Shown: positions 1 through 39,631 of the stretch, piece after piece
How the letters are laid out: every line of letters begins with the position of its first letter
How positions within the stretch are numbered: position 1 is the first letter of the stretch
Origin: Acidimicrobiales bacterium
GTDB taxonomy: Bacteria; Actinomycetota; Acidimicrobiia; Acidimicrobiales; JAUJNH01
DNA length: 39,631 bases
Reading direction: 5' to 3'
Assembly (NCBI GenBank): GCA_038199465.1
Contig: JBBPYZ010000172.1
Coordinates: forward strand, 1-39,631
The notes under the pieces: generated by a model
Told to the model about the DNA's origin: nothing
Seen by the model: only the letters and a program-made list of their open reading frames with translations
Database searches by the model: none
Program-made: the position numbers and the translations under genes

Positions 1-1056
1 CACCTCGGCAACTTCGGCTTCTACGCCTCGCCGGAACGTGAGCTGGTCTTCGACCTCAACGACTTCGACGAGGCCCACCCGGGCGCCTGGGAGTGGGATC
101 TGCGCCGGCTTGTGGCGAGCATCTGGGTGGCGGGGCGGCACAACGGGGCGTCGGAGCCATCGTGCAAGCATGCGGTCGCCGGCTGCGTGAATGCTTACCG
201 CCGGCAGCTGGCCGACCTGGCCGAGCAGCCGCTGCTGGCCCGCTCCTACGAGTGCCTGGACCTGGACCGGTTGCGGCTGAAGACGACGAAGACGAGCCTG
301 CGCAAGGAGGTCAAGCGGGCTGCCAAGCGGGCCCGAGGGCGCACCAGCGACAGGGCGCTCCCCCGCTTCACCGAAGCGGAGGGCCGCAACCGTCGCATCT
401 GCGAGGAACCCCCGCTGATCACCCGACCCTCAGACGAGGAGTACGAGCGGGTCGCCGAGGCGCTCGACGCCTACCTGGAGACGCTGCCGCCGCACTGGGG
501 CCGCATCGTGGGCGGATACCGCCTCGTCGACATCGCCCACAAGGTGGTCGGGATCGGCTCGGTCGGCCTGCGGGCCTACCTGGCACTGTGCGAGGGCAGC
601 AGCCCGGACGACGTGATCTTCCTGCAGCTCAAGCAGGCCCGCCGGTCGGTCGTCGCCCGCTACGTCCACGGTGACTCCGCCTGGCACGACCACCAGGGCC
701 GCCGGGTCGTCGAGTACCAGCAGGCCCTGCAGACCGTGAGCGACCCGTTGCTCGGATGGGCCACCGTCGGCGAGCACCAGTACTACGTGCGTCAGTTCCG
801 CAACATGAAGGGCGCCATCACCATCGACGAGATCAACGCTCCGGCCCTGGTCGACTACGCAGGCATATGCGGGCTGCTGCTGGCCAAGGGCCACGCCCGC
901 ACCAGCGGCGCGTCCATGATCGCCGGCTACATCGGCGGCTCGGACAAGCTGGCCCGGGCGATGGGCCACTTCGCCCGGGCCTACGCCGACCAGACCGAGC
1001 GGGACCACCGGGCGTTCGCCTCGGCCGTGGCCCGCGGCCTGCTCCACTCCGACTGA
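1..1056 (+). CDS. DUF2252 domain-containing protein (5' end cut by window edge)
   Basis: Frame +1 is open from nt 1 (HLGNFGFYASPERELVFDLNDFDEAHPGAWEWDLRRLVAS...) and runs into listed ORF 112..1056. This motif block matches DUF2252 proteins as I recall them. Stop TGA at 1054-1056. Confidence 0.8.
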   Translation, partial: HLGNFGFYASPERELVFDLNDFDEAHPGAWEWDLRRLVASIWVAGRHNGASEPSCKHAVAGCVNAYRRQLADLAEQPLLARSYECLDLDRLRLKTTKTSLRKEVKRAAKRARGRTSDRALPRFTEAEGRNRRICEEPPLITRPSDEEYERVAEALDAYLETLPPHWGRIVGGYRLVDIAHKVVGIGSVGLRAYLALCEGSSPDDVIFLQLKQARRSVVARYVHGDSAWHDHQGRRVVEYQQALQTVSDPLLGWATVGEHQYYVRQFRNMKGAITIDEINAPALVDYAGICGLLLAKGHARTSGASMIAGYIGGSDKLARAMGHFARAYADQTERDHRAFASAVARGLLHSD

Positions 1057-1073
1057 CCCGCTTCCGAGCCGCT

Positions 1074-1102
1074 GGAGGCGAAGCCCGGACCGGGGCGCCT
1101 CC
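1074..1102. terminator. GC-rich hairpin between convergent genes (GGAGGCG-N15-CGCCTCC)
   Basis: 7-bp inverted repeat read directly in the 129-nt gap between the DUF2252 stop and the ABC1 kinase stop. No T tract. Confidence 0.35.
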
Positions 1103-1185
1103 ATCATCGGCTTGTCGCCGGGCCTCGCCACGGTCACCCAGCCCCTCCTCGCTGCTCTCCGGGGTGACGGTCCTTCGAGCGGGGC

Positions 1186-2856
1186 TCAGCTCTTGGGCTT
1201 GGAGGTGCTGCGCCGGTCGGACCGCACGATCGAGATCATCAGCACGAACGCGCCGCTGGCGGCGGCCAGGAAGCAGACGATGGCCACGGCCGGGTAGCCG
1301 AGGAGCTTGGACGAGGTCTCGACCTGCATGAGTAGGGCGGCCCCGACGATGAGGGCTGCCAGCACCAGCCCCATGGTCAGGCGGTTGGCCAGCTTCTGCA
1401 GCCCCCGGATCAGCTCGACCTCGTCGAAGGCGTGCACCTTGAGCTCGAAGGATCCCTCGGTCACGGCGTCCATGACCTTGTTGACCCGGCCAGGGAGCTG
1501 CTCGACGAAGTCGCGGGTCTCGAGGAGCGCCGAGAACGCGCTCCCTGACGACGTCTTCATCTGGCTCTGCATGACCTCGGTGGTGTGGGCCTCGATCGCC
1601 GCCGTCGGGTCGAACGTCGGGTCCAGCGTCTTGGCCACCTGATCCAGGTTGAGCAGGGCCTTGCCCAGCATCGACAGCTCGGGGGGCAGGCGCAGGCCGT
1701 TCTCGCCGGAGATCCTCATGAGATCCATGACCATCGACCCGGCGTCGATCTGCTCGAGGTTCATGCCCTGGGCTTCCTCCACCATCTCGGTGGCCCCGGC
1801 GCAGAAGCCAGGCCCGTCGTACCACTCAAGCGGCCGTCCCATGGCGACGGCGGCGTCGGCCACGCCTTTCCCGTTGCCGTCGCTCAGGGCGAGGAGCAGC
1901 TTCATCAGGAGGTCGCGGATGGCCTTGGGCACGCGGGCCACCATGCCGACGTCCACCAGGGCCAGCCGCCCGTCGGGGGTGAGGATGACGTTGCCGGGGT
2001 GGGGGTCGGCGTGGAAGAAGCCCTCGACGAGGATCTGGTCGAGGTAGGCCTGGAACAGCTGCTCGGCCAGCACGTGCCCGTCCAGCTCCAGCTTCCCCAG
2101 GGGGCCGATGTCGGTGACCTTGCGGCCCGGGATGAACTCCATGGTGAGGACGGTCGAAGTGGTGTAGTCGCCGATCGGATCGGGGACGACGAGCCGGTCG
2201 TAGGGGCGGAGGATGCGGCCCAGGGCGGTGAGGTTGGCCGCCTCCCGGCGGTAGTCGAGCTCGCCGCTCAGCGACCGCCGGAACTGGGCCAGTAGCTCGG
2301 CGAACCCGTAGCGGCGGCCCGCCTTCAGATGGGTGTCGGCGAACTGGGCCAGCTCGGTGAGGGCTTCCATGTCGGTGGCGATGCGCTCCCTGATACCCGG
2401 GCGCTGCACCTTCACCACCACCTCCCGACCGTCGCGCATGGTGGCCCGATGCACCTGGCCCAACGACGCCGAGGCGAGCGGTTCGAGGTCGAACGTGGCG
2501 AAGCCCTTGGAGATCCGGAAGCCGAGCTCGGTGGAGACGATGCGCTCGACCTCGTCGGATCCGAACGGCTCGACCGAGTCCTGCAGCCGGCTGAGCGCCT
2601 TGGCGTAGGAGGGCGGGATGAGGTCGGCCCGGGTGGACAGCAGCTGGCCCAGCTTGATGTAGGTGGGCCCGAGCTTCTCGAGGTCACAGGCCAGCTCCTC
2701 GGCCTTGGCCGGAACCTGGTCGTCGGACGACCCGTCCGCCTCGACCAGATCCTCCATGCCGGCCTGGCGGACCAGGTCGGAGCGCCCGTACTTGACGAAC
2801 AGGCGGGCGAGGTCTTTGTACCGTCCGACGTGCTGGGGTCGAAGTGAGAGGGCCAT
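1186..2856 (-). CDS. ABC1/UbiB (AarF) family atypical kinase with C-terminal membrane helices
   Basis: ORF 1186..2898, with the probable ATG at 2856 (MALSLRPQHVGRYKDLARLF). Kinase-like motifs ASLGQVHRA, FFHADPHPGN and VDVGM, followed by two hydrophobic C-terminal segments. Confidence 0.9.
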   Translation of the reverse strand: MALSLRPQHVGRYKDLARLFVKYGRSDLVRQAGMEDLVEADGSSDDQVPAKAEELACDLEKLGPTYIKLGQLLSTRADLIPPSYAKALSRLQDSVEPFGSDEVERIVSTELGFRISKGFATFDLEPLASASLGQVHRATMRDGREVVVKVQRPGIRERIATDMEALTELAQFADTHLKAGRRYGFAELLAQFRRSLSGELDYRREAANLTALGRILRPYDRLVVPDPIGDYTTSTVLTMEFIPGRKVTDIGPLGKLELDGHVLAEQLFQAYLDQILVEGFFHADPHPGNVILTPDGRLALVDVGMVARVPKAIRDLLMKLLLALSDGNGKGVADAAVAMGRPLEWYDGPGFCAGATEMVEEAQGMNLEQIDAGSMVMDLMRISGENGLRLPPELSMLGKALLNLDQVAKTLDPTFDPTAAIEAHTTEVMQSQMKTSSGSAFSALLETRDFVEQLPGRVNKVMDAVTEGSFELKVHAFDEVELIRGLQKLANRLTMGLVLAALIVGAALLMQVETSSKLLGYPAVAIVCFLAAASGAFVLMISIVRSDRRSTSKPKS

Positions 2857-2993
2857 CCGAAAACGCTGTACCCAGGAACCGGATCGCCAACCTCGCAAGC
2901 GGGCAACTGGGCAGCGTCGCTGACGGTTCCGGTGTAAATTAGCCGTATCCGTAGAAGAGTGACGGCGACACCGAAGCGGCCCCGAAGGAATCC

Positions 2994-4793
2994 ATGTTCA
3001 CGTGCAGGAAGTTGCCGGCGTTGATCGCCTGCCTGGCGGTCAGCGGCATCTTGTCCACGGTGGCCGCCGTGTCGGCGGAGGCAGCCGGGACGATCAGCTA
3101 CACCTACAGCGTGGCGACGCGAGGGGCCATCCGTTCAGGCGTCACCGACTTCGCCACCCGCGCCCAAGCCACGTTCGACGATCAGCGGGGCTGGGGACTG
3201 GGCGGATCCATCAGATTCGTCAGGGTCCCGAGCGGGGGGAGCTTCACACTGTGGCTGGCCCAGGCCAATCAGCTCCCCTCGTTCTCGTCCGGCTGCTCAT
3301 CGATGTACAGCTGCCGGGTCGGGCGGGACGTCATCATCAACGATGACAGGTGGAGCGACGGCGCCCCGGGCCTGGCCATGGGCCTCGACGACTACCGCGA
3401 CATGGTCGTGAACCACGAGATCGGCCACTGGCTGGGCTACGGCCACCGCACCTGCGCGGGCGCAGGTCAGCCGGCGTACGTGATGCAGCAGCAGTCGAAG
3501 GGCGGGGCCTACCTCGGGGGCTGCCTCCCCAACGCCTGGCCGCGGGCCGAGGAGCGCAACGCTCTGGCCTCGTCCCGAGGTGTCGCCATCCTTCCGCCGC
3601 CGCCGCCTCCGCCGCCCCCGGTCGACGCTTGCCTGCCGGAGGGGACGACCTTCACCCGGGCGCCCGCCCCGGCCGCCGTCACCCCCTCGGGGGGGCCCTA
3701 CGACCCGGTGAGCCCTACCCGCGTGCTCGACACCCGGTCGGGGCTCGGTGCTCCGGTCGGCTGCCTGGGCCCGGGCCGAACCCTCGATGTCGAGGTGGCC
3801 GGGCTGGCCGGGGTGCCCACCTCGAACGTGGGTGCGGTGGCGATCAACCTCACGGCCGTCAACCCGACCGACGGCGGCTACGCCACGGTGTCACCCACGG
3901 GTGGCCCCAACCCAGAGAGCTCGAACCTGAACTTCGGCCCCGGGCAGACCGTCACGAACTTCGCCATGGTGCCGGTGGGAGCGGCCGGTCGGATCACCAT
4001 CAGCAACGTCGGCGGCTACGTGTACTACCTCGTTGACGTGGTCGGGTTCATCCCCAGTGGGTCCAGCATCATCACCTTGGCGCCCACCCGCCTTCTCGAC
4101 ACCAGGGCCGGGGTCGGCGCCCCGCGCGCCCGAATCACCGCATCGCAGGAGCTGAACGTCCCGCTGGCCGGAGTCGTCGTGCCCACCGACGCCCAGGCGG
4201 TCCTCGTCAATCTCACGGTGGTCTCGCCCAGCTCCGCCGGCTACGCCACGGCCTTTCCGAGCGACGGCCCCCGTCCCGGCACGTCCACGCTGAACTTCGG
4301 AGCGGGGTCAACCGTCGCCAACTTCGCCCTGGCCAAGCTGGGAGGTGACGGTCGGATCAAGATCTTCAACGCCGGTGGCACCGCCGACTACCTCATCGAC
4401 GTGCTCGGCTACCTCGCCACAGGCTCCACCGTGACGACGCCGGCGCCGGCGCGGGTGCTCGACACCAGGATCGGCACCGGTGCGGCACAGAACCGGGTCA
4501 CCTCGGGCGGCACCGTCAGCGTGAACATGGCCGGGAACCCCGGGCCAACGCTGGCCGGCGGTGATGTGGTGGCCATCAACCTGACCGCCGCGGCGCCCGA
4601 TTCGGCCGGCTACGCCAGCGCGTTCGGAGGCCCGACACCGCCGGAGACCTCGAACCTGAACTTCAGCGGCGGCCAGACGGTGGCCGGCTTCGCCCTCGTC
4701 AAGCTGGGCAGCGACGGCCAGCTCAACGTCTTGAACGTCGGGGGAGACGCGGACTACCTCGTGGATGTTGCTGGCTTCATCCGGGGAGCGTGA
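2994..4793 (+). CDS. Secreted zincin-like metalloprotease (DUF3152-like N-domain) with poly-Pro linker and three tandem repeat domains
   Basis: GAAGGA RBS lies just upstream of the ATG. Sec signal peptide (…AVSAEA), HEIGHWLGYGH motif at nt 3414-3446, P9 linker at 3594-3620, then three homologous modules of about 118 aa. Confidence 0.85.
   Translation: MFTCRKLPALIACLAVSGILSTVAAVSAEAAGTISYTYSVATRGAIRSGVTDFATRAQATFDDQRGWGLGGSIRFVRVPSGGSFTLWLAQANQLPSFSSGCSSMYSCRVGRDVIINDDRWSDGAPGLAMGLDDYRDMVVNHEIGHWLGYGHRTCAGAGQPAYVMQQQSKGGAYLGGCLPNAWPRAEERNALASSRGVAILPPPPPPPPPVDACLPEGTTFTRAPAPAAVTPSGGPYDPVSPTRVLDTRSGLGAPVGCLGPGRTLDVEVAGLAGVPTSNVGAVAINLTAVNPTDGGYATVSPTGGPNPESSNLNFGPGQTVTNFAMVPVGAAGRITISNVGGYVYYLVDVVGFIPSGSSIITLAPTRLLDTRAGVGAPRARITASQELNVPLAGVVVPTDAQAVLVNLTVVSPSSAGYATAFPSDGPRPGTSTLNFGAGSTVANFALAKLGGDGRIKIFNAGGTADYLIDVLGYLATGSTVTTPAPARVLDTRIGTGAAQNRVTSGGTVSVNMAGNPGPTLAGGDVVAINLTAAAPDSAGYASAFGGPTPPETSNLNFSGGQTVAGFALVKLGSDGQLNVLNVGGDADYLVDVAGFIRGA
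3699..4784 (+). repeat. Three tandem protein-domain repeats (aa 236-353, 359-474, 479-597) inside CDS 2994..4793
   Basis: Each unit starts P-x-R-[VL]LDTR-x-G, has a central A[VI]x[IV]NLT…GY[AT]…P…S-x-LNF…Q/S-TV-x-NF, and ends DYL[VI]DV-x-G[FY]. Units aligned by eye. Confidence 0.8.
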
Positions 4794-4815
4794 CGCGCCG
4801 ATCGTTGCTGGCCGC

Positions 4816-5172
4816 TCAGGCGCGCCGGCGGCTCTGGCCGGCGTAGCCGATGAGGGCTCCGGCCAGGGCGATGGCGCCGGGGACCAGGGCCCACAGGCCG
4901 AGGGCCACGCCGTTGAGGGTGACCAGGGCGGCGACGCCCACGAAGAAGGGCCAGGCGCTGGCGTGGGGCAGGTAGGGGGTGGTCTCGTCGCCGGCGTGGG
5001 CCGTGGTGCGCCGGGCCGTCCGGGCCAGGTAGAGGCCGATGAACAGGGCCAGGCCGGAAGCCAGCAGGAGCATGGCCGTGCCCGCGCTCTCGTAGCTGGT
5101 GAACCAGTAGAGGGCGCCCATCACCGCGATAAGGGCGCCGAGGCCGAGGTAGGCCCGGGCGACGACCGTCAT
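4816..5172 (-). CDS. ctaF: Cytochrome c oxidase subunit IV (actinobacterial CtaF-like)
   Basis: 118-aa protein with four hydrophobic helices. Its ATG overlaps the ctaD stop (ATGA at 5169-5172). Position and topology match CtaF, but the sequence family is weakly conserved. Confidence 0.7.
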
Positions 5173-6869
5173 GGCCGGGCCTGGACCTCGTCGGCGGTGC
5201 CCGGAGCGGCCGGGTCGTCAGCAGCGCCGGCCGTCGGGTGGGCGAGGTCCCACACGGGTCGGTTCGAACGGATGGGGGGCAGGGGGCCGGGGAAGTTGCC
5301 CGGGGGTGGGGGAGAGGGCGCCGCCCACTCGAGGGTGTGGCCGCCCCACGGGTCGTCGCCCGCCACCTTGCCCCGACGCAGCGAGATGGCCACGTTGACC
5401 AGGAAGACCAGCGTGGAGATGCCCAGCAGGAACGACCCCACCGACGACACCACGTTGAGCGTGGTGAAGCCGTCCTCGGCCCGGTAGTCGGCCACCCGTC
5501 GGGGCATGCCCGACAGGCCCAGCTGGTGCTGCACCAGGAACGTCAGGTTGAACCCGACGAAGGTGGAGAAGACGTGCAGCTGCCCGAGGCGCTCGCCCAG
5601 CATCCGGCCGGTGAACTTCGGGAACCAGTAGTAGACGCCCGCGAACAGGGCGAACACCGAGCCGCCGAACATGACGTAGTGCATGTGGGCCACCACGAAG
5701 TACGAGTCGCTGACCTGGAAGTCGATGGGCGGCGAGGCCAGCAGCACCCCGGTGAGGCCACCGAGCAGGAAGGTGACGAGGAAGGCGATGCAGAACAGCA
5801 GCGGCGTCTTGAACTGCAGCTGGCCGCCCCACATGGTGCCGATCCAGTCGAAGAACTTCACCCCGGTGGGCACGGCGATGAGGTAGGAGAGCCCGCTGAA
5901 GAAGGGGAGGAGCACGGCCCCCGTCACGAACATGTGGTGGGCCCACACCCCGGTCGACAGGGCGGCGATGCTGAGGGTGGCGAAGACCAGCCCCTTGTAG
6001 CCGAACACCGGCCGGCGGGAGAACACCGGTAGCACGTCAGTGATCACCCCGAAGAAGGGCAGGGCCAGGATGTAGACCTCCGGGTGGCCGAAGAACCAGA
6101 ACAGGTGCTGCCACAGCAGGGGTGAACCGCCGTAGCGGACGTCGAAGACGTGGGTGCCGAAGTGGCGGTCGGCGAAGAGCAGCACGGTGGATGCCGTGAG
6201 CACCGGGAAGGCCGTCAGCACCAGCCCGCTCGTCACCAGCATGTTCCAGGTGAAGATGGGCACCCGGAACATCGTCATCCCCGGGGCTCGCATCCCGACG
6301 ATGGTGGTGATGAGGTTGACGGCGGTGAACACCGCGGAGAATCCGGTGAGCACCAGTCCGATGAGCCACAGCTCGACGCCGATGCTGGGGGAGAAGGTGC
6401 CGTTGGACAGGGGCTCGTAGGCGAACCAGCCGAACGAGGGGGCGCCGTCGGCGGTGAGGAAGCCGGAGACCATGGTGAGCCCGCCGCCCAGGTAGAGCCA
6501 GTAGCTCAGGGCGTTCAGGCGGGGGAAGGCCATGTCGGGCGCCCCGATCTGGAGGGGCACGATGTAGTTGGCCAGGCCAAAGGCGAACGGCCCGAGGAAC
6601 AGGAACATCATGATGCTGCCGTGCATGGTGAACAGCTGGTTGTAGACGTCGGTTGTGACCACCTGCATCCCGGGCTGGGCCAGCTCGGCCCGCATCACCA
6701 TGGCCAGCAATCCCCCGAGGAGGAAGAAGGCGAACGCCGTGACCATGTAGCTGATGCCGATGGCCTTGTGGTCGGTGGTGGTGAGCCAGCCGAGGAGGCC
6801 CCCGGCGTGGGGATGGGCCTCCTCGGCCGGGGGAACGGGCAGGACGGGGGGGTCCTCCAGCGTGGTCAT
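5169..6869 (-). CDS. ctaD: Cytochrome c oxidase (aa3) subunit I
   Basis: True start is the ATG at 6869 ([13 protein letters not shown]…) within listed ORF 5169..7766. Heme-copper oxidase signatures [11 protein letters not shown] and WAHHMF. 566 aa. Confidence 0.97.
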
Positions 6870-7612
6870 CCCGTGGCCTCCCTGCTCGTGCGCTCCTGGT
6901 CGAGCCAGGTCCGGTAGGCGGCGGGGCTGACCGCCTCGACCTGGAAGTCCATGCGGGCGTGGTCGAGCCCGCAGTACTCGGCGCAACGCCCGGGGAAGAC
7001 GCCCGGGTCCTCGACCAGGACGTCGAACTGGTTGTCGAGACCGGGGACCAGGTCGAGCTTCTTCAGGAACCGGGGCACCCAGAAGGAGTGGATGACATCG
7101 GTGGTCGAAAGGCGGAGGCGGACGGTGGAGCCGACGGGCAGGACCATGGTGGGCCGGGGCTCGGCGGTGGTGCCGGTGATCACCACCCCCTCGTCCGGGT
7201 AGCGGAACTGCCACTGCCACTGGTAGCCGATGACGTCGACGACCACGTCGGGCGTGGCCACCCTGGCCGTCACCTTCTCCTGGGTGTACACGGTGAACCC
7301 GAAGAGCACGGCCACGATCAGCACCGGGGTGAGGGTGTAGACGATCTCGAGCGGCACGTTGTGGGCCCGCTGGCTCGGCAGCCCCTCGACCCCCCGGCGC
7401 CGCCGGTAGGCGAGGACCGACCAGGCGATCAGCCCCCAGACCAGGGCGACGACGGCGAGGCCGGTGAGCACCGACCCCTGCCACAGCGTCAGGATCCGCT
7501 TGCCGTCGGCGGTGACCGGGTCGGGGGCGCCGAAGCGGGGCACCCTGGCACAGGACCCGGCGACGGCCGCCACCACGGCCACCAGGACTGCCTCCCGAAC
7601 GAACCTGGCCAT
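6866..7612 (-). CDS. ctaC: Cytochrome c oxidase subunit II
   Basis: CuA motif HSFWVP…[12 protein letters not shown]. Probable ATG at 7612 (MARFVREA…) preceded by a GGGGG RBS, with an alternative ATG at 7648. Its stop overlaps the ctaD start by 4 nt. Confidence 0.93.
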
Positions 7613-7701
7613 CCCCCGTGCCCTCTGCACGGGGCCCAAGGTATCCACCTCGGCACCCCGGGTGGCGGCTCAGCGCTTCCCGGGGGTCGACGATCGCTCC
7701 G

Positions 7702-8793
7702 TCAGCGGGCTGCGGGGTCCCGGCCGAGGTCGCGCAGGAGGCGCTGATGCGACGCCACCGCTGCACGAACGGTGGGCAGGACGACTACCTCGACGCCGGC
7801 GGCGGCGCTGTGGCGGCGGACCACCGAGGTGATGGCAGGCAGCAGCAGCTGGTTGGCCTGGGGGAACAGGTGGTGGGCCACGTGATGGTTCAGGCCGCCG
7901 GTGAAGGTGGTGTAGAGCCGGTTCGAGGTGGCGACGTCGGCCGTGCCCGCGATCTGCGCCAGGGCCCAGCCGCGGTTGATCTGACCGGTGGCGGCCTCGG
8001 CCTTGAGGAAGGTGGTGCTGTCGAGGCAGTGGCCGGTCTGGAAGACCACGGCCATGATGAACCCGGCCAGCACCCCGGCGGCGAGGTAGACGGCCAGGAC
8101 GGCCAGCGCCGGCTGCGCCAGCAGGGCGACGCCCAGCAGGAGCACCAGGCCGGTCAGCTTCTCGGCCAGCAGCCACAGCGCCCGCCGCAGCGTGGCGTCG
8201 GCCACCTTCGACGACCCGATGACGCCCCGGGTGATGAAGGCAAAATCGCCGTTCACCAGCATCGCTGGGTAGAGCAGCGGGTAGAGCAGCCAGGCGTAGA
8301 GCTGCTGGTAGCGGTGCCACGGCCGCCACGGCTGGTAGGGCGTGAGGCGGACGAGCCGCCCGAAGTGCAGGTCGTCGTCGACATCGTGAACGTTGGTGAA
8401 GGAGTGGTGGAGCAGGTTGTGCTTGGTCCGCCACCACGTGCGGCTGATGCCGAAGGGCGCCGCCACCAGCGCCACCGCCGCGTTGCGGCGGCGGTTGAGC
8501 GAGATGGTGCCGTGCACGGCGTCGTGGGCTGTGCCCATGGCCACCGAGGCGGCGGCCAGGCCGAGGGAGACGGTCAGGCCAGCGGCCTGCCACAGCGCAA
8601 GGTCGAGGAGCACCAGGGCCAGGTACGAGGCGTAGAACCAGGTGGAGGTGACCACGGCCTTTCGGGCCAGCCGCCGCCGGGCCCCACCGGCCGAGGCGAG
8701 GAGCAGGGCGCCGACCTCGGCCTGCAGGCCCTGGTGGAAGTCGCCCTTCCGCTGGTAGCGGACCTTGGCCGGCTTCCTCTCCTGCAGCAGCAT
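7702..8793 (-). CDS. Membrane fatty-acid desaturase (three His boxes)
   Basis: ATG at 8793 ([21 protein letters not shown]) within listed ORF 7702..9279. His boxes HDAVHG, HNLLHH and HHVAHH. Several TM segments. Confidence 0.9.
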
Positions 8794-8848
8794 CCTGCCG
8801 ACCCTACCGGCGCGCCGGCGGCTCCCTGAAACCGGCCCCGCCTGGTCG

Positions 8849-9088
8849 CTAGGGCTGCGGGTCGACCTTCGGGGTCGGCTCCTCGGCCTTCGGGCTGATC
8901 TTGCCCTTCCTGGCCGCGGCCGCAGGGCTCCCGTAGCGGACGCCGCCCGTGACGCCCCAGCTGGTGATGACCCGGATGGCGCCCTCGTGGCCTTGCGGGC
9001 ACGAGGTGGGCTGGTCGAAGTCGGCGATCGACCGCTGCACCTCGAAGCGCACCCCGCACGAGGGGCATCGGAAGTCATAGGCGGGCAT
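8849..9088 (-). CDS. FmdB-family zinc-ribbon protein (second Cys pair degenerate)
   Basis: MPAYDFRCPSCGVRFEV… is the typical FmdB N-terminus. The second pair reads CPQGH. The start lies 9 nt after the recombinase stop. Confidence 0.65.
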   Translation of the reverse strand: MPAYDFRCPSCGVRFEVQRSIADFDQPTSCPQGHEGAIRVITSWGVTGGVRYGSPAAAARKGKISPKAEEPTPKVDPQP

Positions 9089-9097
9089 GGGCCCATG

Positions 9098-10123
9098 CTA
9101 GGGCTGGGCCGGCTCGTCGGTCCCGACCGGGGCGCGGCGGAGGTGGTCGCGCAGGGCGATCTGGCCGGGATGGCCGGTGATGACGTCACGGAGGCCCTCG
9201 GCGCTGGAGTCGAGGTAGCGGCGGGTGGTGTCGAGGGAGGCATGGCCGAGGAGGGCCTGGAGCTCCACCACGTCGGCACCGGTCTGGAGGGCGTCGGTGG
9301 CGAAGGTGTGGCGCAGGGCGTGGACCATGGCCCCGGCCGGGATGCGGGCCCGGATGCCGGCCCGGGTGTAGAGCCGCTCGATCAGGTAGCTGATCTGGTG
9401 GGCGGCGAGACGGCGTCCCCGGGCGTCGACGAGCAAGGGGGTGGCGGGGTGGTCGAGGTCGTGCTCGGGAAAGCGCTGGCTGCGGATGGCCTGGTAGAGG
9501 GCGAGCACCCGTTCGAGGGCGGGGTCGACGGGGATGGTGCGGGCCTTGCCGCCCTTGCCGATGACCTCCAGGCGGCGGGCCCCTTCCGGCCCGGCGATCG
9601 ACGCCATGCCGAGGGCGACGGCTTCGCCTTCGCGGAGGCCCGAGACGAGGAACAGGGCGACGAGGGCGAGGTCGCGCTCGGGCCAGGGGGAGCGAGCCCC
9701 GCCGTCGACCGTGGCGGCAGTGGCCAGGAGGCGGGCGGCGGCGTCGTCGGCCTTGATGGCCTTGGGCGCCGAGTGGCCCAGTCGGGGCTTGGGCACGGCT
9801 GCCATAGGGTTGCCGTCGAGGAGGTCCTCGGCGACCAGGAAGTCGAAGAGCGACGACCAGGCCGAGTGGGCCCGCAGCAGCGAGGCGGCGGCGTGGTCGG
9901 CGGCCCAGGAGGCGAACCCGGCCCGCAGCGCCTGCTTGGTCAGGTCCTCGAGGCGCAGACCGGCGGCGCCCTCGCTGTCCATCCGGTAGGCCACGCCGTC
10001 GACGTCGGACCGGTAGGCCTTCAGCGTCCGAGCCGACGGCTTGGTCGCCCCCAGCTGGAACAGCCACGCCTCGATGATCTCTACCAGGGGAGAGCCGGCA
10101 TCGAGTCGTCGGAGAGCGGCCAC
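9098..10123 (-). CDS. Xer-type tyrosine site-specific recombinase/integrase
   Basis: 341 aa with a GTG start. SAM-like N-domain (TLKAYRSDV) and catalytic residues in GLREGE (R), GKGGKART (K), HALRHTFAT (HxxR) and LLGHASLDTTRRYL (H, Y). Confidence 0.9.
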   Translation of the reverse strand: MAALRRLDAGSPLVEIIEAWLFQLGATKPSARTLKAYRSDVDGVAYRMDSEGAAGLRLEDLTKQALRAGFASWAADHAAASLLRAHSAWSSLFDFLVAEDLLDGNPMAAVPKPRLGHSAPKAIKADDAAARLLATAATVDGGARSPWPERDLALVALFLVSGLREGEAVALGMASIAGPEGARRLEVIGKGGKARTIPVDPALERVLALYQAIRSQRFPEHDLDHPATPLLVDARGRRLAAHQISYLIERLYTRAGIRARIPAGAMVHALRHTFATDALQTGADVVELQALLGHASLDTTRRYLDSSAEGLRDVITGHPGQIALRDHLRRAPVGTDEPAQP

Positions 10124-10129
10124 GTCGCT

Positions 10130-10135
10130 ATCCTA
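10130..10135 (-). promoter_or_regulatory. -10-like TAGGAT box 6 nt upstream of the recombinase GTG (possible leaderless mRNA)
   Basis: The minus strand reads …TAGGAT-AGCGAC-GTG. TANNNT with 6-nt spacing is the mycobacterial leaderless geometry. Confidence 0.35.
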
Positions 10136-10162
10136 GTCTCGATAATGCTAGTTATCGAGACT
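10135..10162. promoter_or_regulatory. 28-bp perfect 11-6-11 palindrome: dif-like recombination-site candidate or operator
   Basis: AGTCTCGATAA-TGCTAG-TTATCGAGACT read directly. It is the most AT-rich spot in the window. The inner ATAA/TTAT match E. coli dif. Confidence 0.55.
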
Positions 10163-10285
10163 TACCTGCTGGCGGCGGACATCGTGCATCAGATGCAGGT
10201 AGCCCCCTGCTGAAGCATGTGCCCGCTGCGCTCCACCTGGCCGGCCGACGAGTACTCGGTGTCGGTGCCGCTGCATCGACAGCGA

Positions 10286-10828
10286 TCAGGGAGCGAAGTA
10301 GCCCGTAACGTCGACGATGAAGTGGGTTTGGGCGTCCGGGGTGCCGTCGCAGTACACCAGGACCGAGCCAGGGCCGGATTCGCTGTCGACGGCGATCCCG
10401 GTTGTGCCGCCGTTGGCGAGGTCCAACCCCGGAACCACCCAGTTGATGTTCGACACCGTAAAATCGTCAGGGTTGGTGCCGGCCGGTACCACACCCAGGA
10501 AACCCGCCGCCTCGGTCTGGGTGATGGTGAGGTTGAAGGTGACCGCCTGCGCCGTCGCCGGCACTCTCAGAGCCTTGCTCTCGTCCGTGATGATCTTCAG
10601 GCTCATGCCGACACCGGTCGCGATCTTCCCGTCGGGATCGTTGCGCGAGTCGTAGCTGCGGTAGGGGGTGACCGGCGTGTACCCCAGCCCTGCGGCTAGC
10701 GCCGGCGCGGCCGTGGCGACACCGGCGACGGTAGCGCCGATGGCGCCAGCGGCGACGGCCCCACCACGGGCGAGGAGAGATCGGCGGTCCATGCTCGGTT
10801 GGTTCTGCTGGTCCATGTGGTTGATCAT
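10286..10828 (-). CDS. Tat-exported protein with one copy of the LDTR…NLT…DVxGY domain
   Basis: ATG at 10828 (MINHMDQQNQPSMDRRSLLARGGAVAAG… is a twin-arginine signal ending in ALA). The mature part aligns by eye with the repeats of CDS 2994..4793 and ends FIVDVTGYFAP. Confidence 0.75.
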   Translation of the reverse strand: MINHMDQQNQPSMDRRSLLARGGAVAAGAIGATVAGVATAAPALAAGLGYTPVTPYRSYDSRNDPDGKIATGVGMSLKIITDESKALRVPATAQAVTFNLTITQTEAAGFLGVVPAGTNPDDFTVSNINWVVPGLDLANGGTTGIAVDSESGPGSVLVYCDGTPDAQTHFIVDVTGYFAP

Positions 10829-10986
10829 CCTCGCTTTAGGGCGCGCCGGGTCGGTGACTTGGTGGGTTCGACGGATGCCCCTTCGGAGAACGCAGGAGCG
10901 GGGCTCTTCCTGGCTTTCCGTACGGGCTGCTTGGACCCTCCGGGGGTGAAGTCGCTCCGAGAGACGCCGAGTCCTGGGACAGCCTG

Positions 10987-11310
10987 ATGCCGGACAAACC
11001 TCTTCGTCACGGAACTCCACCCTTCTTGATGAGACTGACGCTGACTCTAGGCGGGCTGCCCGCCGCTGTCGAGAGCATCCGCAGGGCGCATCTCACAGAG
11101 GGCGGCCATCGGCCCGCTCCGACGGGTGCCCAGAGCTGGAGACGACTGAGTGAGGAGAACGCGGCGTACGCCGCCGCAGCCGAGGCGTTCGACAGGCCCT
11201 TGGTCGCCGTCGACGAGTGTCTGCTCCGCGCCTGTGGTGCCGCAGGGATCGGGGCCATCCACCTCGATGACCTGAGCAAGCCGGGAGGCAGACGGCCCCA
11301 GGGGTGCTGA
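10987..11310 (+). CDS. Hypothetical small protein (weak call)
   Basis: 107-aa ORF with normal acidic/basic composition. The co-phased antisense ORF 11007..11279 has no D/E and looks like a shadow. No recognisable motif. Confidence 0.3.
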   Translation: MPDKPLRHGTPPFLMRLTLTLGGLPAAVESIRRAHLTEGGHRPAPTGAQSWRRLSEENAAYAAAAEAFDRPLVAVDECLLRACGAAGIGAIHLDDLSKPGGRRPQGC

Positions 11311-11340
11311 ATTGGGCGGTGTGCCTCCCGCGGCGGAGGG

Positions 11341-11742
11341 CTACAGGTAGGCCATGCGGTAGATGAAGCCTTCGGCTTCCTCGGCCGCAGTGACGGCGTC
11401 CTTGGCCCGCAGGGCTTTGTCCTGAACCGTGCCGGCGGCGTCGCTCCAGCGCACCACCCAGCGGGGTCCGTGGCCGTTGCTCTCGTCGCAGAAGACGTCG
11501 ATGAGGGTGACGGTGGCCTTGCGGGCCCAGGTGATCTGCAGGCGGCCCGTCTTCCCGTCGACCGCCTGCTGCACGTAGCCGGTCATGGCCGGCGACCAGG
11601 TCCAGGTCTCGGACACCTCGCCGTCGATGAAGAACTCCATCACGATGCTGTAGTCGTCGTCGGGCTGACCGGCGATGGCGCTGCGGAAGGCCGGTTCGTA
11701 GTTGCGGGCGGCGGTCGGGTCGAGCGTGATCGTCCTCATCAC
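11341..11742 (-). CDS. Hypothetical protein (133 aa, no recognisable family)
   Basis: Balanced composition and no competing ORF. GTG at 11742 or ATG at 11739. TAGGTT box (11749-11754) lies 6 nt upstream of the GTG. Confidence 0.6.
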   Translation of the reverse strand: MMRTITLDPTAARNYEPAFRSAIAGQPDDDYSIVMEFFIDGEVSETWTWSPAMTGYVQQAVDGKTGRLQITWARKATVTLIDVFCDESNGHGPRWVVRWSDAAGTVQDKALRAKDAVTAAEEAEGFIYRMAYL

Positions 11743-11762
11743 CGGAACAACCTACGACGGGT

Positions 11763-11792
11763 GCGGCCCCCAGCGGGTTGGGCGGGGGCCGC
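11763..11792 (-). terminator. Hairpin terminator after the cold-shock gene (GCGGCCCCC-N12-GGGGGCCGC)
   Basis: 9-bp GC stem that begins 7 nt downstream of the csp stop codon, followed by a somewhat T-containing tail. Confidence 0.6.
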
Positions 11793-11798
11793 CGAGGC

Positions 11799-12005
11799 TC
11801 ACGAGACCGGGGTGACCTCGCCGGCCTGCTGGCCCTTGTTCCCCGGGATCAGCTGGTACTCGACCCGCTGGCCCTCGGTGAGCTCGCGGTAGCCCGCGAC
11901 CCGGATCTGCGACTGGTGCACGAACACGTCGTCACCCTTCTCGTCGGGCGTGATGAACCCGAACCCCTTCGTGGCGTTGAACCACTTGACCGTGCCCTGC
12001 GGCAT
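11799..12005 (-). CDS. cspA: Cold-shock protein (CspA family)
   Basis: MPQGTVKWFNATKGFGFITPDEKGDDVFVHQS carries the RNP1 and RNP2 motifs. 68 aa. A leader region of about 135 nt lies upstream (12006-12141). Confidence 0.95.
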   Translation of the reverse strand: MPQGTVKWFNATKGFGFITPDEKGDDVFVHQSQIRVAGYRELTEGQRVEYQLIPGNKGQQAGEVTPVS

Positions 12006-12141
12006 CTCACACTCCAAGAGAGGTCCACGCGTGCCTCGGCGTCGCCGGAGCGAGGCGTTCCGGTCGCCACCTCCTCTGGCGTGGGTTGCACGGGAGGTTG
12101 TCGCATCCTAGGCAGGCGTGGCGGAGCCGTGCCGGGTCGCC

Positions 12142-12702
12142 TCAGGCGACCCGCCGGGCCGGTGGCCGAGCCAGCCGCAGCCGGACGCACAGGTCGACAT
12201 CGGTCAGCTCGAGGGCGTCGAGGAGGTTGCGCCGGGGGCGGTCGGCGATCGCCCGGTTCACCGCGGTGAGGTCGGTGCCCTCCTCCAGGGTCACGTCCAG
12301 ATCGAGGGCCAACGGGTGGTCGGCGATCACCCGGGCGCTGGCATCGGCCACCCCGCTCAGGCGGCGGACATCGGCGGCGACGGCGTCAGCCAGGGCGCGG
12401 GCCGACACCTCCAGACCGGTGGCGTGGCCGGTCGGCTCCAGCGCCACCTGGGCGACGGGGCGACCCCTCGGCAGCTGGGCCAGGAGCCAGGCCAGGCCGA
12501 GCCACAGGAGGACGAACGCGACAGCGGCCAGGGCGACGAGCAGCAGCACCTGGCGGTCGCGAGCCCAGCTCCGCAGCCACGGGGACACGACCGGGTCGGC
12601 TCCCCCGCGGCCCCGGAGGAGCCCGGCGGTGCCGAGGCCGAGGAGCAGGAGACCCACCAACGCCAGAAGCCCACGGTTCACCCGGTCGGTGGTGCGCCGC
12701 AT
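12142..12702 (-). CDS. Alkaline-shock-response membrane anchor protein (AmaP-like)
   Basis: ATG at 12702 (MRRTTDRVNRGLLALVGLLLLGLG…). Two TM helices followed by an Asp23-like fold. Last gene of the Asp23 operon, overlapping the upstream stop by 1 nt. Confidence 0.75.
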   Translation of the reverse strand: MRRTTDRVNRGLLALVGLLLLGLGTAGLLRGRGGADPVVSPWLRSWARDRQVLLLVALAAVAFVLLWLGLAWLLAQLPRGRPVAQVALEPTGHATGLEVSARALADAVAADVRRLSGVADASARVIADHPLALDLDVTLEEGTDLTAVNRAIADRPRRNLLDALELTDVDLCVRLRLARPPARRVA

Positions 12703-13235
12703 CACGAGCTCCTGGCGGGCTGGCGGCGGACGTCGACCTTGATGGGGCCCCCGGCGTCGACGCCCCTGGCGGCGAGTGACCCCCGGGCCGTAGCGGCCAG
12801 CTGGTCGCGAAGGGCCGGCGGGTCGCCCGCCACCACGGTGGCCCGCACGTCGAGACCCCGGTGCCGGAGCCGCGCCCTCACCGTCGCCACGCCCTGGACC
12901 TGGCCGAGGTCGGCGGCCACCTCGCGCTCCAGGTCGGAGCGGCCGACGCGGGCGGGCAGGGGGCCCTCGCCGGCGGCGGCCAGCTCGGCCGGCCGCTGGC
13001 GGACCAGCTGAAGGCCGAGGAGCAAGAGCCCGGCGGCGATGAGGGCGACGCAGGTCAACCGGGTCGACCGCCCGTCCCACGAGGCGCCCGACGCCCACGC
13101 CAGCCAACGGTCGTGGCGGGCCATGAGGGGATCGGCGCCCACGACGACGGCGCCGATCTCGAGGAGGACGACCGCGGCGGCCACCACCAGGGCGAGGCCG
13201 AGGAGGGCGCTGAGCACCCGGTTGACCAGGCCCAT
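12702..13235 (-). CDS. DUF6286-like membrane protein of Asp23 clusters
   Basis: Two TM segments followed by VGRSDLEREVAADLGQVQGV…. Both its start and its stop overlap the neighbouring genes by 1 nt. Confidence 0.7.
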   Translation of the reverse strand: MGLVNRVLSALLGLALVVAAAVVLLEIGAVVVGADPLMARHDRWLAWASGASWDGRSTRLTCVALIAAGLLLLGLQLVRQRPAELAAAGEGPLPARVGRSDLEREVAADLGQVQGVATVRARLRHRGLDVRATVVAGDPPALRDQLAATARGSLAARGVDAGGPIKVDVRRQPARSS

Positions 13236-13654
13236 CAGCCGACCCGGTTGCCCCCGGGCCGAAGGTGCTCGACGTGCACCCGCAGGCCGCGGACCGGTCG
13301 GCCGGCCAGCTCCTCGACCCGCCGGGCGACGTGGCTGGCCAGGTGCTCGGCGGTGGCCCGCACCGGCCGGGGGTAGGCGATGGTGACGGTGAGGTCGAGG
13401 TCGAGGACCAGCTGGTCGGGCGGCGTTCCGACCGGGACCGGGTGGTGGATGGCCCGGGCGATCGGGGCGGCCGACGCGGCACTGACCCCGTCGACCTCGT
13501 TGGCCGCCTGCGCCGCCAGCTTGGGGATCACCCGGGCGTCGATCCGCAGGTGGCCGGGGCCGTCACGGTAGCCCGGAGGCCCAACCGGGGCGGGGGACGG
13601 TGGGGCGGGGTCGGCCAAGGGCGCCAGTGGGGCGGTGGGAGCGGTGGCGGTCAC
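13235..13654 (-). CDS. Asp23/Gls24-family protein (divergent, Pro-rich N-terminus)
   Basis: IDARVIPKLAAQAANEVDGV… followed by alternating beta-strand pattern LVLDLDLTVTIAY. GTGA overlap with the upstream stop. Confidence 0.7.
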   Translation of the reverse strand: MTATAPTAPLAPLADPAPPSPAPVGPPGYRDGPGHLRIDARVIPKLAAQAANEVDGVSAASAAPIARAIHHPVPVGTPPDQLVLDLDLTVTIAYPRPVRATAEHLASHVARRVEELAGRPVRGLRVHVEHLRPGGNRVG

Positions 13655-13848
13655 CGCTGTTGCCGGCGGTTCTCGAGGCGGCGGTTGGTGAGGAACTCCA
13701 GGACGTCGAGCTCGCCGTCCAGGACCTTGGCCACGATCCAGCCCACGAGGCCGAAGAGGGCGACGACGCAGGCTTGCGTGAAGCCCCCGAGGGCGATGGC
13801 GAGCCCGAGGGCGAGGCCGACGATCAGGCCGGCGAGCTTGGTCTGCAC
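13651..13848 (-). CDS. DUF2273 small integral membrane protein
   Basis: 65 aa with two Gly/Ala-rich TM helices (LIVGLALGLAIALGGF…ALFGLVGWIVA). This family is typically found in Asp23 operons. Confidence 0.75.
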   Translation of the reverse strand: MQTKLAGLIVGLALGLAIALGGFTQACVVALFGLVGWIVAKVLDGELDVLEFLTNRRLENRRQQR

Positions 13849-13866
13849 GGGAGGACCTCCGAGGGG

Positions 13867-14091
13867 TCAGTCAAGGGAACGGGAGGGCGGCCGGGGTCGG
13901 CCGAGGCCGAGCCAGCCAGCCACACCGCGGCGGCGGCGGTAGACGAGCGGGGCCTCGGCGGGGCTCGACCGACCTTGGCGCAGGGCGGCGAGGCCGGCCA
14001 CGAACGTAGCGGGGTCCCCACCCCGGTCGGGGTGGTGGGCCAGAACGAAGGCACGGAGCCTCCGTCGCTCGTCGGTGGTGGACTCAGGCAC
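13867..14091 (-). CDS. Small protein with J-domain-like HPD motif
   Basis: GTG start overlaps the upstream gene by 8 nt. High GC3. RRRLRAFVLAHHPDRGGDPATFVAGLAAL resembles J-domain helix II-HPD-helix III (HPD at nt 14026-14034). Confidence 0.5.
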   Translation of the reverse strand: MPESTTDERRRLRAFVLAHHPDRGGDPATFVAGLAALRQGRSSPAEAPLVYRRRRGVAGWLGLGRPRPPSRSLD

Positions 14092-14398
14092 GGGTCACCC
14101 CGGAGGACTCGATGAAGGCCGCATCCTCGACATCGAGGTCCTCGATGTGGACCTCCACGGGCAGTCCCCCGGCCGCCGGGGACACCGCCGCCCGCACCGC
14201 ATCAGCCAGGCGCGGCAACTCGGTGCCATAGCGGGCCGTGACGTGCACCTCGACCCGGTCGCCCGGGAGGCGGACGCCGGTGACGCTGCGGCCGGGCAGG
14301 TAGGTGGCGAACTCGAGCGCCGGCCCCCCGTGGAGGCCCGCCACGCCGGGGGTGGCCAGGGTGGCGGCGGCGATGGCGTCGGCGTTGGGCTCGCCCAC
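14084..14398 (-). CDS. Asp23-family protein (short form)
   Basis: 104 aa. GVAGLHGG…VTGVRL…VEVHVTARYG…VEVHIEDL pattern. GTG start 3 nt after the upstream TAA. Confidence 0.7.
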   Translation of the reverse strand: MGEPNADAIAAATLATPGVAGLHGGPALEFATYLPGRSVTGVRLPGDRVEVHVTARYGTELPRLADAVRAAVSPAAGGLPVEVHIEDLDVEDAAFIESSGVTRA

Positions 14399-14401
14399 CG
14401 G

Positions 14402-14947
14402 TTACTGCACCCGGGCGGGAGCCGGGGCCTGGGGCTCGTGGTCTTCGGAGCCGGGGATCCAGATGTCGTCGACGTTGATGTTCACCTCGGTGACCTCGAG
14501 GCTGGTCATCCGCTGCAGCCGCTCGATCACGTTCTTGCGGACGGCGGCGGCCAGATCGCCGATGGCCACGCCGTACTCGACGACGAGGTCGAGGTCGATG
14601 GCGGCCTGGCGTTCGCCCACCTCGACCTTGACGCCCTGGCTGGCCGTCCGGGCCTCGGTGTTGCCCGGCAGGATCTCGCGGATGGAGCCGAAGGTGCGGC
14701 TGGCCCCGGCGCCCATGGCGTGCACTCCGGCGATCTCCCGGGCGGAGAGCCCGGCGATCTTGGCCACCACCGAGTCGGCGATGCTGGTGCGCCCCTGCGA
14801 GCTCACCAGGCCGCGGCTGCCGCTGCCGCCGCTGCCGGCCCGGTCCATTCCCGTCCGGCCCGCGGAGGTCGGCGGCACTTGCTCGGTCTGGGTGTCGTCC
14901 CCGGTCGCTGTGTCTTCCGCCGTTGCGTCCTCGTTCGCTGCGCTCAC
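14402..14947 (-). CDS. Asp23/Gls24 family envelope-stress protein
   Basis: IADSVVAKIAGLSAREIAGVHAMG…GVKVEVGERQAAIDLDLVVEYG…VTEVNINVDDI. First gene of the operon. Confidence 0.9.
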   Translation of the reverse strand: MSAANEDATAEDTATGDDTQTEQVPPTSAGRTGMDRAGSGGSGSRGLVSSQGRTSIADSVVAKIAGLSAREIAGVHAMGAGASRTFGSIREILPGNTEARTASQGVKVEVGERQAAIDLDLVVEYGVAIGDLAAAVRKNVIERLQRMTSLEVTEVNINVDDIWIPGSEDHEPQAPAPARVQ

Positions 14948-15019
14948 TTGTGGTCCCTTCGTCTGCGGTCAACCCTGACCTTCCCCCGGCATCCCAGCCT
15001 CACACGGCGATCTCGCCGT

Positions 15020-15874
15020 TCAGCCCAGGAGGCCGAGGATCCCGCCCGTGCCGCGGAAGGGCTGGGTGCCCCTCACCAGGGCTAGGCCGACGGGGGCGCC
15101 GTGGGTGCGGGCGTAGGTGAGGGCACGGGACACGTCGCTCACCCCGTTCGAGGCGGGGATGGGCAGGAGGGCCAGGGTGCTCAGCACGCCGACAGCTTGA
15201 CCCGAGGCGTTCAGGAAGCCGCTGCCGGAGTCGCCCGGTATGCCGGGCGTCACGGTGTAGACCGCTCGGGTCCAGCCGCCGCCCTCGTCGCCCAGGCTGA
15301 TCCCGATCTTTGGGCTGAGCTGGCTGATGCCGAGCCGCAGCGACGAGTTGCCGTAGCTGTAGACCGTCGACCCGAGGCCGGTGGAGGTGCCGAGCGCCGT
15401 GGGCCCGCCCCACACCGGCACCGACGGGTTCACCCGGGCGGCGTCGCCCGAGTCGAGCCGGACCAGGGCGAAGTCGTTGAAGGCGCAGGCGTCGGGGTCG
15501 CGCTCACCCGCCGCCTGCATGGCGACCCAGCTGCTGTAGGCGAGCGACCCGGGGCGGCTGGCTCCGCCCACCTGCACCGGGGTGCCGAGCGGCAGCGTCC
15601 CGCTGGTGCACCCGTTGGTGTCGGTGGCGGCGCCGGTGCTGGCGCAGTGGGCCGCCTGCCCGATGTAGACCGCCCCCGCTTCGTCGCTGAACACGAAGTT
15701 CGCTGTGCACTGCCCGCCGCTGGTGTAGGTCATCACGCCGGGGTGGATGGGGGCCGAGGCGGCCGGGGCCCAGGCCAGACGGGCCTGCGCTGGCGGGGTG
15801 AGGAGCGGGGAGGCGGCGAGGAGCAGGCTGGCCGGGGCGGCGACGAGCAGGGAAGAGCGGATCTTCATCTTCAT
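15020..15874 (-). CDS. Secreted S1-family (chymotrypsin/alpha-lytic-like) serine protease
   Basis: ATG at 15874 (MKMKIRSSLLVAAPASLLLAAS… is a signal peptide). Catalytic triad contexts AAHC, NDFALV and GDSGSG. Confidence 0.85.
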   Translation of the reverse strand: MKMKIRSSLLVAAPASLLLAASPLLTPPAQARLAWAPAASAPIHPGVMTYTSGGQCTANFVFSDEAGAVYIGQAAHCASTGAATDTNGCTSGTLPLGTPVQVGGASRPGSLAYSSWVAMQAAGERDPDACAFNDFALVRLDSGDAARVNPSVPVWGGPTALGTSTGLGSTVYSYGNSSLRLGISQLSPKIGISLGDEGGGWTRAVYTVTPGIPGDSGSGFLNASGQAVGVLSTLALLPIPASNGVSDVSRALTYARTHGAPVGLALVRGTQPFRGTGGILGLLG

Positions 15875-15938
15875 GGAAGCATTATGAACGTTGGGCGAGC
15901 TCCGCGCACTGCGTTCCGAAAGAAGGACGAAAGAAGGG

Positions 15939-16307
15939 TCAGCCGGCCTTGGTGGCCAGTCGCTCCCGGGCCTGGCGCGACCGCTCGAGGAGGTGGGCCG
16001 GGATGCCCCCGACCGACTCACCCTCGCTGGCTGCGGCTACCTCGGCCACCGGCGCTTCGGGGCGGGCCGCCTGGGAGCCGGCGGGCCGGTCCTTCCAGTC
16101 GCGCCACTGGGCGGGGGTGGCCAGCCGCAGGCGGTCGACCGAGGGCATCGACACGCCGTTGTCGAAGTCGACGAAGTAGCGGATCCAGGTGAGGCCGCTG
16201 ACCATGGCCACCCGCCCGGCCGTACCGCGGGGCACACCTCGCAGATCGCCGACGCTGACCACGCGGGCCTTGCGCTTCAGCTGGTCGGTGGGTGCGTCCT
16301 TCGCCAT
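15939..16307 (-). CDS. Hypothetical conserved-looking protein (122 aa)
   Basis: Clean ORF transcribed divergently from maf. Normal composition. No motif recognised. Confidence 0.6.
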   Translation of the reverse strand: MAKDAPTDQLKRKARVVSVGDLRGVPRGTAGRVAMVSGLTWIRYFVDFDNGVSMPSVDRLRLATPAQWRDWKDRPAGSQAARPEAPVAEVAAASEGESVGGIPAHLLERSRQARERLATKAG

Positions 16308-16379
16308 GGCGGGAGGCTAGCGAGGCCCGGCGGCCGCCGGCACGTCCGTCACGCGCCGACGGTGGCAGACTTCGGCGCC

Positions 16380-17006
16380 ATGGCCTCGGGAGGCGGCGGC
16401 GACCCTCGGCCTCGGCCGCCACGCCTGGTGCTGGCCTCGGCCAGCCCGGCCCGGCTAAAGCTGCTGCGCCAGGTCGGCCTCGATCCGGAGCAGGTCGTCA
16501 GCGGCGTCGACGAGGTGGCCGAGGGAACGGCGGCCGAGGTCGCCCAGGGCCTGGCCCGCCGCAAGGCCCTCGCCGTGGCTGAGCGAACCGGGGGCGAGGC
16601 GGTCGTCGTCGGGTGCGACAGCGTCCTCGAGCACGGCGGCCGGGTGCTAGGCAAGCCCGCCTCCCCCGCCGAGGCCTTGGCCCGCTGGCACGACCTGCGG
16701 GGCACCACCGGGAGGCTCCACAGCGGCCACTGCCTGGTGTCGGTGGCCGGCGGCCGGGTGGCCCAGGTGCTGGAGGAGGGCGCCGTCACCTCCGTGCGGT
16801 TCGCCGTGGCCTCCGGGGACGACATCGCCGCCTACGTGGCCAGCGGCGAGCCGCTGCAGGTGGCCGGCGCCTTCACCATCGACGGCCTCGGGGCCGCCTT
16901 CGTCGAGGGGATCGTGGGCTGCCACTCGAATGTGATCGGCCTCAGCCTGCCCGTGCTGCAGCGGCTCCTGGGCCGGCTCGGCCTGTCGGTCTGTGACTGG
17001 TGGTGA
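16380..17006 (+). CDS. maf: Maf-like nucleoside triphosphate pyrophosphatase
   Basis: ATG at 16380 within listed ORF 15891..17006. LVLASASPARLKLLRQVG… is the Maf N-terminus. 208 aa. Confidence 0.9.
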   Translation: MASGGGGDPRPRPPRLVLASASPARLKLLRQVGLDPEQVVSGVDEVAEGTAAEVAQGLARRKALAVAERTGGEAVVVGCDSVLEHGGRVLGKPASPAEALARWHDLRGTTGRLHSGHCLVSVAGGRVAQVLEEGAVTSVRFAVASGDDIAAYVASGEPLQVAGAFTIDGLGAAFVEGIVGCHSNVIGLSLPVLQRLLGRLGLSVCDWW

Positions 17007-17566
17007 GCCCGGCGGCGCCCTGGGACGGCGGGGACTACCAGGCCCGCTTCGACGCCCTGGCCGCCTCGGGCGTCGACGTGCACGGCGAGGTGCGCTTCCT
17101 CCTCGCCTACTCGCCGGCCAGCGTGCTCGACGCCGGCTGCGGCACCGGACGGGTGGCCATCGAGCTGGACCGCAACGGCGTTGAGGCGGTGGGCGTGGAC
17201 GTCGATCCCTCGATGCTGGCCACGGCCCGGCTGCGGGCCCCGTCGGTCCGCTTCGAAGAGGCCGACCTGGCCGGCGACGGGTTCGACCTGGGCCGCACCT
17301 TCGACGTCGTCGCCCTAGCCGGCAACGTCCCGTTGTTCACCCCGGCGGGCACCGAGGCCGCCCTGGTCGCCGGCTGCGCCCGGCACGTGGCCCCGGCCGG
17401 GCTGCTGGTCGCCGGCTTCTCCCTGCGGGGCTACGGCCTGGAGCGCTACGACGCCGATTGTGCCGCCGCCGGGCTCGTCCTGGCCGAGCGCTGGTCGACC
17501 TGGGACCGTGACCCGCACCACGGCGGCGCCGATTACGCCGTGTCGGTGCACCGCCCTGCGGGCTGA
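17000..17566 (+). CDS. Class I SAM-dependent methyltransferase
   Basis: SAM motif I is VLDAGCGTGRVAIEL. The GTG start overlaps the maf stop (GTGGTGA). Confidence 0.8.
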   Translation: MVSPAAPWDGGDYQARFDALAASGVDVHGEVRFLLAYSPASVLDAGCGTGRVAIELDRNGVEAVGVDVDPSMLATARLRAPSVRFEEADLAGDGFDLGRTFDVVALAGNVPLFTPAGTEAALVAGCARHVAPAGLLVAGFSLRGYGLERYDADCAAAGLVLAERWSTWDRDPHHGGADYAVSVHRPAG

Positions 17567-17625
17567 GGTCGGGTCGGAACGTCCGGAAAGGGCGGGGCGC
17601 AGGGTCCGTTGTACGCTGGCGCCCC

Positions 17626-19104
17626 GTGCCCCGCAGGATCGACGTCGAGCTCACCAGTGCCAGGCAGGACGGCAGCTTCACCTGGCGGGCCGCCGGAGCC
17701 AAGCAGCCCAAGGGCGTGGTCGAGGGACCGTTGCTCTACGGCGGGGCGAAGGTGGGCGACGTCGTCCGGGCCGAGGCCGACTTCGACATCGAGGGCATCA
17801 CGATCGTGTCGGTCGTCCCTCCGCCCCACGCTGTCGCCCGCACCGAGCCCCCGCGGATCGATGTCGTCGGGACCACCCGGGATGAGGGGGGCGTCACCTC
17901 CTCGGCGCCGTCGCGTGGCCGCGACGGCGACCGCCCCCGGGCCCGGCCTGACCGTGGCGGACCCCGCAGCGACCGTGGCGAGCGTCCCGGCGCGCCCCGA
18001 GGCGGCGAGCGTCGCGGCCCCCGCCCGGAGGGCTCGGACCGGCCCGACCGGGGCAGCCGACCCGACCGCGGCGCCCGTCCCGAGCGCAGCACCGCCGAGC
18101 GCGGCGACCGAGCCGAGCGCGCCACCTCCGGCGACCGTCCCGGCCGCCCGCCCCGAGCGACGAGCGGCGAGCGGTCCCGGCCCAAGCGGCTCTCGCCCGG
18201 CAGCACCCATCGCGACGCCTACCTGGCCACCCTCGTCCCCGAGCAGCAGGTTGTGGCCGAGCTGCTGCTGCGCGGTGGGGTTCCTGCCGTGCGGGCTGCG
18301 GTGTCCCAGCAGAACCAGAGCCGGCCCGACGGGGCGCCGGTCATCGACGCCGACCCACTCGTGGGTCTGGCCGAGAGCCTGCTTCCGGCCGTGCGCCAGG
18401 CCGAGTGGCGCGACCGGGCCGAGGCGGCCAAGGCCACCCTCTCCGAGGTCGGCCTGCGCGACCTGCGGGCCATCGTCACCGCCGGCGACACCTCGGCGCG
18501 CGACGAAGAGTCGCGTGCCCTGGCCAGCGAGCTGCGTGAGGGCCTCGACAAGCGCACCACCGCCGACCGCGAGGCGTGGCTCACCGAGATGACCAGCTGC
18601 CTGGCCGACGGCAAGGTCGTCCGGGCCCTGCGCCTGTCCTCGCGGCCGCCCGACCCCAGCACCAAGGTGCCGGCCGAGGTGCTCGAGCAGCTGCGGGCCA
18701 AGGCCAGCGAGGCGCTGGGCCCTGAGACCCCCCAGGACCGCTGGGCGGCGCTGCTCGAGGCGGTCATCGCCTCTCCCGTCCGGCGCTCGGTCGAGCCTGT
18801 GGGGCTGCCGCCCCAGGCCGGACCGGCCCTCCAGCTCGCCGCCCGTCAGGCCTCCGGGCGCATCCCGGCGTTGGCCACGCTGCGCGGCGTCGACCTGCCG
18901 CCCCCGCCCGGCCTGCGCACCGCGGGCGGCAAGGCTGGCCTGTCCGCCCCGCCGCCGCCGCCCCCGGGCTCGACCCCCCCGCCGCCGCCGGCGGCGACTG
19001 CCGCCTCGACTGCCACCGCGGGCGCCGAAGCCGACCCCGCTGCCGGTGACCCCGCCCCCCCCGCCGACGACCCGGTCGAGGAGACCTCACCGGCCGACGC
19101 CTGA
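17626..19104 (+). CDS. Hypothetical protein with compact N-domain, R/G/D/P low-complexity tract and Pro-rich tail
   Basis: 492 aa with a GTG start. TACGCT box lies 8 nt upstream. Roughly aa 95-190 consist of DRGxRP-type repeats, and the C-terminus has PPPPPPG tracts. Confidence 0.75.
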   Translation: MPRRIDVELTSARQDGSFTWRAAGAKQPKGVVEGPLLYGGAKVGDVVRAEADFDIEGITIVSVVPPPHAVARTEPPRIDVVGTTRDEGGVTSSAPSRGRDGDRPRARPDRGGPRSDRGERPGAPRGGERRGPRPEGSDRPDRGSRPDRGARPERSTAERGDRAERATSGDRPGRPPRATSGERSRPKRLSPGSTHRDAYLATLVPEQQVVAELLLRGGVPAVRAAVSQQNQSRPDGAPVIDADPLVGLAESLLPAVRQAEWRDRAEAAKATLSEVGLRDLRAIVTAGDTSARDEESRALASELREGLDKRTTADREAWLTEMTSCLADGKVVRALRLSSRPPDPSTKVPAEVLEQLRAKASEALGPETPQDRWAALLEAVIASPVRRSVEPVGLPPQAGPALQLAARQASGRIPALATLRGVDLPPPPGLRTAGGKAGLSAPPPPPPGSTPPPPPAATAASTATAGAEADPAAGDPAPPADDPVEETSPADA

Positions 19105-19109
19105 GTGGG

Positions 19110-19580
19110 TCAGGGGCCCGGCCGGGGCTCCAGGTCGCGGTGCAGGACCAGGAGCCGGGCGGTGAGGCCGAAGGTCTCGAAGAAGTTCTTGGTCTCGCGG
19201 GCCCCAGGCAGGGCAAAGGCGTCGACGCCCGTGCACCCGACCTCTGCGGCCCAGGCCATGACGGCGTCGAGGATCGCCTCGCCCACGCCGACGGCTCGGG
19301 CCTGCGGGTCGACGTGCAGCTCCTCAATCACCGCGATCTCGCCGTCGGCGGACGCCAGGCCGTAGCCCACCGGCACGCCGTCGACGACCCCGGCCCACAG
19401 GCCGGTGGTCGGGTCGGAGGCGGCGTCGGCGAAGGCCTCCTCAAGCGGCTCGGGCCGGCAGTGGCGGGCCACGAGCAGCAGGCCACCCCGGTTACCGGCC
19501 TGCTCCCGGCGAGCCGAGCGGGCCAGGTCGACGAGCGTCGGCAGGTCACCGGGCTCCGCCGGCCGGGCGCCGACCTCCAC
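19110..19580 (-). CDS. GNAT family N-acetyltransferase
   Basis: Acetyl-CoA motif is HVDPQARAVGVGEAIL. The GTG start directly abuts the upstream TAG. Confidence 0.85.
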   Translation of the reverse strand: MEVGARPAEPGDLPTLVDLARSARREQAGNRGGLLLVARHCRPEPLEEAFADAASDPTTGLWAGVVDGVPVGYGLASADGEIAVIEELHVDPQARAVGVGEAILDAVMAWAAEVGCTGVDAFALPGARETKNFFETFGLTARLLVLHRDLEPRPGP

Positions 19581-20051
19581 CTACTGCAGCTGGGTGATCT
19601 TGGTGAGGACGGTCTTGCGCCCCCGCTTGGCGGCTTCGTAGGCCCGCACTTGCTCCAGCTCGGACGGGGCGAGGCCAGCCAGCCGCTGCACCACCTGGCT
19701 GGCCGACAGGGCGTCGTAGCCGGGGATGGCCAGGTCGGCTGCCGGCGGGGCCGGTGCCTGCGCCGGGGCCGGGGCTGCGGTCACAGGGCCCGGCTCGACC
19801 ACTGGCGCAGGCGCGGGCTCGGGCTCGGGGGCCGGCGAGAAGGCCTTCAGCCGCTTCTCGAACTCGACCTTGCCCTGCTTCACCGCGAACTGACCGATGA
19901 AGCGGGCCACCGTCACCTGGCCCTCGATCTGGGCCCGCCCCTTGGCCACCATGTCCGGCAGCTGGGTGCGGGCGGTCACGGCCAACCCCAGCGGCGCGTA
20001 CACGAGCAGGTCGAGGGCCTGCTCGAGCGGGCTCTTCTCGTCGGTCATCAA
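19581..20051 (-). CDS. Hypothetical protein with Pro/Ala linker and C-terminal helix-extended-helix-like module
   Basis: 156 aa. N-terminal LDLLVYAPLGLAVTA…, PAPEPEPAPAP linker, and C-terminal GYDALSASQVVQRLAGLAPSELEQVRAYE. Confidence 0.7.
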   Translation of the reverse strand: MMTDEKSPLEQALDLLVYAPLGLAVTARTQLPDMVAKGRAQIEGQVTVARFIGQFAVKQGKVEFEKRLKAFSPAPEPEPAPAPVVEPGPVTAAPAPAQAPAPPAADLAIPGYDALSASQVVQRLAGLAPSELEQVRAYEAAKRGRKTVLTKITQLQ

Positions 20052-20099
20052 CAGAGTCTGCTGCAGCCGGACCGGCGATGGCTACCTGGCCCGCTGGCG

Positions 20100-20657
20100 T
20101 CAGTCGCAGTCGCGGCAGTACATTCGCGTGTCGTCGGCGAGTTGGGTCGACTTTTTCACCAGGAAGCACGACTGGCAGACGAACTCGTCCTGCTGCTTGG
20201 GCAGGACCCGGGCCGCGCCATCGGTGCGGTCGTCGGGCTCGGGGGTCTCGTCCTCGTCCTCTTCGTCCTCCTGGACGACCAGCCGCTCCTTCAGGATCTC
20301 GTCGAGGCTGGCCTCGACGTCGTCGGGATCGGTGAGATCGTCGTCGTCGTCCTCCTCGTCGGCGGCGGCGGCGGGCGCCTTGACGACCGCGGTCTCCTCG
20401 ACGTCGTCGTCGTCGTCGTCGGCCACCTCGACGTCGCCATCGACCACGTCGTCGTCGCCATCGACCACGTCGTCGTCGTCGTCAGCGTCGTCAGCGGTGA
20501 CGTCGTCGACGGTCGCCTCGTCGTCGTCGTCGAGGTCGGCCTCGTCGAGCGTCTCGAGGTCGGCCTCGTCGATCTCCTCGGGCTCGGATTCGAGCAGGTC
20601 ATCCTCGTCTTCAGCAGGCAACCGATCCTCCGTCTTCCGGGCAGGCGGCGGGACCAT
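20100..20657 (-). CDS. DUF4193 family protein with expanded poly-acidic N-region
   Basis: The C-terminus, VLPKQQDEFVCQSCFLVKKSTQLADDTRMYCRDCD, is the DUF4193 zinc-ribbon end. I chose the ATG at 20657, but the start is uncertain. Confidence 0.8.
   Translation of the reverse strand: MVPPPARKTEDRLPAEDEDDLLESEPEEIDEADLETLDEADLDDDDEATVDDVTADDADDDDDVVDGDDDVVDGDVEVADDDDDDVEETAVVKAPAAAADEEDDDDDLTDPDDVEASLDEILKERLVVQEDEEDEDETPEPDDRTDGAARVLPKQQDEFVCQSCFLVKKSTQLADDTRMYCRDCD
20436..20477. repeat. Perfect tandem 2 x 21 bp (GCCATCGACCACGTCGTCGTC) inside (GTC)n-rich coding DNA
   Basis: Read directly. It encodes DDDVVDG twice on the minus strand. Confidence 0.9.
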
Positions 20658-20855
20658 ACACCGGCCCGCACGGGTGGATCGACGGTGGTGGTGGGGCCGC
20701 TTCGCCCGGGGCCGGGGTGTGACGGGGGCAGGCAGCCTTCGGGCCGTGGTTGCCGACGCCGGGAGCCCTTTGGGGGATGTCCGGTCGACTCGGGTCTGCA
20801 CGTTGTCTACTGGCCACCTGCCCCCACCGCCACGACGCCCCCTGTGCCTGCACCC

Positions 20856-20879
20856 GTGTCGAGCAACGCTGCTCGACAC
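20856..20879. other. 10-bp perfect stem / 4-nt loop hairpin (GTGTCGAGCA-ACGC-TGCTCGACAC) in a 420-bp non-coding gap
   Basis: Read directly. About 200 nt downstream of the thyX-like stop and 200 nt upstream of the DUF4193 start. Confidence 0.4.
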
Positions 20880-21038
20880 GCTTGCGGGCCCCACGACCGG
20901 GTTGGTGGGCGTCATCCGGCCAGCCCCTTTCTAGGTCATGGTCCCGGGCCGGTCAAGCGCCTGCGGAGGCCCTCGCACCCCCGTGACCTGGGCTTTCGCG
21001 CCGTGGGGGCGCGTCGGCGCAGGTCAGGGGGCAGAACT

Positions 21039-21052
21039 CGGGAACGTTCCCG
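21039..21052. other. 14-bp perfect palindrome CGGGAACGTTCCCG
   Basis: Read directly. 26 nt downstream of the thyX-like stop codon. Either a weak terminator stem or a protein-binding site. Confidence 0.35.
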
Positions 21053-21077
21053 CCGTCGCCATCTTCTCTGACGGTCG

Positions 21078-22694
21078 CTACAGGGCGGTGCGGCGAGCCT
21101 CGGCCCGACGCTCGCCCTCGAGCCGCTCCAGGCTGGAGGTGTCGTGATCGTCGTAGTCGACGAAGCACATCAGATCGGCCACCGCCCGGTGGCCGGCCTG
21201 CTCGGCGATGAGCCGGTGCATCTCCTGGCACACCCGGCGATAGGAGGGGTGGCCCTGAGGGCTGGTGCGCAGCTCGAGGAGGTGCATGGCCTCCCGGGCG
21301 TTCACCGTCATCGAGTAGCGGACCTTGAAGGCCAGGCACACGGCGTAGCCGGCCTGCTCGACCAGGCCGGCAGCCACCATGTCGTGGTGCAGGGCCCGGC
21401 TGCGCTCCATGGCCTCGGCGTAGCGGTCGCCACCGCCGGCCTCGGCCACCGCCGCCGGCAGGTCCCAGCCGTGCTCGGGACCGAGCCGCTGCCACTCGAT
21501 GGTGAGCATGCGGTGGCGCTGCAGGTCCCGGAAGGCGCCGTAGTCGGACAGCACGTCGAACCGGTAGGCGGTGCGCTCGAGGGCCCGGCCCGGCTTGAGG
21601 CGCCGGTTGCTGCGGTTGCCCCCGTAGGTGCGGACCACGTCCAGCTTCTCCTCCGGGCTGAGGCGGGCCACCCGGTCCTGGACCTGCGCCTCGGGCAGGT
21701 CGGTGTGGGGCCAGAGCATGGCCGCCACCAGCTTGTCCTCGCCGTCGGGGTCCCAGTCGACCAGGGTGACCCCGGGCGCCGGCTCCGGGTCCTCGTCGGC
21801 CAGCAGGGTGGCGGCGAGCGAGGCCATCGCGTCGCGGGTCTCCCCGAGGTAGGCGCTCCAGACCTGCCCGCGGTCCTCCCGGTCGACCCGGCTGAGGAAG
21901 CTGGGTATCACCTTGCGCAGCTCGACGAGCATCATGTCGGCGTACGTGCGGGCCTCGGGGAGGGGCGAGGCCCGCATGCGCAGGAGCAGCTGCTCGTAGC
22001 CCTGCCCTGTGCCGTAGATGCCGAGGTTCGACTGGGCGGCGGCGGGCAGCAGGCCCCGGATGGCGTCGAAGGCCTTGGCCTTCACCGAGGTGCGCCACAC
22101 GAAGTCGCTGTCGCCCGGCCCCTGGGGGTGGCGCTCGGCGAAGTACGAGAAGAGCAGCGGGTACAGCTCGGCGTAGGTGTCGAACAGGCGGTCCATGTCG
22201 CCCACATAGCGGGCGCCGAGCGCCGACTCGAGCACGTCCGGGCCCCGGTGGTAGCGGTAGCGGCCGTCGGCGCCCCGGGCGTCGTAGGCCATGTAGCGGG
22301 TGCTCTGCTCGAGGTAGGACATGAGCCGGCCCCACTCGAGGATCTTGGTCAGCAGGTTCGAGGCCTGCTCGCAGGCCAGGTGCACCCCGCCGAGCTGGGC
22401 CACCGAGTCGTCGCCGTACTCGAGGAAGACCCGCTCGTAGAGCTGCTCGGCCCGGTGAAGGCCGACGGTGGCGTCGATGGTCTCGTCGCCGGCGATGTCG
22501 AGCTCGCCCACGAACTCGTCGAGGAACAGCCGCCGAAGGCTCTTGGCGCTGCGGCTGTAGCGGGCAAACAGGGCCCCCTTCACCACCTCGGGCAGGTTCA
22601 CCAGGGCGAACACGGGCTGGTCGAGGTTGGTGACGTACCGCCGGAGGATGGCCGCCTCGCCGGCGGTGAACACCTCAGCCGGATACGGGGGCAC
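21078..22694 (-). CDS. Tandem-domain ThyX-like (FAD-dependent thymidylate synthase family) protein
   Basis: 538 aa with a GTG start. The C-half has RHR (nt 21510-21518) and …NAREAMHLLELRTSPQGHPSYRRV…. The N-half has WGRLMSYLEQSTRY (22293-22334), which resembles the RHR-x7-S-x-RY ThyX motif. Confidence 0.8.
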   Translation of the reverse strand: MPPYPAEVFTAGEAAILRRYVTNLDQPVFALVNLPEVVKGALFARYSRSAKSLRRLFLDEFVGELDIAGDETIDATVGLHRAEQLYERVFLEYGDDSVAQLGGVHLACEQASNLLTKILEWGRLMSYLEQSTRYMAYDARGADGRYRYHRGPDVLESALGARYVGDMDRLFDTYAELYPLLFSYFAERHPQGPGDSDFVWRTSVKAKAFDAIRGLLPAAAQSNLGIYGTGQGYEQLLLRMRASPLPEARTYADMMLVELRKVIPSFLSRVDREDRGQVWSAYLGETRDAMASLAATLLADEDPEPAPGVTLVDWDPDGEDKLVAAMLWPHTDLPEAQVQDRVARLSPEEKLDVVRTYGGNRSNRRLKPGRALERTAYRFDVLSDYGAFRDLQRHRMLTIEWQRLGPEHGWDLPAAVAEAGGGDRYAEAMERSRALHHDMVAAGLVEQAGYAVCLAFKVRYSMTVNAREAMHLLELRTSPQGHPSYRRVCQEMHRLIAEQAGHRAVADLMCFVDYDDHDTSSLERLEGERRAEARRTAL

Positions 22695-22773
22695 GTTCGA
22701 AGCGTAGATCTGCCTCCAAGCGGCACGGTGGACCCAGCCTCAACCCTCGCCGGCTCGCGGTGGCGGCCCAGAT

Positions 22774-23817
22774 CTACGACGAGAGTCCGGTGGCCGCCGC
22801 TTCGTTCCCATCCTCGTCCGCCGTCCGATGAGGTACGGGAACGCTCTCGGCCGGCGAGACCAGCCTCTTCGTCAGGTGACGTGGGTAGGTCGCCAACTCC
22901 TTGACGGTGCGGGCGACCTTCCAACCTGCTCCCGCGTAGATGGCGGCCAGCTCGGCCTGGCTCCTGCGAACGTTGTACTGCGCCGCCATCAGCTCACGAG
23001 GCTCATCAGGCTCGGGCCGCTCGAGGTCCTCGGTCGTCAGGGTGACCGGCCGCTTGCGCAACAACACCGAGCCTTGTCCATTCCGGCCGAGACGTCCGAA
23101 GCCATAGGGCCGCAGCTCGACCACCTCGAAGGCCCGACCCCAATGTGCCCTGATCCACCAGGGCGAGTGGTGCACGAATGGTCCGCCGCGGTCCCACCCT
23201 TGTCCGGGATTGATCATGTTCATGCCGACTCGGTCGTCGAGCCAGGGCTCAGCGTTGCGCCCATCCGGCACGCCCTCGCCCATGAAGGTGACGAGCAGCA
23301 AGCCGCTGTCGACCAGGACACGGTGCAACTCGAGGAGCCAAGCGCTCCACTGATCGGTGATGTGGGGGAACACCGAGACCGCCCAGATCAGATCGAAGGA
23401 TCCGTCCGGCTGATCGAGCGGCGGCACGTGACGGTTGCGGAATGCGTGCAAAGGAGGGCACAGCGCCTGCTGCATCCAGTCGACGCTTGGCTCGTGGATG
23501 TCGCATCCCCAGAACTCGGCAGATGCTGCTTCCGCTCGAAAGTGGCGGAGGACGCGTCCGGCCCCACAGCCGAAGTCAAGGACTCTCGTGCCCTCGAAGG
23601 ACCAGTCAGGAGGCAGGGCGTCGCGTATGGCCCGACTTATGTCCAGTCCGCGGATCACGTAGAAGTGGTCGGGTCGCCGGGCCCACCGAGGGCAGCCGAC
23701 CCGCCAGGCGAGCCGACGCGGTGGCACCGGAAGGCCGTCGTAGGCCAGGTAGACCGACTTGGGTTTGACGCCGCGGCGGACGTCCCAGGGGAGGATCGGG
23801 CGGCGTCCAACTCCCAC
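22774..23817 (-). CDS. Class I SAM-dependent methyltransferase with C-terminal extension of about 100 aa
   Basis: Motif I is VLDFGCGAGRVLRHF and motif II-like is FDLIWAVSVFPH. 347 aa. Confidence 0.8.
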   Translation of the reverse strand: MGVGRRPILPWDVRRGVKPKSVYLAYDGLPVPPRRLAWRVGCPRWARRPDHFYVIRGLDISRAIRDALPPDWSFEGTRVLDFGCGAGRVLRHFRAEAASAEFWGCDIHEPSVDWMQQALCPPLHAFRNRHVPPLDQPDGSFDLIWAVSVFPHITDQWSAWLLELHRVLVDSGLLLVTFMGEGVPDGRNAEPWLDDRVGMNMINPGQGWDRGGPFVHHSPWWIRAHWGRAFEVVELRPYGFGRLGRNGQGSVLLRKRPVTLTTEDLERPEPDEPRELMAAQYNVRRSQAELAAIYAGAGWKVARTVKELATYPRHLTKRLVSPAESVPVPHRTADEDGNEAAATGLSS

Positions 23818-23841
23818 TAGAGTCAGATTCTATCGCCGGCC

Positions 23842-24825
23842 TCAGTGGCGAAGGACGATCTTTCCCAGCTGGGCGCCGGCCTCGAGGCGGGCCAGGGCCT
23901 CGGGGAAGCGGTCGAGCGGCAGGGTGGAGTCGACCGGGACGGGCAGCCCGCCGGCCACCAGGGCCGTCACCTCGTCGAACTCGGCGTAGGAGCCCATGGT
24001 CGAGCCGATCAGCTCGTGCTGTCGGAAGAACAAGCGGGGCAGGCTCAGCTGGACGGTGGGCCCGGCGGTGCCGCCGCAGGTGACCAGCCGACCCCCCGGG
24101 GTGAGAGCCCGAAGGCTCTTGTCCCAGGTGGGCTGGCCCACGTTCTCGAGCACCACGTCGGCCTGCACCGGCCACCGGTCGTCGGCCGAGTCGTAGGCCT
24201 CGGCCGCACCCCGCTCCAGGGCCTGGGCCCGCTTGGCCGGATCGCGGCTGGTGACCACCACCCGGGCGCCCAGGTGGAGGCCGAGGAGCAGGCCGAAGCT
24301 GGAGACGCCCCCGCCGACGCCCACCACGAGCAGGGTCTCCCCGGCGGTCAGGTGGGCGCGGCGCAGCATGCGCCAGGCGGTGAGGCCGCACAGCCCGTAG
24401 GCCGCGCCCTCCTCCCAGCTGCGTCCTGGGGGGCGGGGCCGCACCTGGCGGGCCGGTACCACCACCAGCTCGGCATGGGCACCCCACCGGTGCTCGCCCA
24501 GGATCCCGAACGACCCGCACAGCGGCGACAGGCCGCCCAGGCACCGGGCGCACCGACCGCAGGCCAGCGCCGGGTTCAGCACGACCTCATCGCCCTCGGC
24601 AACCCCCAGGGCTCCGGGCCCCACGGCCTCGACCACGCCGGCCCCGTCGGCCCCGGGAACGTGCGGCAGGTGGGGCTTGGGCCGCCCCCGGGCCACCCAC
24701 AGGTCCATGTGGTTGATGGCCGAAGCGACCAGGCGCACCCGCACCTCGTCGGGCCCCGGCTCGGGGTCCTCGACGACGCCGAGGCGGTAGCGCCCCGGCG
24801 ACTCGTCCAGGATCCACGCCCGCAT
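23842..24825 (-). CDS. Zinc-type (MDR) alcohol dehydrogenase / quinone oxidoreductase
   Basis: ATG at 24825 (MRAWILDESPG…). GADGAGVVEAVG and Rossmann VVGVGGGVSSFG motifs. Confidence 0.9.
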   Translation of the reverse strand: MRAWILDESPGRYRLGVVEDPEPGPDEVRVRLVASAINHMDLWVARGRPKPHLPHVPGADGAGVVEAVGPGALGVAEGDEVVLNPALACGRCARCLGGLSPLCGSFGILGEHRWGAHAELVVVPARQVRPRPPGRSWEEGAAYGLCGLTAWRMLRRAHLTAGETLLVVGVGGGVSSFGLLLGLHLGARVVVTSRDPAKRAQALERGAAEAYDSADDRWPVQADVVLENVGQPTWDKSLRALTPGGRLVTCGGTAGPTVQLSLPRLFFRQHELIGSTMGSYAEFDEVTALVAGGLPVPVDSTLPLDRFPEALARLEAGAQLGKIVLRH

Positions 24826-24863
24826 GATCCGCCACCCTACGAGCGCGGAAGTCTGCAAACTGG

Positions 24864-24890
24864 CGCGCCAGAAGACCATGTTCTGGCGCG
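24864..24890 (-). terminator. 10-7-10 inverted repeat CGCGCCAGAA-N7-TTCTGGCGCG between two co-oriented genes
   Basis: Read directly. It lies 35 nt downstream of the stop at 24925 and 39 nt upstream of the ADH ATG. It could also be an operator (see findings). Confidence 0.45.
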
Positions 24891-24924
24891 GCTAGCTGGC
24901 GCGTCAGTCCCCCTGGACCGCTCC

Positions 24925-25515
24925 TCAGACGACGACTCGCAGCGCGTCGGGGACGCAGCGGAAGGCGAACGTGCGGCCGGTGCTGATCCGCTCGCCGTCG
25001 AGCCACACCCCGAGGGGCCGGTCGAGCTCGACGGCCTCGGCCTTCACCCGGCGGGCCACGATGGCGGGGTGGGGCAGGTGGCTGCCGGTGGCCAGGCGGG
25101 CGTGGACCTTGCGCAGGTCGCCGAGGGGCAGCCGAGCATCCAGCAGGTCGAGGCGGCCGTCGTTCGGGTGGCCCCGGGGCCACAGGTTCCAGTCCCCGAG
25201 CCACTGGGCGTTCCCGACCGCCAGGGTGCGGGACCACCACCGGTTGCGGACGATGCACGTGCTCACGAACAGGTGCAGGCGGCCGTCGACGAGGACCTGG
25301 CCCAGGTCGACCGGGAAGGCGATGTCGAGGGCGCCCGTGCCCCCGAGGGTGCGGGCCAGGTCACCGCTGGCCAGGCCGAGGACCGGGTAGGGGCGCCCCT
25401 GGCGGCGGGCGTCCTCGACGGCTTGGCGGGCCTCAGCGTCGCCAGCGCAGCGCACGCCGTCGGCCGGCAGGATGGCTCCCGGTTCGCCGTAGGCCGACCC
25501 CTTCGAGATGGTCAA
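24925..25515 (-). CDS. Hypothetical protein resembling the C-terminal part of DAGK/NAD-kinase-fold lipid kinases
   Basis: Good-looking peptide (…LGLASGDLARTLGG…GHPNDGRLDLL…VWLDGE…) but it has no in-frame ATG. TTG at 25515 is the earliest plausible start, with GTG alternatives downstream. Confidence 0.5.
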   Translation of the reverse strand: MTISKGSAYGEPGAILPADGVRCAGDAEARQAVEDARRQGRPYPVLGLASGDLARTLGGTGALDIAFPVDLGQVLVDGRLHLFVSTCIVRNRWWSRTLAVGNAQWLGDWNLWPRGHPNDGRLDLLDARLPLGDLRKVHARLATGSHLPHPAIVARRVKAEAVELDRPLGVWLDGERISTGRTFAFRCVPDALRVVV

Positions 25516-25526
25516 GGGCGGCGGCC

Positions 25527-28187
25527 TCAGCTGGCGGCGGCCTCGGTGGTGACCACCGAGGAGGCGGCGACCACGCCACGGAACAGGGCGTCGGCCGCGG
25601 CCCGGCACGCCGCCGCGGTGGCCGGGACCGGGGCGGCCTCGCCCAGCTGGCGCAGCAGGTCGATCAGCTGCTTGACGTTGCGGACGAAGTCGCCGCCGGA
25701 CAGCTCGCGGTCTTCGAGGAGGCGCTCGAGGTCGCGTCCGGCGGCCCACTGGTGGGCGTAGCCCGAGAACCCGGCGTCGGGCAGGCGGGTGTGGGGCAGG
25801 CCGGCCTCGTCCTCGGCCTGCACCAGCTCGCGGGCGATGCCCTGCACCTGGTCCCACCGCTCCTTCAGCAGCCGGCTGGGCAGCCAGGGCGTGGGCTGGT
25901 CCTGGCCGCGAGCCTCGAAGGTGAAGCACGAGGCGAGGGCGGCGGCGCTCGGCGGGTCGAGGCCGTCGAACAGCCCGGAGTGGAGGCACTCGGCCACCAG
26001 TAGGTCGGCCTCGTGGTACAGCCGGCCCAGCCGTGCACCGTTCTCGGTCAGGGACCACCCCTCGACGTAGCCCCACGCCGTCAGCACCCGCAGGACCCGG
26101 TCGAACTGGCGGGCCAGGCTCTCGCTGCGGCCCTTCACCTTGCCCTGGAGGCGCTCGACCTCGCGGGCCAGCCGGTCGGCCCGGTCGGCGGCGCGCAGGT
26201 GGCGGCGCAGGTCGCCGCAGGTGGCCACCGGGTCGGCGGCGGCCTCCTCGGCCTGGCGCATGGCCTCGGCGCCCCGGCTGCGGCTGCGGCGGGTGGCGGC
26301 CGCTCCCACCGAGGCCCGCGAGGTGGGCACCACGTCCACCCCGGAGAGGGCGACGACGGCCCGGGCCCGGAACGCCTTGTCGTCCGGCAGGTAGGGCCGG
26401 GGCAGCTCGACCCGCCCGAGAAGCCGGGGTGGCCCCGGGAAGTCGCGGGTGGCCAGCAGCAGCTTGCGGCTCTCGGAGGTGAGGACGCCCAGCCGTACCT
26501 CGCCGCCCTTGCGGCGGGCTGAGGACACCACCACGGCCCGGGCCCCGCTGCCCGGCAGCACGACCACGTCGCCCGGCTTCACCTTCTCCAGGGCGTGCTG
26601 CACGGCCTGGCGGTCGCTCGGGCGGTGGCGGGTGGTCTCCTCGGCCGAGCGCACCAGGCTGCGGTAGTGCTCGAGGTCACCGAGGTGACAGGTGGCCTCG
26701 GCCCGAGCCTCGGCCAGGGACTCCTGGGCCCGGCCCAGCTGGGTCTCCAGGCGCACCACGTCGCTGTCGGCCCGGTACTGGGCGAACGAAAGGTTGAGAA
26801 GGTGGTGGGCCTGGTCGGGCGGGTAGCGCCGCACCAGGTTGCAGGCCATGTTGAAGGTGGGCCGGAAGCTGGACGACAGGGCGTAGGTGCGGGTGGAGGC
26901 CAGGCCGGCCACCTGGTCGAAGGGCACGAACGGCGACCACAGCACCACGGCGTAGCCGACCTCGTCGATCCCCCGGCGCCCGGCCCGGCCGGTGAGCTGG
27001 GTGTACTCGCCGGGCGTGAGGGGCTCGTGGCGCTCCCCCGTGAACTTGGTGAGCTTCTCGATCACCACCGACCGCGCCGGCATGTTGATCCCGAGTGACA
27101 GCGTCTCGGTGGCGAAGACCACCTTCACCAGTCCCCGCGCGAAGCAGTGCTCCACCGCCTCCTTGAAGGGGGGCACCATGCCGGCGTGGTGGGCGGCCAG
27201 GCCCTGCTCGAGCCCGCTCAGCCACTCGCCGTAGCGCAGAACCCGCAGGTCGGCGTCGCTCAGGTGCTCGACGTGGGCCTCGGCCAGGGCTCGGATCAGC
27301 GACCGCTCCTCGGGGGTGGTGAGGCGGACGCCCTCGCGCAGGCAAAAGGCCACGGCCTCGTCGCAGGCCTTGCGCGAGAAGATGAAGCAGATGGCCGGAA
27401 GCATGTCCTCCTCGCCCAGCCGGTCGACCACCTCGGCCCGCCGGGGGGTCACCAGCCGCCCCCGCCGGGTGGGCGGGCCGCGGTGGCGGGAGCCGGAGGC
27501 CAGTTGGGCCGAGTCGAGGGCGCTGGCCTCGGGGTTGGGCCGTCCCTCGACCAGGGTGGGGAGCAGCAGCGGCTGGCCGCCGGCCCGGTCGCCGATCATG
27601 TAGAGGTTGTGCAGCTCGACCGGGCGGCGCTCCTCGATCACCGCCTCGGTGGCGCCCCGCACGGTAGCCATCCAGTCGGCCACCTCCTCGGCGTTGGAGA
27701 CCGTGGCGCTGAGGGCCACCAGGGACACCGAGTGGGAGAGATGGATGATGACCTCCTCCCACACCGGCCCCCGGTAGGGGTTCTGCAGGTAGTGGACCTC
27801 GTCGAGGACCACGTAACGCAGGTCGATCAGGCTGGACGACCCGGCGTAGACCATGTTGCGCAGCACCTCGGTGGTCATCACAACCACCGGGGCCTCGCCG
27901 TTGATGGCGTTGTCCCCGGTCAGCAGGCCGACCCGGCCGTGGCCGTGGCGGCGCACCAGGTCGCCGTACTTCTGGTTCGAGAGCGCCTTCAGCGGCGTGG
28001 TGTAGAAGGCCTTCTGCCCGTTGGCCAGGGCCCGGGCGATGGCGTACTCAGCCACCACCGTCTTGCCCGACCCGGTGGGAGCGGCGACCAGCACCGAGCG
28101 GCCGGCGTCGAGAGCGTCCATGGCCCGCACCTGGAAGGGGTCGGGCTCAAAGCCCAGGGACGCGACGAAATCGTCCCGTACTTCCAT
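25527..28187 (-). CDS. helY: Ski2-like DEAD/DEAH-box helicase HelY
   Basis: 886 aa. Walker A AAPTGSGKT, DEVH box (VLDEVHYL) and SAT motif, plus a long C-terminal Ski2-type region. Conserved position after tatC. Confidence 0.95.
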   Translation of the reverse strand: MEVRDDFVASLGFEPDPFQVRAMDALDAGRSVLVAAPTGSGKTVVAEYAIARALANGQKAFYTTPLKALSNQKYGDLVRRHGHGRVGLLTGDNAINGEAPVVVMTTEVLRNMVYAGSSSLIDLRYVVLDEVHYLQNPYRGPVWEEVIIHLSHSVSLVALSATVSNAEEVADWMATVRGATEAVIEERRPVELHNLYMIGDRAGGQPLLLPTLVEGRPNPEASALDSAQLASGSRHRGPPTRRGRLVTPRRAEVVDRLGEEDMLPAICFIFSRKACDEAVAFCLREGVRLTTPEERSLIRALAEAHVEHLSDADLRVLRYGEWLSGLEQGLAAHHAGMVPPFKEAVEHCFARGLVKVVFATETLSLGINMPARSVVIEKLTKFTGERHEPLTPGEYTQLTGRAGRRGIDEVGYAVVLWSPFVPFDQVAGLASTRTYALSSSFRPTFNMACNLVRRYPPDQAHHLLNLSFAQYRADSDVVRLETQLGRAQESLAEARAEATCHLGDLEHYRSLVRSAEETTRHRPSDRQAVQHALEKVKPGDVVVLPGSGARAVVVSSARRKGGEVRLGVLTSESRKLLLATRDFPGPPRLLGRVELPRPYLPDDKAFRARAVVALSGVDVVPTSRASVGAAATRRSRSRGAEAMRQAEEAAADPVATCGDLRRHLRAADRADRLAREVERLQGKVKGRSESLARQFDRVLRVLTAWGYVEGWSLTENGARLGRLYHEADLLVAECLHSGLFDGLDPPSAAALASCFTFEARGQDQPTPWLPSRLLKERWDQVQGIARELVQAEDEAGLPHTRLPDAGFSGYAHQWAAGRDLERLLEDRELSGGDFVRNVKQLIDLLRQLGEAAPVPATAAACRAAADALFRGVVAASSVVTTEAAAS

Positions 28188-28239
28188 GTCGCAGAGTCTC
28201 CCACGCCGCCCGGGGAACCTCAGGCATGGGCAAGGTGAC

Positions 28240-29031
28240 TTACTTTCCGAGCAGCTTCCCGATGCCGATGGAGCCGAAGTAGAACAGGGTCATCGGCAGG
28301 GCCATGCCGAGCAGCGAGTACGGGTCCTGGCTCGGGGTGATCACCGCCGCCACCACGAAGATCCCGACGATCGACATGCGCCACCACCCGAGGAGCTTGC
28401 GGGGGGTGAGGACGTTGGCCACCTGGAGGAAGACCAGCACCACCGGGAACTCAAAGGCCACGCCGAAGGCCAGCATGATGAGGGTGTAGAGGCTGATGTA
28501 GCGGGCCGGTCCGAAGAGGGTCTCCACCTCGTCACCGCTGACCGAGATCAGGAACGACAGCGCCTGAGGGAAGGTGAGCACGGCGATGAGCGCCCCGAGG
28601 GCGAACAGCAGGACCGAGCTGACGATGAAGGGGATGGCGTACTTCTTCTCCTTCGGGTGCAGCCCTGGGGTGATGAACCGCCACACCTGCCACAGCACGA
28701 TCGGCAGGGCGAGGGCCAACCCGACGTAGGCGCTGACCTTGAACCTGGTGGTCACGCCCTCCAGGGGGTCGGTGATCACGAAGTTGCAGTTCCCGGCCAA
28801 GGAGTCGGGGGCCAGGCCCTTGGCCTGCTTGAGGTCGCAGTAGGGCGCCTGCAGGAAGGCGAGGATCCGGTTGTAGAGGAAGAAGCCGATGACGCCGCCG
28901 AGGGCGACGGCGATGGTCGAGATCATCACCCGGCGCCGCAGCTCGGCCAGGTGGTCGACCAGCGTCATGCGGATCAGCCCGTCCTCGCCCCGCTCGGGCT
29001 GGCGCCGCTTGCGCAGCATCTTGAGGGCCAT
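28240..29031 (-). CDS. tatC: Twin-arginine translocase subunit TatC
   Basis: 263 aa with six TM helices and the N-terminal MTLVDHLAELRRRV motif. Confidence 0.95.
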   Translation of the reverse strand: MALKMLRKRRQPERGEDGLIRMTLVDHLAELRRRVMISTIAVALGGVIGFFLYNRILAFLQAPYCDLKQAKGLAPDSLAGNCNFVITDPLEGVTTRFKVSAYVGLALALPIVLWQVWRFITPGLHPKEKKYAIPFIVSSVLLFALGALIAVLTFPQALSFLISVSGDEVETLFGPARYISLYTLIMLAFGVAFEFPVVLVFLQVANVLTPRKLLGWWRMSIVGIFVVAAVITPSQDPYSLLGMALPMTLFYFGSIGIGKLLGK

Positions 29032-29034
29032 CGG

Positions 29035-29445
29035 TTAGTTGAGGCTCGGGTCGGCCGGCGGCACAGCCTGTGAGGGGGCGGTCTGGTGGCCCGGGAGGGG
29101 CACGTCGGCGGCGAGCGGTGCCGCACCATCGGCCGGGGCCGGCTCGGAGGAGACCTCGGCCGCCGACGCCGTGGTGGAGGCGTCCGCGTCGACCGTGGCC
29201 CCCGCCTCGGCGGTGGTGAAGGTGCTGGTGAAGGCGTCGGTGGCCCCCGTGAACGTCTCGTTCGCCGGCCGCATCACCTCGTCAACCACCCCCTGCATCT
29301 CGGACTGGAGGGAACCGGTGAGGCGGCGCAGCTCGCCCACCCACCGCCCCAGTGTGCGGGCCGCCTGGGGGAGGCGGTCCGGGCCGAGGACCAGCAGGGC
29401 CAGCACCAGGATGACCAGGACCTCCGGCGCGCCGATGCTGCCCAC
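29035..29445 (-). CDS. tatA: Twin-arginine translocase TatA/TatB-family subunit
   Basis: GTG start. The N-terminal TM plus hinge, VLVILVLALLVLGPDRLPQAARTLG, is followed by an amphipathic helix and an acidic/Ala-rich tail (136 aa). Confidence 0.85.
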   Translation of the reverse strand: MGSIGAPEVLVILVLALLVLGPDRLPQAARTLGRWVGELRRLTGSLQSEMQGVVDEVMRPANETFTGATDAFTSTFTTAEAGATVDADASTTASAAEVSSEPAPADGAAPLAADVPLPGHQTAPSQAVPPADPSLN

Positions 29446-29527
29446 GAGATCGGAGGGTACCTGCCGGCCCGACCTACAGCCGGGTACGGGCCGGCTCCCG
29501 GGCCCTGTGGGTGGACCTCCCGGCAGC

Positions 29528-29851
29528 TCAGCGGACGTTCAGGACCTGAGCGAACCAGTCGGGCTGCTCGAGCAGGTCGTGGAGGTCGAGGAGGTCGTCC
29601 CAGCTGAACGCCGCACCCCGCTTGGGCTCGTGCAGCTCGGCCGGCAGGCGCCACAGGCGCAGACGCACCCCCGAGGAGACGAGGAGGTCGACGATGTGCG
29701 GCTCGGCCTGCTTCGACACTGCCAGCCGGCAGCTCGGGCACCGGAAGCTGTAGCTGCCCTGGTTGGTGTCGCAGCACACCTGCACGCAGAGGTCACGGGT
29801 GGTCAGCGCCACGTCTGCGCAGGTGGGGCAGGTCGCTCGGATGGTGGCCAC
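29528..29851 (-). CDS. Small CxxC…CxxC zinc-ribbon protein (hypothetical)
   Basis: GTG at 29851 is preceded by a GAAGAGGGG RBS. VATIRATCPTCADV…FRCPSCRLAV. The listed ORF 29528..30025 extends further upstream without support. Confidence 0.55.
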   Translation of the reverse strand: MATIRATCPTCADVALTTRDLCVQVCCDTNQGSYSFRCPSCRLAVSKQAEPHIVDLLVSSGVRLRLWRLPAELHEPKRGAAFSWDDLLDLHDLLEQPDWFAQVLNVR

Positions 29852-29916
29852 TGCATCCCCTCTTCGGCAGTCGACCCGGTCCGGTTGAGGTCGCCGGGGA
29901 GAGTGAACCGGACACC

Positions 29917-30717
29917 GTGCCTGACGCACATAGGTCAAACGACCCCATTGCAAACCGGGGGCCGGTCTCGCGACGGTGCGCCGGGTCTGCCAGCATCGGG
30001 CTCGTGGCCGAGGCCCTGCGCTCACCGCCGTTGCTGTTCGCCCACCGAGGAGCGAGCGCCGAGGCCCCCGAGAACACCCTCGACGCGTTCCGCCTGGCCG
30101 TGCAGCTCGGGGCCACCGGGCTGGAGACCGACGTCTGGCTCTCGGCCGACGCCGTGGCTGTGCTCGATCACGACGGCACCATCCGCTCCGGCCTGCGCCG
30201 CAGGCCGATCGCCCAGCTGCGGGCCGCCGACCTGCCCCCCACCGTCCCCACCCTGGCCCAGCTCTACGAAGCCGTGGGCTGTGACCTGGACCTGAGCGTT
30301 GACGTGAAGGAACCGGCGGCTGCCCCCGCCGTGATCGCCGCGGCTCGCCGGGCCGGCGGTGAGGAGGCCGTGGGCCGGCTGTGGCTTTGCTCTCCCGACT
30401 GGCGCGTCGTCGCCTCCTGGCGCCAGCTGTCGCCGGCGGTCCGCCTGGTCGACTCGACCCGGCTGCGCAAGGTCCGGGAGGGGGTCGAGAAGCGGGCCTC
30501 CCTCCTGGCCGCCGCCGGGATCGACGCCCTCAACATGCACCACAGCGACTGGTCACCGGGCCTCACCACCCTGGTCCACCGCTTCGGTCTGCACGCCTTT
30601 GCCTGGGACTGCCAGTTCGACCGGGTGGTGGCCAAGATGCTGGTGGTCGGCATCGACGGCCTCTACAGCGACCACGTCGAGGAGATGGCGGCGGCGGTGG
30701 CCGCCTGGACCCGCTGA
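29917..30717 (+). CDS. Glycerophosphodiester phosphodiesterase (GDPD family)
   Basis: LLFAHRGASAEAPENTLDAFRLAVQLGATGLETDVWL is the GDPD N-terminal signature. The start is ambiguous: GTG at 29917 or in-frame GTG at 30004. Confidence 0.85.
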   Translation: MPDAHRSNDPIANRGPVSRRCAGSASIGLVAEALRSPPLLFAHRGASAEAPENTLDAFRLAVQLGATGLETDVWLSADAVAVLDHDGTIRSGLRRRPIAQLRAADLPPTVPTLAQLYEAVGCDLDLSVDVKEPAAAPAVIAAARRAGGEEAVGRLWLCSPDWRVVASWRQLSPAVRLVDSTRLRKVREGVEKRASLLAAAGIDALNMHHSDWSPGLTTLVHRFGLHAFAWDCQFDRVVAKMLVVGIDGLYSDHVEEMAAAVAAWTR

Positions 30718-30718
30718 C

Positions 30719-30736
30719 GGCGGCCATCAGGCCGCC
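30719..30736 (+). terminator. Hairpin GGCGGCC-ATCA-GGCCGCC right after the GDPD stop
   Basis: 7-bp GC stem that begins 2 nt after TGA (30715-30717). No T tract. Confidence 0.4.
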
Positions 30737-30750
30737 CGCCCTGCCGCGGC

Positions 30751-30780
30751 GGGCTGAGCCGCGACGGGCTGAGCCGCGAC
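30751..30780. repeat. Perfect tandem 2 x 15 bp GGGCTGAGCCGCGAC
   Basis: Read directly in the convergent intergenic gap 30718-30904. Confidence 0.9.
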
Positions 30781-30904
30781 AGTGCCCGCATTTCAGCGAA
30801 CACAGAGCGGGCGCCGGCTGCATCATCCCGGCGTGCCCGGCGAGGCTGGACACGGTGGTCGGGTGAGTCGCCGCTGAGCCTTCCGGGCTGGTGCAGACGG
30901 GTGG

Positions 30905-33900
30905 TCAGCTTTCGCAGGTGAAGCGCCGCTCGGCGGTGCAGATGTCCTGGCCGGCGGCGCCGGTGGTGGTGTCGGTGCCGGCGCTGCCGTTGAGGATGTC
31001 GTCGCCGGCGCCGCCGTAGATGGTGTCGTTGCCGGAGTTGCCTTCGATGATGTCGTTGCCGGCCCCGCCGAAGATGGTGTCGTTGCCGGCCCCGCCGTTG
31101 ATGATGTCGCTCCCGTCCAGGCCGAAGATGATGTCGCTCCCGCCCTTGCCATCGATGGTGTCGCTGAACCTGGAGCCGCAGATCACGTCGTTCCCCTGGG
31201 TGCCGTTGATCGTGTCAGGGGTCTTGGTGGCGGACTGGAATTCGATGGTGCAGGTAGGGGTGGTGACGGTGAAGCTGGACGTGTTGTCCGCCGCCTCCGG
31301 GTCAACCTGGTCCGAGGATACCTTGGCAGTGTCAGTGAGGGCCGTCTGGGGTCCGACGTCGGCGCCGACCCTGGCCACGACGGTGATGACCTTGGTAGAG
31401 CCGACGGGCAGGGCCGCACGGTGCAGGACACCTGGGGGCTGTTGGCACTGGCGGCGCAGGTGAACCCGCCGCCGCCGGGGGTGCCCACCACGGTCAGCCC
31501 GACCGGCAGGGCATCGGTGACGACCACGCTCGTGGCAGGGGGAGGGACCGGCGTTGGTCACCGTCAGGGTGCATGTCACCTGAGCGCCCGGCACCACCGT
31601 GGTCGGGCTGCACGACTTCGCCACCGCGACGTCAGTGAGCGGCGTGATGGCGATGGCTGCTATTGCGGAGGTCAGTACGCTCCTGACCTCGCCGTCGAGG
31701 CCGGGGAGGTTTCCGCCCTGAAGCTCGGCCAGGACTTCGTCACTGCGCTCGCGCACCGACGGATCCTGAGGATCGACTACTTGCACCGTGCCGGTGGACG
31801 TCGCTAGCTCTAGGCCCGCACCGTTGAGCGCGGTTACGACTACGTCGTGGCTGCCGACAGACAACCCGTCGGTGGGCACCCGGACGCGTTGCGTCGCGCC
31901 ACCCGCAAGCCCGTCGACCTCGGTGGGCCTGTTGATGGAGGTGCTCCCACCGGTGACCTGGACGCGCACGACGTAGTCGGCGGCGGCAGCGCCGATGTTC
32001 GTCAGGTCGGCCATCACGGACTGGCCCGGCACGCCAAAGACGACAGTCTCCTGGCCCACGAAGCGCACCGTCGCGTCACCGTCGGCAGCGAAGCCGGCCT
32101 CTCGGAAGTCGTCGGCCGTCGGCTCGTCGGCCTCGGTGGCCGTCGCCGGCGGGTCCTGGTCGTGCGGGTCGCTCGCCCCGAAGGCCCCGACTGCGCCTCC
32201 GTCGAACCTGATCAGGTCGTAGTCGTCGGCGCCGCCGAGGACCGTCGTCCCGTTCTCGAAGGTGGCGCACCCGCCGCCGCCGCAGTCGTTGATGTCGGCC
32301 GCCACGGTGCCCGCGTCGATCCTCCCATTGCAGTCCCAGTCGATGTTGCCGCCATCAGCGACTTCGCGCTGGGAGTGGTCGGGGCAGTAGTAGCTGACCC
32401 CGACCGTTCGGCGTGTCCAACCCGGCCGACTCCGACAGCGCCGCCTCGTTGAGGTTCGGGAGGGCGGCTTGGGAGTAGTCGATCCCGGTGGGCTCGACGT
32501 TGCCCTCCAACTGCCAGGTGTAGTTCATGATGCTCTCGTAGTTGGGCTTCCATCGCTGATCGACGCCAGGGTCAGCGCCTCCGTGGTGCAGATTCAGCGT
32601 GTGGCCAAGCTCGTGGATGAACGTGCCGGCCTCCTGCCGCCGACTGAAACCCGCGCCCCAGCTCTCGCGCCCGTCGGTGACGAGGAAGGCGTCGCCGGGG
32701 ATCCCGCGAGCGATGCCCGAGCTCCCGCTGCCCCCGTAGGTGTCTGCGTAGAGGGCGTAGTGGAAGATGTCGCGCCGGGCCGCCTCGAAGTTAGCCGCCT
32801 GGAGATCGTTGAACTCGCCCCACTCGTAGTCACCGCTGGAGTCGAACGAGCCCAGGTTCGTGTCGTAGGCCACGGCGTTGGCCCGGCTGCGGCTGCCCCA
32901 CGTGCCGGAGCTCCCGGGGCCCATCAGCGAAGTCGGTCCAGCGTCGATGTGCGCCCGGATACCGGTAGTCCCGTCGGGGTTGGTCACCGGGGAGCCTTGG
33001 AAGGAGTCCCGGACATCGCCGAGCGCGGCCTGGTTGGCGGCGAACGACTCGCCGCCCCAGCACAGGAACCAGACGCAGCTCTGAGACCGCTGCATCCAGT
33101 CGACCTCGAGGAACAGGTCCTTGTGGTTGGGGGTGGCTCCCATCGCCGGCAGGTCGACGTCGATGACGCCGTCGCCGTTGGCGTCGTAGCCGTTCGTCTC
33201 CCAGTCGTCGAGGAGCCCGTCGCCATCGCGTCGAGGAGCTGCGACCCGGCGGCGAACGCGACCGCCGACGACACCGTTCGGGTGGCACCGGCTGGGATCG
33301 AGACGGACCAGCTCAGCCCTGCCCCGTTGTCGATGCTCTCGGCGCACCGGCACGTATTGGGGAAAGGAGTCTGCGTGCCGATGTGGGCCCAAACAGAGGC
33401 GTAGCTGTCCTCCATATAGCGGCTGCCACCAGTAATCGGGTTCCACTGCTCGACGCGCCCGCTCGACGAGGTGCAAGCCACGCTCGCCTCAGTGACGAGG
33501 CCCGTACCGAAGTCCGAGTTACCGAGGTAACAGTCACCCGCACGGTAGACGATGGCGTCGACCGGGCTGCCGCCGGCGTTCGTGATGTCGACCCTGGTGA
33601 TGAAGCTCTCTTGGCCGACCACGTAGGTGTCGATCTGCGTGAGACGCAGCCCGCTACCACCGAGCTCGACGACCGTGACGATCCGGTGCGGGTCGGCGGC
33701 CGTGCCCGCCCCGGTCGGCCCATTCTGGCTAACAGCCGTGTAAGGCGTGCGGGGCGCGGCGGAGCCACCAGCGGGGATTGTTGGGGCCGAACAGCGTTCC
33801 GCCCGCCGCAACGAGCGTGCCGCACGCTGTGCCGCCGTAAAACTCAGGATCGGTGTCGTCGACGTGGTTGACTGCACAGTTGAGATCGGACGTCGTCTGG

Positions 33901-34058
33901 ATGCGGGCGAGCGGCCCAGCCGACACGATGATCCCGTCGTTAGCGGCCGCCACCGCGCCATCCGCCTCCGTCAGCGAGGTCAACCAAACGCCCTGCGCCA
34001 CCACGAGCGCCAGGCACAGCGTGCCAAGCCACCGCCGTCTGCAACTGCCGACCGCCAT
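30905..34058 (-). pseudogene. Disrupted gene for a secreted protein of about 1050 aa (unknown N-domain, TSP3-like Asp repeats, HExxH zincin, DUF11 repeat domain, RTX-type Ca-binding repeats)
   Basis: One coherent protein can be read only by hopping across frames 2-1-2-1-0-1 (listed ORFs 33729..34115, 32984..33961, 32355..33476, 30905..32305 and 31183..31527). The junctions lie near 33770-33790, 33222-33235, 32398-32401, 31538-31542 and 31409-31420, mostly in G/C runs. Signal peptide MAVGSCRRRWLGTLCLALVVAQG; HELGHTLNLHHGG at about 32580-32615; GGAGNDTI-type nonapeptides at the C-terminus. Confidence 0.75.
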
Positions 34059-34175
34059 CAGATCCGCCCGTCCTCGAAGTCGGGGGTCGCTAACATCGGA
34101 CTGCTCCAGCGTCAACGGCGAGCGAGCCGCCTGTGCGACACTGCGACTGATACGACTACAGCACTATGGAGTCGA

Positions 34176-34709
34176 ATGGCCGAGCGACACCCGACCCACC
34201 GCAAGCGGCTCAGAAACTCGGCGAGCCATTTCGGTGTGCTCGCGCTCCTGCTCACAGCCTGCAGCGCGGGATCCAACAGCCCGCATCCCGCCGGGTCGAC
34301 GCCAGGCGATGCCACAACGGCGAGCGGCTCGAACGTCGACGCCGTGGCCGAGCTCCTCCACGTCACGACGACTGGCGGCCGGTGCCCGCAAGGTGTCTGC
34401 AGCGTCACCGTCGACGTCTCAAGAGGCGGGGCGTGGGTGCGGCAAGAGAACGTCAAGAGGACGACCGGCACGCTCTCAAAAGCGGAGGCCGACCAGTTCG
34501 CCGCGATGATCGACGCTGAGATCTCAACGCTTGAAACGCTGCCCAGCAAGCCAACGCGGTCCTGCCCGTCAGCGAGCGACGGCCAGGATCGGATCTACCG
34601 CTTCACGAGCAGGGCGAAGCGGGCGGAGGTATCGAACTGCGACGTCAACCTGGCCGGCGGGAACGCCCTGCTAGAGCGCACCGACCAGCTGATCAAGGGG
34701 TTGCGCTGA
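34176..34709 (+). CDS. Putative lipoprotein (hypothetical)
   Basis: ATG at 34176. Lipobox-like LALLLTAC-S. Lower-GC stretch (about 60% in a hand-counted line). No known domain. Confidence 0.65.
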   Translation: MAERHPTHRKRLRNSASHFGVLALLLTACSAGSNSPHPAGSTPGDATTASGSNVDAVAELLHVTTTGGRCPQGVCSVTVDVSRGGAWVRQENVKRTTGTLSKAEADQFAAMIDAEISTLETLPSKPTRSCPSASDGQDRIYRFTSRAKRAEVSNCDVNLAGGNALLERTDQLIKGLR

Positions 34710-34978
34710 GCCTAACGCCTGCGGGTCGGCGGGCTCAGGCACCTGACGTGCCATCAGCGGGTCCTCGTTGGCTCTGAACCCTTCGCCCCGATCGTCACCG
34801 CGTGGTCGCCGATCACAGGCCAACCTGGGCTGCGGCGTTGCCCAGGGACGCAACGGGCGCTCAGCCGGGTCGGCTCGGAGGCGGGTGGAACTATGAACCG
34901 GCGGGCGTCGCCAACGCGCTCGAGGTACACCTTGGCGTGCAACCGGGGGTGCGGCGAACCTTCCTCGTATCAGGTTGC

Positions 34979-35548
34979 TCAGAGGAGGCGGAAGGAGCCC
35001 AGGGGCCAGATCTTCACGAAGGCCCGGCCGACGATCCTGTCCTGGTCGACGGGGCCGAAGACACGGCTGTCGCTCGAGTTCGTGCGGTTGTCTCCCATCA
35101 CGAACACCTGGTGCTCCGGGATGGTGCGCCGGGCCACGGGGCCGCCCAGGCTGGAGGAGGCGCGGAACGGCTCATCCACCGGCTGGTCGTTGACGTAGAG
35201 GACGTCGCCCCGGGACTCGATGGTGTCCCCCTCAACGGCCACGACCCGCTTGATGAGGTCGCGGATGCTGCCGGCCTCGTCCGGCAGCCGCTCGAAGACG
35301 ACCACGTCGCCCCGGTTCACGTCGTGCAGGCGATAGCTGAGCTTGTACACCCGCCCCGGGTGGTGGACCTTGTGGGTGGGCACCATCGACGGGCTGGGGA
35401 TGAAGAAGGCCTGGAACAGGAACGTCTTCACCACAAAGGCGACGAGCAGGGCGCCACCGAGGATGACCACCCACTCGACCAGGTTGCGGGAGGCCGAGGG
35501 CCGCTTGCGCGCTTCAGCGGGAGCGTCGGGTGCCTCGGGGGTGGCCAT
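34979..35548 (-). CDS. lepB: Signal peptidase I
   Basis: ATG at 35548 within listed ORF 34979..36787. One TM, catalytic Ser box IPSPSMVPT, Lys box and GDNRTNSSDSR. 189 aa. Confidence 0.9.
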   Translation of the reverse strand: MATPEAPDAPAEARKRPSASRNLVEWVVILGGALLVAFVVKTFLFQAFFIPSPSMVPTHKVHHPGRVYKLSYRLHDVNRGDVVVFERLPDEAGSIRDLIKRVVAVEGDTIESRGDVLYVNDQPVDEPFRASSSLGGPVARRTIPEHQVFVMGDNRTNSSDSRVFGPVDQDRIVGRAFVKIWPLGSFRLL

Positions 35549-35562
35549 CACGAGCGCCGAGG

Positions 35563-36507
35563 CTACCGGTAGCGCTGGAGCAGCCTGGTGGCGGTCACCG
35601 CGCCCAGGTCCACCAGCTCGGGAGGGCCGTCGACCACGGTGGCGAGCGGTCCGAGCCGCACGAGCAGCCGGGCCAGCCAGCCCGGCTCGCTGACGGGCAG
35701 GTGGATGCGCAGGCGCCCCCCGCCCAGCTCCTCGACACCGTCGACGGGGTGGGAGCCGGCCACCCAGGCCGCCGCCGGGTCGAGGTCGAGGACGACCACC
35801 GGGTCGCCCGGTCGCCGGGTGTAGGCCTCGGTCGGGCCAAGCTCGGCGGGCCGCTCGAAGGGCTGATCGGTGACCCGGGCCGAGCGGACCCGGTCGACCC
35901 GGAAGTGCCGAGGCTCCTCGGCCTGGTGGTCGAGGCCCCGCAGGTACCACGACCCGCCGGAGGAGAAGAGCAGCCACGGGTCGACCAGGCGGGTCGTGAA
36001 GCGGTCCGAGCCGAAGCTGTAGTAGGCCAGCTCGACCTGGCGGCCGGCCGCCGAGGCCGTCTGCAGGTCGGCCAGCACGCCCCGGTCGGCCTCGCCCAGC
36101 TCCACCTCGACCCCCTCCCCCGGCTCGGCGCCCACGGCCACCGCCACCTTGTCGAGAGCCCGGGCCAGCGGGCCCGCAAGATCGGTGCCGGGCACCGAGA
36201 GCAGGGCCCGGGCCGTGGCCATCAGCACCAGGCCCTGAGCCGGGGTGAGGCGTAGGGGGCGCCGGAACCAGTCGGCGTAGGAGATGTGGACCTGGCCGTC
36301 CTCCAGCCACGCCTCGACGAGGGCGTCGGGGGTGAAGGGGTGGACCCCGCAGACGAAGAGAAGCTCGAGGTCGGCCCGCAGCTCGTCCTCGGTGCAGCCG
36401 AAGCGGGCGCACACCTCCTCGACGTCGGCCCCGCCCCGGGCCGCCACCCACGGCACCAGGGCCAGGAGGCGGCGGAGGCGGTCGTCGGCCGAGGTGCGTC
36501 GCGTCAT
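35563..36507 (-). CDS. pafC: WYL-domain transcriptional regulator PafC
   Basis: ATG at 36507 overlaps the pafB stop (ATGA). HTH N-domain plus WYL motif (GGSWYLRGLD). Second of two paralogous genes after pafA. Confidence 0.85.
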   Translation of the reverse strand: MTRRTSADDRLRRLLALVPWVAARGGADVEEVCARFGCTEDELRADLELLFVCGVHPFTPDALVEAWLEDGQVHISYADWFRRPLRLTPAQGLVLMATARALLSVPGTDLAGPLARALDKVAVAVGAEPGEGVEVELGEADRGVLADLQTASAAGRQVELAYYSFGSDRFTTRLVDPWLLFSSGGSWYLRGLDHQAEEPRHFRVDRVRSARVTDQPFERPAELGPTEAYTRRPGDPVVVLDLDPAAAWVAGSHPVDGVEELGGGRLRIHLPVSEPGWLARLLVRLGPLATVVDGPPELVDLGAVTATRLLQRYR

Positions 36508-37433
36508 CGGGCCGTCGCCTCGAGCCAGGCGACGACGTCGGCACGGGCCTCGGGCGGGCCGAGCACCTCGGCGTGGTCGAGGAGGGTGAGGGCGAACGAC
36601 CGGAACGCCTCGGTGTTGGCCACCGGCACCGACAGCACGACCGACCCGTCCGACCGCTGGTCCTCGACGGCGAAGGCCCCCGTGGCCCGCACCAGCTCGG
36701 CCTGGTCGGCATCGACCCACAGCCGGGCCTCATAGCGCACCTCGTCGCCCAGCAACCAGGGCGGCGGCGGGACGGCGGGCCCCGCATCGGCCGGCCGGGA
36801 AAAGGCCCCAGCAGCGCCGACCGGGCTGACCGGCCCCTCGATGCGGTCGACCCGGAACAGCCGCTGGGCGGCGCGCGAGCGGTCGAGGCCCTGCAGGTAC
36901 CAGTGGCCCCGCTGGCACGACAGCTGCCACGGCTCGACCTCCCGGGGCTCGGTCTTGTAGCCGAAGCAGACCAGCTGGCGGGCGTTGACCGCCGCCCACA
37001 GCGTCGCCAGGTGCTCGGAGCCGGGCAGGCGGGCGGTGGAGCCGGAGGGGGCGGTGATACGCTCGGCCGCCCCGCCCGTCAGCTTCCACAGGGACTCGGC
37101 CGGCGAGCCCTCGGGCAGGTCGAGCTCGACGGTGGCCAGCGCCAGGTGCAGGGCTGCCGCCTCCTCGTTGGTGAGGCCCGGGTCGGGCAGCTCGTACGCC
37201 TCGCGCTGCACCCGGTAGGCGGGCACCTGGCCGTCGACGACCTCGACCGGAACGCCCATCCGGGCCAGAGCCTCGATGTCCCGGCTGAAGGCCCGGCGGG
37301 CGGCGACGTCGTCCTCGGGATAGAGGGGCACCAGGCGCTGCAGCTCGACCCGCGCCTTGGGGTCCCGGGCTTCGAGGAGGGCGGCCAGAAGGTCGAGCAA
37401 CCGCTCCAGCTTGCGATCCTGCTCGGTGCCCAT
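36504..37433 (-). CDS. pafB: WYL-domain transcriptional regulator PafB
   Basis: ATG at 37433 (MGTEQDRKLERLLDLLAALL…). WYL motif RGHWYLQGLD. 309 aa. Confidence 0.85.
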   Translation of the reverse strand: MGTEQDRKLERLLDLLAALLEARDPKARVELQRLVPLYPEDDVAARRAFSRDIEALARMGVPVEVVDGQVPAYRVQREAYELPDPGLTNEEAAALHLALATVELDLPEGSPAESLWKLTGGAAERITAPSGSTARLPGSEHLATLWAAVNARQLVCFGYKTEPREVEPWQLSCQRGHWYLQGLDRSRAAQRLFRVDRIEGPVSPVGAAGAFSRPADAGPAVPPPPWLLGDEVRYEARLWVDADQAELVRATGAFAVEDQRSDGSVVLSVPVANTEAFRSFALTLLDHAEVLGPPEARADVVAWLEATAR

Positions 37434-38482
37434 CAGGGACGGGAGGCTACGGCCAGCCGACCGGCCACCGTGCCCGCCGCCGCGCTCCACCGGAAGAAGG
37501 CGGGGTCCAGGGCGGCCGATCGTCCCATGGTGGTGACGGCCATCCCGGCGGCTCGCAGGAGGGCGTCGACGTCGGGAACATCCTCCACCGTGCACAGGTC
37601 GTGGACGGCCAGGCCGGGGGGCAGCGGGTCGGGCCGCTCCCCGGCCGGCATCGGCACCAGCGCCCGGTGGTGCGCCGACCGCAGGGCGGCGGTGACGTGG
37701 TGGCTGACGCCCCGGTGGCGAGGCCGTGGGTCGGCTTCGGAGAAGCGGACGGCCAGGACGGGGCGGCCCCCGGCCTGGGCGGCGGCGTCGATCGCCGTGG
37801 CCACGGTCAGGCCGCTGAACCCCCGGCTGGTGCCGGTGCCGACCACCCCGGGGCCGGGGGCCACCACGATCGCCGACGCCTCGGCGCAGGCCACCGCCAC
37901 ATCCAGCCCCGAACCGAGGTTCACTGCCTCGTGGTCGCCGCCAAAGGCGTGGCCCGCGGTCACCGTGGCCGCCAGCAGACCGGTGTCGGCCAGGGCGGCC
38001 ACCAGGTCAGAGAGGGCCAGGGGAAGGGCGCCCGCGTCGGTCATCACGAACACCAGGCGCCGACCCGGGGCGGCGGCGGCGAAAGCCGCAGCCACGCACG
38101 GCAGCTGGCTGTGCAGGAAGCAGGCCACCACCGGGCGGCCGCCAAGGTCGGGCGGCGGGGTGTAGCCCGGCTCCTCCTCGGCGGCGCCAGTGTCAACCTG
38201 GAGGCTGGTGTAGCGGAGCTTCATCACATGGCCGGGACCGTCCCGGTGCCACTCCCGGCGGGAGAGGTTCCAGTGCACCACGTGCCAACCCCCCGTGCCG
38301 AGCCCGAGCAAGACCGCCGTGGTGTTCACCACCACCTCATCGCCCTCGGCCACCGGTCCCACCAGCTCGGTGAGGACGTAGGCCGGTTCGGGGGCGGGGC
38401 CGCCGAGGTCGACCTCGACCCGCTGGAGGCCGTGTCGCGCCGTCTGGAGCCGGGTGACCCGGCCGGTGGAGAAGCTGGGCAT
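37433..38482 (-). CDS. DUF3866 family protein
   Basis: 349 aa. GDEVVVNTTAVLLGLGTGGWHVV and GPGVVGTGTSRGFSG are the blocks I associate with DUF3866. Its stop overlaps the pafB ATG by 1 nt, and its start lies 12 nt after the pafA stop. Confidence 0.8.
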   Translation of the reverse strand: MPSFSTGRVTRLQTARHGLQRVEVDLGGPAPEPAYVLTELVGPVAEGDEVVVNTTAVLLGLGTGGWHVVHWNLSRREWHRDGPGHVMKLRYTSLQVDTGAAEEEPGYTPPPDLGGRPVVACFLHSQLPCVAAAFAAAAPGRRLVFVMTDAGALPLALSDLVAALADTGLLAATVTAGHAFGGDHEAVNLGSGLDVAVACAEASAIVVAPGPGVVGTGTSRGFSGLTVATAIDAAAQAGGRPVLAVRFSEADPRPRHRGVSHHVTAALRSAHHRALVPMPAGERPDPLPPGLAVHDLCTVEDVPDVDALLRAAGMAVTTMGRSAALDPAFFRWSAAAGTVAGRLAVASRP

Positions 38483-38494
38483 CCCCGGCTCAGA

Positions 38495-39631
38495 TCAGAG
38501 CCGGGCGATGAGCTTGCGGACCCGTTCGTCCTCGGACTTGAAGGGATCCTTGCACAGCACCGTCGCCTGGGTCTGGTCGTTCAGCTTGAGGTGGACCCAG
38601 TCGACGGTGAAGTCGCGCCGCTTCTCCTTGGCCCGCCTGATGAACTCGCCCCGCAGCTTGGCTCGCGTGGTCTGGGGCGGCTCGTCCATGGCCCTTTCGA
38701 TCTGGGCGTCGGTGCAGGTCCGCTCGACCATCCCCCGGCTCTGCAGGCGGTAGAACAGCCCCCGCTCGCGGCTGACGTCGTGGTACTGCAGGTCGAGGAG
38801 GGCCACCTTGGGATGGCTGAGCGACAGATCGTGCTTGGCCCGGTAGCTCTCGATCAGGTTGTGCTTGATGACCCAGTCGCACTCCCGGTCCAGCTTCCAG
38901 GGGTCGTTCTCGAGCTGGGTCATGCAGTGCTCCCACATGCCGAGCGCCTTGTCCTCCTGGGGTGGGAACCCCTTCTGATCGCGATAGCGCAGCGCCCGGT
39001 GGAGATACTCCGACTGGATGTCGATGGCTGACAGCTCCCGACCGTTGGTCAGGCGCACCTTGCGCTTGCAGGTGACATCGTGGCTGATCTCGCGGATGGC
39101 CCTGATCGGGTTGTCGAGGCTCATGTCCCGCAGCACCACACCCGGGTCCTCGAGCATGCGCAGCAGGATGGCCGTGGCCCCCACCTTCAAGAAGGTGGCG
39201 TACTCGCTCATGTTGGAGTCGCCCACGATCACGTGCAGCCGGCGGAACCGCTCGGCGTCGGCGTGGGGCTCGTCGCGGGTGTTGATGATGGGTCGGCTGC
39301 GGGTGGTGGCCGAGCTGACACCCTCCCAGATGTGCTCGGCCCGCTGGCTGATGCAGTACATCGGCCCCCGGGCCGTCTGCAGCATCTTGCCGGCGCCTGC
39401 ATAGATCTGGCGACTGACCAGGAACGGGATCAGGTGGTCCTGGTAGTGGGAGAAGTCGTCGCGCCGGCTGGTGAGGTAGTTCTCGTGGCAGCCGTAGGAG
39501 TTGCCGGCCGAGTCGGTGTTGTTCTTGAACAGGTAGATGACGCCGCGGATCCCCTCCTCGCGCAGGCGCTGCTCGGCCGAGGCGACCAGGCGGTCGAGGA
39601 TCCACTCGCCGGCCTTGTCGTGCACCACCAG
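38495..39631 (-). CDS. pafA: Pup--protein ligase PafA (N-terminal part lies beyond the window)
   Basis: Open in frame to nt 39631 (…[10 protein letters not shown]…). [35 protein letters not shown] and [10 protein letters not shown]…VLCKDPF match M. tuberculosis PafA nearly block for block, from memory. Confidence 0.95.

Follow-up and report, generated by a model that had tools for sequence, protein, structure and literature searches.

The perfect 11-6-11 palindrome at positions 10135–10162 of the window (the whole stretch of DNA analysed, 39,631 nt) is probably the core site at which a Xer-family tyrosine recombinase, encoded by the gene next to it, recombines DNA; this reading is based on sequence comparison. 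The plus strand reads AGTCTCGATAATGCTAGTTATCGAGACT, i.e., AGTCTCGATAA-TGCTAG-TTATCGAGACT, with two perfectly complementary 11-nt arms and a 6-nt spacer between them; in gene orientation the core site reads AGTCTCGATAA-CTAGCA-TTATCGAGACT. The gap between the site and the recombinase GTG (10123–10121) is 11 nt (10124–10134). Both the dif-like palindrome and this distance had been claimed in a first-pass annotation of the DNA and were confirmed, the former on the sequence of arms and spacer, the latter on the minus-strand ORF; minus-strand genes flank the palindrome on both sides, as also noted there. The 28-mer had a single match in the window at ≤3 mismatches (0 in 100 shuffles); perfect 11-6-11 palindromes: n = 1, with three more at 10/11 pairs, all GC-rich; further ATAA-N6-TTAT cores were not found in the 39.6 kb. 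The earlier description of the palindrome as the most AT-rich spot of the window holds for 60-nt stretches (GC 0.50 vs 0.72 overall) and fails at the 28-nt scale, at which the palindrome ties with a spot near 15861. In structure the element agrees with dif sites: 28–30 bp, inverted arms, 6–8 bp centre, AT-rich, non-coding. Coordinates are collected in Table 1.

Table 1. Features at and around the palindrome, in positions of the window.
Feature	Positions	Strand	Basis or remark
341-aa simple (arm-less) Xer-family tyrosine recombinase	9098..10123	-	Pfam, NCBIfam, catalytic residues, predicted fold
TAGGAT, putative TANNNT-type -10 hexamer	10130..10135	-	sequence pattern; its first T is shared with the site, which ends on this base
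28-bp candidate core site	10135..10162	.	sequence, uniqueness in the window, homologous sites upstream of orthologous genes
Gene-proximal core-site arm	10135-10145		
Central (overlap) region, asymmetric, would set site polarity	10146..10151	.	presumed place of strand exchange
Distal core-site arm	10152-10162		
Variable lower-GC segment distal to the site	10163..11340	.	synteny with relatives breaks; GC 0.62-0.67 vs 0.72-0.77 around
244-aa ORF with Tat-like signal, without family match	10286-11020	-	inside the variable segment

Recombinase: Pfam matches were Phage_integrase (PF00589, 3.2e-22) and, over residues 17–99, the SAM-like N-terminal domain Phage_int_SAM_1 (PF02899). R164, K190/K193, H268, R271, H294 and Y303 were invariant in 22 homologues, in agreement with the full catalytic set read from the sequence at first pass; the R-K-H-R-H/W-Y domain and the SAM-like N-terminus, together with the absence of an arm-binding domain, place the protein among the simple arm-less Xer-type recombinases. 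NCBIfam scores, bits (cut-off): XerC (TIGR02224), the best match, 169 (335); XerD (TIGR02225), 139 (330); NF001399, 134 (279); archaeal XerA (NF040815), 108 (220); XerS (NF003462), 79 (267), C-terminal half of the protein only; integron integrase (TIGR02249), 51 (265). An enzyme that is Xer-like and neither canonical XerC nor XerD is supported by sequence. Foldseek with the predicted model (pLDDT 77; residues 274–311 of low confidence) gave XerA (5hxy), XerD (1a0p) and XerH (5jjv, 5jk0) as best matches; the Brujita integrase (5vfz) was also among the fold matches.

Homologues of 60–91% identity were found in Acidimicrobiales MAGs, where the NCBI label is only 'tyrosine-type recombinase/integrase'; the gene forms a conserved chromosomal family across these MAGs and is usually single among the retrieved loci. 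A second Xer gene was not found in the retrieved loci, extra recombinases being limited to two weaker, distant matches in L065. The ten nearest 50%-cluster relatives tested (33–44% identical) were all Xer-like and below the XerC/XerD cut-offs; cluster members gave no names for the nearest 50%-identity clusters, and the classical xerC neighbourhood (dprA, rpsB) was absent around distant relatives. In 2.9 million viral contigs the family was essentially absent (one partial match). Local synteny was stable within subclades: SDR-queA-wHTH-recombinase; oxidoreductase-recombinase-Map. The 341-aa protein is presumably the enzyme that acts on the palindrome.

Conservation of the site–gene pair: An 11-6-11 palindrome was present upstream of the gene in about 37 of 80 related loci, 11 nt to 3.8 kb away (L008 and L010, whose sites are split or cut, are counted in this figure). 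TAA-N6-TTA palindromes of 11-6-11 geometry (≥6/11 paired) occurred about 42 times upstream and 3 times downstream of the gene in the 80 loci; next to the gene, no downstream palindrome of ATAA/TTAT type was found in these loci. The related sites were picked by a filter that demands palindromy, which inflates their pairing percentage; the filter bears less on the co-variation and on those perfect palindromes that differ in their arms. All related sites keep ATAA/TTAT unchanged, whereas their outer arms vary in concert; only the 28-mer is conserved, between unrelated flanks. Perfect palindromes occurred with differing arms (AGTCTCGATAA, ATTCCGGATAA, TTTACGGATAA, ATCTGGCATAA); variable arm pairs were changed on both sides in 7/7 cases; the arm covariation score was 0.275 vs 0.104 in shuffles (0/500 reach 0.275) and ≤0.086 in slid partners. 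The co-variation argues for one protein species binding both arms. The polarity of the central region relative to the gene was mostly the same among related sites (first position C, last position A); between the window and L081 this region differs at 2/6 positions and the arms are identical at 22/22.

The site stands immediately upstream of the gene also in L004, L012, L021, L008/L010 and L081; in about half of the site-bearing loci it lies 0.6–3.8 kb away, with opposite-strand genes between site and gene in L043 and L053. Intact genes with only a decayed site or none nearby were seen in L083–87, L133 and L135 (within 0.6–8 kb), and in L136 no site was found within 10 kb on either side of the intact gene; such decayed or missing sites suggest that the enzyme acts elsewhere or that the site is dispensable. 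In more distant relatives (Solirubrobacterales, some Acidimicrobiia) an adjacent site was not seen. One or two copies were present per locus (loci up to 21 kb), and relatives had no more than two within 10 kb. An integron-like array was considered and rejected: one site in the window, at most two per 21 kb in relatives, integron-integrase score far below the cut-off. A metagenome scan with the 28-mer returned two contigs, one already known, the other a deletion derivative.

Probable recombination traces: The window and L081 share 92.8% identity along 4.8 kb as far as the outer edge of the site (10162), past which they are unrelated; L003 becomes homologous to the window again from 11340. In the variable segment thus delimited, the 244-aa ORF had no Pfam or NCBIfam match, and a second (decayed) site was not found at the far edge. 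In L008 the site is split by a 245-bp insert placed exactly in the central region, with duplication of 7 bp (ACCTACA); the termini of the insert are 23-bp inverted repeats resembling attachment-site arms, the site of the close relative L010 is intact, and viral contigs gave no match to the attachment site reconstructed for the insert. The insert could formally also be a transposon (terminal inverted repeats, 7-bp target duplication) that landed in the spacer by chance. In L002, L005, L006 and L137–139 an Xre-RES toxin-antitoxin pair is located between a perfect distal and a decayed proximal site; L001 and L003 show the two-site layout in other forms. The comparative data indicate recombination exactly at the site. 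The one-recombinase/one-site module proposed at first pass is supported by these breaks in register with the site, by the arm co-variation and by the conservation of the pair, which holds across Acidimicrobiales.

In the proposed course of events, each of the two identical 11-bp arms would be bound by one recombinase monomer, which would contact the invariant ATAA/TTAT as well as the lineage-specific outer bases; two occupied sites would synapse as a tetramer, and strands would be exchanged at the edges of the 6–7 bp central region. The module appears to be chromosomal and vertically inherited in Acidimicrobiales, and the site appears to have served in evolution as a docking or rearrangement point at which foreign DNA was inserted repeatedly (a small non-coding insert, a toxin-antitoxin pair). 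We infer binding, cleavage, use of a homodimer, autorepression and cellular purpose from sequence. The insertions suggest that foreign DNA enters this abundant, poorly cultured soil and water lineage at a point that had escaped notice; the arm variants form a natural series, changing with the enzyme, that would be useful for the study of DNA reading by tyrosine recombinases, and the 28-bp site with its 341-aa enzyme is a compact candidate recombination tool for high-GC bacteria.

Probable promoter overlap: On the minus strand TAGGAT (10135–10130) is followed by AGCGAC (10129–10124) and then by GTG; a TANNNT box separated from the start codon by 6 nt would give a leaderless mRNA, and -10-only, leaderless promoters are an actinobacterial type. 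A scan for E. coli-type promoters gave no match, and the promoter is assigned by pattern alone. The same box geometry was found with other hexamers: TAGAGT (L004, L008/L010), TAATCT (L012), TAGCCT (L021), TAGGGT (L081), TATTGT (L002/L006), TAGGCT (L001) and TACGGT (L003). The overlap is kept in several lineages with differing arms, and the caveat raised at first pass, a TAGGAT -10-like box touching the palindrome, was borne out. In the lineage of the window the site would occupy the -35/spacer part of the recombinase's leaderless promoter; since it overlaps the gene's own promoter, bound recombinase should also repress its own gene, and the overlap suggests that enzyme level and occupancy of the site are coupled in a simple way.

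That the palindrome is an autoregulatory operator only, at which the recombinase or another dimeric protein represses the leaderless promoter and no recombination takes place, appears improbable. Such an operator would be well placed, at about −12 to −39 from the inferred transcription start; the last T of the site opens the -10 hexamer in the window, L004, L012, L021, L008/L010 and L081, and promoter palindromes are typical operators. Yet in the many loci with 0.6–3.8 kb between site and gene the palindrome has not stayed with the gene's promoter, and a site up to 3.8 kb away, with opposite-strand genes between in some cases, is not merely an operator. Promoters, moreover, survive without the palindrome, promoter-like boxes persisting in L083, L133 and L135, where it has decayed; an operator would not be expected to show insertions and breaks of synteny that keep register with the central region, and ATAA-N6-TTAT in 11-6-11 geometry is the core-site form of tyrosine recombinases. 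In one clade the SDR-queA operon preceding the gene has a separate promoter palindrome of its own. Even lower is the probability of a relic or working attachment site of an arm-less integrase of the phage Brujita type, i.e., a domesticated or mobile int-attP unit. High-GC phage contigs do show the same layout: in L088, L090 and L091 a portal gene and the gene of a 334-aa integrase flank the perfect palindrome GCTCTCGATAA-TCTGCC-TTATCGAGAGC, and L127 and L103 are similar. The Brujita integrase is among the fold matches, and in relatives with 83–91% identical recombinases the flanking DNA differs on one side or on both; but the near-absence of the family from viral contigs and the stable synteny within subclades speak against such a unit, the L090 phage integrase has no detectable similarity to the 341-aa protein, and no phage or conjugation genes lie near the site in the window. 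Phage genes were not seen in the examined 7–13.5 kb around the site either, and no second site lies beyond the gene, as attL/attR of a phage or ICE integrase would require. A viral scan with the pattern CGGATAAC-N4-ATTATCCG gave mostly unrelated conserved low-GC phage sequence or near-chance matches, and few relevant high-GC contigs. Chance, or a hairpin terminator of the upstream gene, has a negligible probability: the 244-aa ORF, read on the same strand, does stop 123 nt upstream of the site, whose fold z-score as single-stranded DNA is −2.35; but the stem is AT-rich and lacks a T-run, Rfam, tRNA and terminator scans were all negative, no match was expected by chance, and conservation beside orthologous genes whose upstream neighbours are unrelated contradicts both.

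A more serious rival, still rather unlikely, is that the palindrome is the dif of the chromosome, a single-recombinase Xer system having replaced XerC/XerD and resolving dimers at the terminus in the manner of XerS/difSL, XerH/difH, XerA and XerL. The 28-bp 11-6-11 geometry, the inner ATAA/TTAT as in classical dif, the symmetric, co-varying arms, the non-coding, AT-rich location, the single occurrence in the window, the varying neighbour genes and the insertions resembling Xer-exploiting elements would all suit a dif, and the same criteria identified dif in the Legionella study; the conserved, chromosomal, usually single gene, absent from phage contigs, and its linkage to the site as in XerS/difSL are further points in favour. 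A terminus role found no local support in the 39.6-kb window, where skew, gene orientation and KOPS-like polarity do not switch at the palindrome. GC skew is positive on both sides (+0.054 left, +0.025 right), reflecting coding-strand bias: at third codon positions C3>G3 on the coding strand of genes of either strand, so that raw skew does no more than follow gene orientation; in a pool of 15 loci the skew is confounded by the recombinase gene itself. As a terminus test GC skew is thus not informative or, at most, mildly against a terminus. GGGNAGGG and related KOPS-like motifs, with tiny counts in 39.6 kb, do not converge on the site, and the most strand-skewed 7-mers of the window look codon-driven; about 80% of genes are on the minus strand on both sides, which on the recombinase side means that they are oriented away from the palindrome. 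Also against a dif are the decayed sites beside intact genes in close relatives, L136 with its missing site, the split site of L008, and Acidimicrobium ferrooxidans, which has KEGG XerC/XerD orthologues and a classical-looking dif.

Dimer resolution by the module is possible. The wider proposal, that a large part of Acidimicrobiia replaced XerC/XerD by a self-contained XerC-like homodimer, with the 28-bp element, placed on the promoter of the system's own gene, serving at once as symmetric dif, operator and docking site for incoming DNA such as toxin-antitoxin cassettes, is likewise a tentative one that we regard as doubtful. Actinomycetota are treated as XerC/XerD users, and single-recombinase Xer systems are to our knowledge confined to streptococci/lactococci, Epsilonproteobacteria, archaea and Legionellales; such a replacement, if true, would give Actinomycetota their first Xer system with one recombinase. 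A conserved one-recombinase/one-site module in Acidimicrobiia would be an independent case of Xer simplification; a description of the module was not found in the literature searched. If the site is not dif, the question becomes the role of a conserved third Xer-like system.

With the preferred reading, a core site of the adjacent recombinase, several known systems were compared. XerS/difSL: difSL has 31 bp and unequal arms, whereas the site here has 28 bp and identical arms; the 341-aa protein falls outside the XerS family by the NCBIfam score given above; terminus location and FtsK dependence are shown for difSL, in contrast to the lack of local support for a terminus here. The layout likened to difSL at first pass, a site immediately upstream of its own gene in a linked gene–site module, is nevertheless found (11 nt), as in the single-recombinase XerS/difSL of streptococci and lactococci (PMC2731167, PMC2965235).

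XerH/difH (Helicobacter, Campylobacter), archaeal XerA/dif and XerL/dif (Legionellales): as in the present case, one recombinase and a near-palindromic site of ~28–30 bp; the predicted fold of the 341-aa protein appears closest to XerA, XerD and XerH, and Legionella dif is likewise AT-rich, non-coding and marked by varying flanking genes and insertions. Differences: the taxon here is Actinomycetota, class Acidimicrobiia, sequence scores lie far below the cut-offs of the families (XerA as given above), the site overlaps the gene's putative promoter, and dimer resolution is only a possible role.

IMEX and Acinetobacter plasmid dif modules: common to these and the present loci are stretches of DNA, some with toxin-antitoxin genes, enclosed between Xer-type sites, of which one is degenerate after integration (PMC6449649, PMC12907356); here, by contrast, the arrangement is chromosomal, beside the recombinase gene, with one or two sites per locus and no arrays, and is known from sequence comparison. 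Brujita-type attP-int: both have a two-domain simple tyrosine recombinase whose gene is directly preceded by a palindromic core site; the present family differs in being chromosomal and essentially absent from viral contigs, with no attL/attR pair and no surrounding phage genes.

Classical actinobacterial dif: the pattern is of the type NNNNCCGATAA-N6-TTATGTCAAGT. The site of Frankia alni, CACGCCGATAA-TGCACA-TTATGTCAAGT, shares with the present one the geometry, ATAA/TTAT and the spacer end ACA/TGA, but both arms here are of the XerC-arm type, and no TTATGTCAAGT XerD arm is present; the arms are identical or co-varying rather than of the canonical XerC/XerD kind, with no XerD arm (TTATGTNAANT). 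The XerC arm of actinobacterial dif (xxxxCCGATAA) resembles the arms described here: Frankia alni CACGCCGATAA vs L013 ATTGCCGATAA. For Acidimicrobium ferrooxidans the published prediction, re-registered by 3 nt, reads GCCGAGAA-GCGGTA-TTCTGTCAAGT, 0.5 degrees from the skew shift point, and looks like a classical XerC/XerD dif.

The perfect 11-6-11 palindrome, described in the first-pass annotation as abutting a Xer-type recombinase gene, was confirmed 11 nt from the GTG start codon; no other copy of the 28-mer occurs in the window when up to 3 mismatches are allowed, and 100 shuffles gave none. Readings of the site as a terminator, a chance palindrome or an RNA element were rejected, the shuffle result being joined by negative terminator and Rfam scans. 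It is the sole perfect palindrome of this geometry and the sole ATAA-N6-TTAT core in the 39.6 kb, and over 60 nt its region has the lowest GC of the window (0.50 vs 0.72 overall); over 28 nt a spot near 15861 is equally AT-rich. The catalytic residues claimed for the recombinase were all found (R164, K190/K193, H268, R271, H294 and Y303, invariant in a 22-homologue alignment). Beyond the site, and before synteny with the related locus L003 resumes, is a lower-GC segment; its 244-aa ORF is on the minus strand, has a Tat-like signal (RRSLL) and matches no Pfam or NCBIfam family. Neither a Xer/dif system from Acidimicrobiia nor a Xer module with a single recombinase from Actinomycetota turned up in full-text literature searches. 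Simple tyrosine recombinases whose core site lies beside the gene are already known (XerS/difSL, phage int-attP); notable extras here are the perfect co-varying arms, the promoter overlap and the insertions at the site.

Coordinates of features in the window and in other genome or contig loci compared with it (L numbers)
Locus	Feature	Position	Sequence or detail
Window	Palindromic site, + strand	10135-10162	AGTCTCGATAA-TGCTAG-TTATCGAGACT
Window	Recombinase ORF, minus strand	9098..10123	341 aa; GTG at 10123
Window	Lower-GC segment	10163-11340	GC 0.62-0.67
L008	Site split by insert	3700-3975	TTTCCCCATAA-CCTACA-TTATGGGGACT; 245-bp insert
L002	Complete Xre(MbcA/ParS)-RES pair between sites	2744-3990	
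L137-L139	Complete Xre(MbcA/ParS)-RES pair between sites	8744-9990	
L081/L082	18-bp tandem duplication between palindrome and ATG	~5960-6000	TTATCGAGACTAGGGTGC x2
L131	Intact site fused to recombinase 3' end	1668-1760	TGTCTCGATAA-CGAGAA-TTATCGAGACT; ..PSQIALRHHLRKA
L005	Extended palindrome	2362-2405	arms up to 19 bp
L012	Second perfect palindrome, 7-nt spacer	512-540	GCGCGCGATAA-CCTAGCC-TTATCGCGCGC
L088	Phage palindrome	421-448	GCTCTCGATAA-TCTGCC-TTATCGAGAGC
L090	Phage palindrome	3950-3977	same
L091	Phage palindrome	4997-5024	same

The ORF encodes a tyrosine recombinase with Phage_integrase and SAM-like domains. The best-scoring NCBIfam model was XerC (169 bits against a curated cut-off of 335), followed by XerD (139 against 330), each at about half of its threshold; XerA, XerS and integron-integrase models scored lower still. 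The nearest solved sequence was E. coli XerD (8e-20); the AlphaFold model (pLDDT 77) was matched best by XerA, XerD and XerH, with Brujita integrase also among the matches. Many homologues of 60-91% identity were found in Acidimicrobiales MAGs, labelled by NCBI as 'tyrosine-type recombinase/integrase' and nothing more specific. Among 1.8 billion cluster representatives, 152 clusters were related at E<=1e-30; ten of the nearest (33-44% identical) were without exception Xer-like and under the cut-offs. The family thus forms an Xer-like clade of its own and is not just the XerC or XerD of these bacteria.

In 80 genome loci that encode relatives of the recombinase, a scan for palindromes (TAA-N6-TTA core, at least 6/11 paired arm positions) placed ~42 upstream of the gene and 3 downstream. 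Counting less symmetric versions as well as L008 and L010, where the site is split or truncated, ~37 of the 80 loci have a site, at 11 nt to 3.8 kb from the gene; conservation was confined to the 28-mer, flanking sequences being unrelated between loci. Alignment of 35 sites showed ATAA and TTAT to be invariant and the outer arm positions to co-vary: perfect palindromes were built from differing arms, AGTCTCGATAA (window), ATTCCGGATAA (L026), TTTACGGATAA (L044) and ATCTGGCATAA (L055), and the variable arm pairs were changed on both sides in 7 of 7 cases, the percentage paired being inflated by the palindromy filter used in collecting sites. The covariation score was 0.275 vs 0.104 for shuffles (0/500 reached 0.275) and <=0.086 for slid partners. 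Because the arms are identical and co-vary, the alignment argues for a single protein species binding both. The arms of the module resemble the XerC arm of actinobacterial dif (Frankia alni, CACGCCGATAA-TGCACA-TTATGTCAAGT, PMC3025954; L013 arm, ATTGCCGATAA); its sites have no XerD-type arm. The spacer is asymmetric and in most sites is oriented the same way with respect to the gene (C first, A last); the largest clade showed consistent arm-to-arm differences at positions 4/25 and 6/23. In several loci (L005, also L002, L006, L014, L029) the palindrome is longer than the 28-mer, the extension being lineage-specific, perhaps through palindrome-correcting errors in replication or because a hairpin has a role. 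The L012 locus has a second, different palindrome, located 3.4 kb upstream of the cognate one, and encodes no second recombinase.

Breaks in synteny fell at the site. Between the window and L081, identity is 92.8% over the 4.8 kb that runs from ctaD through the recombinase gene and stops at the outer edge of the site; past that point the two are unrelated. Their site arms are identical (22/22) and the spacers differ at 2/6 positions. Further out, L003 shares with the window a 133-aa ORF and the cold-shock gene, but its segment next to the site is a different one. Neighbourhoods were unrelated on one or both sides despite recombinases 83-91% identical. In L008 the site is split exactly in its central region; the insert has 7 bp (ACCTACA) on both sides and ends in 23-bp inverted repeats (TTGGGGGTATCCACTTAGCCGGC), found nowhere else among 135 loci, and its reconstructed attachment site was absent from viral contigs. 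The close relative L010 retains an intact site. The L008 structure is what integration of a circle with a palindromic attachment site would be expected to yield if strands were exchanged across the overlap; a transposon whose target duplication coincided with the spacer by chance is possible but less economical. Six loci (L002, L005, L006, L137-139) have two sites in the same orientation, the distal one perfect and the proximal one decayed, with an Xre-RES toxin-antitoxin pair in between; a PIN-type pair lies just beyond, in L002 and L137-L139 outside the distal site. L001 and L003 gave further two-site or site-plus-half-site layouts. The tandem duplication in L081/L082 created a third half-site and a second -10-like box, TAGGGT. 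In L131 the site is joined directly to the last ~15 recombinase codons, a deletion of nearly the whole gene; its genomic surroundings differ and a small HTH (excisionase-like) ORF adjoins. Some MAG contigs begin at or a few bases from the site (L010, position 1; L048, position 16), which may be assembly breaks caused by strain-variable distal DNA or by the palindrome itself. The one-recombinase, one-site module postulated from the window is thus supported by the conserved pair, the co-varying arms, and the breaks and insertions at the site.

That the site is also the chromosome's dif, as had been suggested, is unproven and we regard it as unlikely. Geometry, inner ATAA/TTAT, symmetric arms, AT-richness, single occurrence, variable flanks, and insertions resembling those of elements exploiting Xer are dif-like, the same criteria having been used in a Legionella study (PMC9765430). 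Nothing local, however, marks a terminus: both left and right of the site GC skew is positive and ~80% of genes are minus-strand, recombinase-side genes, including ctaC and ctaD, are directed away from the site, and KOPS-like motifs do not converge on it. Almost all window genes, on either strand, have C3>G3 on their coding strand (a negative third-codon-position skew), so raw GC skew here reflects gene orientation, not replication direction. Moreover, an intact gene was found with a decayed or missing nearby site in L083-87, L133, L135 and, within 10 kb, L136. Kono et al. chose genomes by KEGG XerC/XerD orthologues and predicted dif of Acidimicrobium ferrooxidans 0.5 degrees from the skew shift point (PMC3025954, supplementary table, NC_013124); this prediction seems 3 nt out of register and, shifted, reads GCCGAGAA-GCGGTA-TTCTGTCAAGT, a good classical XerC/XerD-type dif. 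Because of these orthologues and this dif, at least part of the class probably uses XerC/XerD-dif. A phage-type int-attP unit was also weighed. In high-GC phage contigs (L088/L090/L091, L127, L103) genes for arm-less integrases are immediately preceded by perfect ATAA-N6-TTAT palindromes, so the layout is an old theme; in L088/L090/L091 the palindrome lies between a portal gene and a 334-aa integrase, with arms 9/11 identical to those of the window, and the integrase has no detectable similarity to the window recombinase. Against this reading, the recombinase family is all but missing from 2.9 million viral contigs (a single partial match), no second site flanks the gene, and local synteny is stable within subclades. 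An integron-like array was rejected (<=2 sites per 21 kb; integron-integrase model, 51 bits vs cut-off 265).

Read on the minus strand, the site ends in a T that is also the first base of TAGGAT, after which come AGCGAC and GTG; the same order of TANNNT, ~6 nt and start codon, in which the site again contributes the first T, recurs with differing hexamers in L004, L012, L021, L002/L006, L001, L003, L008/L010 and L081. Actinobacterial promoters may consist of a -10 box only, with leaderless mRNAs. A promoter of this type would place the site at about -12 to -39, so that bound recombinase should repress its own gene; an E. coli-type promoter scan found nothing. The site is nevertheless not merely an operator: it is far from the gene in about half of the loci, sometimes past opposite-strand genes (L043, L053), promoter-like -10 boxes remain where the palindrome has decayed, and in one clade the SDR-queA-wHTH operon preceding the recombinase has its own promoter palindrome. 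The latter, conserved and AT-rich (TTTAGATAG-N6-CTATCTTTA; L011, L013, L016-L018, L023, L044, L046, L074, L076, L080), heads the SDR-queA-wHTH-recombinase block 50-80 nt upstream of the SDR gene and is probably the promoter or operator of the block, distinct from the Xer-type site.
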